IMG/VR virus record: IMGVR_UViG_3300044712_002668
Coordinates: 124,001-188,000 of that record
Length of the DNA stretch: 64,000 nucleotides
Reading direction: 5' to 3' (one strand)
The notes beneath the pieces were generated by a model. That model ran no database searches, had not been told where the DNA came from, and worked only from the letters and a program-made list of their open reading frames with translations. Shown here in pieces: positions 1-64,000 of the stretch. The stretch's first letter is position 1; each line of letters begins with the position of its first letter. A program made the position numbers and the translations under genes.

Positions 1-1
1 T

Positions 2-418
2 TGTTGTTTTATTATTAGCGATAATTACTAATTCATTTCTTTTTTCATTCCATGGTTTCCAGCCATTTATAATATTTTGTGCGGAGGGTGGTTGAAACCA
101 TGATGGGTGATTTATTGTAGTAACTTTATGTGATATAGCTGTATTTTCAAAAGCTTTTCCACACCATGCGAATATGTGTTTATGTTTATCCAAAAAATTA
201 AGATTATAATCACATGGGTTGATACACATTGGTTCTAGAACAAGGAAACAATCGTTTGGTTGTGGGTTTTGTCCGGAGTACCAATTTATAGCTAGATTAC
301 ACATGTCATCTCTGCGGTGAGATGACATCCATACTTTTCCTTTTTCATTTTCATATCTTGGAGTTGTTACTGGTCCATGATCCAGATAAATCATATTTAT
401 ATTTATTTTTTCGTTCAT
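2..418 (-). CDS. Partial CDS (runs off the window start), hypothetical, possibly glycosyltransferase-related
   Basis: Open frame on the minus strand from ATG at 418 (MNEKINKYDLSGSW...IIANNKTT); not in the ORF track; divergent from the glycan cluster. Confidence 0.5.
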   Translation of the reverse strand, partial: MNEKININMIYLDHGPVTTPRYENEKGKVWMSSHRRDDMCNLAINWYSGQNPQPNDCFLVLEPMCINPCDYNLNFLDKHKHIFAWCGKAFENTAISHKVTTINHPSWFQPPSAQNIINGWKPWNEKRNELVIIANNKTT

Positions 419-443
419 GTACTACCTTGATATATTTGTTGGT

Positions 444-1196
444 ATGCAAGAAAAATCATTTGTCATAGTTATAGCTAGTTACAAAAATGCTCCATGGTAT
501 CGTCAGAATATACAGTCTGTATTGAATCAACGATACTCTAATTATAGGGTAATATATACTGATGATTGTTCTCCTGATAATACTGGTGGATTGATTGAGC
601 AATTTTTACAACAAAACGATCCTGAAAAGCGTGTAACTTTAATAAAAAATCAGGAACGTAAGGGAGCTATTTACAATTTATATCATATGATTCATTCATG
701 TAATGACGATGATATTATTATTACTGTTGATGGTGATGATTGGTTGACCAATCCAGATGTTTTATCTACACTAAACCAGGTTTATTCTAACGAAGATGTG
801 TGGATGACATATGGTCAATATAGATCTTATCCAGATAATAGAATTGGGTGTTCAAGGCAAATTCCACCAGAAGTAGTAAACTCTTCAGGGTACCGTAAGT
901 ATCATTGGTGCTCTTCACATCTTAGAACTTTTTATGCTTGGCTTTTCAAAAAAATCAAGCAAGAAGATTTCTTTCATAATGGAACATGGATTCCGATGAC
1001 TTGGGATTTGGCTATGATGTTTCCTATGTTAGAGATGGCAGGCACTCGGCATAAGTTTGTTTCCGATGTTTTATATATTTACAATTGTGAAAACCCAATA
1101 AATGATTCTAAGGTAAATTTACAATTACAACAAGGATTGGAGATGTTTTTCAGGTTTCAAAAACCACAATATCCTCGATTGAATAATAGGGAATAA
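444..1196 (+). CDS. Glycosyltransferase family 2
   Basis: IASYKN, 'YTDDCSPD', 'VDGDDW' DxD motif. ATG 444 preferred over 417 because the latter overlaps the divergent gene. Confidence 0.85.
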   Translation: MQEKSFVIVIASYKNAPWYRQNIQSVLNQRYSNYRVIYTDDCSPDNTGGLIEQFLQQNDPEKRVTLIKNQERKGAIYNLYHMIHSCNDDDIIITVDGDDWLTNPDVLSTLNQVYSNEDVWMTYGQYRSYPDNRIGCSRQIPPEVVNSSGYRKYHWCSSHLRTFYAWLFKKIKQEDFFHNGTWIPMTWDLAMMFPMLEMAGTRHKFVSDVLYIYNCENPINDSKVNLQLQQGLEMFFRFQKPQYPRLNNRE

Positions 1197-1198
1197 AC

Positions 1199-1933
1199 AT
1201 GGCTTGTTTTAAAGAATTAGGTAAATATGGAAGGCTTGGTAATGCTTTATTTCAAATAGCAGCAACTATAGCTTATTCAAAAAGATATAATGAAAATTAT
1301 TGTTTTCCTAAATGGGAATATCAAGATTGTTTTAATTTTGATCAATCTAATTTTTTAAATCATACGCCAAGATATGATAATGTGTATAATGAAGATAAAT
1401 ATACCTATAGCAATATTCCATATAAACCAAACTGTAACTTACATGGATACTTTCAAAGTAAAAAATATTTTGAAGATCAAGAGGGTTATATAAAAAACAT
1501 CTTAACACCAAAAGAAAAAAAAGAATCTGGTTTATATGGTGATGTTTGTGGTATTCATATTCGTAGAGGAGATTATATACAATTTAAAGATTTTCATACA
1601 GTATTACAAGTGGATTATTATAGAAAAGCAATGAGTTGTATCCCGGTATCAAAGTTTTTGATTATTTCAGATGATCCGGAATGGTGCAAAATTGCTTTTG
1701 CATATGATGAGAGATGCACTGTAAAGAAACAAGGTTCTGTTATGGATGATTTTACAACACTATCAGCTTGTGGTCATAATATCATTGCAAACTCTTCTTT
1801 TTCATGGTGGGCGGCGTATTTGAATCCCAATCAAAACAAAACCGTGGTAGCTCCAAAAGAATGGTTTGGTCCAAAACTAAAAGATATTAATCCCATCTCT
1901 GATTTGATTCCTTCAGAATGGAGGTTGGTATGA
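1199..1933 (+). CDS. Alpha-1,2-fucosyltransferase-like (GT11)
   Basis: GRLGNxLFQ, GYFQS, HIRRGDY, SDD and NSSFSWW motifs of GT11. Confidence 0.9.
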   Translation: MACFKELGKYGRLGNALFQIAATIAYSKRYNENYCFPKWEYQDCFNFDQSNFLNHTPRYDNVYNEDKYTYSNIPYKPNCNLHGYFQSKKYFEDQEGYIKNILTPKEKKESGLYGDVCGIHIRRGDYIQFKDFHTVLQVDYYRKAMSCIPVSKFLIISDDPEWCKIAFAYDERCTVKKQGSVMDDFTTLSACGHNIIANSSFSWWAAYLNPNQNKTVVAPKEWFGPKLKDINPISDLIPSEWRLV

Positions 1934-2910
1934 CAAGAGTTATATATGCTCCGATTAATTTTGGTGATGTAGTACAAGACGGTGTTTACGATGCCTTTAG
2001 ACAAGCCGGTTGTGACTTGAATGTGTTTGATTATGTTCATAAACACTTATCAACCGGTCAGAATGATCATAGGGTTAGAGAAGAATTCTTGGATAATATA
2101 AAAAGATTTCAGCCAGATGTTGCTTTTTTACAAATTCAACATATGGGGATTATAGATGGGGAGACTATTAGACGGGCCAAGGATCTTTGTCGTAAGTGTA
2201 TTATGGTGAATTGGACGGGGGATGTAAGAAATTATGTTCCTGTTACTTACAGGCAAGCAGCTCAATATTGTGATTATAATATGATATCTTCAACTGGTCA
2301 GATAAAAACATTTGAAGAAATTATCGGTAAGAAAATTAGTTATTTACAAATAGGTTATAATCCAAAACTTTACTATCCTAGAGCTGAACAACCAAAAGAA
2401 TTTAAGTATGACTGTACTTTTATTGGGCATTATAATCCACGTGAAAATTACCCAGGAACTACGGTTAGAGAAAAGGCGTGTGAAATAATGCACCGTGAAT
2501 TTAGAGAGAGGTTTGGTTTGTTTGGTAGTGCTTGGCCTCCTCAATTTTGTAGTAAGGGATCTGTAGATCAAAGATCTTTAATTAATATTTATCATGATAG
2601 TGTTTGTAATGTTAGTATTAGTCATTATAATGATTTGAATCATTATTTTTCAGATAGACTTCTGATGTGTATGGCGAGTGGTAGGCCAACGATTTCTTTA
2701 ACCTTCCCAGGATGGGAAAGTTATTTTACAAATAATACAGATCTTGTTATGGTATCTTCTGTTGAAGAAATTCCAAATAAAATAAGATGGTTGAAAAATA
2801 ATCCTGATATGGCTAATTTTATAGGCACACAAGGCGCTGTGAAAGTAAAACATGAACATACGTATTTTACCATGGTAAAAAAGCTTTTAAATATTATAGG
2901 AATAATATGA
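1930..2910 (+). CDS. Glycosyltransferase, CgeB/YkvP-like (GT-B)
   Basis: WTGDVR, 'YDCTFIG', 'SDRLLMCMASG', 'HTY' C-terminus; ATGA overlap with the upstream stop. Confidence 0.7.
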   Translation: MTRVIYAPINFGDVVQDGVYDAFRQAGCDLNVFDYVHKHLSTGQNDHRVREEFLDNIKRFQPDVAFLQIQHMGIIDGETIRRAKDLCRKCIMVNWTGDVRNYVPVTYRQAAQYCDYNMISSTGQIKTFEEIIGKKISYLQIGYNPKLYYPRAEQPKEFKYDCTFIGHYNPRENYPGTTVREKACEIMHREFRERFGLFGSAWPPQFCSKGSVDQRSLINIYHDSVCNVSISHYNDLNHYFSDRLLMCMASGRPTISLTFPGWESYFTNNTDLVMVSSVEEIPNKIRWLKNNPDMANFIGTQGAVKVKHEHTYFTMVKKLLNIIGII

Positions 2911-3569
2911 ATATATTTTTGAGAACTGCATGTTTAGGTCATTGGGTTAGAGATACTTTATTTGGAGATAAAACACCATATCATAATTATTTTAATCAAC
3001 AAAAGGTTAGAGCAGATCTTTTGATTGATATTTTAAATGGAAAAACACACAAACCTCCAATGAACTCCATTCTTGATAAGCATCTATCCAGGAAAGATAT
3101 GCGAGGAGTATATTCGCAAACAGAAAGTTTGTTGTGGATATCTTCTGGTGTAAAACCAGATTTATTTATTATAGATAGTTATTCTGAGTTGGTTGATAAA
3201 AGATTTATCAGTAATGAGGGTTGGTCTTTTTGTGGTTTATATGGTGACTTTGATACCTCATTTATTTCCAATATGCATGATGATGGTTTGCTTGAAGATG
3301 TATATACAGCGTATGATAATATGTTTTCTTTTATAACAACCAAATGGAATGTACCCATAATTTACATACACTTTCCAACAACTTTTGATGTAAGAGAAAA
3401 GTATATAAAGCAAGGTCTAAAAATAGATCAGGCCATGAACGAGATATGTAAAAAATATAACATCCAAAATATCAAGGCTGATCCAGATCAAATTGAACAG
3501 AAAGACTCTGATTATTATCACATGTCAGACAAGACAGTTAGAAATTTAGCTTCAAAGATAAGATTATGA
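2907..3569 (+). CDS. Hypothetical protein, paralog of 10338..11003
   Basis: Shared blocks ACLGxW, NQQKVRxDL, DSxSELVD, GWSFC, IHFPTxFDxREKYIKQG. Confidence 0.75.
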   Translation: MNIFLRTACLGHWVRDTLFGDKTPYHNYFNQQKVRADLLIDILNGKTHKPPMNSILDKHLSRKDMRGVYSQTESLLWISSGVKPDLFIIDSYSELVDKRFISNEGWSFCGLYGDFDTSFISNMHDDGLLEDVYTAYDNMFSFITTKWNVPIIYIHFPTTFDVREKYIKQGLKIDQAMNEICKKYNIQNIKADPDQIEQKDSDYYHMSDKTVRNLASKIRL

Positions 3570-4327
3570 ATATTACTTTTGGAATAATAACATATTGTGA
3601 AAATGGGGCGAATAATTTTCTTATTGATGCTATCAAATCAATAAGAGATTTAAATATACCTGCATATGAAATAATTATTGTTGGTACTGCAGCTCATTTA
3701 AACCGACATGATATTATCGGTGAAGATGTTATTGTTTTAGATTTTAATGAAAGAATCCGTGACAAATGGATTACTAAAAAAAAGAACATGATTACTGATA
3801 AGGCAAAATATGATAATATAGTTTATCAACATGATTATTTTGCTTATAATACTGGTTGGTATGAGTCTTGGAGAGATTTTGGAGCGTTTCATGTTGGTAT
3901 GAATCGTTTGATAAATGAACCCACTGGATGTCTACAAAACAATGTAGATACAAGATATCGTGATTGGAGTATTTTTCCACATACCGGTGTAGTAGAAAAG
4001 GCTATAAATGTTTGTGGTTTTCAGGGACATGAGTGCCTCATACCATATGAGGAAACCGGCTTTAGTAAATTACAATACATATCTGGTGGGTGGTGGATAG
4101 CCAAAAAACATGTAATGGAAGAGTTTAGATTGAATGAGAGTTTGTGCTGGGGTCAGGGTGAAGATGTAGAGTGGTCATATAGAGTTCGTAACAAGTTTAA
4201 CTTCTCAATAAATAAAGAAGCCTCGGTAAGGTTATTAAAATATCATCATGTTTCATTTTCTCCCATGCGTCAAGAAGTGTATGTTAAAATGAAAGACTTT
4301 CTTAAACAAAACAATTTATATGGATAA
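3566..4327 (+). CDS. Glycosyltransferase, GT-A fold
   Basis: ITFGII, YEIIIVG, KKN, 'QHDY', 'WGQGEDVEWS'. Confidence 0.7.
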   Translation: MNITFGIITYCENGANNFLIDAIKSIRDLNIPAYEIIIVGTAAHLNRHDIIGEDVIVLDFNERIRDKWITKKKNMITDKAKYDNIVYQHDYFAYNTGWYESWRDFGAFHVGMNRLINEPTGCLQNNVDTRYRDWSIFPHTGVVEKAINVCGFQGHECLIPYEETGFSKLQYISGGWWIAKKHVMEEFRLNESLCWGQGEDVEWSYRVRNKFNFSINKEASVRLLKYHHVSFSPMRQEVYVKMKDFLKQNNLYG

Positions 4328-4329
4328 TT

Positions 4330-4932
4330 ATGACTCATGAAGAACTGGTAGAAGAGTTTAGGGAATATAATAAAAAACATGATGTAATGTTTAATTTTGA
4401 TTTAGATAGTACAAGTAATGTTTTAGATTTAGGCGGATATTTAGGAGAGTGGTCATCTGAAATAATTAAAAGATATAATTCCAATGTTTGTATTATTGAA
4501 CCTATACCTGAATTTTATCAGAGCATAAAGAATAAATTCATAAATAATAAAAAGATTATTATACTAAATAACGTCTTATCATATAAAGAGGAAATGGTTG
4601 ATATTTATTACAATAAAGATGGTTCTAGTGTTTATTGTAATTCAGATGTGAAAACATCAGTCCAATCTGTTAAATTAAGCAATGTTATTAATAATATACA
4701 ATGGGATTTTATAGATCTTGTAAAGATGAATATAGAAAACTCAGAATATGATGTTTTTGTTGATTTGATAGAATTATCTTTGTTGAAAAAATTTAAAAAT
4801 ATAATTGTACAATTTCATCGTGACATTCCTGATTATGAAAAAAAATATTATGACATTGTAAATGAGTTGGCTAAAACACATATACAGACATTTAAGTATG
4901 ACTTTATTTGGGAAGGTTGGAGACTTAAATGA
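4330..4932 (+). CDS. FkbM-family methyltransferase
   Basis: VLDLGGYLGEW, IEP, 'IDLVKMNIENSEY', 'VQFH'. Confidence 0.8.
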   Translation: MTHEELVEEFREYNKKHDVMFNFDLDSTSNVLDLGGYLGEWSSEIIKRYNSNVCIIEPIPEFYQSIKNKFINNKKIIILNNVLSYKEEMVDIYYNKDGSSVYCNSDVKTSVQSVKLSNVINNIQWDFIDLVKMNIENSEYDVFVDLIELSLLKKFKNIIVQFHRDIPDYEKKYYDIVNELAKTHIQTFKYDFIWEGWRLK

Positions 4933-5549
4933 TCCGTGCTATTCTTTTTGATTTAGATGGTGTTTTAGTTGACGCTTGCGAATGGCACTATGTTGCTTTG
5001 AATAGGGCTTTAGAGGAAGTGTCAAGAACCTCTATTTCAAGAGACGAGCATATAAAAGTATTTAACGGTTTACCAACAAAAAAGAAACTAGAGCTTCTAT
5101 CCAATCAAGGAAGGGTTGATCCAAATCATCATAGTATGATTTGGAATAGAAAGCAAGAATTAACAAAAGACACGATAATGCAATTAGCCAAACCTGATCC
5201 TGTAAAAAAGGAATTACATGGATACCTTATAAGATCTGGTTTACAATCTATTTGTATTACTAATAGTATTTATGAAACGGCCAGATTGATGCTAGAGTGT
5301 ACTGATCAGTATAGATTTCTCACGGGAATTATATCTAATGATAGAGTGCGTTATCCAAAACCACATCCAGAGTGCTATATTTCTGGAATGGTTACATTAA
5401 TGAGTTATCCGTTTGAGACTATTATTGTTGAGGATTCTGAGGTTGGTCTTTTGGGAGCAAGGCATACCGGAGCTAATGTTTGGGCTGTACCAGGATACCA
5501 TGAAGTTACGAAAGAAAATTTTATTAAAATATTTAAAGATTATATATGA
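4929..5549 (+). CDS. HAD-family phosphatase
   Basis: FDLDGVLVD, KPHPE, VEDSEVG. Confidence 0.85.
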   Translation: MIRAILFDLDGVLVDACEWHYVALNRALEEVSRTSISRDEHIKVFNGLPTKKKLELLSNQGRVDPNHHSMIWNRKQELTKDTIMQLAKPDPVKKELHGYLIRSGLQSICITNSIYETARLMLECTDQYRFLTGIISNDRVRYPKPHPECYISGMVTLMSYPFETIIVEDSEVGLLGARHTGANVWAVPGYHEVTKENFIKIFKDYI

Positions 5550-6382
5550 AAAAAGTTTGTTTATCAATACCGATACATATGTCGTTAGATGTGGTTAGAG
5601 AACATATTAAAAATATTTTTATGTTTGTACCTGATAGCATAGTTGTTCTTCATGTAACAGCAGATCAGTCAAATGATTTTTATATGGGTGCTAAAGCTTT
5701 AGAATTGGAATTTTGTGAACGTGTTTTTGTAAATGATAAAAGGTATTCTACTTTTGATCCTGTTCATAATGTAGTTGGTTTAGCTACGGTTCATGTGTCG
5801 AATTATGAATATGTAAAAAAACTAATTAATTTTGATGTATTTTCAATACACGCTAGTAATGAGATGTTTATCAGAAAGGGTGTAGATAATGTTTATAATA
5901 ATCATTCAATTGGGATGACAAGTTATGAGCCTGTAGATTCATATTATGATGGAAAAATAATTTTCAATGACAGGTTTACGGCAGGTGAAAACAGAGATTT
6001 TCTGGCTAATGCTATAAACAAAATAATTCCAATTAAAAAAGTGTATTGGGGAGGTGTAGCTGAGGGTTATTTTTTTGATAAAAATATAATGGATGAAATT
6101 TCAAGAGTTGTATTAGCTTTGAATCATCGTGTTAGTTGCGAACCAATGGTGTTTTCAACTATTGCTTTGAATTTATTTCCAGAAGTAATACCTAGAGGGG
6201 CTGGAAGAGTTACGTTTACAACCAGTTCTCAAATTGTAAATGATACTGAGATTAATAATACTCTATATGGTATAAATGGTTTTGAAAGTTTTTTCGCATT
6301 AAAACAAGTACCAAGAGATATAAATCACCCTGTAAGAATAAAAATAAACAATATAATTAGAGATAAATATGGATCGTCCTAA
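5546..6382 (+). CDS. Hypothetical protein in glycan cluster
   Basis: Translationally coupled 278-aa ORF; 'HASNEMF' motif; no confident family. Confidence 0.6.
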   Translation: MKKVCLSIPIHMSLDVVREHIKNIFMFVPDSIVVLHVTADQSNDFYMGAKALELEFCERVFVNDKRYSTFDPVHNVVGLATVHVSNYEYVKKLINFDVFSIHASNEMFIRKGVDNVYNNHSIGMTSYEPVDSYYDGKIIFNDRFTAGENRDFLANAINKIIPIKKVYWGGVAEGYFFDKNIMDEISRVVLALNHRVSCEPMVFSTIALNLFPEVIPRGAGRVTFTTSSQIVNDTEINNTLYGINGFESFFALKQVPRDINHPVRIKINNIIRDKYGSS

Positions 6383-6728
6383 AACTATTATTTGCGATAT
6401 AGATGGAACATTATTCAAACATAATGGTGATATTTGTTCCCAACATCTTGGAACTCCCGTATTATTACCAGGGGTAAAAGAATCTTTACAAAATTGGGAT
6501 CGTAAGGGGTATCATATAATTTTAGTTACAGGGAGAAGGGAGGGTGTACGTACAGACACTGAACGTCAACTTTCAGAGGCTGGTGTGTTTTATGACACAT
6601 TGGTAATGGGTGTTGGTGGTGGAGTGAGGGTTTTAGTTAATGATAAAAAACCTGATGGAAATGAAGATACCGCTGTATGTGTGAATTTGATTAGAAACAT
6701 TGGTATTAAAGAATTGGAGAATTTATGA
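6369..6728 (+). CDS. Small HAD-like phosphatase
   Basis: CDIDGT, VTGR, NDKKP. Confidence 0.75.
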   Translation: MDRPKTIICDIDGTLFKHNGDICSQHLGTPVLLPGVKESLQNWDRKGYHIILVTGRREGVRTDTERQLSEAGVFYDTLVMGVGGGVRVLVNDKKPDGNEDTAVCVNLIRNIGIKELENL

Positions 6729-7060
6729 TTATTCAAAAGCCATGGGGTCATGAAGAAATTATAGAACATAATAATAATTATGTTGTAAAAAGGTTGTTTA
6801 TGAAAGCCGGTCATAAATGTTCCTTGCAATATCACAATGAAAAACATGAAACGTTTGTTGTTTTATCTGGTAAGTTGAAGTTTTATGTTGGTGTTGATAT
6901 TGATTCTATTGAAGAAAAAATACTGATTCCTGGAGACTATTATGTAGTACCTCCAAAACTAATACATAGAATGGAAGGTATTGAAGACTCTCTATATTTG
7001 GAAGCCTCCACTTCACAGTTGGATGATGTAGTTAGACTTAAAGACGAGTATAACAGATGA
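6725..7060 (+). CDS. Cupin domain protein (mannose-6-phosphate isomerase type II C-terminal-like)
   Basis: KPWG, SLQYHxxKxE, IHRM, EASTxxLDDVVRL. Confidence 0.8.
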   Translation: MIIQKPWGHEEIIEHNNNYVVKRLFMKAGHKCSLQYHNEKHETFVVLSGKLKFYVGVDIDSIEEKILIPGDYYVVPPKLIHRMEGIEDSLYLEASTSQLDDVVRLKDEYNR

Positions 7061-8607
7061 AGGTATTAATTACTACAAGTGGTGTTGGTAGTAGGCTTGG
7101 TGAGCTTACACAGTTCACCAATAAATCTTTGATACGTATTGGTAAGAAGCCAGCGATATCTTATATTATAGAGAATTACCCATCTGATTCTGATTTCGTT
7201 ATAACACTTGGTTATTATGGTAATCAAGTTAAGGAGTTTTTAACTTTAGCATATCCAGACTATAAGTTTATTTTTGTGGATGTCAATCCTTATGAGGGTA
7301 TTGGAAGTAGTCTTGGATATTCGATGTTATGTGCGAAAGAGCATTTACAAGAACCATTCATATTTCATGCTTGTGATACTATAATAAATGAAAAAATATT
7401 AGAGATTGATAGTAATTGGTTGGGAGGCGGGAATACAGGTTCATCTGCTCAATATCGTACCTTTTCTGTTATGGGAAGCAAAGTAAATACCATACATGAA
7501 AAAGGTGAAAAGAATTATGATTTCGAATACTTGGGAATATGCTCAATTCATGATTGGGAGTTTTTTTGGAAATCTTTAGAAGATGTTTATAACCAAAATC
7601 CAAATAACAACGGGTTAAGTGATTGCGATGCTTTAAGGGAGTGTATAGCTAATCAAACGTTTGGTTACAAAAAATTTGATTGGTTGGATATTGGAAATCT
7701 GGATTCTCTCAATAATGCTCGTAAAAAAATTGCAGATTATTTTGATCTGTTAGATAAGGTTGACGAATCTATATTTTTGTTTGACAAGTTTGTAATAAAG
7801 TTTTTTTTCAATGAGGAAGTCTGTAGTAACCGTGTAAAGAGAGCTGATATTTTGGGTAGGAGCGTGCCCAAGATGCTTGGGAGTTCCAAACACTTTTACA
7901 AGTATGAATATGCTGATGGTTACCTTTTTGCTGACGTTGCTAATACTAAAAACTTTAATACATTGTTAGATTGGTCCAAAAACAATCTATGGATTGTGAA
8001 GGGTTCAAAGTCAAAATCTTTCTATGAGGTTTGTAGGAAGTTTTATTTTGATAAAACCATTTCTCGTTTAGAGAAATTTCATATTGATAATAATCTAAAA
8101 GATCAAGAACATATTATAAATGGTTTACGTGTTCCAACATTAAAAGAGTTATTAGGCAGTATAGATGAAGAATGGTTGTGTAATGTAGAGCCTCGTGGCT
8201 TTCATGGCGATTTCATTTTAGATAATATGTTAATTGATTTTGATAATATTACACTTCTGGATTGGAGACAGGATTTTGGTGGCGATATTGAGCAAGGAGA
8301 TATGTACTATGACCTTGGTAAGCTAAATCATAATCTTATTGTAAATCATTCTATAGTACATAACAGTGGTTACAAAGTCGAATTTAAAATCAATAACATC
8401 ATTGTAGATATTTTGAGAAAAAATTCTTTAGTTGAATGTCAGGATGTTTTGTACGATTTCTGTACAAAAAATGGATATGATATTAAAAAAGTACAAACTC
8501 TTTCATCTATAATTTGGTTGAATATGGCACCGTTACACGATAAAAAATTTGGTATATTTTTATATTTATTCGGAAAATATAATTTATTCAAAGCTATCAG
8601 TTGTTGA
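7057..8607 (+). CDS. Nucleotidyltransferase fused to an aminoglycoside/choline-kinase-like domain
   Basis: N-terminal GVGSRL...NKSL, WLDIG; C-terminal HGDFILDN, LLDWR, YYDLGKL. Confidence 0.75.
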   Translation: MKVLITTSGVGSRLGELTQFTNKSLIRIGKKPAISYIIENYPSDSDFVITLGYYGNQVKEFLTLAYPDYKFIFVDVNPYEGIGSSLGYSMLCAKEHLQEPFIFHACDTIINEKILEIDSNWLGGGNTGSSAQYRTFSVMGSKVNTIHEKGEKNYDFEYLGICSIHDWEFFWKSLEDVYNQNPNNNGLSDCDALRECIANQTFGYKKFDWLDIGNLDSLNNARKKIADYFDLLDKVDESIFLFDKFVIKFFFNEEVCSNRVKRADILGRSVPKMLGSSKHFYKYEYADGYLFADVANTKNFNTLLDWSKNNLWIVKGSKSKSFYEVCRKFYFDKTISRLEKFHIDNNLKDQEHIINGLRVPTLKELLGSIDEEWLCNVEPRGFHGDFILDNMLIDFDNITLLDWRQDFGGDIEQGDMYYDLGKLNHNLIVNHSIVHNSGYKVEFKINNIIVDILRKNSLVECQDVLYDFCTKNGYDIKKVQTLSSIIWLNMAPLHDKKFGIFLYLFGKYNLFKAISC

Positions 8608-8628
8608 TAATTTTTTTGCATACTAAGT

Positions 8629-9618
8629 ATGCCAATTCCAAAGCTTTGTATAGGTCCTATGTCTAAAGAAATTGTAGATTGTATAATAGATTTTACGCAA
8701 TCTACAGGGAATATTATTTGGTTTATACCATCCAGAAGGCAGATAGAATATAATGGTGGGTATGTAAATAATTGGACCACAGAAAAGTTCTTTAAATATG
8801 TTCGTTACAAATCAAGTGTTAACATATTGATTCGAGATCATGGGGGTCCTGGACAGGGATTGTCAATGGATGATGGTGTAAAATCTATATTATGTGATGC
8901 ACATTTTATGGATGGTATTCATATTGATCCTTGGAAGCAATATAAAAACTTGGATGAGGCCGCAAGTATTACAGCTGATTTAATGACACTTTGTTATGAT
9001 GTCAATGATAAGTTATTTTTTGAAATAGGAACTGAACAAGCTATTAGATCTTTGTCTGTAGATGAAATGGAATCCTTTATCTTAAAGGTAAAAGATAAAG
9101 TTAAACCCGTATTATTTGATAGAATTTTATATTTTGTAATTCAATCTGGAACAGGTTTAAAAGAAAATCATAATGTTGGTACTTATGATAAACAAAAGCT
9201 TTCAGATATGATAGCTTTATGTAGAAAGTTTGGCTTTAAATCTAAAGAGCATAATGGTGATTATATCTCAAACAAAGATATCAAAGATAGATTTGATGGT
9301 GGGTTGGATACTCTAAACATTGCCCCAGAGTTTGGTTATATTCAGACAAGGTTTGTACTGAATGAGATTAGTTCAAATGACGAGCTGTACAACAAAATGT
9401 TCAAGATATGTTTTGATTCTAATAAGTGGCGTAAATGGGTTGATGATGATTTCAAACCTTACGATAGAAAAGATGAACTTATCCTAATATGTGGACATTA
9501 TGTTTTTTCACATCCTGAAATTAAAAGTATAACAGATAATATAGTTTGTTTTGAAGAAAGAGTCAAGTTGGTTATAAAACAAAAATTGCAAGATTATTTT
9601 GAGGTGTTAAGTGCTTAA
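8629..9618 (+). CDS. GatZ/KbaZ-like TIM-barrel sugar epimerase/aldolase-family protein
   Basis: RDHGGP, HIDP, EIGTE, KEHNGDY, NIAPEFG. Confidence 0.6.
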   Translation: MPIPKLCIGPMSKEIVDCIIDFTQSTGNIIWFIPSRRQIEYNGGYVNNWTTEKFFKYVRYKSSVNILIRDHGGPGQGLSMDDGVKSILCDAHFMDGIHIDPWKQYKNLDEAASITADLMTLCYDVNDKLFFEIGTEQAIRSLSVDEMESFILKVKDKVKPVLFDRILYFVIQSGTGLKENHNVGTYDKQKLSDMIALCRKFGFKSKEHNGDYISNKDIKDRFDGGLDTLNIAPEFGYIQTRFVLNEISSNDELYNKMFKICFDSNKWRKWVDDDFKPYDRKDELILICGHYVFSHPEIKSITDNIVCFEERVKLVIKQKLQDYFEVLSA

Positions 9619-10336
9619 TATAGTAATACCAATGGCGGGGCGAGGTAGCCGCTTTGAAAAAGCCGGTTATACATTTCCAAAACCTTTAATAGATGTAAAT
9701 AACAAACCAATGATCCAGGTTGTTGTTGAAAATCTTAATCTAGAAGCTAGATACATCTTTTTAGTTCTAAAAGATCATTATGAAAAATATTCTTTAAAAT
9801 ATCTTTTACCTCTAATTTGTGGAAAAAATAAATGCGAAATAGTTATTGTGGACAGTGTAACTGAAGGGGCGGCTTGTACCGTTTTGTTAGCACAACATTT
9901 AATAAACAATGATGATGAGTTGTTATTAGCAAACTCAGATCAATGGGTAAATTGGGATGGTCAACATTTCTTGAAGATGATGAAGGATAGTAAAGCTGAT
10001 GGTGGTATACTTACTTTTATTTCAACTCACCCAAAATGGAGTTTTGTTAAAATTGATGAGGAGAATGGTTTCATAACAGAGGTGGCTGAAAAGAAACCAA
10101 TTAGTAATATAGCTACAATTGGGATATATTATTTCAAGACCGGAAATAGTTTTGTATCATGTGCTGAAGAAATGATTAGAAAAAATATTAGAACAAACAA
10201 TGAATTTTATGTTTGTCCAGTATATAATGAGCTAATTGAAAAAGGAGGAGTGGTGCGTAACTATCCCATCGCAGAAATGTGTGGTCTTGGTACTCCAGAA
10301 GATTTAGATAAATTCTTAAAAACACATAAGGAGTAA
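9611..10336 (+). CDS. Sugar-phosphate nucleotidyltransferase
   Basis: IPMAGRGSRF, PKPLI, TEGAACT, AEKKPIS, GLGTPEDL. Confidence 0.85.
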   Translation: MLNIVIPMAGRGSRFEKAGYTFPKPLIDVNNKPMIQVVVENLNLEARYIFLVLKDHYEKYSLKYLLPLICGKNKCEIVIVDSVTEGAACTVLLAQHLINNDDELLLANSDQWVNWDGQHFLKMMKDSKADGGILTFISTHPKWSFVKIDEENGFITEVAEKKPISNIATIGIYYFKTGNSFVSCAEEMIRKNIRTNNEFYVCPVYNELIEKGGVVRNYPIAEMCGLGTPEDLDKFLKTHKE

Positions 10337-10337
10337 T

Positions 10338-11003
10338 ATGTTATCAAGGGTTGCTTGTTTAGGTCAATGGTCATATCCTGGACATCACAATAATCAGCAG
10401 AAAGTTAGGTCTGATTTGTTTATGTCGGTTGTTAATGGTGGGTCAAGAACTCGTTTTACTGAAAGTATGGATGTTATATCTAACAAAGATATAGGGTATA
10501 TGATTAAACAACAGGAAGATTTGCCATGGCTAAGTGCGAAAGAAGAAGAATTTAACGGTTTATATATGGATTCTTTTTCAGAATTAGTGGATCAAAAATT
10601 TTTGCATAAAGATGATGGATGGTCTTTTTGTGCTTGTTTTTCAGATGTAGATAAAGAAAAAATGCAAAAAAAATTTTTATGTCAAGATTTAATTTCTATA
10701 GATGACTTAGAGGCATCGTATAATAACTTATTTTCTTGGTTTATTAGTAAAAACTCTAATGCTCCTATTATTTTTATACATTTTCCAACCGTTTTTGACA
10801 CAAGGGAAAAATATATAAAACAAGGGGCTGCCATTATTTCATCTATAAATAATCTTAAAAATAAATATAACATCTATAATATTATTGTGCCAAAAGATAA
10901 AATTGAACAAAATCAAAAAATTCCTTTTGTATATCATTTTGGAAAAACAACTGTAGATTACATTTCTGAGCGTGTTAAGAGTATTATTAATTTTGGGTGG
11001 TAA
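10338..11003 (+). CDS. Hypothetical protein, paralog of 2907..3569
   Basis: Same shared blocks as 2907..3569. Confidence 0.75.
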   Translation: MLSRVACLGQWSYPGHHNNQQKVRSDLFMSVVNGGSRTRFTESMDVISNKDIGYMIKQQEDLPWLSAKEEEFNGLYMDSFSELVDQKFLHKDDGWSFCACFSDVDKEKMQKKFLCQDLISIDDLEASYNNLFSWFISKNSNAPIIFIHFPTVFDTREKYIKQGAAIISSINNLKNKYNIYNIIVPKDKIEQNQKIPFVYHFGKTTVDYISERVKSIINFGW

Positions 11004-11480
11004 ATGTTTTATATAGCACACCGAGGTAATGTTCAAGGTCCAAATAAATCATTTGAAAATGATCCGGAATATATTCTTGAGGCTATTGATCTTGGATTTA
11101 CTGTAGAGATTGATGTTTGGTTTCTTGATAATCATTTTTATCTTGGACATGATAAACCGCAATATTTGATTTCTTCTAATTTTTTAATTGATAATAAATA
11201 TACTTTATGGTGTCATGCTAAAAATGCTTTAGCTTTAAAAGAGCTTTTGAGTTTAGATACAAATTGTTTTTGGCATAACATAGATGATATGGTTGTAACT
11301 AGTAAGGGTTATATATGGGCGTATCCTGGTAAAGAACTTACAGAATTAAGTATTGCTGTAATGCCTGAAACAGTTGATTGTTTTTCATATCATAAAACTT
11401 GGACTGATATAGATTTTTGTGCTGGTATTTGTTCTGACTTTATAATGGATTTCAAATATGAAAATAGCAAAATTGAATGA
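11004..11480 (+). CDS. Glycerophosphodiester phosphodiesterase-like (PLC-like) protein
   Basis: IAHRGN, EN, VEIDVW, LGHD, HAKN, GICSD. Confidence 0.7.
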   Translation: MFYIAHRGNVQGPNKSFENDPEYILEAIDLGFTVEIDVWFLDNHFYLGHDKPQYLISSNFLIDNKYTLWCHAKNALALKELLSLDTNCFWHNIDDMVVTSKGYIWAYPGKELTELSIAVMPETVDCFSYHKTWTDIDFCAGICSDFIMDFKYENSKIE

Positions 11481-11781
11481 GATGTTCAAGGGTTGGTTTA
11501 TCGGAGATTTTTTTCCAACACTGGTGTCAACACAAGATGTTGAAGTTGCTGTAAAAAATTATTACAAGGATGATTATGAACCAAGTCATCACCATAAAAT
11601 TGCTAAAGAAATTACAGTAATAGTTGAGGGTCAAGTTAGAATGAATGACTCCATATATAATTCTGGTGATATAATTGTAATTGAGCCAAATGAATCAACA
11701 GATTTCAAAGTACTAAGTGATAAGTGTACCACATGTGTTGTAAAGATTCCTGGGGCTACTAACGATAAATATTTGGACTAA
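11458..11781 (+). CDS. Cupin-fold protein
   Basis: [17 protein letters not shown], VKIPGAxNDKY. Confidence 0.65.
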
Positions 11782-11782
11782 A

Positions 11783-12784
11783 ATGAAGAAAGCTTGTATT
11801 ACTGGGATAACAGGACAAACCGGCAGTTATTTAGCAGAGATTTTATTAGAAAAAGGATACGAAGTTCACGGTCTTATGCGGAGAAGCTCTTCATTTAGTA
11901 CCGGTAGAATAGAACCAGTATATAAAGATCTTCACCTTACCTACGGCGATCTTTCAGATTATTCCTCTATTGCCAATTGGATCCAAAAGGTTCAGCCTGA
12001 TGAGTTTTACAACCTTGGTGCAATGAGTCATGTTCGTGTTTCATTTGATATTCCAGAATACACAATGGATATAGGGGCAACAGGTGTTGTTAGATGTCTT
12101 GAAGCAATTCGTCATTATAGTCCTCAAACTAAATTCCTTCAAGCTAGTACTTCTGAAATGTTTGGTGGTTTCAACCCACCTCAAAATGAAAATAGTCCAT
12201 TCTATCCACGCTCCCCTTATGGAGCTGCTAAGATTGCAGCGTATTGGTCTACTGTTAACTATAGAGAATCATATAATATATTTGGGGTAAACTCTATATC
12301 ATTTAACCATGAGAGTAAACGTAGGGGGGAAACCTTTGTAACAAGAAAGATTACACGTGCTGCTACAAGGATAAAACTTGGTTTACAGGAAAAACTTGTA
12401 CTTGGTAACTTATCAGCTAAGCGGGATTGGAATCATGCAAAAGATGTAGCCAATGCAATGCTCCTTATGATGAACGCGCCACAACCAGACAATTGGGTTG
12501 TAGCTTCTGGACAGATGCATTCAGTGCAAGAGTTTGCGGAGTTGGTATTCAAGAAGCTTGATTTGGATTGGGCTAAGTTTGTAGAAATAGATCAGAAGTA
12601 TTTTAGACCTACAGAGGTTGATGAGTTGTGTGGGGACGCAACTAAAATAAAAACACAGCTTGGATGGGTGCCAGAATATACTTTTGAACAACTTGTTGAT
12701 GAAATGATTGCAGAGGACCTTAAATTAGCTGAACAAGAAGTTATATTAAAGGTTCATGAGAACTCTTCTAGTCACCGGCAGTAA
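11783..12784 (+). CDS. gmd: GDP-mannose 4,6-dehydratase
   Basis: ITGITGQxGSYLAE, [32 protein letters not shown], LGNLxAKRDW. Confidence 0.95.
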
Positions 12785-13721
12785 TTCGTTTCTTGGGCAT
12801 CATTTGATGCCGTTATTAAAAAATCAAAATCAATTTGTGGTGCTTGCCCCTACAAGACAAGAACTTGACTTGCTAGATGAGCAAGATGTTCTTGGTTATT
12901 TTGATATGTGGGGTCCAAATGTTGTTTTGCATATGGCTGCAGTTTGTGGCGGAATAGGGGCAAACAAAGATAGCCCAGCGGTATTCTTGGAATCTAATCT
13001 TAGAATGGCCACTAACCTCTTTCAAGCAATATCTAAATTTCAAATGGTAGATTGTTTTTATGGGCTTGGTTCGGTTTGTGCTTACCCTAAGTTCACACCC
13101 GTTCCTTTCAAAGAAACAGATATTTGGAATGGAATGCCAGAGGAAACCAATTTTCCCTATGGGCATGCCAAAAGAACCTTGATGTTATTACAGCAAACTT
13201 ATAGGGAACAGTATAACTTGAAAGGGGCACATCTAATCCCTGTCAATATGTATGGAGAATATGATCATTTCTCATTGAGAAATAGTCATGTCATTCCAGC
13301 CTTAATAAGAAAAATTGTAAATGCCAAAGATACTAAACTTTCCTCAGTAGAGGTTTGGGGAGATGGTACCCCTACCAGGGAGTTTTTATATGCTGGGGAC
13401 TGTGCCAAAATTATAGCTCAGGCTGTTTTAAGTAAATTTGATTATAGTGAGCCTATAAATATCGGAACCGGAGTTGATATATCTATATATGACCTAGCTC
13501 ATAAAATCAAGTCTATCATAGGGTATGATGGTGAAATTGTTTTCACTAATGACAAAGATTTGAATGGGCAACCACGAAGGAGATTGGATGTATCAAGAGC
13601 AAAAAGTTTTGGGTTCGTTGCTGAGACTGACCTTGATACAGGATTGCGTCATACCGTGGAATGGTATCAAAAAAACAAATTATCCGGAGCATTGGCTTCC
13701 GAACTTAAGGATGACAAATGA
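12756..13721 (+). CDS. fcl: GDP-L-fucose synthase
   Basis: [43 protein letters not shown]. Confidence 0.9.
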
Positions 13722-14752
13722 CATTGAAAGAAGAACTGAACAATGTAATGAAAGATCAGAGGTTATTATCTGTTGATGAATATTTAATCTTACGTGTAAC
13801 AAAAGAAACTGAAGATGATAAGCCAATAGAACCAAAGAAACCTAACCAAAAATATGAAGAGGCTCTTCAAAGATCAAAAATTACATTTGATGACATAAAA
13901 GAAACAAAAGATAAGTGTGAGGGTATTTTATCAACAGCTAGAAAAGCTGTCCCAGGTAAAACAGTTTTATCTCCAAAAAAAGAAGATAAACAACCAAAAA
14001 TTAAAGGGTGGCGTAGAACCAAACAGTTACTTGCCAAGAGGGCTTTAACTAAAAGTTTGGATAATGCTTTTATCCAGGGTGTGGACTGGGCAAAGAATGA
14101 AAAATCAGAAATCGAACCTTCTGAGGTAGATAAGGTAGATGTTAAGGATCTGGAAAATAATGTACCAGTAGAAGAAACTAAACCTCAAACTGAAGAGGCT
14201 CCTGTTGTAGAAGAGGTAAAACCTCATACGGTAGAAGAGAAAAAGGAAGAGTCTTTTCCAGACTTTGAAATACCTAGTATAGATCAATTACGAGAAGCAG
14301 CTCTTAAAAAGGCCGCACAGGTTCTATCAGATTTTCAAAAAGAACCTGAAGTAGGTTCTAAAAAAGAACCACCAAAAGTACCTGATTTTGATTTCAAGAA
14401 ACCAAAGAAACCAAGTGGAATAATTGGTGAGTTCAATAAATGGTATGATAACTTTAAAGTAAATGATTTTACTTTTCTTGAAGCATTGGAATATTATCAT
14501 AAAGTGTATGGGCCAACAGGTTGGACAGTTCAGAAAGCAAGAATACCACATTTAAACAATGATAATGTTGTTGTAACTCAAACAGAAATCGAGACAGCTT
14601 ATTTCTTTCACAGACTTGATATGAAAACCAATATTCCACTAAGAGTTTATAATGATGTTAAAACTTGGTGGAAGAAAAAGCGTAATCTGAAAAAAGAAGA
14701 ATCAAAATATTCCATATTAAATTCTTTCAATAATATATTCTATAGGAGATAA
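13718..14752 (+). CDS. Hypothetical protein, Lys/Glu/Pro-rich low complexity
   Basis: 344-aa coupled ORF. Confidence 0.65.
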   Translation: MTLKEELNNVMKDQRLLSVDEYLILRVTKETEDDKPIEPKKPNQKYEEALQRSKITFDDIKETKDKCEGILSTARKAVPGKTVLSPKKEDKQPKIKGWRRTKQLLAKRALTKSLDNAFIQGVDWAKNEKSEIEPSEVDKVDVKDLENNVPVEETKPQTEEAPVVEEVKPHTVEEKKEESFPDFEIPSIDQLREAALKKAAQVLSDFQKEPEVGSKKEPPKVPDFDFKKPKKPSGIIGEFNKWYDNFKVNDFTFLEALEYYHKVYGPTGWTVQKARIPHLNNDNVVVTQTEIETAYFFHRLDMKTNIPLRVYNDVKTWWKKKRNLKKEESKYSILNSFNNIFYRR

Positions 14753-14753
14753 T

Positions 14754-15149
14754 ATGAGAAAGAAAAATAAAAAAAGTGTAGAATTTTTTGATTTTAAGTT
14801 TGAAGATTTAACTCTTGAAGATTCAGAAGAGAATAAAAGAAAAGAATTTAAAGAGTGGAAGGATTTAGAAAAGCTTGCTGAGAAAAAACCTCTAAAAATT
14901 AAGGAGGTAGTTTCGTTATCTGAGCCACATATACCTGATGCTGATCTTGATAAGGTTAGAGAGCATATGAAAAAAGTCAAAAAGGCAATGTGGAATGCAG
15001 TTGATGCAATAAATAAATTTCGTATGCTTTCTGGAATGAATCTGGAGGATTTGAGTCTACCAGATTCCATTCTTCAACAGAAAATGTTTCGTTTGATCAA
15101 AGCAAGAGATGCTTTACATGGACTTGGTAAAGGTGTTTTCCGTAGATAG
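14754..15149 (+). CDS. Hypothetical protein
   Basis: AGGAG RBS, 131 aa. Confidence 0.65.
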   Translation: MRKKNKKSVEFFDFKFEDLTLEDSEENKRKEFKEWKDLEKLAEKKPLKIKEVVSLSEPHIPDADLDKVREHMKKVKKAMWNAVDAINKFRMLSGMNLEDLSLPDSILQQKMFRLIKARDALHGLGKGVFRR

Positions 15150-15159
15150 GAGATAGTAA

Positions 15160-15408
15160 ATGATAAATGATGGGTATGGAAAAGTAGTTTCTAAACAATC
15201 CAGTCAGGACTGGTATGACAATTGGCCGTATAGTCAAGAAGATGCTGCAGAACTTGCTACAGTTAATTTGGAGCAAGAATATATTTCAGCTCAAAAATCT
15301 CTTTTGAAAGCTAAAAAACTATTGGCTGTAAAAGAAAAGGAACTGGCTAAAGCAGAAGAAGCTTTACGTTCTCATTATAAATCTATTGGATTAAATGTAG
15401 ATGTATGA
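15160..15408 (+). CDS. Hypothetical coiled-coil protein
   Basis: AGGAG RBS, 82 aa. Confidence 0.6.
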   Translation: MINDGYGKVVSKQSSQDWYDNWPYSQEDAAELATVNLEQEYISAQKSLLKAKKLLAVKEKELAKAEEALRSHYKSIGLNVDV

Positions 15409-16361
15409 AAAAGAAACTTTTAATTACAGGTTCAGGCGGTTTCGTTCTAGGTAATCTTATCAGACATTTTTTCTTTAACAGAAAGCAATATACAATTTCA
15501 AGTATTGATAAGGTTAGAGAAGAACACATTATACATAATATTTATGTAAATCTAGGACATGCTTTTCATATAGCTGATGTTTGTGATTTGCATATTTTAA
15601 ATGTTATTCTTCAAAAGGAACAACCAGATATAGTTATTCATGGAGCGGCTGAAACAGGTGTTGATAACTCTCAAAACTGTGTTCAGCCGTTCATTCATAA
15701 TAACATTCTTGGAACACAAAATGTTATAGATGTCTGTGTAAAGAATAACGCAAAACTAATTTATATTTCTACTGATCAGGTATACGGTTCTCATCTTTCT
15801 GAAAAAGAACCACTCTTTACAGAAGAGTCTGGACTCAATCCACAAAACCCATATTCAATAACAAAGTATTCTTCTGAATTATTAATAAAATCTGCCGCTA
15901 AACTAAAGGGTTTGAAATATAATATACTACGTCTTAGTAGTAATTATGGACCCTGGCAAACAGGAAACAAGTTCATACCCAAAATCATAAAATCTGTTTT
16001 AGATAACAAGAAGATAGAGATTTATGGTAAAGGATCTCAGGTTAGGGATTGGACCCATGTAACTGATACTTGTGAGGCAATCTGTAAAGTTATAGATAAC
16101 TGGAAAGATAATGAGATTTACAATGTAAGTGCAAATCAGGAATTTACTAATCTTGAAGTATTCCAGATAGTGTGTAATGCATTGGAAAAAGGCCATGATC
16201 TGATTTCGTTTGTCGAGGATAGGCCATACCATGAATACCGCTATGGTATTAGTGCGGAAAAACTAAACAAATTAGGCTGGAAAAAAGAAATAAAGTTCAA
16301 AGATGGTATTCAGCAAACAGCACAGTGGTATCTAAATAATGCATTCGTTTTGAGGTTATAA
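15405..16361 (+). CDS. dTDP-glucose 4,6-dehydratase-like extended SDR
   Basis: ITGSGGF, HGAAETGVD, ISTDQVYG, YSITK, NYGPWQ, RDWTHV. Confidence 0.8.
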   Translation: MKKKLLITGSGGFVLGNLIRHFFFNRKQYTISSIDKVREEHIIHNIYVNLGHAFHIADVCDLHILNVILQKEQPDIVIHGAAETGVDNSQNCVQPFIHNNILGTQNVIDVCVKNNAKLIYISTDQVYGSHLSEKEPLFTEESGLNPQNPYSITKYSSELLIKSAAKLKGLKYNILRLSSNYGPWQTGNKFIPKIIKSVLDNKKIEIYGKGSQVRDWTHVTDTCEAICKVIDNWKDNEIYNVSANQEFTNLEVFQIVCNALEKGHDLISFVEDRPYHEYRYGISAEKLNKLGWKKEIKFKDGIQQTAQWYLNNAFVLRL

Positions 16362-16363
16362 TT

Positions 16364-17704
16364 ATGTCAACAAAAACATCCGTTGAAACAGTACAACAAG
16401 AGGAAATAGTGAACGATTTAGAAAACAAGATCGATAATGATAAGATGGCTGAGCTGAAGGCCAGAATGGCTGCAAAGAAAGAAGAGGAAAAAACTATGCC
16501 TCCTAGAATTGTAGAAGAAAAAAGAAAAAGTATCCGTTTTGGTGTTGTAGGATCAGGGCAAGCAGGATCCCGTATTGCAGAAGCTTTTTACAAGCTTGGC
16601 TACCCTGCCATTGCTATTAACACAGCACAACAGGATCTGGAACATATCGAGATCCCTGAAAATAATAAGTTGTTTCTGAAGTATGGTTTAGGTGGAGCGG
16701 CAAAAGATCTGACCATTGGTCATGCTGCTGCTGAAACATATTCAGATGAAATTAATCAACTGATGAATCGTAAGGTGGGTAATGAAGAGTCTATTCTTTT
16801 CTGTACCTCCCTTGGTGGCGGTTCAGGTGCAGGTTCTTCTGAGGTTATTCTCAATCTTATCCTGCAAATGCAGGTGCCAATCATTGTAATCACTGTACTC
16901 CCACAAAACAGTGATGATGTTCAAGTCAAGTCAAATGCTTTGCAAACCTTAAGCAAGTTTACAAAGATGGCTCAAAATGAGCAGATTCAAAATCTTATCG
17001 TTGTTGATAATGCCAAGATTGAGCACATCTATAGCGATGTAAGCCCATTTAATTTCTTCAAGGTTTCAAACCAGGCAATTGTTAATCCAATTCATCAGTT
17101 CAATGTTCTTAGTGCAGAGGTTTCTGCAGTAAAGCCGTTAGACTCAAATGAGTTCGGTAAGATGTTTACCGATGGTAAGGGTTTGACAGTTTATGGTACT
17201 ATGAAGGTTGAAAACTATGAAGATGAAACTGCTATTGCCAGCTCTTTGATTGATAATCTCAGTGGGAGTTTATTGGCAGATGGTTTCAAGTTATCACAGG
17301 CCAAATATGTTGGCTTTATGCTGGCTGCTCCAAAGCGTGTTTGGGATAAGATTCCCAATGTCAGTTTGACGTATGCTAAGAGTGTTATCTCTGAAGCTTG
17401 TGACAATCCTTCTGGTATTTTCCATGGATTGTATGAGATTGAGTCAGAGGAAGAGTGCATTACCGTATACAGTATGTTCTCTGGTCTTGGACTCCCAACT
17501 GATCGTATTGAACAGTTGAAAACTGAAACGAAAGAAAAACTTGCTGCGGCTGCCAAGAAGGATGCCGAACGTAATCTTACATTGAAGTTGGATGTAGGTG
17601 AAACAAACGTTTCAGCGGTTGATGCTATCAAACAGAAAATTGCGGCAAAGAAGAGTAGCTTCGGAAAGCTACATGAGAAAGCCGTCATTGATCGTAGAAA
17701 ATAA
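16364..17704 (+). CDS. Tubulin/FtsZ-family GTPase
   Basis: GSGQAGSRI, INT..DL, GGAAKD, tubulin signature LGGGSGAG, VDN. Confidence 0.9.
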   Translation: MSTKTSVETVQQEEIVNDLENKIDNDKMAELKARMAAKKEEEKTMPPRIVEEKRKSIRFGVVGSGQAGSRIAEAFYKLGYPAIAINTAQQDLEHIEIPENNKLFLKYGLGGAAKDLTIGHAAAETYSDEINQLMNRKVGNEESILFCTSLGGGSGAGSSEVILNLILQMQVPIIVITVLPQNSDDVQVKSNALQTLSKFTKMAQNEQIQNLIVVDNAKIEHIYSDVSPFNFFKVSNQAIVNPIHQFNVLSAEVSAVKPLDSNEFGKMFTDGKGLTVYGTMKVENYEDETAIASSLIDNLSGSLLADGFKLSQAKYVGFMLAAPKRVWDKIPNVSLTYAKSVISEACDNPSGIFHGLYEIESEEECITVYSMFSGLGLPTDRIEQLKTETKEKLAAAAKKDAERNLTLKLDVGETNVSAVDAIKQKIAAKKSSFGKLHEKAVIDRRK

Positions 17705-17725
17705 AATCGAGAGTTAAATTGTTGC

Positions 17726-17765
17726 TATATCCGTATTTAGGATCTTTATTCTAAATACGGATATG
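17726..17765 (+). promoter_or_regulatory. 18-bp hairpin directly upstream of the helicase start
   Basis: TATATCCGTATTTAGGAT-cttt-ATTCTAAATACGGATATG (two G-U pairs), ending 4 nt before ATG 17770. Confidence 0.6.
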
Positions 17766-17769
17766 CTAT

Positions 17770-19245
17770 ATGGTTTCAACTATAATTAGATTCGATAATT
17801 TTTGTCAGATATATGATGAGGATAATGTAGATTTATTTAAAGCTTTAGATAAACATTTATCCTTTAAAATTCAAGGGGCGGAGCATTCAAAGGCATTCAA
17901 GGGATACATCAACGATAGAGGGGAGGAGGTTACATGGGATGGCAGACGTCATATAATGACGTCCAAGGGACGCTTTCCAGCCGGTCTGCTTCAGCGTGTA
18001 ATCGAGTTTTATAACAAATGGCAGGTTAGCCCAGAGGTTATAGATAAACGCTCAGAGCGTTCTTCTGGGGCTCCTATTGATATAGAAACGGTTCTACGCT
18101 CCATGCGTAAAGAACCCAGAGATTATCAGATAGAAACCGCTAATATTGCAGTACAACATGACAGGGGCATTATTCGTTCTGCTACAGGTTCTGGCAAGAG
18201 CTTGATTGCAGCATTGATTACCGCAAAAATTGGTAAGCCAACAATTATATATGTTATTGGTACTGATTTATTATATCAGTTTCATAAGTTTTTTACAAGT
18301 ATATTTGGGAAAGATGTTGGTATAATCGGGGATGGTAATTGTGATATAAAGGATATCAACATTGCTACTGTATGGAGTGTTGGCCAAGCTCTTGGTCTAA
18401 AGAAATCAGTATCTCTTGACGATGATGATACTGAGGAAAAGAAAATAGATCCTTTAAAATTTAGTCAGATAAAGACTATGCTTTTGCATACTAAAGTTCA
18501 TTTGTTTGACGAATGCCATTTAGCTGCTTGTGATACGATACAAACCATAGCACAAAATTTAAAAGCAGAATATGTTTATGGCATGAGTGCTTCTCCATGG
18601 CGTGATGATGGGGCGGATCTTCTTATTGAGGCATTACTTGGAAGAAGGATTGTAGATATTGGTGCCAGGGAGCTGATCAAACAAGGTTGGCTTGTTGAGC
18701 CAGATATACGGTTTTTAGCGCCTCCACCATACAGTAAGAAAGGTAAGTATCAAACAATATACTCAAAATATATTGTGGAGCATGAGGCTCGTAATCAGAT
18801 GGTTGTCAAGGGGGCAATCAAACTGGTCGAGCAGGGGTTCCCCTGTCTGGTTCTCTTCCATAGCATTCGTCATGGTAAGATCTTATCTGATCTTTTATCT
18901 AAACAAATACCAATTGGTTTATTAAGCGGTAAAGATCCTAGTAGGGTAAGGGAAAAAGTAAAAGACGATTTAGAAACTGGTAGGATAAACTGTATCGTTG
19001 CCAGTAAGATATTCGATATCGGTGTAGATCTTCCTACATTATCTGGTTTGGTTATAGCAGGTGCTGGTAAGTCTTCAGTGAGAGCTTTACAACGTATAGG
19101 TAGAGTTATCAGACCTTCACCAGGTAAAACAATGTCAGCCATTATAGATTTTGCTGACAGAGCACCATATCTTTTAGATCATGCAGAAGCAAGAAGAGAC
19201 ATCTACAGGCAAGAGTTTGACAACGTATCTTGGCCTCAAAAATGA
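17770..19245 (+). CDS. Superfamily II helicase (UvsW/XPB-like)
   Basis: PRDYQ, ATGSGKS, DECH, SASP, GVDLP, QRIGRVIR. Confidence 0.9.
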   Translation: MVSTIIRFDNFCQIYDEDNVDLFKALDKHLSFKIQGAEHSKAFKGYINDRGEEVTWDGRRHIMTSKGRFPAGLLQRVIEFYNKWQVSPEVIDKRSERSSGAPIDIETVLRSMRKEPRDYQIETANIAVQHDRGIIRSATGSGKSLIAALITAKIGKPTIIYVIGTDLLYQFHKFFTSIFGKDVGIIGDGNCDIKDINIATVWSVGQALGLKKSVSLDDDDTEEKKIDPLKFSQIKTMLLHTKVHLFDECHLAACDTIQTIAQNLKAEYVYGMSASPWRDDGADLLIEALLGRRIVDIGARELIKQGWLVEPDIRFLAPPPYSKKGKYQTIYSKYIVEHEARNQMVVKGAIKLVEQGFPCLVLFHSIRHGKILSDLLSKQIPIGLLSGKDPSRVREKVKDDLETGRINCIVASKIFDIGVDLPTLSGLVIAGAGKSSVRALQRIGRVIRPSPGKTMSAIIDFADRAPYLLDHAEARRDIYRQEFDNVSWPQK

Positions 19246-19255
19246 AAGGTAACTT

Positions 19256-19897
19256 ATGGCTGCTAGGAAAAAAGAAAAAGGAAAGCTGAGTGGTTTGAAA
19301 GATAATGGAGAGCCAAATGCTTACTGGAAAAGGTTCAAGCAACGTCTGGAACAATATTCTGATACACCAGATGCTGAATGGACGGCAGAACATATTTTAG
19401 GTCATATTATCAAAAGGTATAAAGACTATACCAATATGGATTGGGCTTTGTCTATGTCAGGCCCTCCAACAAAATGTAAAGAAATCTATTGTGTTAAAAG
19501 AATGCAACTGGCTTTGGGTAGTGAGGATGGCGGGCTTGCTCATAAGTATGTAGATTATTTGTTTGATACTATCATTGTACCAAAGCATGTTTTACTGACA
19601 AGTGTGGCTTTCTTTTTTACACCACATTTGATTTCAGAATTCAAAGCCAAGCAATATAAAGAGCGTAGGGCTAGTAGGATAACCAGAACAACACAATTAC
19701 CAGCAGAATATGAAAGCATGGCAAGTCAGCTTGACCTTAGTATTTCAACCTATGGTGATTTAGCGTTTGCAAAGATGGCTATAGCTCAGTCTCCTGATAA
19801 TGATGATTATAAACAATACAAATTATTAATTGATAATCTTGCAAATGATGGTTTTGATTTTACCATTCTTGATCGTTTGGAGGATAAATGCAGTTGA
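19256..19897 (+). CDS. Hypothetical protein in replication module
   Basis: 213-aa ORF between the helicase and the loader. Confidence 0.65.
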   Translation: MAARKKEKGKLSGLKDNGEPNAYWKRFKQRLEQYSDTPDAEWTAEHILGHIIKRYKDYTNMDWALSMSGPPTKCKEIYCVKRMQLALGSEDGGLAHKYVDYLFDTIIVPKHVLLTSVAFFFTPHLISEFKAKQYKERRASRITRTTQLPAEYESMASQLDLSISTYGDLAFAKMAIAQSPDNDDYKQYKLLIDNLANDGFDFTILDRLEDKCS

Positions 19898-20322
19898 AGC
19901 CTGGAGATATTGTAAAAATTATCTGCAAGAATGGTTTGGTTGAAAATGGTTCCTTTGTAGAACAAGATGATAATCATCTTGTTTTGAAGTGTATTGATGA
20001 TTCTGTTCTTATAATACTGTCTCCTTATGAAAATATTGTAGCTATCAAGGTAAAAAGCCAATCTGAAATTGTTAGAAAACCACATGATGTTGCTATTACA
20101 GTACCGCTTCAATTAGAAGAAGAAACTTCTAATGAAAATTTAAGGTTGAAAAAACTTTCTGATCTTCATAAGTTACGAATTGAAGAGGAAAGAAAGAGAG
20201 CGAGGGAGTTATTAACTACTAAGACTCCAGTATTGTCTTTACCATCACCGGAGAAGTTTCATGGATACCCAACCAAACTTGGACCTGCTACCCTTCCAAA
20301 ACATACCCAGAAAAAAACTTGA
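19888..20322 (+). CDS. Hypothetical protein
   Basis: GGAGG RBS, 144 aa. Confidence 0.6.
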   Translation: MQLKPGDIVKIICKNGLVENGSFVEQDDNHLVLKCIDDSVLIILSPYENIVAIKVKSQSEIVRKPHDVAITVPLQLEEETSNENLRLKKLSDLHKLRIEEERKRARELLTTKTPVLSLPSPEKFHGYPTKLGPATLPKHTQKKT

Positions 20323-20971
20323 TGATACTATTTTAAGCCTGCAAAACAGATTTGCACAAGATGGCGTATTGAATTCTGACGGGGCAAAATTATGTGACGC
20401 TTTTCAAAGATATTGGGATTCAAATATCCCTGTTGATTATTGGTTCAGGGACATGCATGACTTTTCAGGAGATAAAGGTCTTTTGAAACGTTATACAGAA
20501 ATTACAAGTGATATACCAAAATCATTTCAAGAAGGGGTGCGTATTTGTTTTGCGGGAGGGCATGGTGTTGGCAAGACAATGTCTTGTGTTTGTATCTTGA
20601 AACGTGTTGTAGAGCGTGGACAGCATGATGCTTTATATGTTAATTTGACTGACATAATTCATGTTATGACAAGCCCTGACTTTGAAACAAAGAATGAAGC
20701 CAGGCATCGGTTACTTAATGTGGATTTTCTTGTCATTGATGAGGTTGATCAAAGGTTTATGTCCACTGAGAATGCTGCCGATTTATTTGGTAGGATTCTT
20801 GAGCCCATTATAAGAACACGTATTCAAAATAGAATGCCCCTATTGCTTTGTACTAATAGCCCGAATGTGGTCGATAGTTTTTCTGGCTCTCTCAAGGAAA
20901 GCATCAAAAGCTTGATGAAGTTAGTGACTGTACAGCCAGTACTTGGTAAGGACTTTAGAGGTAATAAATGA
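20261..20971 (+). CDS. DnaC/IstB-like AAA+ helicase loader
   Basis: Walker A GGHGVGKT, Walker B FLVIDE, R..NR.P..L.TN; adjacent to DnaB. Confidence 0.8.
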   Translation: MDTQPNLDLLPFQNIPRKKLDDTILSLQNRFAQDGVLNSDGAKLCDAFQRYWDSNIPVDYWFRDMHDFSGDKGLLKRYTEITSDIPKSFQEGVRICFAGGHGVGKTMSCVCILKRVVERGQHDALYVNLTDIIHVMTSPDFETKNEARHRLLNVDFLVIDEVDQRFMSTENAADLFGRILEPIIRTRIQNRMPLLLCTNSPNVVDSFSGSLKESIKSLMKLVTVQPVLGKDFRGNK

Positions 20972-22425
20972 TTGATGAAGAGTTTGAAGTTACCCAGACA
21001 GAAGACATTCTTGATATCAAAATATTAAAAGGTCTGGCAGCAGATAAAGTAAATGCTATGACATTTACTTATTTATATGATTATACTTTGTTTGATAAAG
21101 ATTATCAAAGCTTCGCCAGATTGTTTCTTGATTATATAAAAACATTCAAAGCATCACCAACAAGAAATGTATTGCTGGATCGCCATTCTGGCAATCTAGA
21201 ACAACTAGAAGTTATCAATGAAATTTGGAATTCCATTGAATCACTGGAATATGATACCAAGGAATTCAATTATGATTTGGCCAAGCTAAAGAAGAGGTAT
21301 CAGACTGATGCTGCTGAGACTATCAGGGTCAAGATAGCCAATGATACCAGCGGGGATCCGGATCAGTTCCTAAAGAAAATAGCTCTTGATCTTCAAAAGA
21401 TTGCTCAGCTTGATTTGGCCAGGACTCATATCCATAAATCTGTAGCTCAGAATATAGATGAGTTCCTTGAGAAGTATGAGGCGAGAAAAGAAGCGCCAGA
21501 TCAAATACAGGAGATTATGACGCGTTACAGTATGCTTGATGCTGTAACGGGTGGTTTGGGCAATGCCGAATTGATAATGGTTGGTGGTGAAACTTCTGCT
21601 GGTAAAAGCGTTTTATTATCCAACCTTGGTATTCAAATGTGGTTACAAGAGAATACCATTGATACCAAGCCGGAGAATTTTTCAAAGGGATATAATATTT
21701 TATATTTTTCTCTTGAAATGAATTATGATGAGTGTTATGTTAGATTCTTGTCAAGACTTGCTAATGTTCCTCAAAGACAGCTTGGTAAAGCTGACTTAAC
21801 CGATGATGAATATCAAAGGGTTTTGAAGGCTAAAGAATTTATCAAAGCATATGAGGCAGCAGGGTGTTATTTTGACATAGTAGATGTTCCGAGAAATCTT
21901 ACAATTGAGGAGGTAGAATTAAGATATAATGATGCTTTGTTGAGATATCGTCCTGATGTAGTTATTATTGATTACATGGGTTTGATGCATAGCACATTAT
22001 TTGCGAAAGAACAAGACTGGTTACGTTTAGGTGCAATTGCAGCTTCATTACACGAATTTAGCCGTGCCTATGATTGTTTGATGATAACTGCCGCTCAGCT
22101 TACAGATCAGAAGAGGGGTTCTTCTCAGAAGAACGCTGATGAAAGCTTAAGAGTTGGCACTCATAGGTGGGGGCGTTCAAGTCTTATTATGCACCATGTT
22201 AATGTTGGTATCCAGATTGAAACAAGACCTAATGAAAGAAGTTATCCAGATATGAGGATACATGTGGTTAAAAACCGCAAAGGTCCCTTGGGACAAGGTT
22301 CTTTAATAAAGAATTTTGCCAATGCATCTTTAATAGATGTACCTTTCGATGAAAAAGAAATGCCAGGAGATATTTCTTCTAGTATTCCAGATTTGATAAA
22401 ATCTATTCAAGAAAGTAAAAATTAA
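20968..22425 (+). CDS. dnaB: Replicative DNA helicase, DnaB-like
   Basis: GGETSAGKS, FSLEM, IIDYMG, AAQL, KNRKG. Confidence 0.85.
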   Translation: MIDEEFEVTQTEDILDIKILKGLAADKVNAMTFTYLYDYTLFDKDYQSFARLFLDYIKTFKASPTRNVLLDRHSGNLEQLEVINEIWNSIESLEYDTKEFNYDLAKLKKRYQTDAAETIRVKIANDTSGDPDQFLKKIALDLQKIAQLDLARTHIHKSVAQNIDEFLEKYEARKEAPDQIQEIMTRYSMLDAVTGGLGNAELIMVGGETSAGKSVLLSNLGIQMWLQENTIDTKPENFSKGYNILYFSLEMNYDECYVRFLSRLANVPQRQLGKADLTDDEYQRVLKAKEFIKAYEAAGCYFDIVDVPRNLTIEEVELRYNDALLRYRPDVVIIDYMGLMHSTLFAKEQDWLRLGAIAASLHEFSRAYDCLMITAAQLTDQKRGSSQKNADESLRVGTHRWGRSSLIMHHVNVGIQIETRPNERSYPDMRIHVVKNRKGPLGQGSLIKNFANASLIDVPFDEKEMPGDISSSIPDLIKSIQESKN

Positions 22426-22440
22426 AAGAAAGAATTAAAT

Positions 22441-22620
22441 ATGAAAAATACAGAGGCTGTAGCGACAGCTGTTAGAATGGAATTTGATCAAACAAATGGA
22501 GATTTATATTTAGTCTTCAAGGTTATAGATGAATCTTTTAAACAAAGAGTTCGAGAGAACTGGTTACAGACTATAGACTTAGTTATGCTTGGAAAAGATT
22601 TAATCCAAAAAGGTGGTTGA
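22441..22620 (+). CDS. Small hypothetical protein (59 aa, below the ORF-track cutoff)
   Basis: MKNTEAVATAVRMEFD...LIQKGG*; fills the gap between dnaB and the zinc-ribbon gene. Confidence 0.6.
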   Translation: MKNTEAVATAVRMEFDQTNGDLYLVFKVIDESFKQRVRENWLQTIDLVMLGKDLIQKGG

Positions 22621-22621
22621 T

Positions 22622-22882
22622 ATGCCGATTTATGATCATGAATGTACAAATCCTGAATGTATGAATGCTTGGGAGGATATTTATTCTATGAATACAGAAC
22701 CTCCAAAGGTTTGTCCTAAGTGTAATCAGGAAACGGCAAAACGTATTATATCCCGCCCAGGACAAGGTAAAGTGGAACTTACTGGACACGATCTGGTAAA
22801 GAAGCTCTGGGCCGAAGGGAAAGCTTTAGCTAAAGAAGCGAGAACAAATGAAAAATTAGCACAAGATTTGTATGGTAAATAA
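22622..22882 (+). CDS. FmdB-like zinc-ribbon protein
   Basis: MPIYDHECxxxxC...CPKC...KRIIS. Confidence 0.8.
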   Translation: MPIYDHECTNPECMNAWEDIYSMNTEPPKVCPKCNQETAKRIISRPGQGKVELTGHDLVKKLWAEGKALAKEARTNEKLAQDLYGK

Positions 22883-22892
22883 CAGGAGCTAG

Positions 22893-23543
22893 ATGACCCA
22901 TGTTAATAAAGACAAGATAAATAATATTTTATCCTTGATAAATGATTTAGTTGACTTAAGACGTAAATGTAAAAAATCAAAAAGTAAAAAACTTCATAAA
23001 GAACTTACTTTCTTACAGCAAGCGGTTGCCAAAGAATTAGATTTTCTTGTAGAAGCACGAGCAAAGAGATATAAGAATTTTTCAAACTATGATGATTTGT
23101 GTCAGGATGGCAGATTGGCATTGTTTTTAGCGCTTCAATCATATGAGCCAGAGAAAGGTGATTTTTTCTGGTGGGCCAACAAATACATCAAGACCAAGAT
23201 TAGTCGAGAGGCCAATCGTCATAGTACTATTAAAATTCCGTTGAAGCATGCCAAGTTGGTTCAACCTTATAAAGTATCACAGTTACCTACTATCATAGAT
23301 AATGCTTTAGATCCTTCTGAAAAACTGAACCAGACTCAGGTTCAGGAAATAGTAAAAAATGCTGTGTCAAAGCTACCTCAAGATCAACAACAGATAGTAA
23401 ACCTGCACTTTGAATTACAATCATCAAAAGATGATCCTAGTTCGATTGGAAAAATTTGTGAGTCCCTTGGAATTTCAAGGGCAAATTGTATGAAGATTTT
23501 GAATGAAGCAAAGAAGAACTTGAAAGTAGAACTTAACATTTAA
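22893..23543 (+). CDS. Sigma-70 family RNA polymerase sigma factor
   Basis: Region 2 'DDLCQDGRLAL..A...Y.PEKG.F..WA..YI', 'TIKIP'; region 4 HTH 'ICESLGISRA'. Confidence 0.8.
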   Translation: MTHVNKDKINNILSLINDLVDLRRKCKKSKSKKLHKELTFLQQAVAKELDFLVEARAKRYKNFSNYDDLCQDGRLALFLALQSYEPEKGDFFWWANKYIKTKISREANRHSTIKIPLKHAKLVQPYKVSQLPTIIDNALDPSEKLNQTQVQEIVKNAVSKLPQDQQQIVNLHFELQSSKDDPSSIGKICESLGISRANCMKILNEAKKNLKVELNI

Positions 23544-26089
23544 TGGAGATTAACGTGAATAACAGACCTGCAATATCTGATGAAGTTTGGGAACAAAACT
23601 ATCGTGGACCTAATGAGACTTGTTTAGAAGATACTTGGGAACGTCAAGCCAAGGCATGTGCTCTGGTTGAAAAACCAGAAATAAGAGATCAAGTTGAAAA
23701 AGATTTTCTTTGGTTGTTGTCAGATTTCAACGGTATTGCAGGTGGTCGTATTACGGCAAACCTTGGAGTTGAGGGTCGTGCCGCAACTACTCTGATGAAT
23801 TGCTTTGTGCATCACCCTTCTGATGTTAATTATCAGGACCCTGATAGTATCGAGGGTATTTATGATATGTTGAAAGCCCAGGCCCATACCCTTAAATCAG
23901 AGGGTGGGTATGGTATGAATTTTTCTTGGATTCGTCCTGCTGGCTCTTATGTCAAAGGAATTGGTGGTCGTACCCCTGGTGTTTTGAAATTCATGGAGTT
24001 ATGGGATAAGTCTTCTGAAATTATAACCATGGGGTATGAAGAAGCCTTTGGTGGTAAGAAGAAAGAAGAGAAGAAAAAGATTCGTAAGGGTGCTCAAATG
24101 GGAATCCTCAATATCTGGCATCCAGAGATTGAGGCGTTTATTGATGCTAAACTTGTCCCCGAACGTTTAACAAAGTTCAATCTTTCTGTTGGTATCACTG
24201 AAGGGTTTATGGATGCTGTCAAGTCAGATGGAAATTGGAATTTGAGATTCCCTGATATTGAAAGTCCATTGTACAAAACTCAATGGTTTGGGGATATAGA
24301 ACAATGGGAAGCGCAGGGTTTACCAACAGTAATTCATAAGACGGTAAAGGCTCGTGATCTTTGGGATAAGATTATGAGGGCTACTTATACCAGAAATGAT
24401 CCTGGGGTTTTATTTCTTGATATTGCTAATAAGTTCAATCCATTAAGTTATGCTGAAAAGATTTTAACAACCAATCCTTGCGGTGAAATTGGAATGAGCA
24501 CTGGCGTTTGTCTGCTATTATCCCTCAATCTTGTTAAGTATTTGAAGGATGATAATGGTGTCAAATATTTTGATTTTGATAAATTCAAAAAGGCCGTAAG
24601 TGTAGCTGTTCGTTTCGCTGATAATATCAATGATATTTCAAGAGTTCCAATATTTGACTATAAAAAGTCAATGCTTGAAAAAAGAAGGATTGGACTTGGA
24701 GTTCTTGGTTTAGGATCATTGTTTTATATACTTGGAATCAGATATGGTTCCGATCAGTCAATAGAACTTACTAAACAGATATTTTCTGCAAAACTGGAAA
24801 CAGAGTTGTTAACCAGCGCTACACTTGGTCAAGAGAAAGGAAGCTTCCCATTATTTGATGCCCAAAAATATTTTTCAACATATTGGTGGAAGACCCTACC
24901 TATATCTGATGAGGTAAGAGAACAAATTGTCAGTATAGGGTGTATGAGAAACTCTCATCGTGCTGCTAATGCACCAACTGGTAATATGAGTATTTATTCT
25001 GGGGTTGTCAGTGGTGGTATTGAACCTTTATTTTTACCAGAATATGTTAGATGGATGATTGTTCCCGAAGGAGATCGTGCAGATTTACGTAAGGCAGGTT
25101 TCCAATTCCCAGATGTATTCAAGGGTGAATGGTTTGAGACACCTCATCTTAGAAGTGCCAAACGTGGTAATGATGATATCTTGATTGGTTCTTTCAATGG
25201 TATCAATTATCAAGTTGATAAAAATCGTGGTCTCACCAAAGAGAATATTGTTGAGGATTATGGTTGGCATTTTGTAAAGCAGAATCTTGATTCTTCTGTA
25301 TTGCAGAACAATAAAGAAGCTGGTTTGTATGCTACTACAGAGGATCTTACCGCCGAAGAACATATCAAAGTTTTGAAAGCTTTGGCTAGATATGTTGATA
25401 TGAACTCTAGTAAAACAGTCAATGTTCCTAATAACTATCCATATGATGATTTCAAGAATCTTTACATGGATGCTTGGGAGGCTGGTGTAAAGGGTATTAC
25501 AACATATCGTGCTGGTACAATGACAGCCGTACTTGAAAAGGTAGATGCAAACAAGGATGATTCAGGAAGGCCAACCAAGATTATAAAGTCACAAGCCCCG
25601 AAGCGTCCAAAGGAACTTCCATGTGATATCCATCAGGTAAAAATCAATGGAAAGAAATGGGTTGTTATTGTTGGCTTGTTAGGGGAACAACCTTATGAGG
25701 TATTCTCCGGGCCATCTGAGAACCTGCCTCTTCCCAAGAACGAAGTGTCTGGGCTTTTAAGACGCAAGGGTAAAGGTAACTACACTTTGATTATTGGGGA
25801 CCAAGAAATCAATGACATTGTAGAGACTCTTAGTGATCATGATAGTGCTTGGGCTACTAGATTGGTTTCTATGCCTTTACGTCATGGAATTCCTTTAGAG
25901 TTTTTGTGTGAGGTTCTATCCAAGGATGGGTTTGTTACCGATGTAAATAAAGGCTTGGCAAGAATACTTAAAAAGTATTCAAAAAATCTTCCTGAGGGTA
26001 AGACCTGTCCAGCATGTGGGAGTTCCAAGGTGAATCTAACTGAAGGATGTCTTGTTTGTATGGATTGTGGCCACGGAAAATGTGGATAA
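23543..26089 (+). CDS. nrdJ: Class II (adenosylcobalamin-dependent) ribonucleotide reductase with C-terminal extension and Zn ribbon
   Basis: GGR, NCF, RKGAQMG, TNPCGE, APTG, SKTVN, KGITTYR, CPACG...CMDCG; no beta subunit nearby. Confidence 0.9.
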   Translation: MEINVNNRPAISDEVWEQNYRGPNETCLEDTWERQAKACALVEKPEIRDQVEKDFLWLLSDFNGIAGGRITANLGVEGRAATTLMNCFVHHPSDVNYQDPDSIEGIYDMLKAQAHTLKSEGGYGMNFSWIRPAGSYVKGIGGRTPGVLKFMELWDKSSEIITMGYEEAFGGKKKEEKKKIRKGAQMGILNIWHPEIEAFIDAKLVPERLTKFNLSVGITEGFMDAVKSDGNWNLRFPDIESPLYKTQWFGDIEQWEAQGLPTVIHKTVKARDLWDKIMRATYTRNDPGVLFLDIANKFNPLSYAEKILTTNPCGEIGMSTGVCLLLSLNLVKYLKDDNGVKYFDFDKFKKAVSVAVRFADNINDISRVPIFDYKKSMLEKRRIGLGVLGLGSLFYILGIRYGSDQSIELTKQIFSAKLETELLTSATLGQEKGSFPLFDAQKYFSTYWWKTLPISDEVREQIVSIGCMRNSHRAANAPTGNMSIYSGVVSGGIEPLFLPEYVRWMIVPEGDRADLRKAGFQFPDVFKGEWFETPHLRSAKRGNDDILIGSFNGINYQVDKNRGLTKENIVEDYGWHFVKQNLDSSVLQNNKEAGLYATTEDLTAEEHIKVLKALARYVDMNSSKTVNVPNNYPYDDFKNLYMDAWEAGVKGITTYRAGTMTAVLEKVDANKDDSGRPTKIIKSQAPKRPKELPCDIHQVKINGKKWVVIVGLLGEQPYEVFSGPSENLPLPKNEVSGLLRRKGKGNYTLIIGDQEINDIVETLSDHDSAWATRLVSMPLRHGIPLEFLCEVLSKDGFVTDVNKGLARILKKYSKNLPEGKTCPACGSSKVNLTEGCLVCMDCGHGKCG

Positions 26090-26090
26090 C

Positions 26091-26480
26091 ATGAGAGAAA
26101 TATCGATATATATAAACAAGGAAGATAGAGATCAAGTAGAAGAAGAAGAAAGAAATTCATTTATTAAATCTATCCTTGAAGGTTTGGATATTCCTTTAGA
26201 AGAGGTTTGGCCAGATCTAAATCTTACAGTAGAACAAAAAGTACAATTAAGGAATTTTCTATCAAAATTAGATATCGAGATTGACCATGATGGAGATCAT
26301 GGTTATAAAATCTTTCATAATAAGGATTGTCTTGGACAGTGGTTTAAACCACGTTTTGTTCTAAGAGAAGATCCTACTGCTAAACATATAAGTAAAAGAT
26401 ATTTTTATGAAATGATAATAAAAACAGATAGTGTTTTTGAACAAGGAGAAAATAATGGAGAAGTTGACACAGTTGAGTAA
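26091..26480 (+). CDS. Hypothetical protein
   Basis: ORF immediately after nrdJ (start MREISI). Confidence 0.6.
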   Translation: MREISIYINKEDRDQVEEEERNSFIKSILEGLDIPLEEVWPDLNLTVEQKVQLRNFLSKLDIEIDHDGDHGYKIFHNKDCLGQWFKPRFVLREDPTAKHISKRYFYEMIIKTDSVFEQGENNGEVDTVE

Positions 26481-26706
26481 AGAAGTTTTGACCACTATTG
26501 AAACTGCCCGTGTAAAGGCTGTAAACCTGGCTTCAGAAGCTGATAAGGCAATTGCAAATGCCAAGGTTGCTGAGCTTGAATATCGCGTAATTGTTCAACA
26601 GGTTTATTTGAGCAATAAGTTGGATGCTGAGTGTAAAATAGATCCTACAACTGGGGTTATTACTTGGCCTGAAGAGCCAGTTACTGTTGAAGGTATAGCA
26701 GGATAA
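26431..26706 (+). CDS. Hypothetical protein
   Basis: AGGAG RBS before the internal MEKL start. Confidence 0.55.
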   Translation: MFLNKEKIMEKLTQLSKEVLTTIETARVKAVNLASEADKAIANAKVAELEYRVIVQQVYLSNKLDAECKIDPTTGVITWPEEPVTVEGIAG

Positions 26707-26707
26707 T

Positions 26708-27175
26708 ATGGATATTGAAAATTTAGCTGCATTGATTGCTATACGTAATCATATAGTTTCTGTTTTGAATGATAGAAATTTAGTAACAAAAGATGGTGTG
26801 GTTGCTTTAGATCGTCTAAGGATTTCTATTGATAAAAAGTTTGTTGAGGAAGTTCAAAAGCTAGATGTAAACAAATTATTTGAAGTTTCTAAACCATCTG
26901 TTCATCCAATGCCTATTGAAGTTGCAAAGGTAAACAGGGTGGAAAATCCAGAGGAACATTATGATCTTTTGATTGAAAAGACTGAACAACCTCAGCAGTT
27001 AGCTCTTCCACTTGAACCAAAGAATGCTTTGAAAAAGCTTGAGCCAGTAAAAGAAGAGCCAGTTGTAACAGAAACGGATGAGGCTCTGGCAAAAAGGATT
27101 GCAGAGGAAAAAGCAAAGTTGAAAGCTTCTGGAAGAAGTAATAAAAAGAAGTCAAATAAAGATGACAATAAATAG
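26708..27175 (+). CDS. Hypothetical protein
   Basis: 155-aa coupled ORF. Confidence 0.6.
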   Translation: MDIENLAALIAIRNHIVSVLNDRNLVTKDGVVALDRLRISIDKKFVEEVQKLDVNKLFEVSKPSVHPMPIEVAKVNRVENPEEHYDLLIEKTEQPQQLALPLEPKNALKKLEPVKEEPVVTETDEALAKRIAEEKAKLKASGRSNKKKSNKDDNK

Positions 27176-27977
27176 AGGTGAAATAATAAACCTTAAAGAT
27201 GAGCAATGGCTGTCCAGACAAAAACATGCTGGACAAGCTGTTGCTCATATTCATAAAACCATTTCTCAGATAATAAGAAATGAAAAAAATGTTTCTTTAA
27301 AAAATCTTGAACAGGCTGCTGAGCGTCTTTTAAAGACATTTGATTGTGAACCAACCTTTTTTAACTATAGGGGTTTTCCTGGTAAGATATGTACTTCAGT
27401 CAATAACGTAATAGTGCATGGTTTCCCTACCGATTATATTCTTCAAGATGGAGATGTAGTTAAAGTTGATGTAGGTGCAACCTTTGAAGGCGCTATCGGG
27501 GATTGTGCTTGTACATACGTATACGGTAAAACAAAAAACCCTAAAATTGCAGAAATGTTATCTGCATGTTTCAATGCTTTGCATAAGGCTATAAAAGCAA
27601 TTGAAGTAGGAAAGAATTTAGGAATAATTGGTTCAACCATTTTTAAAGAATCAAAAAGAACAGGTTTTGGTGTATTGACAGATTATGGTGGTCACGGAAT
27701 TGATTATAATACTTTGCATGCTTCTCCTTTTGTTCCAAATAAATCAAGAGAAACTGATGGTATTATAATACAACCAGGACTGTCAATTGCAATTGAGCCA
27801 ATGTTTGTATTAGGAAATAATATAAACACAAAAACACATACAGATAAATGGTCCGTTTTAACTAAAGATATTGGATGTCATTTTGAACATTCAGTTACAA
27901 TTGATAGTAAAAATCAGTTACACATTATTACGGAACATTTATTAGAGATGAAAGATTTCTTGGAGGTCGAGGCATGA
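27162..27977 (+). CDS. map: Methionine aminopeptidase type I
   Basis: YRGFP..ICTSVN..IVHG, DVG..GD, GHGI, IEPM, HFEHSV metal ligands. Confidence 0.92.
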   Translation: MTINRGEIINLKDEQWLSRQKHAGQAVAHIHKTISQIIRNEKNVSLKNLEQAAERLLKTFDCEPTFFNYRGFPGKICTSVNNVIVHGFPTDYILQDGDVVKVDVGATFEGAIGDCACTYVYGKTKNPKIAEMLSACFNALHKAIKAIEVGKNLGIIGSTIFKESKRTGFGVLTDYGGHGIDYNTLHASPFVPNKSRETDGIIIQPGLSIAIEPMFVLGNNINTKTHTDKWSVLTKDIGCHFEHSVTIDSKNQLHIITEHLLEMKDFLEVEA

Positions 27978-28198
27978 AAATCCTCTTTGATGATGGTGGC
28001 TACCTGGAAATACAAAGGTCACAGAAACCGAACCATTCATGGGTTACGGTTGGTGTAAAACAACCAAATAATCCTTTGGAGCTTCTGGTAAACTCTGCAG
28101 AGATAGAATCTGTAAAGTTATTTGATATGGTTAAATCTGTTATTGGTCCCGTTAGATTAGACCAATTAATAGGAAAGGAAGAAAAAAATGGCAATTAA
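27974..28198 (+). CDS. Hypothetical protein
   Basis: GGAGG RBS, coupled. Confidence 0.55.
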   Translation: MKILFDDGGYLEIQRSQKPNHSWVTVGVKQPNNPLELLVNSAEIESVKLFDMVKSVIGPVRLDQLIGKEEKNGN

Positions 28199-28496
28199 AG
28201 ATACTGTAAAGAATATTAAGCGTTCTCAAATCAAGACAAATACTCAGCGTGTTGCTCATCGTTTGCTTACTGCTGATGGTGAGTGGGTTTCTCGTTCTCG
28301 TTTGGATACCATTCCATCTGTAGCGGCTCGTATCCGTGATCTTCGTAAGGATCAGTTTGGAGCTTTCCAGGTAGAGTGTAAGACCAATACAGCCCTTGGG
28401 CGTAAGACCAAGACTGGTGAGCGTGTATATTACTACCGCATTGATCCAACCTCAGTTACCGAGGTTCAGGTCAAGAAGGTGTTCAAGCTCGTTTGA
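28188..28496 (+). CDS. Small basic protein, possibly winged-HTH DNA binding
   Basis: 'SVAARIRDLRK..FG...V' pattern; strongly biased codons (AAG, CGT); followed by a terminator. Confidence 0.6.
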   Translation: MAIKDTVKNIKRSQIKTNTQRVAHRLLTADGEWVSRSRLDTIPSVAARIRDLRKDQFGAFQVECKTNTALGRKTKTGERVYYYRIDPTSVTEVQVKKVFKLV

Positions 28497-28514
28497 TAGG
28501 TATTTTTTACCTTG

Positions 28515-28548
28515 AAAAGGCTGGTAAGGAAACTTACCGGCCTTTTTT
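28515..28548 (+). terminator. Rho-independent terminator
   Basis: AAAAGGCTGGTAAG-gaaa-CTTACCGGCCTTTTTT. Confidence 0.85.
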
Positions 28549-28603
28549 GTTTTGCCTGCATAATCAGGAATATATATGAAAAACTTCCCGAATATGAGGC
28601 AAG

Positions 28604-29437
28604 ATGGTTTGTACCCCTAATCCACTTTTTATATACACTAGATACCCTTGTGATTATGACGATCCACGTCCTGCGATTGATACCAAGGGTTTACCTATTA
28701 CGGTTGATTTACAGACTCCAGTAAAAGGAGAGGTTGTCAACCGTCAAAGAGAATCCATCCTTGCTGTTGAGGAAGAACTGGGAATAAAACCCAGCGGAAC
28801 CTATACTACAGTTCGTGCTCGTTTGGATGCTCTTGAATCTCTAATCGCTCAGGGCGGTGGAGGTGGAGGAGGTGGTGGGGGTGGTGTTGTACCATACAGC
28901 GAGATATTGCCGGTATCTTTTAATGGACAAACAGCCTTTACTTTATCAGTATCACCTTTGAGTGGTATAGTAGAGCTTTATATAGGGGGTTTGAAACAGG
29001 ATGCTACAGAGTTTGTAGTAAGCGGAACATCACTGACCTATAACGGTTCTGTATCACTTTTGACTAGTGATGTTGTAGAGGTTGTTTACTTTATAAATGG
29101 CGGATTCATAGGTGCTAATGTAAATGTTCTAGGTGTTTTGAGTTTATCATCTAGTCAAAATGATTACTCCCCAGCAGGGTGGACAGCTTGTGATGTATTG
29201 CTTTTGAATGCGTCAGTAGGAGGGGTGAATATTACAGGCTTTAATTCAAATAGTATTACCCACTCTTTCAAAACAGTTATTAATACAGGATTAAATACAA
29301 TAACTCTTAAAAATCAAGATTCTGGTAGCTTGGCTTCTAATAGAATTTTGACAACAGGTAGTGATGTAGTATTGATTTCCAATCAAGCAGCGCGTTTGTT
29401 TTTTGATCCAGTGTTTAATATCTGGAGAGTTGTATAA
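28604..29437 (+). CDS. Putative virion structural/fibre adaptor protein with poly-Gly linker
   Basis: N-terminal helical segment (AVEEELG.KPSG.Y..VRARLDALE), Gly10 linker, beta-rich C-terminus. Confidence 0.55.
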   Translation: MVCTPNPLFIYTRYPCDYDDPRPAIDTKGLPITVDLQTPVKGEVVNRQRESILAVEEELGIKPSGTYTTVRARLDALESLIAQGGGGGGGGGGGVVPYSEILPVSFNGQTAFTLSVSPLSGIVELYIGGLKQDATEFVVSGTSLTYNGSVSLLTSDVVEVVYFINGGFIGANVNVLGVLSLSSSQNDYSPAGWTACDVLLLNASVGGVNITGFNSNSITHSFKTVINTGLNTITLKNQDSGSLASNRILTTGSDVVLISNQAARLFFDPVFNIWRVV

Positions 29438-29455
29438 TTAAATATTTAGGAAAAT

Positions 29456-32400
29456 ATGACAAAACCTAGACAAGAATTTTTGGGTTCTATAAATCTGTTG
29501 GATAAAGCTCTTACTGGGACTATTGATCTGTCATCTGCACGAGTAACCAATGGAGCAGATCCTATAAACAATAAAGACCTTACTACAAAAGAATGGGTAT
29601 TATCTCATATTCCTGCCTCGAACCTTGGGGCAGTATTAAGTTCTGGAAATACAGCAGATGGTTATAATATAGACCTTCAAAATGTATCTAAGGTAATCAA
29701 CTCTCCTGATCCTGTAAATAGTCAAGATCTTGTAACTTTGAATTATTTTACTACTCATACCGGAGGAGTTCCAACATTATCTAATGTTTTGGCTACTGGT
29801 AATAGTACTGGTACTCATAACATTTCCGTTGTAGATGGTTACAAAGTTGTTTTTGGTAATAACGGTCTGGGTGTAGACTCTTACATCTCTGGAGCTGTTG
29901 GTGGAGATTTTCCAGGTACAGTAAATCTTTATGCAAATAACTCTACTATTAAAATTGCTCCAATAGTAAATCCAGCACTTCCTGATGCTAGCGGTCAAAT
30001 ATCAATAACAACATCATCTTACAGCACTCTTACAGGTGGTGGAAAAGAATCTTTATTTTATGTACAGCCAGCATTTTATATTCCGGGTATAACAGTTGAT
30101 ACATGGGGAAGTCCTGGTGGTTTGGGTTACAATGGTATTGGTGGAGGTCTTGGATGGTCTTTGGGAGATGGATATGCTGACTTTTTAGGAGGAAGCATTG
30201 GTTTTAGTGGCGGAGATCATTATACTAACGGTACTTATTCCGTAAAAGATGGTTATGGTGCTACTTGGCAAACGGTAGCTGCAGGTGGTACTTATAGTGG
30301 TCAGTATTGGGATGGTTGGCATGCATTTGGTGGCGCTATTGAGATGTTTCCTCTACACAGAGATCCTGCTAGTACACAGCATGTAACAATTGGTTTTGGA
30401 TCTTTATTGTATGCCAAGACGGTATCTGGAAACGCATACAGCTCACCAAAAGTTACTCCAGTTATCAATGAGCTTTTCTGGAAGCGTCAGGATGATACTG
30501 TTGAGCAGATAACTGGAATGAATTATGCCACCCAAACTTGGGTTGATGGGTACTTTGCATCCTGGGGATTGCCCCAGGTTCTGAACATAAACAGCTCTTC
30601 TGGTGGTTACAGTATAGATCTTGGTAATAACTCAAGAGTTATAAATGCTTTAGATCCTGTTAATAATCAGGACTATACTACAAAGGTATGGGTTACAAAT
30701 CTTGTTGATGGATATTTTGCCGGATGGGGTTTGTCACAAGTTTTGGCAGCAGGAAATTCTTCTGGATCATATGGTATAGATTTAAATAATACCAATAAAA
30801 TTATTAATGCCGCAGATCCTACAAGCCCACAAGATTATGCTACAAAAAACTATGTTGATGGATACTTCTCTTCTTGGGGATTACCAGATGTACTTGGTGT
30901 AAACCAGAACACATCTGGTCATGACATAGCAATGACCACAACTGACAAACTTCAGTTTACTAATGGTTATTTACAAGATAATGGTTCTATAAATATTGTA
31001 GCTGATACAGGTATTGATTTGAATTTGTACGCACCTCAAAATATAATAGCTGGTGCGAACAATAGTATTACCGGAGCATACCATTCTGTAATTTCTGGTG
31101 GTGCTGGAAATACTATATCCTATTCGCTTGCTGATGGGTATAATGTTATCACTGGTGGTAAGCTGGTAAATATAAATAACAGTTCTTACAGTTCTATTAC
31201 TGGCGGATCTTATGCAACCATAAATAATTCAAGCTATTGTTTGTTTGGTGTAGCTGATGGGTATTCTTATATTCAGAATGGTACAAAAACGGCAGTAATA
31301 GTGGGTGGAACCGGGACTACAGCAATTACAAACACTTCTGTTTTAGTAGTTGGTGTGACAGATGGTGGAAATGTAATAGATAGCGTATCTAATAGTTTTA
31401 TAGGATCAATAGATTCTGGCGTTACTGTTCAAGGCTCTTCAAATCATGTGTTTGTTGGTACAACACATAATGGTAGTAACATCAATGCCGCAACAGATGT
31501 GTTTATAGGATCTACAACAAATACAGATATAACTACAGTTAACAATTCTTTTGTAGCTACTGGAAACGCCTCATCATTAACCAATACAGATCATATATTC
31601 ATAGGAGCGGTAGATAATGCTACCGTTACTGGAGGTTCTCATTTATTTGTTGGAGCAGGATCTTCTCCAACATTTAATACTAGCACGACTTATACGGGTA
31701 TAGGTATTGTAGGTAGTTCTACAACTATAACATCAACTAGTAATAGTTTTATTGGGCATTCCAGTAATACTTTTCCATCAAATCTTAATACTGTTTTCAT
31801 TGGTTCTAGTGTTAATAACAGTACATCAATACAAAATATATCTTATTCAGCAATTGGATCTGCCTATGTTAATGGTGATATAAAGAGTTCTTCAAATATA
31901 TTTGCAGGAAATATTTCATATGGTGGAGGTGTAGTATTATCAAACAATACTTTTGCTGGATGTCTAACAAATGGGGCTTATGTTAAAAATATACCTGATA
32001 GCTCTATAGTTTTAGGAATTAATGGTTCATATATAGCTAAAGGATTGAAACTACAAGATAGCAATACACTTATCCGTTGGAAATTAGATGAAACATCTGG
32101 TCCTTGGTATAATAGTGGTACTAGTGGGTCTCTTGATCTTAATACTATTGGTGGGACCGTAGGTACTGGTGTTGGTGTAGAAGGAAATACTTTACTTGGA
32201 AATGCTATAAGTATTACTCCAGGAAATGGTGCGGTTTATACTGGTGATACAAGTGTACAGCCGACAGGTTCAGCTCTTACAGTGTCTGCTTGGGTAAAGT
32301 TAAATAGTTATACTTCTGGAGGAATGTTTGTTTGTAAGAAATATGATATAGCATCTGCTGGTTGGTCTGCTCCATATGCTACAATATACTTAGGTTTGAC

Positions 32401-34525
32401 AGGTGCTCTTGATGGTACTTGGCTTACTGGCGTGACGGTTGGCGGCACTCTTACACAGCCAACAATATCAAGCACTATACCACTTGGCACATGGACTTTA
32501 GTATCAATTACATTTGATGGAACCAATCTTAGAACATATTTGAACGGAAGTTTGGTAGACACTACTGCTGTTACTGGCGGACCAGGAGCGCTTGATTATG
32601 GAAATAATGGTCCATGGTCTTTGGGTGACTATATAGCTTCAAGTGCATTAGGTGGACAAATTCTTGATGGATTAGTTGATGATGTTAGAATTGAAGGTGT
32701 AGTTAGAAGCGCTAGTTATCTTTTGGGATTATACAATTCACAAAGCCCTTATGCACAGGGATGTTTTATAGGTACAGGAAGTACAGCTCAAATATATAAT
32801 AGTGATAGAGCTTTTATAGGAACAGCGGTATCTAGCTACATAAACGAATCATCATATTCTGCAATGGTAAGCGCAGCAAATAGCGCGTTTATGTATGACT
32901 CTGATTATGCATTTATGGGTGCAGTGTCTAATGGATCTAATATATCAAGTTCTGATAATGCTGCTATAATAGCATCTACAAACGGTTCATATATATCTAA
33001 CTCACAAGGTGCATTTATTGGTACGGCTAATTATGGAACAAACGTAAATGGCTCGGCAAATGCAGCTATCGTTGCTGGATCTAATGGTGCAAACATATTG
33101 AATTCTGCAAATGCTTTTATGGGTACGCCAGATCATTCAGCCTATATTACAGCATCGCCGCATGGGGTTATGGTCTCCCCTAATAACAGCTCTTATTTGG
33201 ACACTTCTCCACTTTCATTTATAGGAACGGCTAGCTCGGCTTCATATATCTCAGGGTCAAGTAGCGCATTCATGGGAGCTGTGGATAATGGTGCTCATAT
33301 AATAAATTCAAGTTTTGCAAGCATTCTTTCTGGAAATGGTGGTGCGGTGGTAATAACCGGATCTGCCGGATCTTCCATGATAAATACAACCAATGGTTGC
33401 TACATTGATACATCTCCACGTTCAACCATTATAAATGGCGACTATACATCATATATATTGAACTCTACTGGAAGTTTCCTTGGAGGAGTTACTAACGGAT
33501 GTTATGTAAGTGGTGGAACATATTCTGCCGTTGTCAGCGGTTCTAACAGCCATGTAATTACATCAAACTACTCATCTATCACCTCTGGTATCAATCATAT
33601 AATCGATACGTCTAGTGATGCATTTATAGGAGGTGGAGATACTAATCAGATTACTAGCGTTTCTGATTACGCAGCTATAGTGTCTGGTAGATTTGGAACA
33701 ATAACAGCCAGTGCAAATGCGTTTATAGGAAGCGGGTCTCAAAATACAATCTTAACAAGTAGCGGAAATTCTGCTATATTGGGTGGATCTAGCAACACAA
33801 TAACAAGCTCAACAGAAGCAGCAATAGCTAGCGGTAATAGCTGTTCAATAACCTCTGCTCAACTCAGTTTTATTGGAGGTGGGGCTACCAATTCTATTAG
33901 TAACTCTACTCAGTCATTTATTGGAAATGGTTATGGAAACAATATCTCGGCTACAGGTGGGGAGTTTAATGCAATTGTTGGTGGACAAGTTGGTTCAATA
34001 ACAGCCGGATCAAGCTCAACAATTATTGGTGGTTACAATAACAGAATTGATAACAGCTATTGTGTAATCAGCGGTAAAGATGGTTATGCCAGAATGTATG
34101 GTCAAGAGGTCAGGGCTAATGGTTATTTCTCAAGCCAAGGTGATGCTCAAAAATCAGAAATAATAGTAAAGGGTACAGCTGCAGCCGGAGTAGCTTTTGA
34201 TTTATATACTACCACTACTACAGAGATAGTTTTTGAAGACGGAAAGACCTATGATATATCTGTAAAGATTGTTGCGGTAGATATTACTGATGGAACAAAG
34301 AGAGCAAGGTGGTCATATGATGTTTTGGCCCATCAAACCGCTGGAACAATTACTATAGATGATTCTACCTTGATTTCAAGTGTAACAACTGGTACTGATT
34401 GGGCGGTTACCATAAGCAATGGTGGTGGATCATTGTTCAGGATAAGATTAGATGCATCTGCTGACGCTACTAGAGATAGAAGGGCCATGGCCACAATAGA
34501 ATGGAGAGAGATTAGAGCGGTATAA
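29456..34525 (+). CDS. Large putative tail fibre/appendage protein (repeats, beta-helix, LamG domain)
   Basis: Repeated 'L..VL..GN...IDL.N...IN..DP...QD..TK' units, ~21-aa xFIG/AAIxG solenoid repeats, LamG-like 'TVSAWVK...WTLVSITFDG...YLNG...DDVRI'. Confidence 0.75.
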   Translation: MTKPRQEFLGSINLLDKALTGTIDLSSARVTNGADPINNKDLTTKEWVLSHIPASNLGAVLSSGNTADGYNIDLQNVSKVINSPDPVNSQDLVTLNYFTTHTGGVPTLSNVLATGNSTGTHNISVVDGYKVVFGNNGLGVDSYISGAVGGDFPGTVNLYANNSTIKIAPIVNPALPDASGQISITTSSYSTLTGGGKESLFYVQPAFYIPGITVDTWGSPGGLGYNGIGGGLGWSLGDGYADFLGGSIGFSGGDHYTNGTYSVKDGYGATWQTVAAGGTYSGQYWDGWHAFGGAIEMFPLHRDPASTQHVTIGFGSLLYAKTVSGNAYSSPKVTPVINELFWKRQDDTVEQITGMNYATQTWVDGYFASWGLPQVLNINSSSGGYSIDLGNNSRVINALDPVNNQDYTTKVWVTNLVDGYFAGWGLSQVLAAGNSSGSYGIDLNNTNKIINAADPTSPQDYATKNYVDGYFSSWGLPDVLGVNQNTSGHDIAMTTTDKLQFTNGYLQDNGSINIVADTGIDLNLYAPQNIIAGANNSITGAYHSVISGGAGNTISYSLADGYNVITGGKLVNINNSSYSSITGGSYATINNSSYCLFGVADGYSYIQNGTKTAVIVGGTGTTAITNTSVLVVGVTDGGNVIDSVSNSFIGSIDSGVTVQGSSNHVFVGTTHNGSNINAATDVFIGSTTNTDITTVNNSFVATGNASSLTNTDHIFIGAVDNATVTGGSHLFVGAGSSPTFNTSTTYTGIGIVGSSTTITSTSNSFIGHSSNTFPSNLNTVFIGSSVNNSTSIQNISYSAIGSAYVNGDIKSSSNIFAGNISYGGGVVLSNNTFAGCLTNGAYVKNIPDSSIVLGINGSYIAKGLKLQDSNTLIRWKLDETSGPWYNSGTSGSLDLNTIGGTVGTGVGVEGNTLLGNAISITPGNGAVYTGDTSVQPTGSALTVSAWVKLNSYTSGGMFVCKKYDIASAGWSAPYATIYLGLTGALDGTWLTGVTVGGTLTQPTISSTIPLGTWTLVSITFDGTNLRTYLNGSLVDTTAVTGGPGALDYGNNGPWSLGDYIASSALGGQILDGLVDDVRIEGVVRSASYLLGLYNSQSPYAQGCFIGTGSTAQIYNSDRAFIGTAVSSYINESSYSAMVSAANSAFMYDSDYAFMGAVSNGSNISSSDNAAIIASTNGSYISNSQGAFIGTANYGTNVNGSANAAIVAGSNGANILNSANAFMGTPDHSAYITASPHGVMVSPNNSSYLDTSPLSFIGTASSASYISGSSSAFMGAVDNGAHIINSSFASILSGNGGAVVITGSAGSSMINTTNGCYIDTSPRSTIINGDYTSYILNSTGSFLGGVTNGCYVSGGTYSAVVSGSNSHVITSNYSSITSGINHIIDTSSDAFIGGGDTNQITSVSDYAAIVSGRFGTITASANAFIGSGSQNTILTSSGNSAILGGSSNTITSSTEAAIASGNSCSITSAQLSFIGGGATNSISNSTQSFIGNGYGNNISATGGEFNAIVGGQVGSITAGSSSTIIGGYNNRIDNSYCVISGKDGYARMYGQEVRANGYFSSQGDAQKSEIIVKGTAAAGVAFDLYTTTTTEIVFEDGKTYDISVKIVAVDITDGTKRARWSYDVLAHQTAGTITIDDSTLISSVTTGTDWAVTISNGGGSLFRIRLDASADATRDRRAMATIEWREIRAV

Positions 34526-34538
34526 ATAAAGGTGTGGT

Positions 34539-34964
34539 ATGGCTAATAGAAAAACAATCATAATAGTTGATGAGGCAATTGTTGATGGATATGTTCTAAC
34601 ATACTCATCTATAGATGGATATTTCAAACCATTGCCAGCTTCTGGCGGTATTGCGCCAGCAACAGTAACAGATGTATCATCCCCAACCTATACTGTAACT
34701 GCTTATGATTTCAACCAACGTTTTAGAATGCTATACAACGGAAGTAGCTGTCAGGTTACATTGCCAGCAGCGGCATCTTTAACAGAAGGTTCTACTTGGA
34801 CATTTAAAGATGTAGATGGATATGCTGGAACTTATACTTACAGTGTGGTTGCCGGGGCTAATACAACAATAGACAAGGCTAGTAGCTGGACATTCCCATC
34901 AGCTCCCTATACCGCTCTTAGCCTTGTATATCATAGTTTGTCTGCAAACTGGGAAGTTATTTAG
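34539..34964 (+). CDS. Putative virion structural protein
   Basis: 'VTLPAAASL..G....FKD.DG' fibre-associated pattern; N-terminus resembles that of 38321..43546. Confidence 0.6.
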   Translation: MANRKTIIIVDEAIVDGYVLTYSSIDGYFKPLPASGGIAPATVTDVSSPTYTVTAYDFNQRFRMLYNGSSCQVTLPAAASLTEGSTWTFKDVDGYAGTYTYSVVAGANTTIDKASSWTFPSAPYTALSLVYHSLSANWEVI

Positions 34965-36484
34965 TAGTTGATAAACTTAATCATTCTCCAAGTATTTGCC
35001 GAAGCATTTGCGCAAATATAAAACTCTCCAGTAGTACTTTTTCTAACCTCACAGTTGCCTGGGTTGGCAGGAAAAGCTGCGTCTGGAAATACGGTCAAGG
35101 CACTAGAGTCAAAGGCTGTAGAGTATACTTTACGTCCCGTAGTGATTCTTATTTCATCTAAACATCCATCAAGATAAGTATAGACAGATCCTGTATAGTA
35201 TTTACCAAAGCGTAATACTGGATAGAATCTAGTTATATTGTAATTTAATGAACCTGTAGAATATTTAGTGCCATTGACATACAGAGCTAGACATGATTGA
35301 TCCGTTGTACCTATAAATTCTCTTTGTATAGCTACATGGCTCCATGTATTAAGTGATATAGCAGAGGATTGTACGCTTACAAAGGTTGTATCAGTTCCCA
35401 TATATGCCGTTACAACACCATTTGATTCTAGTTTCAAATATACACCAACCAATCCTGCTGAATAATCCTGATAGAATATGGCTGATCCAGAGGCGTTGAA
35501 AGCTCTTGGATAAACCCAAGTTTCTATTGTCCATTCTTCAAAGCCTGCGTTTACTACAGTATCGCATATATTCACTTCAAGCACAGAGCTTGTACCATTG
35601 AAATCCAAAGATGCATTACCGAATTTATTGATTGAAGTGTTATAGGTCGTATTTATTAAAGCATAACAAGCTGGATATAATCCAAAGTTCATTCCATACA
35701 TTTTGTTATATTGATCGGCATAGTACGCTTGCGATCTTATTGTATTTTCTACACGAACATCCCAGATAGTAGCTTTACTTGTACCATTTCCCTGATCTCC
35801 TAAAACAGAATATTGTCCATGTGTTCCGTATGAGACTGGGGTTCCTGGCGTAGTATATTCTGTTCCAACCAAGCTTCCATTCATATATACTTTTAATAGA
35901 CCCAGCGATGCATCGTATGTCATTGACAGCAAATACCATGCATTTAAAGATAGCATGTGATCTGTAATAAGTATAACAGTACGAGATGATACTCCAAAAG
36001 CTACACCAGCATACCATCGTCCATTATTAGAGTCTGATATACCAATACCCCAGGACTCCCAGGGGCCAGTCCATGAGTTATCAGCTCTATATGATTTGTC
36101 AACAAAAGCTGCCCAACTGGAACTGAAACTATCAAGCTTTACCCAGAAACTTACAGACAGTGTGTTTGTATATTCACCTACAGAAGTGTATCCTGAACCG
36201 AGGCGGCATGTACCGTTGTTTGAGTTTACTGCGGTAGGGCTTGCTCCAAGAGGGCTATTTACTATTGTTGGAGTTCCGAAATCTTTTCCTAAACTTAGTG
36301 TTCCTGCATTACCTGTATTGACCCATGGTGAATCATTTTCACCCAATAGCCATTGGATACCAGTATAACCATCTACAGCCACAGTTGAGCTAGTAGTGGT
36401 GTTACAGTGAGCGTGATACATTGTATGTAATGTTGGCAGATTTGAATCAGTTAGCGGAATTCTTTGTGGTGGAAAGTAACTCAT
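34961..36484 (-). CDS. Double LamG/ConA-like domain protein
   Basis: Two jelly-roll motif sets (SVSFWVK...YMNG...WDVRVE; WTIETWVYP...WSHVA...LDEIRIT). Confidence 0.75.
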   Translation of the reverse strand: MSYFPPQRIPLTDSNLPTLHTMYHAHCNTTTSSTVAVDGYTGIQWLLGENDSPWVNTGNAGTLSLGKDFGTPTIVNSPLGASPTAVNSNNGTCRLGSGYTSVGEYTNTLSVSFWVKLDSFSSSWAAFVDKSYRADNSWTGPWESWGIGISDSNNGRWYAGVAFGVSSRTVILITDHMLSLNAWYLLSMTYDASLGLLKVYMNGSLVGTEYTTPGTPVSYGTHGQYSVLGDQGNGTSKATIWDVRVENTIRSQAYYADQYNKMYGMNFGLYPACYALINTTYNTSINKFGNASLDFNGTSSVLEVNICDTVVNAGFEEWTIETWVYPRAFNASGSAIFYQDYSAGLVGVYLKLESNGVVTAYMGTDTTFVSVQSSAISLNTWSHVAIQREFIGTTDQSCLALYVNGTKYSTGSLNYNITRFYPVLRFGKYYTGSVYTYLDGCLDEIRITTGRKVYSTAFDSSALTVFPDAAFPANPGNCEVRKSTTGEFYICANASANTWRMIKFINY

Positions 36485-37377
36485 AGGTTTCCTCTTACAT
36501 ACCGTAAATCCATACCAGTATCATCAAGCCTTGTCCAAATATTAGATGCGTTTTTAATTGTTAAAGCATTATAACCATCTGGTTTAATTTCTCCAATGGT
36601 AGCTGATGCTGATGATATAGAATCTGTAAAAGCTTGAGTTGGTGCTAGAAAGTTCTTTGCAAGGATACCTGAGTCATAGAAATTACCACCACGATACCAA
36701 GTGTATCCGCTTGTAATTCTTACTTCATCAAGCCTGCCTGTTAAATATAAACCATTATGTGGATAGTATCCCATATACAAATCATATGGAGAATTGAAAG
36801 TATCAGTTGGTAACAACTTAACATAGTTCGTTTGCATTGCACCGTTTATAAACATTATTAGGAAATTGTTATCCCTACATATTGCTACGTGATTCCATAC
36901 ATTCAGTGGTAAAGTAGAGCTTGATAGGAGAACAGGTTTCCATGAGAAAATCCCGTTAAGAGTGTATAGAAAACCAATAAGAGGATCTGCCGGGTTACTG
37001 GTAGTAGCAAGATACCAACCTCTTTGATCCGCATTTGATGAGCAATTTATTATTGGTTTATCACTTGATTGTTGTGGAATGTTTATCCAGAACTCTATGG
37101 TAAAGTCTTTGTTAGATAAATTAACTATTCTGTCAAATTCTCCACAGTATACAGATCCGCCCCCACCAAAATAAAAACATCCAGTTCCAAATTTTGGATT
37201 TGTGGCATCAATTATAGCGTTTCCTAGCATGTTCAAAGTGTTATTATATATTGATGAGTCTACAGTGTTTGTTTGACCTTGTGTACCATTGGCATGACAA
37301 TGTAATTTGACATATTGACTATGTAAATTAGTATCTGTTGTAGCTGGTTTGAAATATGTTGGAGGTATATATGTCAT
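36481..37377 (-). CDS. LamG/ConA-like domain protein
   Basis: LHCHANG...DSS, KFG, DFTIEFW, WNHVA, FING, LDEVRIT. Confidence 0.8.
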   Translation of the reverse strand: MTYIPPTYFKPATTDTNLHSQYVKLHCHANGTQGQTNTVDSSIYNNTLNMLGNAIIDATNPKFGTGCFYFGGGGSVYCGEFDRIVNLSNKDFTIEFWINIPQQSSDKPIINCSSNADQRGWYLATTSNPADPLIGFLYTLNGIFSWKPVLLSSSTLPLNVWNHVAICRDNNFLIMFINGAMQTNYVKLLPTDTFNSPYDLYMGYYPHNGLYLTGRLDEVRITSGYTWYRGGNFYDSGILAKNFLAPTQAFTDSISSASATIGEIKPDGYNALTIKNASNIWTRLDDTGMDLRYVRGNL

Positions 37378-38222
37378 AGCACTCCTTTGAATACGGTGTT
37401 CTTTATTTGCTTCCAGGTTGGCGCAACAATATCAGTACACATATAAACATTTCCATATGCATCTTGTTTCATATCACCGACAAATGTAGCGGCTGGCATA
37501 ACAGGATTTGTCAATGGACCTGGCGTGAAATCTGCTGTATATAAAGCTTGGCCAATTGTAATACGAACATCATCAACATAACCATACATGCTTTTTTGTC
37601 CGCCAGGAAATGGTGAGTAATATCCTATATTCCAATTTGCACTTGATCTCATTAAAAATTTAGAATCTACTGGAATAGTATTTTGTAGTTGACCATTTAG
37701 ATACATTTTTATACTAGTAGTACTATTATTTCGTACAACGGCTACATGATACCATTGGTTTGTAGTAAATGCGCTTGAGCCTATTGCTGCCACCCAATTA
37801 TTTGTCCCCTTCCTAGCCCATATAAACAAAAATATGTTATTATCAGTAATCAATATAGGACCTTGTTGATCAGCGTCAGTATAACTACAAAGAAACGCTT
37901 GGTATCCAATATTTACTTGTGTGGGATATATCCACATTTCAATTGTGAAATCTTTATCATCAAAATTTAAAAGACCCCTACTATTATCCAGAGTTACTTT
38001 GTTTGTTACAGTGCCATCAAAATAAAGAGATGACGATCCATATTTATATACTGATGTAGATATTACAGCCGAACCAGAAGCAGTGTATGTTTTGTTATAC
38101 AAACTGCTATCTGTCATTGCTTGAGATCCATTAGTTCCTTCACAATGAAATAGTGTTTTTGTATAAAACGCAGAGAAATCTGCAATTGGTACTTTGGGTG
38201 GCATTGGTGGAATGTAAGTCAT
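37374..38222 (-). CDS. LamG/ConA-like domain protein
   Basis: FHCEGTNGS...DSS, KYG, DFTIEMW, WYHVAVVR, YLNG, VDDVRITIG. Confidence 0.8.
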   Translation of the reverse strand: MTYIPPMPPKVPIADFSAFYTKTLFHCEGTNGSQAMTDSSLYNKTYTASGSAVISTSVYKYGSSSLYFDGTVTNKVTLDNSRGLLNFDDKDFTIEMWIYPTQVNIGYQAFLCSYTDADQQGPILITDNNIFLFIWARKGTNNWVAAIGSSAFTTNQWYHVAVVRNNSTTSIKMYLNGQLQNTIPVDSKFLMRSSANWNIGYYSPFPGGQKSMYGYVDDVRITIGQALYTADFTPGPLTNPVMPAATFVGDMKQDAYGNVYMCTDIVAPTWKQIKNTVFKGVL

Positions 38223-38320
38223 TACATAAATACTTCGTTATTGGCACAGTGGTTTTTTCGTTTAAGCATACATATGGATAGTTTTACATAGAGTTGTAGT
38301 TTACAATAGCGGGCAAATGC

Positions 38321-41300
38321 ATGACAAATAGGCAAACTGTTATAATCCCTGATGGCGTTGTTTATCCAGACGGTTACGTGGTTACATATGAATTATCTAC
38401 AGATTCGTTTGTGCCAAAATCACCATTGACTGTGATAGGACCTACTGGTCTGGGGTATTCAGGTTTAACAACAAGCAATACTTTTGCTTCAAATGCTACA
38501 GGCACTTTGTTTCTCACTACAAACAAGTCCGCATCAGAGTTGGCTTTCAGTACAGGTGATAGAATCAGAGTTAGTTCTACCAATGTTACTACTGATTATG
38601 TAGAAGGTGTTATCACGTCATTTGTTGGTACGTTATTGACGTTGCCAATTGATAGAAGTTCAGGTTCTGGAACACATTCAAGCTGGAATATTGGATTGGT
38701 AGGTGATGTTGGAGCCACTGGATCTACAGGAGCCACAGGGTCTGCAGGAAACACAGGCCCAACCGGCCCTACAGGTCCAACTGGAGCTACCGGCCCTACA
38801 GGACCAACAGGACCATTATCAACAGTATTGGCAGTTGGCAATACCACTGATGGATACAATATTGTACTTACCGGATCTGATAGATTGTCAACTAGTGCTG
38901 GTTATCTTGCAAAATCAGGAACACAGATACAGTTATACGGTCTTGATGGTGTTACAGGACTAGATGGATATTCTGTTTATATTCATTCAGGAAATTCTAC
39001 GGATGGATACTCTGGTACTGCTGCTTTAATATCGGCAGCCACTTCTGGTGTTAGCGCTGGCGGTTTGAATATTTACACAGGTAGTTATGGAAGTTATGGC
39101 GGGGCTGCAAGCGTTAATGTTAATGGCGCAAGCTCTTCCGGTTCTGCATATTGGTATTTCAACTCTGGTGGTTTCGGGGGTAGTACAGGGTCTACTTTTC
39201 AATTAGGGTATGCATCACCAACTTCGTCATATGGATGGGGACTTACAGGAGGCAGGTTTAACAGTATTGTAGGAACCGGTGCCTCTATTGAGGGAGATGC
39301 TGTTACAGCATCTCAAGGGTCTAGAATATACATGAGCACCGGTATTTCAACCGATGGGTATACCGGATCATCATTAACACTTGGAAGAGCTATTAATGGA
39401 ACTAATGCTGGTAGTTTCAATTTATATACAGGAAGCTATGGAAGTTATGGTGGTGCTGCTAGTGTAAACGTTAATGGGGCAAACTCCTCTAGTTCTTCTT
39501 ATTGGTATTTTAGTTCTGGAGGGTTTGGTGGAAGTACCGGGTCTACTTTTCAACTTGGATATTCTTCAGATACATCGGCATATGGATGGGGTTTAACAGG
39601 AGGTAGATTTAATAGCGTTGTAGGAACTGGAGCGTCTATTGAAGCGGATTCAGTTACAGCATCTCAAGGCGCTCAGATATACATGAATACAGGAACCTCT
39701 ACTGATGGTTATAGCGGAGTAGCTATAACATTAGGAAGGGCTGTTAATGGAACACAGGCTGGTGGTTTAAACCTGTATACTGGAAATTATGGAAGTTATG
39801 GTGGAGGGGCAAACGTAAACATTAATGGAGCAACAAATTCAAGCTCTGCTTATTGGTATTTCAATTCTGGAGGGTTTGGTAGCAATGCAGGCTCTAGTTT
39901 TCAGCTTGGTTATTCAACACCAACATCAGCGTATGGTTGGAAACTTGCTGGAGGAAAGGTAGGAGGAATTAGCACTACGGGAGCATCTATTGAGGGAGAT
40001 GCCGCCACCACAACTCAAGGTGCTCAGATACAGATGAGTACTGGTATATCAACTGATGGTTATAGTGGTACGCAGTTAACATTGGGAAGGGCTATTAATG
40101 GAACTAATGCTGGTAGTTTAAACCTGAGCACTGGAAATTATGGAAACTATGGTAAAAGCGCCAGCGTGAATATCAATGGAGCAAACATCTCCACCTCTGC
40201 ATATTGGGCTTTCAATTCTGGAGGATTTGGATCACATACAGGATCTAGTTTTAGACTGGGGTATGCAGATGCGACACAATCTGATGGCTGGGCTTTAACT
40301 GGTGGCAATTATAACGGAGTAAGTGATACTGGTGCTAGTTTCTCAGGATCTTCTGCATTATCAACAAATGGTTCAAACATAACTCTTACATCTGGAAAAT
40401 CTACTGACGGGTACTTGGCAGCTACAGTAAACGTATTTGGTGGTAATAACTCTACTAGAGATGGTTATGTTGATATCAATTCTTGGTTGATGTTGAGAAG
40501 AAAGTCAGCGCCTGTCGGTTTAACAAACACTTTATATGCGAAGTCAGCTACAAATGAACTTCATTGGATAGATAACACTGGTAGTGATAATATCATATCT
40601 CCACCAGGATCGGGACCCACCGGCCCAACAGGTCCAACAGGAGCAACTGGGCTTGGATATGCTGGAAATCAGGCGATTAGCCCCAACGTCCTTTTGCCTT
40701 TCACAGGTTCCCAGGTTTTCACCTGCACACAGAATGCTGGGACTAACGCTTTTGCTGCTGGAACCTACATAAGACTAGCCCACCCAACCACCCCTTCGAC
40801 GGATTTCATGTTGGGTACGATCACAGCCTATGCCCCTAACGGGGATATGACTGTTAACGTAACGTACAGCACCCAGAACGTGGTTAGTAGTTCGGTATGG
40901 GCCATTTCTGTAGCTGGCATTCCTGGGCCTACGGGAGCCACTGGAGCTACAGGCCCAACAGGTGCTACTGGACCCACAGGCCCGGCAATATCAGGTAGTG
41001 ACGGATATGTTCTTCAATATCAAAATACAACACTAACAGCACAATCTGCTTTGTATACAACACCAACTGCAAGGGCAGCGGCACCAACTTTAGGATTTAT
41101 ACGTTCTGCTAATGGTGATTCAATAATAGGTACAAAAACATCTGGTGGTACTAGCTTTACTGCTTTGGGATATGGATCGGCTTCTTCTGATCGTTTGCAG
41201 CTTGGTGATAGCACATCTTGCTCTTTTACAGATATTAGAGCTTCGAGCGCTGTTACTTTTGCAGTGAATGGTAGTGGTGGGTTATATCTTTCAACATCAG

Positions 41301-43546
41301 TATTTCAGCTAAATGGAATACCATTGGATTTGGTTGCGGACACAGCTTATGCTGTTGGTGGTACTATAAAAGCTGTAGGAACAATATCAGGTTACACTGG
41401 AATAGCTGCTAATACAGCCGGTGGGGCTGTAACTATAAAGGGCGGAGATAGATACAACTCTGCTTCTGGCAATAGTGGTGGAAGTGTTAGTATTTTAGGA
41501 ACTGATGGATATAATCCAGGTGCTGTAACAATACAATCTGGATCTGCAACAGGAACAGTTGCAGGGGGTAATGCCCCAACAATCACCATTGCTGGTGGAG
41601 CTGGTAATGCTTATACAGATGGCAGCTCTATAAGTTTATCTGGTGGTGCTGGTGGTGCTGGAAGAAATGGTGGAAGTATTACACTTACATCAGGTGGCGG
41701 CGCCGGTCCAAGCGGTGGTATAACAATACAAACATCATCTTCTGGCGGTATTGCTGGTCCTATTGTTATTCAGACAGGAAACTCATCTACATCAAGTGAT
41801 ATCACTATTCAAGCTCAAGGCGGTTCTAGTGGTAACGTTAATATTTACACTTCTGCAGGAAGTACTGCTGGAAATATAAATATCAAAGCAGCACTTGGTG
41901 GTTCATCAGGCGGTGGAGGAAATGTAAATCTTTCTTCTTGTAGCGGTACAACGGGTACAGCAGCATCTTTATCATTAATAGCGGCAAACAATACTACTGC
42001 TGTAAATGCTGATGGTCAGATAAGTATGATTGGCGCACAGATAATATCTGCCAACATGATAAAATCAAGACAGTATCCAAACGATAGCAATACTCAGCTT
42101 TGGTATAAACTTGATGAAACAGGAACACCTTGGGCTAACTCTGGAGCGCTTGGCACATTGAATATGACAAAAACAGGAGCTAGCACAGTATCAGTTGTGC
42201 CAGGTTTATTTGGAACAAATGCCGTTTTGTTTACTGCAGGAAACTCTTCTATATTGACTACAGGAGCAACCTCATTAGGAGAATATTCCACTTTCACACT
42301 TTCGTTTTGGGGTTATTTGAACTCATATTCGAGCGGAGGAATATTTGTAATAAAGCATTATTGGTTGGCCTCTAGTATTTGGGGAACGCCATATGGTTTG
42401 ATTGTATCTCTGGATGGTGGTGGAGTGGGTGGATGGATGATTAACGTTCCAGATAATTCTGGAACCACACAACATCAAACTGTTATGCCTACAAAGCTAC
42501 CACTAAAGAAATGGATACATATAGGAATGACAGTTGACGGCTCTAATAACATAAACCTATATCAAAACGGAGCTTTAGTATATTCAGCAGCTCTTGGGTA
42601 TACAGTAGGATATGGAAGTACTCATGGTGCTTGGAATATAGGAGGATATGTAGCTTCAAATGCTGTTGGTCAGCCATTGGACGGCATTGTTGAGGATGTT
42701 AGGATGGAAAACGTTGTAAGAAATCCTAAGTATTTCTCTGATGTTTATGGAATGGGTATAGGTAAGATTATGTATGATGGAAGTACTGCTGCTGATACTA
42801 ATACATATCTAAAATGGACATTTGACGAACAGAACGGACCTTGGGCACATAGTGGAAGTTATGGTAGTGCTTTATCTATGGCTTCCGGTCAAGGAACAAC
42901 AAATATAGTTCCAGGAATAATTGGAAGCGGAATAAATACATCAAATGGTCATGTTCTAACGGCTGCTACTAGCGTTTCCCCAGGAAACACATTTACAGTT
43001 TCAGCTTGGGTTTATCTTTACAACTACATATTAGCAACGGCAGATAATCAGCAAGGAATCATTGTATCAAAGAATTATAATACTGCATCATGGGGAAATC
43101 CATTTATTTCAATACATATGGAGTTAACAAATGATCGTGATGGTTCTTGGACGGCTTATGTAAATAACGGATCTCTTAACTCAATTACTATTCAAGAGCC
43201 TTTCAAAATACCTCTAAACACATGGTCTTTGGTAGCTATAACATATGACGGATCATCTTTTAAAGCATATCTGAACGGAGTTTTGGCAGGATCAATACCT
43301 GTAACTGGAAATGTAAATTATGGAAATAATGGACCATGGATGGTTGGTGGTCACTCATGGGTATCTCCGTACCAATTTTTTGATGGTGTTATTGATGATG
43401 TTAGGATTGAAAACACTGTAAGAAGTGCGGCTTATTTGCAGGCAATGTATCAAAAAGCTTTTGCTGGTATAACATATGTAGATAGGGACGGAAATTTGGT
43501 GTATCAATCACCAAATGGCACTATCTCTGTAATGGGAGCTGGTTGA
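38321..43546 (+). CDS. Large collagen-containing fibre protein with tandem repeats and two C-terminal LamG domains
   Basis: GPT/GAT collagen triplets, 117-aa repeats, Gly-rich 'GG.I.I..G' repeats, two LamG motif sets. Confidence 0.8.
38996..40399 (+). repeat. Four tandem 351-nt (117-aa) in-frame repeats
   Basis: STDGY codons start at 38996, 39347, 39698, 40049, 40400 (exact 351-nt period). Confidence 0.9.
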
Positions 43547-43558
43547 TTCGGAGAAATT

Positions 43559-44203
43559 ATGTCTTTAGGAGTAACAAAATCACAATCATATTCTGGAGAG
43601 TTCAGATCTACAGTAATTAGACCAGGCTCTTCCGCAGACGCATTCACTATAATGACTATAAACATTTCTAAGCTTCCATTGGTTTTTAATGATCTATGTA
43701 ACGTGTTCATAGATGCTACAATTATGTTTAGTAAATATACAACAACAAATGGTCGTCATGTTATGGCAACATATACTGGTGGAATGCAGAAAAGCATGAG
43801 AGCTTTTTACGATCCAACACTAACATATCCTTTTTCTAATACTCCGTCACAATCTGCAACAGCCACAAGACTTATGACATATAAAGGTGGTGATTGCGAT
43901 CCTGATATGTCATTTCAAATCAGAACTGGAGCAAGTACAGATTTAGATTTGTATAATTGGGGTTATTACATACCAGATAATTCTGGAGGCGGTTCTGCAA
44001 ACGTTCTTACAGAAACCGTTGGTAGATTGAACTTTTCAACAAGATCAACCAAAGACATATCAACAGCGGAGCCTAATAGCGTAAATATAAACTGTGCAAG
44101 TCTTGCTAGTACTGCAAATTATTCATTACCAGCAACTACCGTTATAAATTATAGCTGTATTGCAAAGGTAGTTGTTGTGCAGGCTAATTTGTATGGAGCG
44201 TAA
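43559..44203 (+). CDS. Hypothetical protein, probably structural
   Basis: GGAG RBS, Ser/Thr-rich, follows the fibre gene. Confidence 0.6.
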   Translation: MSLGVTKSQSYSGEFRSTVIRPGSSADAFTIMTINISKLPLVFNDLCNVFIDATIMFSKYTTTNGRHVMATYTGGMQKSMRAFYDPTLTYPFSNTPSQSATATRLMTYKGGDCDPDMSFQIRTGASTDLDLYNWGYYIPDNSGGGSANVLTETVGRLNFSTRSTKDISTAEPNSVNINCASLASTANYSLPATTVINYSCIAKVVVVQANLYGA

Positions 44204-45000
44204 TGAAAGCTAGTAAGATCATTATAATATGTCCATTTTCACGTCCAGAATTTGCAAAAAGTGTATATGATAATTTTTTAAGACAAGATTACCAAAATAA
44301 AGAGCTTATCATAATAGAAAATGGCAAAGCAATTGGAGCTTGGAAATATCCAACAGGAACTGTTTTACAATCTGCTAATCACCAAGCTGCTGCAAAAAAC
44401 AAAGGGCTTGAATATATTGGAGATAAATTCAAAGGACAATTCTGGACCACTTGGGATGATGATGATTATTATGGAGCCAATCAATTATCAGAACTGGCAG
44501 AAAACTCTGATAAAGCTGATGTTGTTGGAAAATTGAATATTTTTATGAGAGCCAGCAATGGTAAGTTACGATTTATAGATATGGGTGCTGAGAATGATTT
44601 TGTGGAATCTCTTTGGGGTTGTTCAATATCATCATGGATACAAGATGTAGAATTCCCTGATACTGGAGTGTGGGGAGAGGATCTTTCTTGGATTGATATA
44701 ATGAAAGGTAATGGAGCAAAGCTCTGGGCTACATCTAGGTACAACATCTGCATAAACCGTTTTCATGGGAATAATACTTGGAAAACAACAGATCAGAATA
44801 TTGTAAATACTAGCAAAGAAGTATTTGAGTATGATTTTGATCTTGATATTGTAAATAATATAAAACAAGTAGATGGTAAGTTGATAGATAGAAATACAGA
44901 GTTTGATTTTTCTCATATGGAAGAGATGATTGATCATTCATTTTTTGATAAGTTTATAGAAGAAAGTTTGAAGGGAGATATATGTCTGGTAAAATCTTAA
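44203..45000 (+). CDS. Glycosyltransferase family 2
   Basis: RQDYQNKELIIIEN, WDDDDYY, GED. Confidence 0.8.
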   Translation: MKASKIIIICPFSRPEFAKSVYDNFLRQDYQNKELIIIENGKAIGAWKYPTGTVLQSANHQAAAKNKGLEYIGDKFKGQFWTTWDDDDYYGANQLSELAENSDKADVVGKLNIFMRASNGKLRFIDMGAENDFVESLWGCSISSWIQDVEFPDTGVWGEDLSWIDIMKGNGAKLWATSRYNICINRFHGNNTWKTTDQNIVNTSKEVFEYDFDLDIVNNIKQVDGKLIDRNTEFDFSHMEEMIDHSFFDKFIEESLKGDICLVKS

Positions 45001-45335
45001 CACCAACAGATGGGTATACAATAAACAGTGGATATTTTACAGTTTCTGGGGAACTAGATTCTGTTGATGGTTATGCTTGGATTTTTATGGGAAGGAGTGA
45101 TTATCACTATCTGATGTGGCCAAAGATACAAGTACCTATGGGAAATTTTTCAGTATCTGTTTTTGAAGGTGGGGATCCTGGTGCTGTGGTGTGTAGGTTG
45201 GTACAGGTAAATCAGCATGACCATGAACGTTGCTTGGCAGCTTATACTACCGATGAAGGTATTCACTGTCCTGATTTTATTCAATTTGATTTTGTTAATT
45301 TGAATAAGATTGGCGATAGAATGATTAAACCTTAA
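44982..45335 (+). CDS. Hypothetical protein with two DGY motifs
   Basis: GGAG RBS, 117 aa. Confidence 0.55.
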   Translation: MSGKILTPTDGYTINSGYFTVSGELDSVDGYAWIFMGRSDYHYLMWPKIQVPMGNFSVSVFEGGDPGAVVCRLVQVNQHDHERCLAAYTTDEGIHCPDFIQFDFVNLNKIGDRMIKP

Positions 45336-45350
45336 AAATAGGAGTTATTT

Positions 45351-46001
45351 ATGGATTTCAATACTTTCAGCACCAATATGAAAAAACATTATTCTTTCTC
45401 TGTTGATTTCAAAGACAAATCATTATTAATGAAAGTATTATCTTATATATTGTTTTTTGTTAAAGGGTTTATGACAAAATATATAACAACCATAAATAAC
45501 GTAATATATTTCCCAAAACAAAGTGATATAAACTCACCAGGAGCAGCTCCCATATTAGCACATGAAATCAAACACATACAACAATCAAATAATTATACAT
45601 TTGTATTGTTTTCATTGTTATATTTGTTTCCTCAATCCTTGTCATTATTATCTGTGTTAGGGTTTTTAGGTTTTATATATTGGCCTTTATTTTTATGTTT
45701 TGCCTTCATAATAGCCTTGGCACCATTTGGAGCTTACTGGAGAATGAAGTTTGAACTTGAAGCATATACTGTATCTTTATATTGTTTGAATCTTCAACTG
45801 TCAAACCAGGATGAGCAAACCAGGCGCAAGGTATTACAAGATGAAGCTGTGTGGATAAATACACAGTTCACCTCATCCAATTATTATTGGATGTGGCGTA
45901 GTGGTGTTCTGGATGAATTGAATAATAAAATAGAATCTATACTGGATGGTAGTATAGAAAAAAATGATTCTTACCTTCTGCAGGTCAAGGAACTATTTTA
46001 A
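45351..46001 (+). CDS. Membrane protein with HExxH motif (putative metallopeptidase)
   Basis: AHEIKH followed by a hydrophobic segment and 'FELEAY'. Confidence 0.6.
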   Translation: MDFNTFSTNMKKHYSFSVDFKDKSLLMKVLSYILFFVKGFMTKYITTINNVIYFPKQSDINSPGAAPILAHEIKHIQQSNNYTFVLFSLLYLFPQSLSLLSVLGFLGFIYWPLFLCFAFIIALAPFGAYWRMKFELEAYTVSLYCLNLQLSNQDEQTRRKVLQDEAVWINTQFTSSNYYWMWRSGVLDELNNKIESILDGSIEKNDSYLLQVKELF

Positions 46002-46246
46002 GTTTTCTTTTTAAAATCCACCTTTATAACCTTACATTCTTTCTGCGGTTTTATAACTCTATAAGGTTCATCAAATTCCAGTGAAGCTGTAAGCTTATTT
46101 TCTGGAACAATTAGTTCGGTATTGCAGATATTACACCAAATAAGAAGGGCGAAATTGCCTTTTTTAAAAACCATAGTCCATTGTAAATCTTGTGTCTTAC
46201 AGTTACAAATCGGTTTTGAGAAATGAATTGACATTGATTTAAACAT
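45998..46246 (-). CDS. Small Cys-containing hypothetical protein
   Basis: CxC...CxxC; fills the gap, divergent from the next gene. Confidence 0.5.
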   Translation of the reverse strand: MFKSMSIHFSKPICNCKTQDLQWTMVFKKGNFALLIWCNICNTELIVPENKLTASLEFDEPYRVIKPQKECKVIKVDFKKKT

Positions 46247-46281
46247 ACTACGTATCTATATCTTTGAATTTGTGATATATT

Positions 46282-47535
46282 ATGAAAGTTGAGATGAATT
46301 ACGATATAGGAATAATAGGCGCAGGGGTTGCTGGGGTATTTGCAGCTCTAAGATTAGCAGAAAAATACAAGAATGTAAAAGCTATAGTTTTTGAATTTGG
46401 ACCACCACCTCCAAATTGTCTTAGACAGGATCCTATAAAAATAAAACGTAGGCGGCGTCAACTGGAAGGATGGTTTGGTTGTTTCCCAACAGGGGATGGT
46501 AAGCTTTATGTTCAAGATGATACGCAAAAACTTTGCGATATCGCTGATACCAGGAAAACAAAAACTATCAGTAAATGGTTCTCGGATCAGATTGAAGCTG
46601 TCAATAGTGATAAGGTTATTATCACAAAAAATGTTTCAAATAATATAAAGAAGCACGCTGAAGGATTAGGATTTGTCTATTCTAACCACTCCTATCAGCA
46701 ATGGTCTCCGGACAAGATACATCAGCTATCGAAAATATCAGCTGATAAAATAGACTCATCTGGAAATATAGAACTGTCATTTGATAATGAGGTGTTTGAT
46801 TTCATAAAGAAAAACAATCATTTCCAAGTCAATACTTCTTCGGGGGAGTTCAATTGTAAAAAGCTTATTATTTGTACGGGTAGAAGTGGGTGGCGTTGGA
46901 CCAATAATATATTTAAAAAGCTTGGTATACATGTTGAAGATACTGTTTCTTCATATGGTGTCAGGGTAGAGATGCCAAGTTCTATTATGAAAGATTTCAA
47001 CAAATCTCATTGTTCTTTTACAAGGCAAGATATAAAGGTTGGGCCTTTATGCTGGTATGGCTCTATTATTCAAGAAGATCATGCTGACTTAACTACAGCA
47101 GCTTTCAGGTCCAATGAAGATCGCTGGAAAACAGATAAGGTTTTCTTCTCGGTACGCAAGTACACAAATATAGCTTTAGATGGAATAAAGAATACTGAAC
47201 GAGTTGCGAAATTAGCCTTCCTTTTATCAGGAGATAGGGTTGGAAGGGAAAAAATAAAAAAATTCTTAAAAAGTGAAAGTCAGATAGGTCTTGTTCCTGA
47301 ATACGCTGGGTTTCAGGAGATATTCTCAGAGCTTGAAGTATTTATACCGAACATTGTTAGTAGAGGATATCTTCATATTCCAGATATTGAAACTGTTACA
47401 TCAAAAATAAATATTGCATCAAATTGTGAAACAGAGATTGATGGTCTATTTGTGGCTGGAGAAAGTGCTGGGGTTTCTGGTTTGGCAGCCGCTGGAATTA
47501 TGGGTGCCTTGGCTGTGGAAGGAGCTTTAAAATGA
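46282..47535 (+). CDS. FAD-dependent oxidoreductase
   Basis: IIGAGVAG, DGKL, CTGRSG, GVRVE, GLFVAGESAG. Confidence 0.8.
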   Translation: MKVEMNYDIGIIGAGVAGVFAALRLAEKYKNVKAIVFEFGPPPPNCLRQDPIKIKRRRRQLEGWFGCFPTGDGKLYVQDDTQKLCDIADTRKTKTISKWFSDQIEAVNSDKVIITKNVSNNIKKHAEGLGFVYSNHSYQQWSPDKIHQLSKISADKIDSSGNIELSFDNEVFDFIKKNNHFQVNTSSGEFNCKKLIICTGRSGWRWTNNIFKKLGIHVEDTVSSYGVRVEMPSSIMKDFNKSHCSFTRQDIKVGPLCWYGSIIQEDHADLTTAAFRSNEDRWKTDKVFFSVRKYTNIALDGIKNTERVAKLAFLLSGDRVGREKIKKFLKSESQIGLVPEYAGFQEIFSELEVFIPNIVSRGYLHIPDIETVTSKINIASNCETEIDGLFVAGESAGVSGLAAAGIMGALAVEGALK

Positions 47536-47864
47536 AGACTTATGATAAGTATACAAGTGAAGATGATGATTTTTTCTTTGATGAATCTAAACATCAAAAA
47601 GGAGTTGCCTTAAGACAAGATCATGAATTGTTTACTGATGATGATAATGTCCCTGGTAATATACTTAGAGTTCGTAGGAAAAAAGGAGAATTTGAAATCT
47701 TTAAAAATAAAGATTTATTATTTTCAATTCCAGATTCCAAATTTACTTTAAAGGAAAAAGAGTTTCTTACAAGCGCAAATGGAATGCTTTTCTTTATTGA
47801 TTATGTTAAATCAGGATGGGTTTCCATGGCAGATCTAAAAAGAAAGATCAAGGAAAAGGTATGA
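47532..47864 (+). CDS. Hypothetical protein
   Basis: Coupled ORF. Confidence 0.6.
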   Translation: MKTYDKYTSEDDDFFFDESKHQKGVALRQDHELFTDDDNVPGNILRVRRKKGEFEIFKNKDLLFSIPDSKFTLKEKEFLTSANGMLFFIDYVKSGWVSMADLKRKIKEKV

Positions 47865-48037
47865 TAATTTTTAATGGAACAAAAAAGGTTGGACATCAAT
47901 CCTATCTTTTATTCGGAAACACAAAGGAAATCATTATCGAGGTTCCGGTTTCATCATCTGAACTTGAAAAGTTCTTGTTGTACTTTGATCGGTTGGAACC
48001 AACCAAGATGCCAGTCGAGACAGGGGACGAGCCATAA
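47861..48037 (+). CDS. Small hypothetical protein
   Basis: ATGA overlap with the upstream stop (MIIFNG...). Confidence 0.45.
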   Translation: MIIFNGTKKVGHQSYLLFGNTKEIIIEVPVSSSELEKFLLYFDRLEPTKMPVETGDEP

Positions 48038-48061
48038 CCCTCTCTGCTAGAGGAAAGAAAT

Positions 48062-48727
48062 ATGGCCTACGTTCTTTATGTTGCTGATACGGAAACAACA
48101 GGTACAGATGCTGAGAAGCATGACATCATAGAAGTATGTTTTTGGAGAGTTGGATCTCTAGATAACATACTTACCCAAGATGACAATAAAACTTGGTGGA
48201 TGAAACCATTGAACGTAGCCTCCATTGAAGATGAGGCTTTACGGGTAAACAAACACAAAAAAGAAGATATTCTACATAAGACTGCAGAAGGTAAGGAAAA
48301 GTATAAACATCCATCTGAAGTTCTGCCAGAAATCGAGATGTGGTTTATGCAGGATGGGGCGGCAGCAGAGGAACGTGTACTCGTAGGTCATAACCCAGAT
48401 TTCGATTATAAGTTTCTTCTCAAGTTATGGGAAAAGTCTGGCAATGCCAATGAGTTTCCTATTGGCTATTGGATAGATAACAGTGATGGTACAAGAAGGC
48501 ATCAGATCTTTAAGTATGATACAATGGAGCTTGTACGTTTGATTGATCTGTGTACAGGAAAGAAAAGAAACTACTATAATCTAAGCTCTTTGGTTAAAGC
48601 CTTTAACATAACAAAGGCTCAGGCACATAGAGCTGATGGTGATACAAAAATGACAAAAGATTTGTTCCTCAAAATTATCGAGGTGCTAAAACCTGTTTTG
48701 AGTGAGAAGTTTTCTGATTGTTACTAG
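48062..48727 (+). CDS. DEDDh 3'-5' exonuclease (DnaQ-like)
   Basis: DTETTG, GHNPDFD, DT, AHRADGD. Confidence 0.88.
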   Translation: MAYVLYVADTETTGTDAEKHDIIEVCFWRVGSLDNILTQDDNKTWWMKPLNVASIEDEALRVNKHKKEDILHKTAEGKEKYKHPSEVLPEIEMWFMQDGAAAEERVLVGHNPDFDYKFLLKLWEKSGNANEFPIGYWIDNSDGTRRHQIFKYDTMELVRLIDLCTGKKRNYYNLSSLVKAFNITKAQAHRADGDTKMTKDLFLKIIEVLKPVLSEKFSDCY

Positions 48728-48728
48728 A

Positions 48729-49574
48729 ATGAAAATATTCATTGGAGCAAATAACAATAGCGGATCAAATCTTTTCTTATCTTCTTTTATTAATAATGCA
48801 AAAGATTGTGAGTTCAAGACAGCTTCTTTCTATAGAAATAGCTTTCTATTAAAGAATATAGATTGGATTCTTGATGTAGTTTATGATGTAAATAAACACA
48901 GCAATAACTATCTGGAAACTCTAGGGTGCGCTAACCCTCCAAAAGTATCTCCTATTTATGCGGAGATGATTTTAAATCATCTAGCTGATTGGAAGCCTGA
49001 TCTGGTTATCAGTGAGTGTGAACCATTTTCAGCGCATATTGCAAAACTCTTTGAAGTACCTTTATGGTACTGTAGTTCTTTTTTACAGATTCCATCTTTG
49101 AATATAAATGGGTTTTTCCCTGTAAAAAACAGTTTAAAAAAACTACCCAAAGGGGATAGGTATTTTGTTTATTCCTTTATTGGGAACATAGAAAAACAAC
49201 CATCAATAAATGAGGGGTATGAGTGGGTTTCTCCTTACCCTGAAAGTATAGGAGATAGGTTTTTATCGTTTGAAGAGGATAGCGTACTATCTACTCTTTC
49301 AAAAAAAATTTATGTTACTACCGGTGAAACAGGGTTTGTATCTTATTTGCTTGAAAATGATATTGAATTTGTTGTATCACCATCAATTGATAATTATGAA
49401 CAAACACTAAATGCTGTTGTTTTGGAGCAATACGGTTTAGCCAATAATATAGGGAAACCAAAAAGTATTAGCTTTGGACTAGAGAAGGTTTCTGTAAGCA
49501 CAAAGAAAGTGTCATATAATAAAAAATGGCCTTTACTTCACGAAAGAATAAATAATGAATTTTGTAGCGTTTGA
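48729..49574 (+). CDS. Degenerate GT-B glycosyltransferase-like protein
   Basis: 'KPDLVISECEPF', 'TTGETGFVS', 'EQ..NA..LE..GL'. Confidence 0.5.
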   Translation: MKIFIGANNNSGSNLFLSSFINNAKDCEFKTASFYRNSFLLKNIDWILDVVYDVNKHSNNYLETLGCANPPKVSPIYAEMILNHLADWKPDLVISECEPFSAHIAKLFEVPLWYCSSFLQIPSLNINGFFPVKNSLKKLPKGDRYFVYSFIGNIEKQPSINEGYEWVSPYPESIGDRFLSFEEDSVLSTLSKKIYVTTGETGFVSYLLENDIEFVVSPSIDNYEQTLNAVVLEQYGLANNIGKPKSISFGLEKVSVSTKKVSYNKKWPLLHERINNEFCSV

Positions 49575-50163
49575 TATTGGTAATGTTTTATGTAGGGTTG
49601 AACTGGATAGTTTTCTTTTCTATTTAGTGGAGAAGGAATTGTTTGCCGGTTACACTGAGGCTTATGATTTCCTTGAGGGAATTCAGGTTGCTCAGGATCT
49701 TGGAATGTGTGATATGAAAATGGGTTTGAAGAGTCTCAAAAGACCTTTGAATCAAAAAATACTAAATGACATATTAGAAAAATGGAATAGTATTATCTAC
49801 CCATCAGAAGATATGTTATCTTTAATAGATACTTTACTTTCTAAGAATTATAAAGTTGCATTATTAAGTAATATTGGTAAAGATCATGGGGCTTTGGTAA
49901 GAGAAAGATTCAAGATATTTTCAAGGTGTATTCAGCATTTTTCTTTTGAAGTTGGTGCTAGGAAACCATCTGAGTTGTATTTTCAGAGTTTTGTTTTGAA
50001 ATACAAATGGCCATTGACTACAATATTCTTTGATGATAGGGAAGAAAACATTGTAGCTGCAAGTGATTATTTTACTTCTGTAAAATTTAACTTGTATGAT
50101 TATGATAATGACAATGAGGCTGTGGAGTTTATCTCCAAAACCGTAGGTATTTCTGATATATAA
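49555..50163 (+). CDS. HAD-family hydrolase
   Basis: FDIGNVL, LLSN, RKP, FFDDREEN. Confidence 0.85.
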   Translation: MNFVAFDIGNVLCRVELDSFLFYLVEKELFAGYTEAYDFLEGIQVAQDLGMCDMKMGLKSLKRPLNQKILNDILEKWNSIIYPSEDMLSLIDTLLSKNYKVALLSNIGKDHGALVRERFKIFSRCIQHFSFEVGARKPSELYFQSFVLKYKWPLTTIFFDDREENIVAASDYFTSVKFNLYDYDNDNEAVEFISKTVGISDI

Positions 50164-50187
50164 GTATCAGGATACTTACGGAGTTTT

Positions 50188-50373
50188 ATGATTTTGCACA
50201 AAACACTTTCCTTTGAGGAAGCTTTAGAATACCTTGCTTATGCCGTAATGATGCGTGATTTACCAGACGGATTTGATGGTAAAATTACATGTGAACTTAA
50301 TGATGATGGGTCTATAGATATATACGCCGCACCATCAGAAACCGAAGAAAAAGAAAATAATACTATGAATTAA
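50188..50373 (+). CDS. Small acidic hypothetical protein
   Basis: GGAG RBS, TGATATAT motif upstream. Confidence 0.55.
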   Translation: MILHKTLSFEEALEYLAYAVMMRDLPDGFDGKITCELNDDGSIDIYAAPSETEEKENNTMN

Positions 50374-51328
50374 ATATATTTTTCAATATATCTCCGCCCA
50401 TGTTCAAAACATCAACGTGTTGTTTCTTCAAGCTATCTAATGGTACTTTTGAATTATCGAAAGCTTGAAACACTTGTAAGCCACCTTGACCGGCTTTGGA
50501 GGCAATATTGACACCTCCTATATTTTCATTTGCTTTGTTTCTTTGCAATCCAAGTGTTTGTAATAAATAATTTGATGTTTCAGTGGTAGATCCATAATCT
50601 GTTGGGATGGCAGAGTGGGCAATATAGAATTTCTTGGAAGGATCTTTCATAGCTTCCTTTGCCCATTCAACCCATTCTTTCATATCATTAGGGTTTACAT
50701 TACCATTTGTTTTTGAACTATGCATTCCATCAAGAAGAACAACAGAATCCAAGTTGTTTTTTATTGGTGTAGCTAAATTGTTTTTATCTTTAAGTATTCT
50801 TCTGATAGGATCATAGCCACCAGACCATCCAACAAAAGCTACCTTTCCTACTTTAAGATCATTTCTGTTTAGCTGTTGTTTTAGTTGGTTCATTACTGAG
50901 CTTACAGCATTGTTTACAAATGCAGCGTTTCCATATACCAAACCAGCAGCCATTCCTCCCATACCAGTAGCATCTGGTGGTAATCCCCATTTTGCCTTGA
51001 AGGCAGCACTTGCGGCCGGATCTTTAGGAATATTTACAGACATTATATCTGCTGTAATCAATATTGCATTTGAATTCGCTTGTGCTAGAGCTTTGGTATT
51101 ACCACCCCTGAACCATATAATAAAGTTTACAGATCCATCGGGTTGTATCACTTGTGGTCCGGGCCAAAATACAGAAGAACATCCAGGTGGCCCGCTTAAA
51201 GAAACTTTAAGCTGAGAATATTTTTTCTCACCACCAGAAGATGGAAAAGCTTTTTCTACAGCATCAGTAAGTGGACCTGCTAATTTTTGTAGCTGTTCAA
51301 GTGCTAGTTTTCTAAAATTTCTATCCAT
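50363..51328 (-). CDS. Alpha/beta-hydrolase-like protein
   Basis: Nucleophile elbow VGWSGGY, LLDGMH, C-terminal His. Confidence 0.6.
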   Translation of the reverse strand: MDRNFRKLALEQLQKLAGPLTDAVEKAFPSSGGEKKYSQLKVSLSGPPGCSSVFWPGPQVIQPDGSVNFIIWFRGGNTKALAQANSNAILITADIMSVNIPKDPAASAAFKAKWGLPPDATGMGGMAAGLVYGNAAFVNNAVSSVMNQLKQQLNRNDLKVGKVAFVGWSGGYDPIRRILKDKNNLATPIKNNLDSVVLLDGMHSSKTNGNVNPNDMKEWVEWAKEAMKDPSKKFYIAHSAIPTDYGSTTETSNYLLQTLGLQRNKANENIGGVNIASKAGQGGLQVFQAFDNSKVPLDSLKKQHVDVLNMGGDILKNIFNS

Positions 51329-51373
51329 AGTATAATTTCAAATTAAGCAGAGAGTCTGTTTATGGTTATATCC

Positions 51374-51574
51374 ATGGTTATGGATACAAACCTAGAATTA
51401 ATAAAAGATACTCTGCTTCATTTGTTTACTGAGGGCCAGGTCTTGCCTCGCTGCCCGCATTGTGCTATGTTTCTCGGCCCCAAAGAATTGAATGGTAAAT
51501 GTTCTGCTTGTTCCGGTAGAATTGAATTTTCTACCGTAGTCTGGATAAGTACCGACAACATTCCGAAAGCATAA
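51374..51574 (+). CDS. Small zinc-ribbon protein
   Basis: CPHC...CSAC. Confidence 0.55.
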   Translation: MVMDTNLELIKDTLLHLFTEGQVLPRCPHCAMFLGPKELNGKCSACSGRIEFSTVVWISTDNIPKA

Positions 51575-51576
51575 AG

Positions 51577-53082
51577 ATGTCAAAAGATAAAGTTAAGACG
51601 GAAGATAAGCCTCTTATTCCAGAAGGTAAATATGATGTTACCGATGTCAAAGAATTGAACTTCTTTGATCTATCTGGAGAAAAGGCAAAAACAAAAGGTA
51701 CTTCTAATAAGTTTTATCATGCCGAAATCCAGAAAGAAAAATCTGGAACTCGTGTTCAGCTATATACTATGTACGGTGCCACTGGAAAAGTACAAGCCAG
51801 GGAGTGGCGGTATTTTTCAGATGAGCTTGCTGCCAAGAAAGAATTCAATAGAATTATTTCCAGCAAACTAAAAAAAGGATATGTAGAGATTGATGTAGCT
51901 CAAAGAGCTTTAGGATCTGATTCTGCTAAACAGATAACCAAACCAGTTGTTTTGGCAAATGCAGATCATCTTGTTACGCCTGTTTCTTCAAAGCTTGATG
52001 CTGGACAAAAAAGAATTGTTGAAATATTCTTTGGAAGTCAGGATCATTTCGTAGCTACCACTCTTAAATGTCCACTAGGACAGCTATCAAATACACAGAT
52101 AGATAAAGGCCGTGACGTTCTAAATCAAGCCAAAGATATTGTAAATAGTGGTAGTATTGATAAGAATAAGCTTACTGATTTAACCAATCAATTTTACGGC
52201 TTGATTCCACATAATCTAGGAGGAGGGGCTAGAGGTCAGATGACCGAGCTTCTTCTTGATACTCTTCCAAAGATTGTGGGAAAGGAAAGCGATCTTGATA
52301 CCTTGCTTGATGCGAAGCAAGTCAATGCTGTTTTGAAATCCGATTCAACTATTGATACAAAGTATGATAGTTTGAATTGTGATTTCCTTTCAGTAGATCC
52401 TTCTAGTGATATTTTCAAATTTATGTCCTCGTATTTTCAGGATACAAAAGTACGTGGACATGGTTATGATAAAGAGCGTGTAGTAAATATTTGGGAAATG
52501 AACCGCAAGGATGATAAAGAAAAAGCATTCTTGAAGAATACTGATATAATTGCAAAGCAATGTGGTAAACATTCCTTTGTTTCTGAAACTGAACGTTTAT
52601 CAGGTGGGAAGAATAAGCTGTGGACTCCTGATAAGCGTCCTGATTTAGATAAAGATTTGGTAAAGCTATATACCAATGCAAATGTTTGGTTGTGTTGGCA
52701 TGGAACCAGATCTGCTAATCTGGTTGGTATTACCAGGCGTGGTTTGTTGATTAGACCATCTGGAGCTGTGTATACTGGATCCATGTTTGGAGATGGTAAG
52801 TATTTTGCCTGGCAAAGTACAAAGTCTTTGAACTATACAGATGGTGGATATTGGACTGGAGGTAGACATAATGTATCTTCCAGGTTTATGTTTATCATGG
52901 ATGTTGCTATGGGTAAGCAACACATCTCTCATAATTCACACTTTTTCAAAAAACCACCAGCCGGATTTCATTCTGTATATGGTAAGGCAGGCTCTGGCTT
53001 GTGGAATGATGAAATGATTACATACGATTTTGATGATAAGGATAATCAGTCTGCAATAAGATACTTGTTGGAAATCGTTTAA
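51577..53082 (+). CDS. Poly(ADP-ribose) polymerase-like: WGR + regulatory + catalytic domain
   Basis: WGR-like 'SNKFY...YG.TG...K.KKGY'; regulatory 'CPLGQLS..QI..G...L', 'LTNQFYGLIPH'; catalytic H-Y-E triad WHGTR / MFGDGKYFA / NDEMITY. Confidence 0.9.
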   Translation: MSKDKVKTEDKPLIPEGKYDVTDVKELNFFDLSGEKAKTKGTSNKFYHAEIQKEKSGTRVQLYTMYGATGKVQAREWRYFSDELAAKKEFNRIISSKLKKGYVEIDVAQRALGSDSAKQITKPVVLANADHLVTPVSSKLDAGQKRIVEIFFGSQDHFVATTLKCPLGQLSNTQIDKGRDVLNQAKDIVNSGSIDKNKLTDLTNQFYGLIPHNLGGGARGQMTELLLDTLPKIVGKESDLDTLLDAKQVNAVLKSDSTIDTKYDSLNCDFLSVDPSSDIFKFMSSYFQDTKVRGHGYDKERVVNIWEMNRKDDKEKAFLKNTDIIAKQCGKHSFVSETERLSGGKNKLWTPDKRPDLDKDLVKLYTNANVWLCWHGTRSANLVGITRRGLLIRPSGAVYTGSMFGDGKYFAWQSTKSLNYTDGGYWTGGRHNVSSRFMFIMDVAMGKQHISHNSHFFKKPPAGFHSVYGKAGSGLWNDEMITYDFDDKDNQSAIRYLLEIV

Positions 53083-53089
53083 CCTACGC

Positions 53090-53117
53090 TTGACTGTTCC
53101 AATCGTCATGCTACCGT
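53090..53117 (+). promoter_or_regulatory. Putative sigma70-type promoter
   Basis: TTGACT-N16-TACCGT with an extended TG, intergenic. Confidence 0.4.
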
Positions 53118-53278
53118 CACCGCTCTGTCACAATTAGGCCAACTGGTCATACCAGCTAAAGGTCTTGATCTGTCTATGCATATGTAGACAAAACTCTTAC
53201 CTGGAGGTGAGAAAACTAGATTGTAAGATATCTATTTTGGTACTGATAGGTGAAAAACATCAAAGAGGTAAAAAACAC

Positions 53279-53914
53279 ATGCTAACTTTCAAACACATTC
53301 TACTAATTCTCCAAAGCATATCTCCTTATTATGAGGATAAAGAGACAGCCCAAGAGAGAACAGACCGTATGACTATACTTGCAAACAGTATAGATTATGC
53401 TGCTCATGCGTCTGTATGTCAGAAACTATCAGCAGAAGGCACTAAGAAGTGCAAGAAGCTCTTTGATGGTGATCCGATTTATATGGCAGCTATGTTATTG
53501 ACCATTGGACGCTTTGAGTCCGCATTTGCCAAACATGTGCATGAAAATAAATGCCGCACAAAACAAGGTGAATGTGACGGGGGTAGAGCTAGAAGTCCAT
53601 GGCAGTTTCAGAATACTCCACTCACCAGCAAGTGGTGGGTGAAGTATAAGGGCGCTGATTTAAAATCAACAAAAATTGGTGCTTGGGCTGCTACCAATGT
53701 AATCGCTAATGCCTTCAAGGGTTGCGGTTCATGGCAGGGTTCCATCGCAATGTATGCTACTGGATCTACATGTAAGTGGTCCAGGGCAAAAGAAAGATAT
53801 GATTGGTTTGTTAAAACCAATATTCAACTAAGAAAACTCATCAAGCAAGATGAGGAAGAACAAGAAAAGCAAAAAGAAAAATCCGAAGATTCGGATAAGA
53901 TAGCTCAACGATAA
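53279..53914 (+). CDS. Lysozyme-like/lytic transglycosylase-like protein
   Basis: 'GRFESAF', 'ARSPWQ', 'AMYATG'; GAGG RBS supports the start at 53279 rather than 53165. Confidence 0.5.
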   Translation: MLTFKHILLILQSISPYYEDKETAQERTDRMTILANSIDYAAHASVCQKLSAEGTKKCKKLFDGDPIYMAAMLLTIGRFESAFAKHVHENKCRTKQGECDGGRARSPWQFQNTPLTSKWWVKYKGADLKSTKIGAWAATNVIANAFKGCGSWQGSIAMYATGSTCKWSRAKERYDWFVKTNIQLRKLIKQDEEEQEKQKEKSEDSDKIAQR

Positions 53915-53933
53915 ATCATATAGTCGAGAGCTT

Positions 53934-53969
53934 GGGCCGGATTACCTGAAAAGGTATCCGGCCTTTTTT
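53934..53969 (+). terminator. Rho-independent terminator
   Basis: GGGCCGGATTACCT-gaa-AAGGTATCCGGCC followed by T6. Confidence 0.8.
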
Positions 53970-53989
53970 ATTGCCCAGAAAGTTTATAT

Positions 53990-55012
53990 ATGAAAATTGT
54001 AAAAGGATATTCGTTTGATGATGTTCTTCTGGTTCCAAAAAAATCAGATATTCCTTCTCGTAATTTACCTCTGGATGTAAAATTACCTAAAGGTTTCAGT
54101 GTAAAAATTCCAATCGTTTCAGCTAACATGAAAACTGTTACTGAAGTTTTTATGGCGCAATCCATAGCACGCCAAGGAGGAATGGCTTTATTACACAGAT
54201 TTGATACAACAAAAAACCTACTGAAAAATTATCTAGATTCTATTCTTGCTTTTTCAAGAGATATAGAATCTAGACAAAATATTGGCGTATCTTTAGGAAT
54301 AAAAGATGAAGATATGTCTCTTGCTAAAGAGTATATAGATTTAGGTTGTAAATTGTTCTGTGTAGATGTGGCTCATGGTCATCATACTATGGTTATTTCT
54401 TTTATAGAAAAATTAAGAAGTAACTATCCGGATATTTTGATTATAGCTGGAAATGTAGCTACACCAGAAGGTGCAAAGGATTTATGGAATGCTGGTGCTG
54501 ACATAATCAAGATAGGTGTTGGGCCAGGATCAATCTGTTCTACAAGAGTTGAGACTGGTAATGGTTATCCACAACTAAGCGCATTGGATTTAATATGTAA
54601 TACTTATTATAATCCAAGAAACGATGAACAGCCTATGTTTATAGCTGATGGCGGGATTCGTTTTGCTGGTGATTGTGTCAAAAGCTTATGCTTTGCAGAT
54701 CTTGTTATGATTGGTAACCTTTTTGCAGGTACCGATGAATCACCAGGAAAAGTTGTTTCTTTTCATGATAAAAAATATAAAGAATATGCAGGTTCTTCTA
54801 CACATAAAAGTTCAAGAGTAGAGGGAGTTGTTGGGCTTGTTCCATACAGAGGATCTGTTGAAGGTATAATCAAAAAACTTTGTGAAGGCATTCAAAGTGG
54901 TATGAGTTACCAGGGTGCTCATACTCTTAAAGAGTTGAAACTAAATCCTGAATGGGTAGAGATCTCTGGTTCAGGTTTAATAGAAAGTCATCCACATGAT
55001 ATATTGAGGTAA
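53990..55012 (+). CDS. IMP dehydrogenase / GMP reductase family (no CBS domains)
   Basis: FDDVLLVP, SANM, DVAHGH, AGNVAT, GVGPGSICSTR, ADGGI, EGV. Confidence 0.9.
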   Translation: MKIVKGYSFDDVLLVPKKSDIPSRNLPLDVKLPKGFSVKIPIVSANMKTVTEVFMAQSIARQGGMALLHRFDTTKNLLKNYLDSILAFSRDIESRQNIGVSLGIKDEDMSLAKEYIDLGCKLFCVDVAHGHHTMVISFIEKLRSNYPDILIIAGNVATPEGAKDLWNAGADIIKIGVGPGSICSTRVETGNGYPQLSALDLICNTYYNPRNDEQPMFIADGGIRFAGDCVKSLCFADLVMIGNLFAGTDESPGKVVSFHDKKYKEYAGSSTHKSSRVEGVVGLVPYRGSVEGIIKKLCEGIQSGMSYQGAHTLKELKLNPEWVEISGSGLIESHPHDILR

Positions 55013-55013
55013 T

Positions 55014-55874
55014 ATGTTTAAAGCTAAAATTATTACAGATTCTATTTCAGAAAGAAATAATAGATTAACTACTTTTGAAATTACTTTTCCAAGAATTATT
55101 CTGGCTGAATTCAATACCCATAGAGTATTTTCAAGAAACTCTGCATCTTCTCGTGCCATACCTGTTGAGAAAATGATCAAGATGGTTGAGGAGAATCCTT
55201 ATATTCCTGAAAAGTGGGGTAGGAATCAAAAGGGTATGCAGTCTTATGAGTTTCTTACTGATACTGCAGAAATAACCAATGCTAAAGATGCATGGCTCAG
55301 AGCGCGTGACAATGCAATTAGAAGCGCCAATGAGCTATTAGGTATCGGCATCCATAAACAAATAACAAACAGGCTCCTAGAGCCGTTTATGTGGCATACA
55401 GTTATTGTTACAGCTACCGAGTGGAGTAACTACTTTCATCTTCGTAATCATAAGGAGGCTCATCCTGATATTTGCAGAATTGCCAGTATGATGCAGGAAG
55501 TATATGAAACATCTGTTCCAGTATTATTGAAAAATAAAGAATGGCACATACCATTTATCACAGAAGATGATATTAGCGATGCGAAATGTGCTGGATTCAG
55601 GAAGAACATAGATATTGACTGGGAAAGGTTGATAAAGATATCAACGGGAAGATGTGCCAGAGTTTCATATCTTACCCATGATGGAAGAAGGGATTATTAT
55701 GAAGATATCAAGCTTCATGATAGGCTTTTGACATCAGGGCATATGAGTCCGTTTGAGCATCAGGCTTATCCGGTTGATCATGATGGATTTATTGGTAATT
55801 TTAAAGGCTGGAGACAATACAGGAAAACTATTTCTGGCGAGTTTGATATGTTAGGAAGATCAGGTAATTCTTAG
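55014..55874 (+). CDS. thyX: FAD-dependent thymidylate synthase
   Basis: EFNTHRVFSRNSASSRAIP, HKQ..NRLLEPF, ARVSY, HMSPFEH. Confidence 0.85.
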   Translation: MFKAKIITDSISERNNRLTTFEITFPRIILAEFNTHRVFSRNSASSRAIPVEKMIKMVEENPYIPEKWGRNQKGMQSYEFLTDTAEITNAKDAWLRARDNAIRSANELLGIGIHKQITNRLLEPFMWHTVIVTATEWSNYFHLRNHKEAHPDICRIASMMQEVYETSVPVLLKNKEWHIPFITEDDISDAKCAGFRKNIDIDWERLIKISTGRCARVSYLTHDGRRDYYEDIKLHDRLLTSGHMSPFEHQAYPVDHDGFIGNFKGWRQYRKTISGEFDMLGRSGNS

Positions 55875-55907
55875 ATATATTGTCAGATTCTTTTTGTGAG
55901 GAAATAG

Positions 55908-56426
55908 ATGACAAATAATCTTAAAAAAATTGCTACTTTAGCAGCAAAGAAAGCTGCCATTGAGACATATCGTTCTATTATGAAAATGGCCGATAGTGGT
56001 GGTGAAAAACAAATTAGTGCTCAAGAAGTTATAGAGAAAGCAATAATGCAATGGATTAATTATCTAATGCAAAAAATGCCATCTGATATTTTTGATTTAG
56101 TCAGAGGTAGAGAAACACAGTTTAATATTGATCCTGGCTGGGTAGTTTCTATTGGAGATACATTTGTTGTACCAGATGAAGAAAAAAAACTACCTGCAGA
56201 AAAACAAGAAACAACAATTTTAAATACTAAAATTAAGAATTATTTAATGTCTCAACTTCCAAATTTGACTAAACTTGTTGATAATGCAATTGCTGTAGAG
56301 AATAAAAGACGTCGAGATGAATATAATAAAATTCCTCCAAATAAAAGAATGGAAGCTGATAAGCATTTATTAAGACCTTATACTAAAAATGAATTTAGTA
56401 GACACTATCCAATATCTTGGGGTTAA
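55908..56426 (+). CDS. Hypothetical protein
   Basis: GAGG RBS, 172 aa. Confidence 0.6.
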   Translation: MTNNLKKIATLAAKKAAIETYRSIMKMADSGGEKQISAQEVIEKAIMQWINYLMQKMPSDIFDLVRGRETQFNIDPGWVVSIGDTFVVPDEEKKLPAEKQETTILNTKIKNYLMSQLPNLTKLVDNAIAVENKRRRDEYNKIPPNKRMEADKHLLRPYTKNEFSRHYPISWG

Positions 56427-56649
56427 TTTGCCTACAAAATATATAATTCTAGTAGAAGCTATAGCTCCAATTCAAGCAGAATTTGAAGTTATGGCAAATG
56501 ATGCAGAAGAGGCTTTCAATCTATTGCAGCAGGGTAAGTCTATACAGCTAAGACAAAAACCAAATGTCAATCTATTAAAGATGATAAAGAAAAAGGTTAC
56601 AATAAAAGAATATAATACTTCAATGATAAAACTAATCAAGAATATGTAA
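56389..56649 (+). CDS. Hypothetical protein
   Basis: Fills the gap; start uncertain. Confidence 0.45.
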   Translation: MNLVDTIQYLGVNLPTKYIILVEAIAPIQAEFEVMANDAEEAFNLLQQGKSIQLRQKPNVNLLKMIKKKVTIKEYNTSMIKLIKNM

Positions 56650-56708
56650 ATTCAATGTCGAGCAGGCTGCTGAAAAGGACTCCCATAACCAAAGGAGTCC
56701 TTTTCATT

Positions 56709-57347
56709 ATGTCCATAATTTTTTACGTTCTAGATACAGAAACGACAGGTTTGAAAACTGGATGGCATGAAATCAATCAAATATCAGTTCTTAACTCTGC
56801 ATCAAAAGATCAGATAACAATTGATATATGTGTTGACTACCCCGAAAGGGCTTCCAAAGAAGCCTTGGAAGTTCAAGGCAAATCAGTCCATGATCTGGAT
56901 AATGGAATTTCTCTGAAAGATGCAGTCATTCAAGTTAATGAATTCTTTCAGAAAGATAATTCAAATAAAGCTGCCAGGTGTATTGTGGCTCACAATGCTC
57001 CTTTTGATCGTAAATTTTGCCACTCAGCTTGGGACTCTGTTGAGTTGGAATTTCCTGCCGATTTGTGGATTTGTACCAAACAGTTGGCTCAAAGATATGT
57101 TAAAAAGTATGGTGGAGAAAAAATAGCTCAAGCTCAAAGCTCCCCGAAACCAAAGTTCGGTTTGAACAACTTCCTTCAAGGGGTAGGAATTACTCCAAAA
57201 TTAGGAGCACACCGTGCTGATACAGATACAATCAATACTCTTGAACTTTTCAATTGGTTGCTAAACTCTCAAACAGAATATGTTTCTCTTATCGAACGTA
57301 TCCCTCATAAAAAAGAAAACGTTAAAGATTTATTAGATTCTTATTAA
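56709..57347 (+). CDS. Second DEDDh 3'-5' exonuclease
   Basis: LDTETTG, AHNAPFD, AHRADTD; AGGAG upstream of MSIIF. Confidence 0.85.
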   Translation: MSIIFYVLDTETTGLKTGWHEINQISVLNSASKDQITIDICVDYPERASKEALEVQGKSVHDLDNGISLKDAVIQVNEFFQKDNSNKAARCIVAHNAPFDRKFCHSAWDSVELEFPADLWICTKQLAQRYVKKYGGEKIAQAQSSPKPKFGLNNFLQGVGITPKLGAHRADTDTINTLELFNWLLNSQTEYVSLIERIPHKKENVKDLLDSY

Positions 57348-57403
57348 TTTTTTAGCAACATCTACGCATACGGCGGAATAAGATGTTGCGCACTAGATTT
57401 TTC

Positions 57404-57431
57404 TTGACAGGGCGCACCAGATGAATACACT
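57404..57431 (+). promoter_or_regulatory. Sigma70-type promoter for the Ro60/TROVE unit
   Basis: TTGACA-N16-TACACT in GC-rich intergenic DNA. Confidence 0.6.
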
Positions 57432-57493
57432 GTGTTTCTTGGGTTTTTACCCGGCTGTGCGCCCAGATGCCACCAGGCAAGAAAGGCGCATAA

Positions 57494-57691
57494 ATGACAC
57501 AATTTGTAGGTAATTTGATTTCAGAATCTGTAGAAGCTCTTGATAAAGAAGAGACTGAGAAACGCAGATTAAAGAATAAAGCAAAAGCCTCTCGTAGAAA
57601 AGCGAGAGGCAATGAATCTGATCTGGAAAGAATTCAGAGGAAAAAAGTAAATTCTCTAAAAAAGAAGAATTCTTCTTCTAAAGAGAAATAA
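57494..57691 (+). CDS. Small highly basic protein
   Basis: 65 aa, K/R-rich, between the promoter and the TROVE gene. Confidence 0.5.
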   Translation: MTQFVGNLISESVEALDKEETEKRRLKNKAKASRRKARGNESDLERIQRKKVNSLKKKNSSSKEK

Positions 57692-57731
57692 GTCTACGCC
57701 ATACTTTAATGGCGCGAAATAGGAGGCATAC

Positions 57732-59327
57732 ATGTCTAGCGCAAAGTTTGTACAGCAAGTTATTGGTAACGATCCAAACCGTAAGGTTATCAAGATTGAT
57801 TCTTATTTGTCAGCTAACGAGACTGCTGAAGAGGCAGTGGCTCGTGTATTGCTGACTGGTATTTTGAAGAATCAATTCTATCGTTCGGTAGATGATATTA
57901 CAAAGGAAGCCCTACCTCTTGTAGAGAATATGGCAGATAGCAATCCTGAATATCTGCTTAAGGCGGCTTGTATTGCTCGTAATAGCCATATGAAGGGTAT
58001 GGTCAAGGTTGCCATTGCAGCAATCAACGGGCATGCAAATGATACTTTCTTGAATCGTGATGAGATCAAGGAAGCTATTGTTTCTTTGTTAGCAACATTC
58101 CATCCTGGTCAGTTGATTCAGTTTGTGGAACTGTGCAAGTCCAAGAAGTTTGGGCGTGGATTTGGTTCCAGACCCCAGAAGTGGGTTCGTTCTGCCATGG
58201 AGCGTTGGAATGCGTGGAAGCTTGAGGAGAATACCCTTAAGTATCCAACAGCATTGAATCAACTTGTACGTTTGGTTCATCCACGTTTCAAGGATGAGCG
58301 TGCTGGATTGGTATTGTACGTTCTTGATGGCAAGAAGTCTGAAGCAACTGGTGCTAAGCAGAAGGTTGTGGAAACTTTAAAGGCTGACACTTCTGATAAG
58401 AAGAAGATTGCCAATGCCATCTTGGATCATAAGATTCCATGGGATGTTATCAAGGGTTTTGCAGGCTTGGATGGTCCTATTGCCATGGCTGCAATGACTC
58501 AAATGGGATTGACGGCTTTATTGCTTAATATCCGTTCTTTGGAAGAGCATAATGTTTTCTCTACCACAGATGGATTGAGGGCTCTAAGCCTCAAGATGGA
58601 TGAGGTCAAGGATGGTCGTGCCATTCCTATGGACTTTGCAAAGCCATATATCTACGCTACCAATAGCAAGGTAAAAGATATCTTGCTGGATGCGATGGTA
58701 TCTACTCTTGATGTACCAATGCCTGCTATCGAAGGTAGGAAGGTTGGTGTGTCTGTTGATATCTCTGGTTCTATGGCCGGTGAAACTCTTAAAACTGCCG
58801 GTCTTCTTGCAGTTCCTTTCCTGAAGGCAAATGATTTGTGGTTTACTACTTTTGATACTTCATTGTATGAAGAGGGTAATACCATTAATCAGGGACGTAG
58901 GGATTTTTGGGGTTATTCCTCAAATGGTTTCTGTCCTAAGTTGAAGGGTAGGAGTCGCAAAGATCAAGTGAAGTCTTTGCTTGATTTGAAGACCGCTGGT
59001 GGAACCGATGTCTCCCAGCCAATTGTTCATGCAATTGCTTCACAAAGGTTTTTGGATGTTATGGTGCTTATCACCGATGAGCAGCAGAATGCCGGAACTC
59101 CTTTGATGAGGGTTTGGAATGAGTATTTGGCAAAGGTAAACCCAAGAGCCCATCTTTGGGTAATCAATGCCACAAATTCAAACTGGCATGCTGCAGATTT
59201 TGGTCATAGGAATGTTACAGTGTATCAGACTATGACCCCAGCATTATTCAAGAATCTTGAATACGTTGGTCAGGACTTGGTCAAAGCCATCAAAGACTTT
59301 GATTTCAAGGATGTTGGGAAGCGTTAG
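57732..59327 (+). CDS. Ro60/Rsr-like TROVE domain RNA-binding protein with vWA domain
   Basis: 'LLTG....QFY', 'GRGFGSRPQK....', 'LKYP...LVRLVHP', 'IPW', 'MGLTALLLNI..L'; vWA MIDAS DISGSM, GGTD, LITDEQ; AGGAGG RBS. Confidence 0.9.
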   Translation: MSSAKFVQQVIGNDPNRKVIKIDSYLSANETAEEAVARVLLTGILKNQFYRSVDDITKEALPLVENMADSNPEYLLKAACIARNSHMKGMVKVAIAAINGHANDTFLNRDEIKEAIVSLLATFHPGQLIQFVELCKSKKFGRGFGSRPQKWVRSAMERWNAWKLEENTLKYPTALNQLVRLVHPRFKDERAGLVLYVLDGKKSEATGAKQKVVETLKADTSDKKKIANAILDHKIPWDVIKGFAGLDGPIAMAAMTQMGLTALLLNIRSLEEHNVFSTTDGLRALSLKMDEVKDGRAIPMDFAKPYIYATNSKVKDILLDAMVSTLDVPMPAIEGRKVGVSVDISGSMAGETLKTAGLLAVPFLKANDLWFTTFDTSLYEEGNTINQGRRDFWGYSSNGFCPKLKGRSRKDQVKSLLDLKTAGGTDVSQPIVHAIASQRFLDVMVLITDEQQNAGTPLMRVWNEYLAKVNPRAHLWVINATNSNWHAADFGHRNVTVYQTMTPALFKNLEYVGQDLVKAIKDFDFKDVGKR

Positions 59328-59964
59328 TAGACGCTGAAGACATTGGTACGTGAATGTAGCGGACCTCGGGCGTAGCAGCTCGGGGTCCGTTGCAGTTTGG
59401 TAGCTGCAATAATTGCGTTCCTATCAAACCACCAATTCCAATCAATAATCCAACCAACAATCTAATCATTGCAGTTTGACGTTCTTCGCTGACCTTTTGA
59501 TCGCTCTTTTTCTTTTCGTGTTGAAGTTCTAGTTCTTTATCTATACTGTTTCTATGGCGTTTTTCTTCTTCGGTTATTTTATCTTTTACTTCTGTTACAG
59601 TACCAACAATTTCGCCAACTTTTTTACTGACAGCTTCAACATCATCTTTTATAGATGATAAATCTTTCTGACTGTTTTGATGTACATCTATATGGGATTC
59701 AAGCCATTTTTCTATATTTGATATTCTTTGTTCTATAAGGGCCATTCTAGTTAAAATAGAAGTAGCCCCATTACCATCTCTTATTACATCTGATAGGGCT
59801 TTTACGTTTTCTCTTAATATATTTAATTCTGTTTTTACAGTAGCAAAATCAGCTTCTGATTCTTTGATTTCATTTAAAAGAGTATGTGTAAGTTGAGATG
59901 TGGAATCCAAACCCTCTGCTAATCGTTCAAGTAAAACATCATTTATGTTCTTGGGAGGTGCCAT
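59305..59964 (-). CDS. Coiled-coil protein with C-terminal transmembrane helix
   Basis: Long heptad-rich region followed by LLVGLLIGIGGLIG. Confidence 0.65.
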   Translation of the reverse strand: MAPPKNINDVLLERLAEGLDSTSQLTHTLLNEIKESEADFATVKTELNILRENVKALSDVIRDGNGATSILTRMALIEQRISNIEKWLESHIDVHQNSQKDLSSIKDDVEAVSKKVGEIVGTVTEVKDKITEEEKRHRNSIDKELELQHEKKKSDQKVSEERQTAMIRLLVGLLIGIGGLIGTQLLQLPNCNGPRAATPEVRYIHVPMSSASTNASQHP

Positions 59965-60112
59965 GAGTAACTTCTCCAATTATTTGGGCAGTATTTTTAC
60001 AAGCCTCTCTACAATATCTTATATTTTTAATAGTTCTTTTCAATCGGAATTTTAATTTATTTATATTACTTTCTAATTCTTCAACTGTTCTATTGATATC
60101 ATCTTCACTCAT
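59939..60112 (-). CDS. Small coiled-coil hypothetical protein (57 aa, not in the ORF track)
   Basis: MSEDDINRTVEELESNINKLKFRLK...; GGAG upstream; overlaps the start of the next gene. Confidence 0.45.
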   Translation of the reverse strand: MSEDDINRTVEELESNINKLKFRLKRTIKNIRYCREACKNTAQIIGEVTHGTSQEHK

Positions 60113-60274
60113 AATATACTCCGATTTGTTTCCACATTAATAAGTGATCTTATGCATGTAATACTTGTTTTCAGGGTCGAGAGTCTGAAAAAATCGTACT
60201 TGAGGTTTAATTCTTTGAAAAACTGGTAATATTTAGTCATATACCTGAGGCTGTCAGAAAACGGTAGAAAGCCG

Positions 60275-60303
60275 TTGACAGGCTGGGTGAGACAGGTTAG
60301 ACT
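60275..60303 (+). promoter_or_regulatory. Sigma70-type promoter for the small-RNA/tRNA cluster
   Basis: TTGACA-N17-TAGACT. Confidence 0.7.
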
Positions 60304-60340
60304 GGGTGAGTTCGGTTGGCTTTCTAAACCATCCGAGCAC

Positions 60341-60457
60341 TGGTAAACGCGCCGTAGACGTTTCATCATCAATCAACGATTCTAGGTGGTTCGAATCCAC
60401 CAGACGGGCTTGGTAACGGGGAAACCCGGCCTATTCGTCTGCATCTTTCGTTTACCA
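60341..60457 (+). ncRNA. Y-RNA-like RNA 1 (contains a tRNA T-arm)
   Basis: TGGTAAACG/CGTTTACCA helix, GTAGACG/CGTCTGC helix, TTTCATCA linker, GGTGG-TTCGAAT-CCACC T-arm, CGGG-GAAA-CCCG. Confidence 0.7.
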
Positions 60458-60496
60458 ATTTTATTCCTATCATTATGTAAAAGTGATGGTAGGGGC

Positions 60497-60570
60497 TATT
60501 GAACGCGCTAGCTGATCTTTCATCAATATTGCTAATTGAACCTGTGGGTCAGCGTAATTTTCGTTCAATA
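60497..60570 (+). ncRNA. Y-RNA-like RNA 2
   Basis: TATTGAACG/CGTTCAATA, GCTGATC/GGTCAGC, TTTCATCA, 5-bp stem with 7-nt loop ATTGCTA. Confidence 0.7.
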
Positions 60571-60643
60571 TTTTTTTTATTCATGGAATAAGGTGATATA
60601 TAAATGAATATGAATTTGTCAGCTCGAATATGAACGCCCATTT

Positions 60644-60724
60644 GGGGCGTGAGGCATCTGGTAGAGGCCGCCAGTCTTATAAACTGGGAAGATAACGAGC
60701 AGAGTTCAAATCTCTGACGCCCCA
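60644..60724 (+). tRNA. tRNA-Ile(UAU)
   Basis: Acceptor GGGGCGT/ACGCCCC-A, anticodon arm CCAGT-CTTATAA-ACTGG, T-arm CAGAG-TTCAAAT-CTCTG; long variable region; no encoded CCA. Confidence 0.8.
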
Positions 60725-60747
60725 CTGGGTATAGTGAAAATTTAATA

Positions 60748-60819
60748 CGGGGTATAGGACAGAGGTAGTCCGCTAGTTTTGGGAACTAGAAGTCGCTGGT
60801 TCAAATCCAGCTACCCCGA
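60748..60819 (+). tRNA. tRNA-Pro(UGG)
   Basis: CGGGGTA/TACCCCG-A, D-arm GGAC/GTCC, CTAGT-TTTGGGA-ACTAG, GCTGG-TTCAAAT-CCAGC. Confidence 0.92.
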
Positions 60820-60821
60820 CA

Positions 60822-60898
60822 GATAACGCGATACAATATCTTTCATCATAATAATTGGGATATTACACGAAAACAAGGTATTGTTAATTTTCGTTATC
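60822..60898 (+). ncRNA. Y-RNA-like RNA 3
   Basis: GATAACG/CGTTATC, ACAATATC/GGTATTGT, TTTCATCA, 5-bp stem with 7-nt loop ATTGGGA. Confidence 0.7.
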
Positions 60899-60903
60899 AA
60901 CTT

Positions 60904-60927
60904 AAACCACCTTTTGGTGGTTTTTTT
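60904..60927 (+). terminator. Terminator of the RNA cluster
   Basis: AAACCACC-tttt-GGTGGTTTTTTT. Confidence 0.8.
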
Positions 60928-60967
60928 GTTTTAAGGGAATATTTTTGCTTATAGGTGGCAGGTAAAT

Positions 60968-61837
60968 ATGGGATCACCTAATTTGAATAAGTTTCTTTCT
61001 TCATTACAAGAAATGTCTACGTTTTTCACTACTGATGAGAGTTTTAAAAAAACAGAAGCATCTCCTTACAAACCTATTGTAAACTGGTGTGCTACTTTCT
61101 TGCAAAAATATCCAGCAAGCGTAAAAGATATAAATTGGGATGCTCAGTTCAATTCGATGCTTGTTAGTTTCAATAATACTATAAATCAAGTATCTAAAGA
61201 ATATAGAATAAACGTACCAAGAGATAGTCTTAAAATATTTCCTCCAGGTAAAAATTCTTTTTCTGATAAGCCAGATGAAAATCTTAGATTGATAGAGAGT
61301 TCTTCTGAAGAAAATTATCAAATTATAACAAGATGGGTTTCTGGTATTAAAACTGGCTTTGTTTGGAGTGGTCCAGTTGGCAGGATGGTTACGCAGTTTA
61401 AACAACTTTCTGAATTTATTTTAGATGAAGGTGTTCAAGAAGGTTTGAAAAAATTAAATAATATAGCTTTGCAAGTAGCTTTGACTTCATGGGCTAAACA
61501 AGGTAGAGCATTTATATTTTACCCACAATTTGGTTGGGATGATAGATTAGATAAATATTTAGAAATGTGCAATACTTGGTTTGCAACTATGGGATTTCTT
61601 AAAGTTAAATTCCAATTATCAGCAAGACAGGGTAGAGAGCATAATATAAAAACCATTACCCAAGAAAATGATAAAAGAGCTCTATTTAATATAGATTTAT
61701 TAAAAAAAATAGCAAACATCTTACAGAAAAGATTAGGATTACATGTAAGAGATGTAGCTCAAAAGAAAGCTAATAAATCATTAAAACAAATAGAAAAATG
61801 TGCTTCATACTTTTTATCTCATTGTAAAAAATCTTGA
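60968..61837 (+). CDS. Hypothetical protein
   Basis: 289-aa ORF, no recognisable family. Confidence 0.65.
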   Translation: MGSPNLNKFLSSLQEMSTFFTTDESFKKTEASPYKPIVNWCATFLQKYPASVKDINWDAQFNSMLVSFNNTINQVSKEYRINVPRDSLKIFPPGKNSFSDKPDENLRLIESSSEENYQIITRWVSGIKTGFVWSGPVGRMVTQFKQLSEFILDEGVQEGLKKLNNIALQVALTSWAKQGRAFIFYPQFGWDDRLDKYLEMCNTWFATMGFLKVKFQLSARQGREHNIKTITQENDKRALFNIDLLKKIANILQKRLGLHVRDVAQKKANKSLKQIEKCASYFLSHCKKS

Positions 61838-61928
61838 GGTCGAGGGCAAGGGTACAGCAAGCAATCTGTATTGCTAACTCAATATGGCATTTCATATTGA
61901 GGGATAGCAACTTGTCCTTTATCTCGAA
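61834..61928 (+). ncRNA. Putative structured RNA element (three-way junction)
   Basis: AGGGCAAG/CTTGTCCT closing helix, TACAG/CTGTA hairpin, TTGCTA/TAGCAA plus CTCAATATG/CATATTGAG hairpin. Confidence 0.45.
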
Positions 61929-61936
61929 GTTAAAAA

Positions 61937-62695
61937 ATGAAGACAATTGTTTTTGATTTGAATGGTACATTAACAGAATCTAAATCCGATATTGATCCAG
62001 AAATGCTAAGCTTGCTTGTCAAGCTACTTAGCAAACAAAAGGTATGTATCCTATCCGGTGCTTCTTGGAAGCAGATAGAGAAACAAATTATTTCATATCT
62101 TCCTACAAAAGATATCAACATACTAAATAATTTGTATGTACTACCAACAGCAGGAGCTAGTTTATTCCAATATTGGAATAAGTATGGCTGGGTAGCTATT
62201 TATCAGAACAAGCTTGATAAACATGAGTCTGATAAAATTTCCAAGGTACTTGAAAAGTATTTGAAGCAGAATTCTCTATCTGACAGGTTGTGGGGTAAGC
62301 AGGTGGAGAACAGAGAGTCTCAAGTAACTTTGTCTTGCCTTGGTCAAAAGGCCCCGCTTGATGATAAGGAAAATTGGGATCCTGATTTTTCCAAGCGTAA
62401 AGCAATTGTTTCAGAGTTAGTAAAAGAACTGCCTAATTTTGACTTGCGTATTGCTGGGTATAATTCAATTGATATTACCCCAAAGGGTATTAATAAACAC
62501 TCTGGACTTCATCAGTTGATGAAGCATTTGCATATCAGCAAAGATGAGGTTGTATTTGTTGGTGATGCAATTTTCGAGGGTGGTGTTGACTATCCTGTAG
62601 TTGATATCGGTATTGAGTTTGTAAAAGTAACTTCTATTGATGAAACCAAGAAATTTTTAACTCAATTGCTTGTGGTAGCAGATAAGGCGGCATAA
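61937..62695 (+). CDS. HAD-IIB phosphomannomutase-like hydrolase
   Basis: FDLNGTLTESK, SGA, ENRESQ, WDPD..KR, SIDITPKGINK, FVGDAIFEGG.DYP. Confidence 0.8.
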   Translation: MKTIVFDLNGTLTESKSDIDPEMLSLLVKLLSKQKVCILSGASWKQIEKQIISYLPTKDINILNNLYVLPTAGASLFQYWNKYGWVAIYQNKLDKHESDKISKVLEKYLKQNSLSDRLWGKQVENRESQVTLSCLGQKAPLDDKENWDPDFSKRKAIVSELVKELPNFDLRIAGYNSIDITPKGINKHSGLHQLMKHLHISKDEVVFVGDAIFEGGVDYPVVDIGIEFVKVTSIDETKKFLTQLLVVADKAA

Positions 62696-62697
62696 CC

Positions 62698-62934
62698 ATG
62701 AGAGCAGATGAGTTTTCAGTTTGGTACCATGCCTATATGGCTGGTATCCAGGCAAGAGGTAGTTCCTCTCAAGAGATTGATGCTGTTATTACCGATGCTG
62801 TAACAGTTGCTTCTGTTGCCTTGGAAAAATACAAGAAAGTTGATATCGATACCGATAAAAACAAAATGATGGAAAAGGCTTTACAAGATACTGTCAATAA
62901 AATATCCGAAAAGTTATCAAGTATAAAAGGTTGA
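62698..62934 (+). CDS. Hypothetical protein
   Basis: 78-aa coupled ORF. Confidence 0.5.
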   Translation: MRADEFSVWYHAYMAGIQARGSSSQEIDAVITDAVTVASVALEKYKKVDIDTDKNKMMEKALQDTVNKISEKLSSIKG

Positions 62935-62945
62935 TAATTTGATAT

Positions 62946-63061
62946 ATAAGCGGAACGCGAGTTTAGAATCACCATTAGTATAATGGCAGTACGGTACTCA
63001 TATGAGTACCAGTGCAGGTTCGAATCCTGTAGGTGATTTATACAAATTTCGTTCCGCTTAT
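62946..63061 (+). ncRNA. Y-RNA-like RNA 4 (YrlA-like architecture, with a tRNA-like domain)
   Basis: 12-bp ATAAGCGGAACG/CGTTCCGCTTAT, AATCACC/GGTGATT acceptor-like helix, D-like GTAT-AATGGCA-GTAC, palindromic GGTACTCATATGAGTACC arm, T-arm GCAGG-TTCGAAT-CCTGT. Confidence 0.8.
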
Positions 63062-63076
63062 TTATTTAAGGGTTAA

Positions 63077-63274
63077 ATGCAAGATGAATTTCTTAGAGAG
63101 AGAATATCAGCTGTTGGAAGTTATGGTAAAATACTAGAGATAGTATTTGATGATATGTATAGGGAATTTGAAACGTCTTATAATAAAAAATTTCATAAAC
63201 TTGGGAATCTTCATTGTATAATAAAATACAAAGATATAGATGATAATGTAATGTTTTATTGTGTTCCAAGGTAA
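63077..63274 (+). CDS. Small hypothetical protein
   Basis: 65-aa ORF. Confidence 0.45.
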   Translation: MQDEFLRERISAVGSYGKILEIVFDDMYREFETSYNKKFHKLGNLHCIIKYKDIDDNVMFYCVPR

Positions 63275-63275
63275 T

Positions 63276-63929
63276 ATGTCAAGCGAAAAAGTTTCTTTGG
63301 ATATTAGTTCAATATCAAATTGGATTTGTAACTATGCAACTTCTTATGGTAAGGATACATTACTAGTACCGTTTGATGGTTCAACAAATTCTGCCGTTGT
63401 AACCTGGTGTTGTTTACAATCAACTATATTAAAAACCGGTACACTTAAAGTATTATCTGTTGTTCCTAATAATGAACAAGAATTGTTCAAGAAAATATTC
63501 AATCATTCATATGCTGAATTGCCTGGGAGCCAACTGTATTATCATTCTCTAGAATTAGCTAAAAATTCAAATGGGATATGTGTTGGATGTGTTGATAAAA
63601 CATATGGTTCTTTATATCGTTCCTATAAAAAGTACAATGAGTATTTAGCTGATATTCAGCCTTTATATGATTTCCTATATTCTGAAATTGTAGAGATGTC
63701 AGAGTCTTTAGGTTTCACAAAGAACATTGCCCCGCTTGATTACAGAATATATGAATGGGCTTTACAGCAAGAATCGTATTATAAGATTATTACATCGCTA
63801 GATGCCCCAAATAAATCTTATAAGTGGTATACTTATACAGAAGAACAAAGGTCATTTATTGCAAAAATGCACCAGAGAGAAAAGAAAACAAAACATAAAG
63901 AAATAAAAGTTCCTTACTTCAAAAAATGA
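63276..63929 (+). CDS. Degenerate NAD+ synthetase (NadE)-like protein
   Basis: 'I..WI..Y...', PP-loop-like 'PFDGSTNSAVV', 'Y.KY....ADIQPL.D...SEI.....LG', 'KT.HK'. Confidence 0.55.
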   Translation: MSSEKVSLDISSISNWICNYATSYGKDTLLVPFDGSTNSAVVTWCCLQSTILKTGTLKVLSVVPNNEQELFKKIFNHSYAELPGSQLYYHSLELAKNSNGICVGCVDKTYGSLYRSYKKYNEYLADIQPLYDFLYSEIVEMSESLGFTKNIAPLDYRIYEWALQQESYYKIITSLDAPNKSYKWYTYTEEQRSFIAKMHQREKKTKHKEIKVPYFKK

Positions 63930-64000
63930 GCATATTAAATAAAAATATAGCAAGTGCCAAAGCGTTTATATCTGATGGTATTTTTCAACATGTAGTTGGT
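63926..64000 (+). CDS. Partial CDS running off the window end
   Basis: ATGA overlap, open frame to the end. Confidence 0.35.
   Translation, partial: MSILNKNIASAKAFISDGIFQHVVG

What the first reader, a model, noticed from the sequence alone, without database searches (positions are those of the whole stretch)
60310..60870. Anticodon-like stem-loops displayed inside and between the Y-like RNAs
Right after the TTTCA(TCA) linker, RNA 3 has TAATA-ATTGGGA-TATTA (5 bp plus a 7-nt loop, U33, UGG). This nearly copies the TTTGGGA loop of the adjacent tRNA-Pro. RNA 2 has TCAAT-ATTGCTA-ATTGA (UGC, Ala-like). RNA 1 has a weaker ATC-AATCAAC-GAT followed by a perfect T-arm. The first hairpin after the promoter (60310-60338) presents TTTCTAA (UCU, Arg-like). 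60468-60488 can fold with loop ATGTAAA (GUA, Tyr-like), although a longer stem with an 8-nt loop competes. The mimics inside the scaffolds have A at position 32 rather than a pyrimidine. Inference: a panel of anticodon decoys or sensors.
Basis: partly seen in the sequence, partly recalled or inferred. Interest (0 to 1): 0.8.

Follow-up and report, generated by a model that had tools for sequence, protein, structure and literature searches.

The report
Anticodon-arm remnants in phage Y RNAs
A giant phage encodes a Ro60 protein and many small Y RNAs built from rearranged tRNAs, and the "anticodon-like" hairpins are most likely leftover tRNA anticodon arms, with no evidence yet that they act as decoys.

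Summary
The three hairpins inside the Y-like RNAs exist as described. RNA2's is robust (pair probability about 0.9), RNA3's is ambiguous (about 0.4) and RNA1's is weak (about 0.2). The two hairpins between the RNAs do not have 7-nt loops. The RNAs belong to an undescribed Y-RNA family next to a Ro60 gene in megaphages. About 68 members were collected. The scaffold covaries strongly, and UUCAUC is invariant. A 7-nt loop closed by the invariant AUC does recur (11 of 58, against 1.4 expected). In at least seven full-size members, ARAGORN reads the circularised module as a complete tRNA whose anticodon lies in this hairpin; shuffled controls gave 0 of 1173 calls. These members are therefore circularly permuted tRNAs that keep an anticodon arm, unlike the known YrlA. 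Matches to neighbouring tRNA anticodon loops are not above chance. The decoy/sensor idea remains untested.

The parts
56655..57347 (+). RNase T-like DEDD 3'-5' exonuclease gene. An exonuclease of this family lies upstream of Ro60 in most relatives whose upstream genes were listed. It is a candidate effector.
   Evidence: Pfam RNase_T and phrog_192. An RNase_T gene lies upstream of Ro60 in L047-L052 and L071-L073, with one to several genes between them; none is listed in L074.
57732..59327 (+). Ro60/Rsr-like protein gene (531 aa).
   Evidence: Pfam vWA_Ro60 and phrog_850. A profile of 33 homologues hits D. radiodurans Rsr 2nvo at E 2e-18, and human and Xenopus Ro60.
60275..60303 (+). Sigma-70-like promoter (TTGACA-17-TAGACT) of the RNA operon.
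   Evidence: This is a consensus match only.
60310..60338 (+). 5' leader hairpin with a 9-nt loop. It is not anticodon-like.
   Evidence: A related phage carries this hairpin duplicated (27-nt insertion) with two substitutions, one of them in the loop.
60341..60457 (+). Y-like RNA 1. It has the scaffold plus a reduced tRNA-like module: a 3-bp/7-nt hairpin at 60368-60380, a 4-nt linker, a T arm at 60385-60401, and a D-loop-like UUGGUAA bulge.
   Evidence: CM hit of 40.9 bits; folds. ARAGORN does not call it a permuted tRNA. The hairpin is not kept in the closest orthologue, L018:6757-6873.
60464..60495 (+). Spacer hairpin between RNA1 and RNA2 (13 bp, 6-nt loop). It is not anticodon-like.
60497..60570 (+). 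Y-like RNA 2 (short type), with UUUCAUC at 60518-60524 and a 5-bp/7-nt hairpin at 60523-60539 (loop AUUGCUA).
   Evidence: CM hit of 53.4 bits; pair probabilities 0.89-0.97.
60644..60725 (+). tRNA-Ile(UAU), 82 nt, with a 13-nt variable region.
   Evidence: ARAGORN; Rfam tRNA 41.7 bits.
60748..60820 (+). tRNA-Pro(UGG), anticodon loop UUUGGGA, with no encoded CCA. RNA3 starts 1 nt after its 3' end.
60822..60898 (+). Y-like RNA 3 (short type), with UUUCAUC at 60841-60847 and a possible 5-bp/7-nt hairpin at 60849-60865 (loop AUUGGGA).
   Evidence: CM hit of 53.2 bits; pair probabilities about 0.42, with a competing register.
60904..60933 (+). Intrinsic terminator-like hairpin plus a T run at the end of the RNA operon.
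62951..63056 (+). Fourth Y-like RNA. A non-permuted tRNA-like cloverleaf sits on the ACGCG/UUUCGUU stem. Its 'anticodon arm' is 7 bp with a 4-nt loop.
   Evidence: CM hits of 21-26 bits; ARAGORN 'tRNA-???' at 62967-63039; fold.

Best explanation
The region is an operon of small RNAs from a roughly 455-kb megaphage. It holds three Y-like RNAs and two tRNAs, and lies downstream of a Ro60 gene.

All Y-like RNAs share one scaffold:
- a terminal stem ending in ..AACG/CGUU..;
- a conserved internal loop, CG(N) opposite a U-rich UUUUCGU;
- a second stem;
- then the invariant UUCAUC.

The scaffold is inferred to bind Ro60. On top of it sits a variable module derived from tRNA. In full-size family members this module is a whole circularly permuted tRNA, in the order anticodon arm, variable loop, T arm, closed acceptor stem, D arm. 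The permutation opens between the D and anticodon arms, and the CAUC of the motif forms the 5' strand of the anticodon stem.

The window's hairpins are reduced versions of that arm. RNA1 keeps a 3-bp remnant plus the T arm and a D-loop-like bulge. RNAs 2 and 3 keep only one hairpin of anticodon-arm size, in a shifted register and with A32.

Inferred mechanism:
- The transcript is cut at the tRNA ends by RNase P and 3' processing enzymes, which also releases the Y RNAs.
- The Y RNAs load onto phage Ro60.
- Their tRNA-like tops tether Ro60 to proteins that handle tRNA. Candidates are the RNase T-like exonuclease, the CCA-adding enzyme, the kinase-like and metallo-beta-lactamase-fold proteins encoded nearby in relatives, or host PNPase.
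- The complex would serve tRNA and RNA surveillance during infection.

Shown here: the family, the scaffold, the permuted-tRNA architecture, and the adjacency to tRNAs and Ro60. Inferred: Ro60 binding, processing and tethering.
For: - Ro60 identity.
- Family: 59 non-redundant members in 18 loci, plus 9 more in hold-out loci.
- Scaffold covariation: 92.9% of cells paired, 124 compensatory cells, 0 of 500 shuffles as high, and slid controls at 32-53% paired.
- UUCAUC is invariant apart from the first base.
- ATC-N7-GAT occurs in 11 of 58 RNAs against 1.4 expected (0 of 2000 shuffles), while other spacings sit at background. In three RNAs a duplicated ATC keeps the 7-nt spacing.
- Hairpins with at least 5 bp and a 7-nt loop: 10 against 4.1 +- 1.9 (P 0.003). 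With at least 4 bp: 22 against 11.9 (P 0.002).
- ARAGORN on circularised modules calls tRNAs that span the junction, with the anticodon in the CAUC hairpin: Thr 40 constructs, Ile 19, Leu 17, Asn 16, Asn 14, Gly 12, Ile 7, Thr 3. It made 0 calls in 1173 shuffled controls, and the cloverleaves were inspected.
- The loop CUGUUAA occurs three times on three different stems, against 0.32 expected.
- Gaps: tRNA 3' end to Y 5' end, median 1 nt (15 cases); Y 3' end to tRNA 5' end, median 6 nt (13 cases).
- Synteny with RNase_T, PolyA_pol/CCA-adding, AAA_33 and Lactamase_B_2 genes.
- Literature: YrlA is a permuted-tRNA-like Y RNA with a closed acceptor stem, thought to bind a tRNA-recognising effector. 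M. smegmatis YrlA is cut by RNase P and receives CCA (PMC4201824; 10.1101/312249). A phage Ro60 binds phage Y-like RNAs and host PNPase (PMC12135203).
Against: - No expression or binding data: no RNA run was listed.
- ARAGORN does not call window RNA1 a permuted tRNA, and its closest orthologue lacks the hairpin.
- The hairpins of RNAs 2 and 3 are not in the CAUCN register of the permuted tRNAs, and no orthologue with the same hairpin was found. Their homology to anticodon arms therefore rests on position and size only.
- The 5' Ro-binding motif (AACGCG) differs from the published GNCGAAN0-1G.
- No Rfam family other than tRNA matches.
- A test using the MFE structure of the isolated apical parts shows no excess of 7-nt loops.
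- Part of the YU-NNN-RA signal comes from the T-rich to A-rich composition gradient.
- Which helix stacks on the D arm, the scaffold or the CAUC hairpin, cannot be decided without a structure.
Confidence: 0.55

Rival explanations
1. The anticodon-arm hairpins are functional mimics displayed on a Ro60 scaffold. They would serve as decoys or sponges for host anticodon nucleases, or as sensors whose cleavage is detected. They might also be substrates or competitors for enzymes that read anticodon loops, such as Tgt, TrmD or aminoacyl-tRNA synthetases.
For: - Permuted-tRNA members keep canonical anticodon-loop features although the acceptor is closed. Of 10 loops, 10 have R37, 8 have A38 and 8 have Y32.
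- The identical loop CUGUUAA sits on three different stems, which suggests selection on the loop sequence.
- Closed 7-nt loops matching NU-NNN-RA occur in 17 RNAs against 2.2 in shuffles.
- Triplets differ among the 13 or more copies in one genome.
- The neighbourhood is rich in RNA processing and repair genes.
- Ro60/Y RNA operons are linked to tRNA damage in Salmonella (PMC7790460).
Against: - Most short members lack the hairpin.
- U33 is present in only about 6 of 10 loops.
- The window's own three have A32, and one has U37.
- Some triplets (UUA, UCA) match no ordinary tRNA.
- Matches to neighbouring tRNAs are at chance.
- One tRNA-like member has a tetraloop in place of the anticodon loop.
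- No nuclease, modification or competition data exist.
Confidence: 0.2
2. The hairpins of window RNAs 2 and 3, and the 3-bp one in RNA1, are fortuitous or neutral features of a fast-evolving AT-rich apical loop. Only the scaffold and UUCAUC matter.
For: - Shuffled apical parts give such a hairpin in 5-8% of trials.
- RNA3's hairpin is all A-U with a competing register, and RNA1's has p about 0.2.
- Close relatives (Ro60 about 68% identical) carry different apical parts.
- Many members have plain 12-25-nt loops.
- The MFE-based test shows no 7-nt excess.
Against: There is a family-level excess of 7-nt loops, and specifically of ATC-N7-GAT. The same position is a true anticodon arm in the permuted-tRNA members.
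Confidence: 0.2
3. The long members are precursors of working tRNAs. Opening the closed acceptor loop by RNase P and RNase Z, followed by CCA addition, would give a two-piece tRNA held together by the scaffold helix that can be charged and decode.
For: - The permuted modules have 7-bp acceptor stems, U8, D and T loops and full anticodon arms.
- A CCA-adding enzyme gene is syntenic in relatives.
- M. smegmatis YrlA is cut by RNase P and receives CCA (PMC4201824).
- Permuted tRNA genes are processed to tRNAs in some algae (cited in 10.1101/312249).
Against: A long helix would remain inserted at position 26. The anticodon stems carry an A-C mismatch, and several loops lack U33. The short members cannot do this. 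There are no data.
Confidence: 0.05

Closest known systems
YrlA (bacterial and phage Y RNA-like A; Salmonella, Mycobacterium)
   Same: Encoded near Ro60. The 5' and 3' ends form a long stem with a conserved internal-loop motif. [quoted passage not shown]
   Different: - The conserved 5' motif here is AACGCG, not GNCGAAN0-1G.
- UUCAUC is an additional invariant motif.
- The permutation point lies between the D and anticodon arms, so a separate 5-bp/7-nt anticodon arm is kept. YrlA 'lacks the anticodon loop', and its anticodon stem leads into the Ro module.
- There are 13 or more copies per genome, interleaved one-to-one with tRNA genes.
- No Rfam family other than tRNA matches.
Short Y RNAs without a tRNA-like domain (Salmonella YrlB; Thermus phage phiLo Yrl1/Yrl2)
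   Same: Stem-bulge-stem RNAs encoded beside Ro60 that carry only a small apical loop or hairpin, like window RNAs 2 and 3. phiLo Yrls bind phage Ro60 and host PNPase (PMC12135203).
   Different: The conserved motifs differ (CGAA there). The apical part here begins with CAUC and sometimes forms a hairpin of anticodon-arm size.
Deinococcus radiodurans Yrn1
   Same: A Y RNA drawn with a T arm and a potential 'anticodon arm' with a 5-bp stem (PMC4201824).
   Different: Its loop is 6 nt, the orientation is not permuted, and it has no V arm. It is a single gene, not an array.
Circularly permuted tRNA genes (Cyanidioschyzon merolae and others)
   Same: The order of tRNA parts is permuted in the gene, and the acceptor stem is closed by a loop in the primary transcript (as summarised in 10.1101/312249).
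   Different: Those are processed via a circular intermediate into ordinary tRNAs. Here the ends form a conserved Ro60-type scaffold, and no processing is known.
Phage tRNAs that counter tRNA-targeting host defences (from my own knowledge, not tested here)
   Same: Phage-encoded tRNA-shaped RNAs in arrays, and an anticodon loop as the point of conflict.
   Different: Those are working tRNAs that replace cleaved host tRNAs. The RNAs here have no free acceptor end.

Membership tests
Y RNA (Ro60-associated) | Encoded next to a Ro60/Rsr (TROVE) gene | tested here: met
   The Ro60 gene ends at 59327 and the RNAs start at 60341. The same adjacency holds in 18 or more loci.
Y RNA (Ro60-associated) | The 5' and 3' ends pair into a long stem interrupted by a conserved bulge or internal loop | tested here: met
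   Two helices with 92.9% of cells paired, 124 compensatory cells, and 0 of 500 shuffles as high.
Y RNA (Ro60-associated) | Published Ro-binding motif on the 5' strand (GGUCCGA in animals; GNCGAAN0-1G in bacteria) | tested here: not met
   The invariant 5' motif is (A)ACGCG, which is a different sequence. Whether it binds Ro60 is untested.
Y RNA (Ro60-associated) | Physical binding to Ro60 | not testable with these tools
   Needs RIP, EMSA or a structure.
YrlA subfamily | tRNA-like domain with conserved T and D stem-loops and a closed acceptor stem | tested here: met
   Met for at least seven relatives. Window RNA1 has the T arm and a D-loop-like bulge only. RNAs 2 and 3 lack the domain.
YrlA subfamily | The anticodon-stem equivalent is formed by the 5' and 3' strands and leads to the Ro module; there is no anticodon loop | tested here: inconclusive
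   A separate hairpin with a 7-nt loop, followed by a 4-5-nt linker and the T arm, is read by ARAGORN as the anticodon arm. It could instead be drawn as YrlA's 'V' arm. A 3D structure is needed.
tRNA anticodon stem-loop (mimic) | 5-bp stem closing a 7-nt loop | tested here: inconclusive
   Window: RNA2 yes (p about 0.9), RNA3 ambiguous (about 0.42), RNA1 only 3 bp, and the two inter-RNA hairpins no. Family: 10 RNAs with at least 5 bp and 7 nt, 11 with a 3-bp ATC/GAT stem, and most short members with none.
tRNA anticodon stem-loop (mimic) | U33, pyrimidine 32, purine 37 | tested here: not met
   Window loops: AUUGCUA (A32, U33, U37), AUUGGGA (A32, U33, G37), AAUCAAC (A32, A33, A37). In permuted-tRNA relatives Y32 is 8 of 10, U33 is 6 of 10 and R37 is 10 of 10.
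tRNA anticodon stem-loop (mimic) | Copies the anticodon loop of a particular (neighbouring) tRNA | tested here: not met
   2 of 21 Y RNAs match a neighbour at 6 or more of 7 positions. Permutation P = 0.26, and 0.11 for an exact match.
tRNA (Rfam RF00005 / ARAGORN) | Linear cloverleaf scoring above threshold | tested here: not met
   Window RNAs 1-3 are not called. L059:2233-2306, inside a Y scaffold, scores 47.7 bits.

The most novel reading that the evidence does not exclude
Megaphages display tRNA anticodon arms, with different triplets in different copies, on Ro60-binding Y-RNA scaffolds. The purpose would be to intercept or report factors that read or cut anticodon loops: host anticodon nucleases of anti-phage defence, or anticodon-loop modification enzymes. 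That would make this a panel of RNA decoys or sensors coupled to a Ro60/exonuclease machine.
Probability: 0.2. Interest if true: 0.85.

Novelty: new variant of a known kind. Interest (0 to 1): 0.6.

Why it matters
Y RNAs and Ro60 are conserved from bacteria to humans, yet the partner of the tRNA-like YrlA domain and the purpose of its tRNA mimicry remain unknown.

This megaphage family offers dozens of natural variants on one conserved scaffold. They range from bare loops, through single hairpins of anticodon-arm size, to complete permuted tRNAs that keep an anticodon arm, which the characterised YrlA lacks. The family also sits inside tRNA arrays and next to RNA-processing genes, which suggests that Y-RNA biogenesis is driven by tRNA processing.

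If the arms are read by host or phage factors, this would link Ro60 RNPs to the conflict over tRNA between phages and bacteria. If they are relics, the family still documents how Y RNAs arise from tRNA genes.

Tried and rejected
- Rfam at gathering threshold and at E up to 10 gave only tRNA, with no Y RNA family.
- BLAST against deposited phage genomes found nothing except the tRNA-Pro gene.
- A scan of the genome collection with the Ro60 profile found no relative.
- The first DNA pattern scan gave mostly chance hits.
- 'The loop copies the neighbouring tRNA': 2 of 21 matches, not significant.
- 'The loop is complementary to the neighbouring anticodon loop' (kissing or codon display): not significant, P = 0.42.
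- Loop size of the first MFE hairpin in isolated apical parts showed no 7-nt excess. This test is weak for 3-bp stems.
- U at loop position 2 is enriched in the ATC-N7-GAT class (9 of 11 against 14 of 47). However, 4-5 of those RNAs are probable orthologues, so it was not counted as firm.
- Hold-out replication of ATC-N7-GAT gave 0 of 9 new RNAs. This is compatible with a 19% frequency but does not replicate it.
- No RNA sequencing run was listed.
- Laying DNA contigs of four runs gave only identical copies, plus one variant with a duplicated 5' hairpin.
- ARAGORN on circularised window RNA1 and its orthologues gave no tRNA call.
Full report
**What the locus is.** The window comes from a megaphage contig, IMGVR_UViG_3300044712_002668; the same sequence lies on a 454,833-bp JGI contig. 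The gene at 57732-59327 encodes a Ro60/Rsr-like protein. It matches Pfam vWA_Ro60 and phrog_850. A profile of 33 homologues hits D. radiodurans Rsr (2nvo, E 2e-18) and the vertebrate Ro60 structures.

Downstream, a sigma-70-like promoter (60275-60303) and a terminator-like hairpin (60904-60923) bracket about 630 nt. This stretch holds:
- three RNAs with a common core (60341-60457, 60497-60570, 60822-60898);
- tRNA-Ile(UAU) at 60644-60725;
- tRNA-Pro(UGG) at 60748-60820.

**Check of the observation.** Partition-function folding of each RNA gave these results:
- RNA2: TCAAT/ATTGA, p 0.89-0.97.
- RNA3: TAATA/TATTA, p 0.40-0.44, competing with a 4-bp/6-nt register at 0.37-0.39.
- RNA1: ATC/GAT, p about 0.2. 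Its T arm has p 0.96.
- 5' hairpin: it cannot present TTTCTAA as a 7-nt loop, because the closing pair would be C·A (p = 0). The real loop is 9 nt.
- Spacer hairpin: a 13-bp stem with a 6-nt loop. The 7-nt version has p about 0.

Shuffling the apical part gives a hairpin of at least 5 bp and 7 nt near the motif in 7.9% (RNA2) and 4.6% (RNA3) of trials. So three of the five hairpins are real, only one is robust, and none is significant on its own.

**The family.** Ro60 homologues at 45-70% identity are common in metagenomes, mostly on large phage contigs. I fetched their loci. I then built a covariance model from 13 short members and rebuilt it from the first round of hits.

The model finds 59 non-redundant members in 18 loci, plus 9 more in four hold-out loci. 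The scaffold covaries strongly: 92.9% of cells are paired, with 124 compensatory cells. None of 500 shuffles scored as high, and slid controls gave only 32-53% paired.

The invariant elements are:
- (A)ACGCG on the 5' side;
- UUUCGU(U) on the 3' side;
- UUCAUC after the second stem (33 TTTCATC, 14 ATTCATC, 5 GTTCATC, 4 CTTCATC).

An A-rich tract precedes the 3' strand of stem 2. Neither Rfam (only tRNA hits) nor deposited phage genomes contain the family.

The same genome has a second array outside the window (L059), with at least nine members alternating with tRNA genes. The relative L065 has eight. Y RNAs start a median of 1 nt after the preceding tRNA's 3' end (15 cases) and end a median of 6 nt before the next tRNA (13 cases).

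The test asked whether 5 bp, 7 nt and U33 are conserved while the triplet varies. Family-wide the answer is no.
- Of the short members, about 60% have no 7-nt-loop hairpin. They carry plain 12-25-nt loops starting with CAUC, or hairpins with 3-6-nt loops.
- The MFE structure of the isolated apical parts shows no excess of 7-nt loops.

There is, however, a real signal in a minority.
- ATC-N7-GAT occurs in 11 of 58 RNAs against 1.4 expected (0 of 2000 shuffles), while spacings 3-6 and 8-12 sit at background.
- In three RNAs a duplicated ATC keeps the 7-nt spacing. This argues for pairing rather than for a fixed distance from the motif.
- Hairpins with a 7-nt loop are enriched at both stem thresholds: at least 4 bp, 22 against 11.9 (P 0.002); at least 5 bp, 10 against 4.1 (P 0.003). 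Other loop sizes are near background, with only weak excesses at 8 nt (stems of at least 4 bp, P 0.022) and 6 nt (at least 5 bp, P 0.049).
- The hold-out set had 0 of 9 with ATC-N7-GAT. That is compatible with 19% but does not replicate it.

**What the hairpin is.** In the long members the hairpin that starts at CAUC is followed by a 4-5-nt linker, often AGGUC-like, and then the T arm. That is the tRNA order of anticodon arm, variable loop, T arm.

I circularised the apical modules in silico and ran ARAGORN. It called complete tRNAs that span the junction, with the anticodon in that hairpin:

| RNA | Call | Constructs |
|---|---|---|
| L052:7444 | Thr(UGU) | 40 |
| L059:2410 | Ile(UAU) | 19 |
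| L065:682 | Leu(UAG) | 17 |
| L059:1745 | Asn(GUU) | 16 |
| L074:4678 | Asn(GUU) | 14 |
| L028:3725 | Gly(ACC) | 12 |
| L065:2351 | Ile(GAU) | 7 |
| L065:7571 | Thr(UGU) | 3 |

None of 1173 shuffled controls gave a call. The cloverleaves show a 7-bp acceptor stem, a D arm, a 5-position anticodon stem built from CAUCN (with an A·C mismatch), a 7-nt loop, a variable loop and a T arm.

These members are therefore circularly permuted tRNAs opened between the D and anticodon arms, with the Ro-type scaffold inserted there. Published YrlA RNAs are also permuted-tRNA-like with a closed acceptor. In them, however, the anticodon stem is formed by the two ends and 'YrlA lacks the anticodon loop'; a less-conserved 'V' stem-loop upstream of T was noted (PMC4201824; 10.1101/312249). 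The element here may be that V arm seen in a family where it has kept anticodon-arm features. Only a structure can say which helix stacks on the D arm.

**How anticodon-like the loops are.**
- In ten permuted or T-arm members, R37 is 10 of 10, A38 is 8 of 10, Y32 is 8 of 10 and U33 is 6 of 10.
- CUGUUAA, the loop of the phage's own tRNA-Asn, occurs three times on three different stems, against 0.32 expected.
- Closed 7-nt loops matching YU-NNN-RA occur in 9 RNAs against 1.1 in shuffles, and NU-NNN-RA in 17 against 2.2.
- That null ignores the T-rich to A-rich gradient of the apical part. The signature makes up 4.6% of all apical 7-mers and 11.7% of closed loops.

The window's own three loops have A32. 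RNA1 has A33 and RNA2 has U37.

**Tests of specific ideas.**
- Similarity of Y-RNA loops to the anticodon loop of a flanking tRNA: 2 of 21 at 6 or more of 7 positions. These are window RNA3 with tRNA-Pro, and L059:1745 with tRNA-Asn at 7 of 7. Permutation P = 0.26 and 0.11.
- Complementarity to flanking anticodon loops: P = 0.42.
- The window's fourth Y-like RNA (62951-63056) is a non-permuted cloverleaf on the same stem. Its anticodon arm is 7 bp with a tetraloop.
- L059:2210-2323 is another non-permuted cloverleaf. It scores 47.7 bits as tRNA, has the loop CCUAUAC, and uses UUUCA of the motif as part of its acceptor stem. The motif is therefore conserved for its own sake, not only as an anticodon-stem strand.

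**Context and mechanism.** An RNase T-like exonuclease gene lies upstream of Ro60 in nine of the ten loci whose upstream genes were listed, with one to several genes between them. A CCA-adding-type nucleotidyltransferase, an AAA_33 kinase-like protein and a metallo-beta-lactamase-fold protein are nearby in relatives. The tRNAs lack an encoded CCA.

From this, and from what is known of Y RNAs as tethers and gates for Ro60 (PMC4201824; PMC12135203), I infer three steps:
- tRNA-punctuated processing of the arrays releases the Y RNAs;
- the Y RNAs load onto phage Ro60;
- their tRNA-derived tops recruit tRNA-handling proteins.

No expression data could be obtained. DNA contigs from other samples are identical, except for one relative that carries the 5' hairpin duplicated and with a changed loop.

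**Verdict.** The structural half of the interpretation, that anticodon-like arms are displayed on Y scaffolds, is supported at family level. It is only weakly supported for the window's own hairpins. The functional half, decoys or sensors, is untested and rests on suggestive features only. The family is a new variant of the YrlA kind of Y RNA.

Noticed in passing
window 62951-63056: A fourth Y-like RNA. It has the same ACGCG/UUUCGUU terminal stem but no UUCAUC. It encloses a non-permuted tRNA-like cloverleaf (ARAGORN 'tRNA-???') whose anticodon arm is 7 bp with a 4-nt loop.
   Followed up: partly
L059:1-2800 (same genome, outside the window, minus strand): A second array in which at least nine Y-like RNAs alternate one-to-one with tRNA genes. 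The genome therefore encodes at least 13 Y-like RNAs.
   Followed up: yes
L059:2324-2409, 2126-2209, 1962-2045 (minus strand): Three tRNA-like genes that ARAGORN missed, with anticodon loops CUGAAGA, CUUUUAA and CUCUUAA. Their T loops are unusual (CGCGAAA, AUCGUUA). Only the middle one reaches the Rfam tRNA threshold, at 38.7 bits.
   Followed up: partly
window 60644-60725: tRNA-Ile(UAU) is 82 nt, with a 13-nt variable region that has no obvious stem and an imperfect D stem. Its Rfam score is modest (41.7 bits).
   Followed up: no
window 60569-60643: RNA2's terminal stem is followed by a run of eight T, which may act as a leaky internal terminator. After that comes an AT-rich 68-nt spacer with no significant structure (z = 0.2).
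   Followed up: no
window 60310-60338, and run X5: A related phage in another metagenome carries the 5' leader hairpin as a tandem duplication (27-nt insertion after 60312). It also has substitutions at 60325 (loop) and 60332 (which turns a U-U mismatch into a pair).
   Followed up: partly
window about 51577-53082 (L047:3846-5351): The phage encodes a 501-aa protein with WGR, PARP regulatory and PARP catalytic domains. Just beyond the window there are eIF-1a-like and Macro-domain genes.
   Followed up: no
L071-L074, L048-L051: In relatives, the Ro60 gene's neighbours include a CCA-adding-type nucleotidyltransferase, an AAA_33/KTI12 kinase-like protein, a metallo-beta-lactamase-fold protein, NAPRTase and an ADP-ribosylglycohydrolase. 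IMPDH and ThyX genes with inteins also occur.
   Followed up: no
L050:7400-7950 and L020:6600-6700: Two relatives with an intact Ro60 gene have only degenerate remnants of the Y-like RNAs downstream, for example a lone ...AAATTTCGTTACC 3' end in L020. The arrays are therefore gained and lost quickly.
   Followed up: no

What the first reader, a model, noticed from the sequence alone, without database searches (positions are those of the whole stretch)
62946..63061. A nearly whole tRNA fold capped by the Ro-type handle, with a palindromic dead anticodon arm
D-like arm, T-arm (GGTTCGAATCC) and a 7-bp acceptor-like helix are present. The acceptor end continues into the AACG/CGTT handle and has no CCA. 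The anticodon arm is a perfect 18-nt palindrome (GGTACTCAT|ATGAGTACC) that contains the Met-like CTCATA but cannot form a normal 7-nt loop. This matches the YrlA concept (Ro-binding plus tRNA-like modules). Automated tools would probably call it a pseudo-tRNA. The palindrome could also allow RNA dimerisation. It lies 2 kb from its siblings and has its own TGATATAT motif.
Basis: partly seen in the sequence, partly recalled or inferred. Interest (0 to 1): 0.72.

Follow-up and report, generated by a model that had tools for sequence, protein, structure and literature searches.

The report
Phage Y RNA shaped like a pre-tRNA
A giant phage that encodes a Ro60 protein also carries a family of small Ro-partner-like (Y) RNAs, and this one is unusual because its body is an almost complete, normally ordered tRNA cloverleaf with a sealed, unusable anticodon arm.

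Summary
Window 62946-63061 (+) folds into a long terminal stem: a 12-bp outer helix, a bulged C and a 6-bp helix. This stem runs into an acceptor-like helix with D, T and anticodon-like arms (-47.2 kcal/mol, z = -7.5). ARAGORN calls the core tRNA-??? with a 2-base anticodon, and Rfam tRNA scores it 34.2 bits. The anticodon arm is a 7-bp hairpin with an AUAU loop, so it cannot decode.

The handle AACGCG...TTTCGTT, with covarying flanking pairs, occurs in 4 elements of the window, 8 in this 336-kb phage record and at least 46 in related phages. In IMG/VR, complete elements turned up almost only in this clade. A divergent Ro60 gene (57732-59327) lies 3.6 kb upstream on the same strand.

Most siblings have the circularly permuted YrlA order: T arm, closed acceptor hairpin, then D arm. 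This element has the opposite topology, joined through the acceptor stem. I found only one analogue, in a related phage.

It is best read as a phage Y RNA: a new variant of a known kind. Ro60 binding, expression and processing are untested. The "Met-like" anticodon, the TGATATAT motif and dimerisation have no support beyond chance or generic hairpin behaviour.

The parts
62946..62957 (+). 5' strand of the outer terminal helix (ATAAGCGG + invariant AACG). The family-wide conserved 5' motif AACGCG is 62954-62959.
   Evidence: 12 bp paired with 63050-63061; motif invariant, flanks covary in the family.
62958..62958 (+). Bulged C between the invariant AACG/CGUU helix and the next helix, followed by a G-U pair (G62959-U63049).
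   Evidence: The C is invariant in 28 of 28 family members.
62959..62964 (+). 5' strand of the second helix (GAGUUU), pairing with 63044-63049. It contains two G-U pairs.
62967..62975 (+). 5' strand of the acceptor-like stem. It is AAUCACC in ARAGORN's reading, or AUCACC[A]U with A62974 bulged in the Rfam alignment. G62966-U63039 extends the helix, so there is no free acceptor end.
62976..62992 (+). U8-A9 and the D arm: stem GUAU/GUAC and loop AAUGGCA, with A14, A15, G18, G19 and A21.
   Evidence: alignment to RF00005.
62993..63010 (+). Anticodon-like arm, an 18-nt perfect palindrome. The minimum-energy form is 7 bp plus an AUAU loop. The tRNA models open it only to a 6-nt loop, CAUAUG. One nucleotide is missing relative to tRNA positions 26-44.
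   Evidence: 4-nt loop -47.2, 6-nt loop -43.7, 8-nt loop -42.3 kcal/mol.
63011..63030 (+). The 4-nt variable region C44-A-G-U48 begins at 63010; 63011-63013 are its last three bases. The T arm follows: GCAGG-UUCGAAU-CCUGU, with G49-U65 as a wobble pair.
   Evidence: The T arm is identical to that of the phage's tRNA-Leu(aag).
63031..63043 (+). 3' strand of the acceptor-like stem (A-GGUGAUU), then U-AUAC, the internal loop facing A62965. No CCA is encoded.
63044..63061 (+). 3' strands of the second helix (AAAUUU) and the outer helix (CGUUCCGCUUAU). The family-wide conserved 3' motif TTTCGTT is 63047-63053. A T-rich tail follows, to about 63067.
60342..60456 (+). Sibling A. It has the same handle, a TTTCATC box and the T arm GGTGG-TTCGAAT-CCACC placed early, which is the permuted order. 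Orthologues exist in related phages.
60498..60569 (+). Sibling B. It has the same handle and a TTTCATC box, and is a short hairpin type, comparable to YrlB.
60821..60899 (+). Sibling C. It has the same handle and a TTTCATC box, and starts directly after tRNA-Pro.
57732..59327 (+). Gene for a divergent Ro60/Rsr orthologue (531 aa), the proposed protein partner.
   Evidence: Pfam vWA_Ro60 at 7e-8. The family profile hits D. radiodurans Rsr 2nvo at 9.5e-19 over residues 32-489, and also Ro60 chains 9nen and 1yvp. About 90 homologues were found, the distant ones carrying TROVE.
56655..57347 (+). RNase T-family 3'-5' exonuclease gene directly upstream of Ro60. This synteny is conserved in relatives. 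It is a candidate effector, by inference only.
60275..60933 (+). Apparent operon holding the siblings: a promoter-like site at 60275-60303, then A, B, tRNA-Ile(tat) 60644-60725, tRNA-Pro(tgg) 60748-60820 and C, ending with a terminator-like hairpin at 60904-60923 plus a T run.
   Evidence: These are consensus matches only.

Best explanation
The element is a gene for a non-decoding, tRNA-shaped small RNA of about 108-116 nt. It belongs to a phage family of Y-RNA-like partners of a phage-encoded Ro60 protein.

Shown:
- The 5' and 3' ends pair into a long stem. The stem carries the family's invariant bulged motif, 5'-AACG[C]G paired with UUUCGUU-3'.
- The stem is continuous with the acceptor helix of an otherwise complete cloverleaf. 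The cloverleaf keeps the nucleotides needed for the tRNA elbow and core: U8, A14, A15:U48, G18 G19, U54 U55 C56 and A58.
- The anticodon arm is sealed as a 7-bp hairpin with a 4-nt loop, so no anticodon can be presented.

Inferred:
- The phage Ro60 ring binds the bulged handle, as Ro60 binds the bulged helix of other Y RNAs.
- The tRNA-like body acts as the effector module. It could give nuclease resistance. It could tether or decoy a tRNA-recognising enzyme, such as RNase P, a CCA-adding enzyme, the neighbouring RNase T-type exonuclease or host PNPase. It could also gate Ro60's cavity.
- The module has a 7-8 bp acceptor helix stacked on a T arm, so it may be nicked by RNase P in the way M. 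smegmatis YrlA is. The 5' piece would stay attached through the 14 bp of the handle.
For: - Structure: the fold is strongly favoured and strand-specific. ARAGORN gives tRNA-??? with a 2-nt anticodon. Rfam tRNA scores 34.2 bits, with a 6-nt loop in the alignment.
- Handle in the genome: there are 4 copies in the window against about 0 expected and 8 in the genome record.
- Handle in relatives: G001 has 10, G002 has 8, G006 has 10, and G003 and G005 have 2 each.
- Covariation: I selected 46 elements without using their flanks. Outer pairs 1-3 are formed in 42, 44 and 41 of the 46, each with four Watson-Crick pair types. Shifted controls give 5-32.
- Ro60 gene: it lies 3.6 kb upstream on the same strand.
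- Position of siblings: elements lie directly downstream of Ro60 in G000, L009, L010, L011, L013, L190 and L191.
- Distribution: a scan of 2.9 million viral contigs for handle plus box found complete elements only in this clade, apart from one AT-rich match that is probably chance. The one clade contig without Ro60 (G006) is the complementary half of a Ro60-bearing contig from the same sample.
- Sibling architecture: many siblings have the diagnostic YrlA order of T arm, closed acceptor hairpin, UA, then D arm. This matches PMC4201824 and bioRxiv 10.1101/312249.
- Precedent: phage Ro60 plus Y-like RNA pairs are already known (PMC4201824; PMC12135203).
Against: - There is no expression data. 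No RNA run was listed.
- There is no binding test. The complex predictor did not fold a protein-RNA pair.
- The published bacterial Ro motif GNCGAAN0-1G is absent. Ro60 binding to AACGCG is inferred from context only.
- This element lacks the TTTCATC box that nearly all siblings carry.
- It has no orthologue at the syntenic site in three relatives, so no covariation supports its own cloverleaf.
- Co-occurrence with Ro60 is within one related clade, so the cases are not independent.
- No convincing promoter lies directly upstream.
Confidence: 0.7

Rival explanations
1. It is a precursor that is fully processed, by RNase P at the 5' side and trimming plus CCA addition at the 3' side, into a free tRNA-sized RNA. 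The handle is then only a processing or stability signal. The product could be a decoy for tRNA-targeting host nucleases or an unusual adaptor.
For: - It has a 7-bp acceptor stacked on a 5-bp T arm and an intact elbow.
- An internal loop (A62965 facing AUAC 63040-63043) loosens the helix next to the acceptor end.
- M. smegmatis YrlA, which has a 7-bp acceptor, is cut by RNase P and receives CCA in vivo (PMC4201824).
- The phage encodes a CCA-adding-type nucleotidyltransferase, and relatives place that gene beside Ro60.
- Siblings are interleaved with tRNAs and often start right after a tRNA 3' end.
Against: - The acceptor helix runs on for two more pairs and then into 14 further base pairs, which is a poor context for RNase P.
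- The exact invariant family motif would be pointless if the handle were simply discarded.
- The anticodon arm cannot decode.
- In M. smegmatis the cut halves stayed bound to Rsr, so cleavage would not exclude the Y RNA reading.
Confidence: 0.15
2. It is a decaying tRNA pseudogene that happens to sit inside an inverted repeat or terminator hairpin at the end of the upstream operon, and it has no RNA function of its own.
For: - It is absent from the syntenic site of three relatives.
- It gets a low tRNA score and has a one-nucleotide shortfall in the anticodon arm.
- It has a bulged acceptor stem.
- A T-rich tail follows the outer helix.
- A second odd tRNA-like gene, without a handle, exists in the genome.
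Against: - The flanks are not a generic inverted repeat. They are the exact 6+7-nt family motif with the bulged C, in the correct orientation and strand. The chance expectation is about 0.
- All elbow and core positions are intact, whereas decay would be expected to hit them at random.
- The same sequence is held unchanged in an independent metagenome run (contig X2 with 0 differences).
- A related phage has another unpermuted element whose anticodon-like arm is capped by a tetraloop.
Confidence: 0.1
3. The 18-bp palindrome acts at the DNA level, as a protein-binding or recombination site, or drives RNA dimerisation. On this view that is the point of the element.
For: - It is a perfect palindrome containing CATATG.
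- A computed duplex of two arms is more stable than two hairpins: -30.6 against 2 x -9.4 kcal/mol.
Against: - The genome holds six 18-nt perfect palindromes.
- Any 7-bp hairpin with a self-complementary tetraloop is a palindrome, and any such hairpin gives the same cofold result.
- The arm occupies exactly the anticodon-arm position of a cloverleaf.
- The G001 analogue has a non-palindromic GCAA loop.
Confidence: 0.03

Closest known systems
YrlA RNAs (bacterial and mycobacteriophage Y RNA-like A; Chen et al. 2014, PMC4201824; structure in bioRxiv 10.1101/312249)
   Same: - It is modular: a terminal stem formed by the 5' and 3' ends carries a conserved protein-binding motif, and a tRNA-like effector module has canonical D and T arms and elbow nucleotides.
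- It has no free CCA end.
- It is encoded within 4 kb of Ro60, on the same strand.
- The siblings in this phage clade do have the YrlA order.
   Different: - YrlA is circularly permuted, with the Ro stem in place of the anticodon stem and the acceptor closed by a loop. Here the Ro-type stem extends the acceptor and the anticodon arm is closed by a loop.
- The GNCGAAN0-1G motif is replaced by AACG[C]G, and the 3' strand (UUUCGUU) is conserved as well.
- No sequence-level homology to YrlA was tested or shown.
Deinococcus radiodurans Yrn1 (as described in PMC4201824)
   Same: - The terminal Ro-binding stem sits at the position of the acceptor.
- It has a T arm.
- It has an 'anticodon arm' with a 5-bp stem and a 6-nt rather than 7-nt loop. 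The tRNA models give the same 6-nt reading here.
   Different: - Yrn1 has only partial D-loop features and no 7-bp acceptor helix. This element has a full D arm, a full acceptor helix and the 15:48 pair.
- I had no Yrn1 sequence in hand, so the comparison rests on the paper's description.
Phage Ro60 with Y RNA-like RNAs (mycobacteriophages, Caulobacter phage CcrColossus, Bacillus phage G, Thermus phage phiLo Yrl1/Yrl2; PMC4201824, PMC12135203, PMC7824862)
   Same: A phage-encoded Ro60 homologue has small stem-bulge-stem RNAs encoded nearby. Jumbo phages are among the carriers.
   Different: - The phiLo Yrls carry a CGAA motif in an internal bulge and are not described as full cloverleaves.
- Here there are many copies per genome, about 8-10 or more, interleaved with tRNA arrays, and the conserved handle is different.
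Bona fide tRNA or pre-tRNA (Rfam RF00005)
   Same: It has a cloverleaf with all four arms in normal order and canonical tertiary-pair nucleotides. It scores 34.2 bits, above the gathering score.
   Different: - It has a 4- or 6-nt anticodon loop without the U33/R37 layout.
- The acceptor stem is bulged.
- The acceptor end is locked into a 14-bp extension.
- No CCA is encoded.

Membership tests
YrlA-type Y RNA | Encoded within about 4 kb of a Ro60/TROVE gene, on the same strand (search criterion of PMC4201824) | tested here: met
   The Ro60 ORF ends at 59327 and the element starts at 62946, both on the + strand.
YrlA-type Y RNA | 5' and 3' ends pair into a stem whose 5' strand carries GNCGAAN0-1G | tested here: not met
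   The stem is present, but the 5' strand reads GCGGAACGCGAG and contains no GNCGAA. A different motif, AACGCG, is invariant in the family.
YrlA-type Y RNA | tRNA-like module with conserved D and T arms and elbow nucleotides | tested here: met
   The RF00005 alignment shows U8, A14, A15:U48, G18 G19, U54 U55 C56 and A58.
YrlA-type Y RNA | Circularly permuted order (V, T arm, closed acceptor hairpin, D arm), with the Ro stem at the anticodon-stem position | tested here: not met
   In this element the T arm lies 60 nt after the start of the 5' AACGCG motif and ends 23 nt before the element's 3' end. In its siblings the distances are 23-53 nt after and 51-97 nt before. The anticodon arm is closed and the acceptor is open into the handle.
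YrlA-type Y RNA | Bound by Ro60/Rsr; carries tRNA modifications (pseudouridine 55, dihydrouridine) | not testable with these tools
   The complex job was not folded for protein-RNA, and no RNA data were available.
Handle family of this phage clade (AACGCG...TTTCGTT elements) | Invariant AACG[C]G and UUUCGUU motifs flanked by 3-4 covarying outer base pairs, on the tRNA/Ro60 strand | tested here: met
   This element has the motifs exactly, with an unusually long outer helix (8 extra bp).
Handle family of this phage clade (AACGCG...TTTCGTT elements) | (A/T)T(T/C)CATC box 15-17 nt after the start of the handle | tested here: not met
   The box is absent here. About 25 of the 29 elements matched the box pattern, and two of the four that did not carry a CCTTCATC variant.
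Functional tRNA (RF00005) | Cloverleaf scoring above the Rfam gathering score | tested here: met
   It scores 34.2 bits against 29 in the sensitive mode. It was not reported in the default scan.
Functional tRNA (RF00005) | 7-nt anticodon loop presenting a 3-nt anticodon | tested here: not met
   ARAGORN gives a 2-nt 'anticodon'. The loop is 4 nt in the minimum-energy fold and 6 nt in the model alignment.
Functional tRNA (RF00005) | Processed to a free CCA 3' end and aminoacylated | not testable with these tools
   No CCA is encoded, and there are no RNA data.

The most novel reading that the evidence does not exclude
This could be a previously undescribed class of Y RNA: a 'pre-tRNA mimic' in which Ro60 is tethered to the acceptor end of an otherwise complete, anticodon-dead tRNA. 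The RNP would present a tRNA body to RNase P, CCA-adding enzyme, exonucleases or host anticodon nucleases. It would sit within a jumbo-phage clade that has expanded its Y RNA genes to about ten or more per genome inside its tRNA arrays, using a new Ro60 recognition motif. If so, the phage would be using Ro60 RNPs for tRNA surveillance, repair or counter-defence during infection.
Probability: 0.15. Interest if true: 0.8.

Novelty: new variant of a known kind. Interest (0 to 1): 0.55.

Why it matters
Y RNAs and Ro60 are conserved from bacteria to humans, but what their effector modules recruit is still largely open. Phage Ro60 systems have barely been studied.

This clade offers a natural series of modules on one constant handle: hairpin types, permuted tRNA mimics, and two tRNA mimics in the normal arm order. 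This element is the more complete of those two.

The element shows that the tRNA-like module can be attached to the Ro stem through either end of the L-shape. That constrains models in which the geometry between Ro60 and the tRNA elbow matters.

It also gives a compact construct, about 110 nt of RNA plus a 531-aa protein, for testing three things:
- a new Ro60 recognition motif;
- whether RNase P or the CCA-adding enzyme acts on Ro-bound tRNA mimics;
- whether phages use such RNPs in the tRNA-centred arms race with host defences.

For annotation, such elements will be miscalled as pseudo-tRNAs or undetermined tRNAs.

Tried and rejected
1. Megablast of 57700-63300 against GenBank phages found nothing.
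2. A single-protein scan of viral contigs with Ro60 found nothing. The alignment-based scan gave 5 close and 2 distant loci.
3. BLAST of the element against five related records gave only 14-21-nt T-arm or D-arm scraps.
4. Pattern scans for unpermuted elements (handle, late T arm, handle):
   - The first viral scan returned one real tRNA.
   - The second viral scan gave 25 loci, of which only the G001 element is genuine.
Every hit was a chance match around an ordinary tRNA, with flank pairing at random levels. Absence elsewhere is therefore not shown.
5. Syntenic sites between the o78 and o222 homologues in L009, L010 and L012 hold no element.
6. RNA runs: none was listed. DNA contigs from other runs carry the same sequence, so they give no informative variants.
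7. Complex prediction with Ro60 plus the RNA was not folded. It counts as no evidence either way.
8. An origin from one of the phage's own tRNAs was rejected. The best identities, 0.66-0.73, are close to the 0.61 median between unrelated tRNAs, and only the T arm equals that of tRNA-Leu(aag).
9. The minus-strand reading was rejected. Its 5' strand would read AACGAAA and so contain CGAA. However, the T loops, D arms, G-U pairs and folding energy all require the + strand.
10. TGATATATAA as a dedicated promoter was rejected as not above chance. The sigma-70 scan finds nothing directly upstream.
11. Rfam on two distant Ro60 phage loci gave only tRNAs. I could not confirm that the library holds a YrlA model, so 'no YrlA hit' carries little weight.
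12. The odd low-scoring tRNAs next to those distant Ro60 genes show no handle.

Full report
**What is there.**
- The two ends pair over 12 bp: ATAAGCGGAACG with CGTTCCGCTTAT.
- C62958 is bulged. A 6-bp helix follows (GAGUUU/AAAUUU, with two G-U pairs), then a small internal loop.
- The helix then runs straight into a 7-8 bp acceptor-like stem.
- Inside are a D arm (62978-62992), an 18-nt perfectly palindromic anticodon-like arm (62993-63010), a 4-nt variable region and a T arm, GCAGG-UUCGAAU-CCUGU (63014-63030).

RNAfold gives exactly this structure at -47.2 kcal/mol. The z-score is -7.5 and none of 200 shuffles folds as well. The reverse strand folds 8 kcal/mol worse, and five G-U pairs fix the + strand.

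ARAGORN reports tRNA-??? with a two-base anticodon. Rfam's tRNA model gives 34.2 bits against a gathering score of 29, but only in the sensitive mode, not in the default scan.

In that alignment the elbow and core nucleotides are all present: U8, A14, A15:U48, G18 G19, G22-G46, and U54 U55 C56 ... A58. The defects are:
- a bulged A62974 in the acceptor stem;
- an anticodon arm one nucleotide short of tRNA positions 26-44. It closes as 7 bp plus AUAU (-47.2 kcal/mol). Opening it to a 6-nt or 8-nt loop costs 3.5 or 4.9 kcal/mol.

No CCA is encoded.

**The handle is a family signature.**
AACGCG...TTTCGTT, with complementary flanks, occurs four times in the window against about 0 expected: A at 60346-60452, B at 60502-60565, C at 60825-60895 and this element.

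The window lies in a 335,988-bp IMG/VR virus record, a jumbo phage with about 35% GC and 36 tRNA-like genes. That record holds eight such elements.

Related phage records carry 10 (G001), 8 (G002), 10 (G006) and 2 each (G003, G005). Further relatives have one or two directly downstream of Ro60.

I selected 46 elements by the 5' motif plus the internal box alone, so the flanks played no part in the choice. The three outer base pairs are formed in 42, 44 and 41 of the 46, each with four Watson-Crick pair types. With the 3' partner shifted, only 5-32 are formed.

So the handle is a 3-4 bp covarying helix, then invariant AACG/CGUU, an invariant bulged C and a G-U pair. This element has the motifs exactly, but its outer helix is 8 bp longer than the family norm.

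**Link to Ro60.**
ORF 57732-59327 (+, 531 aa) hits Pfam's Ro60 vWA domain.
- A profile of it and 22 homologues hits D. radiodurans Rsr (2nvo) at 9.5e-19 over residues 32-489. It also hits Ro60 chains 9nen and X. laevis Ro60 (1yvp), and weakly the Thermus phage TROVE protein.
- Its distant homologues carry the TROVE domain.
- An RNase T-type exonuclease gene precedes it, and this gene order is kept in relatives.

The element starts 3.6 kb downstream of Ro60 on the same strand, inside the 4-kb same-strand criterion used to find YrlA genes (PMC4201824).

A scan of 2.9 million viral contigs for handle plus box gave 82 loci. Complete elements occurred only in this clade, apart from one AT-rich match that is probably chance.

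The one clade contig with elements but no Ro60 (G006) comes from the same sample as the one with Ro60 but no elements (G004). The two hold complementary sets of this genome's genes. I infer that they are two halves of one genome.

All these genomes are related to each other, so the co-occurrence is not independent evidence. The stronger argument is architectural.

**Siblings are YrlA-like; this element is not.**
Many siblings read, in order:
- handle and second helix;
- TTTCATC box;
- T arm;
- a closed 7-8 bp hairpin;
- UA and a canonical D arm (for example GCUC-AGUUGGUA-GAGC);
- back to the handle.

That is the circularly permuted tRNA mimic that defines YrlA: the Ro stem takes the place of the anticodon stem and the acceptor is closed by a loop (PMC4201824; bioRxiv 10.1101/312249). 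Others are short hairpins, comparable to YrlB.

Among elements with a recognisable T arm, that arm starts 23-53 nt after the start of the 5' AACGCG motif and ends 51-97 nt before the element's 3' end. The exceptions are this element (60 and 23) and one in G001 (62 and 31).

The G001 element has a D-like hairpin, then a 5-bp arm capped by a GCAA tetraloop, then a T arm. An unpermuted module with a capped anticodon-like arm therefore occurs twice in the clade.

By the description in PMC4201824, D. radiodurans Yrn1 also has an 'anticodon arm' with a 5-bp stem and a 6-nt loop. It is the nearest published analogue in topology.

This element also lacks the TTTCATC box.

**Origin and context.**
The syntenic interval between the o78 and o222 homologues in three relatives has no such element. 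It is therefore lineage-specific at this site, and no orthologues are available for covariation.

Its core has no close paralogue among the phage's own tRNAs. Identities are 0.66-0.73 against a background median of 0.61, and only the T arm equals that of tRNA-Leu(aag).

Siblings A, B and C lie with tRNA-Ile(tat) and tRNA-Pro(tgg) between a promoter-like site (60275-60303) and a terminator-like hairpin (60904-60923). Elsewhere the elements are interleaved with the tRNA array and often begin right after a tRNA 3' end. This recalls the co-transcription of Yrn1/Yrn2 with tRNA-Asp (PMC4201824).

This element stands alone in a 142-nt gap between two ORFs, with a T-rich tail but no convincing sigma-70 promoter.

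**Claims that do not hold.**
- 'Met-like CTCATA': in the best tRNA register, U31 and C32 belong to the stem and the loop edge, so no CAU anticodon is presented.
- 'Own TGATATAT motif': the 10-mer occurs 5 times on + and once on - in the genome, against my rough composition estimate of about 2.6 per strand.
- Palindrome and dimerisation: the genome has six 18-nt perfect palindromes. Any 7-bp hairpin with a self-complementary tetraloop is a palindrome, and any such hairpin gives a favourable computed duplex. The G001 analogue's loop is not palindromic.

**Mechanism.**
Shown: a stable, strand-specific, stem-closed tRNA-shaped fold that cannot decode; exact family handle; Ro60 gene nearby.

Inferred:
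- The phage Ro60 binds the bulged handle. Ro60 recognises a bulged helix in animal Y RNAs, as summarised in PMC12135203 and bioRxiv 10.1101/312249.
- The tRNA-like body serves as a nuclease-resistant effector or tether module.
- The acceptor plus T-arm stack is tRNA-like and a small internal loop adjoins it, so RNase P nicking is possible. M. smegmatis YrlA is the precedent: its halves stay Rsr-bound and one gains CCA (PMC4201824). The 17-21-nt 5' piece would remain held by 14 bp.
- The partner enzyme is unknown. Candidates are the adjacent RNase T-type exonuclease, host PNPase (as for phiLo, PMC12135203), RNase P, and the phage's CCA-adding-type enzyme.

**What could not be tested.**
- No RNA run was listed.
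- DNA runs hold the identical sequence.
- The complex predictor does not handle protein-RNA.
- I could not confirm that Rfam holds a YrlA model.

**Verdict.**

Phage Ro60 plus Y RNA pairs, including in jumbo phages, are already known (PMC4201824, PMC7824862, PMC12135203). This is therefore a new variant of a known kind. The large, diversified Y RNA repertoire of the clade and its new handle motif are probably of more interest than this single element.

Noticed in passing
window 51577-53082 (+): A 501-aa ORF has WGR, PARP regulatory and PARP catalytic domains, giving a eukaryote-like PARP architecture. Relatives keep it upstream of the same gene block (GMP reductase, ThyX, Ro60).
   Followed up: partly
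G000:C1:204136-204206 (-), outside the window: A second 'tRNA-???' has a 6-nt anticodon loop (ATTGTA) and an atypical T loop (GTGGAAATCC). It sits inside the tRNA array, next to tRNA-Asn, and has no AACGCG/TTTCGTT handle.
   Followed up: partly
window 60644-60725 (+): tRNA-Ile with anticodon TAT is 81-82 nt long, with a 9-nt insertion in the variable region. It scores only 41.7 bits. A second tRNA-Ile(tat) lies in the main array.
   Followed up: no
family-wide; in the window at about 60361-60367 (A), 60518-60524 (B) and 60841-60847 (C): A conserved (A/T)T(T/C)CATC box lies 15-17 nt after the start of the handle in nearly all elements, whatever module follows. It is absent from the element under study. 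Its role is unknown.
   Followed up: partly
G004 (IMGVR_UViG_3300035208_003026) and G006 (IMGVR_UViG_3300035208_002255): Two contigs from one sample look like complementary halves of one genome of about 380 kb. One has Ro60 and no elements; the other has 10 elements and no Ro60. G006 is nevertheless rated 100% complete with inverted terminal repeats.
   Followed up: partly
L190 6653-8146, L191 5915-7438, L192 7092-8627 (all -); G000:C1:19993-20376 (+): In relatives, a CCA-adding/poly(A) polymerase-family gene with an HD domain sits just upstream of the RNase T and Ro60 genes. In this genome the only such gene is about 160 kb away.
   Followed up: partly
window 48062-48727 (+) and 56655-57347 (+): The window has two separate RNase T/DEDDh-type exonuclease genes. 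Relatives also have a second copy, next to the HAD phosphatase gene.
   Followed up: no
window 62162-62181 (+): A 20-nt perfect palindrome, TTATTCCAATATTGGAATAA, lies inside the HAD-phosphatase ORF. It is the longest perfect palindrome in the genome record.
   Followed up: no
L014 and L015 (distant TROVE-positive Ro60 loci in other viral contigs): These distant phage Ro60 genes are also embedded in tRNA arrays, with 5-7 tRNAs within 10 kb. Several are low-scoring tRNA-like sequences, for example L015 9438-9511 at 35.4 bits.
   Followed up: partly
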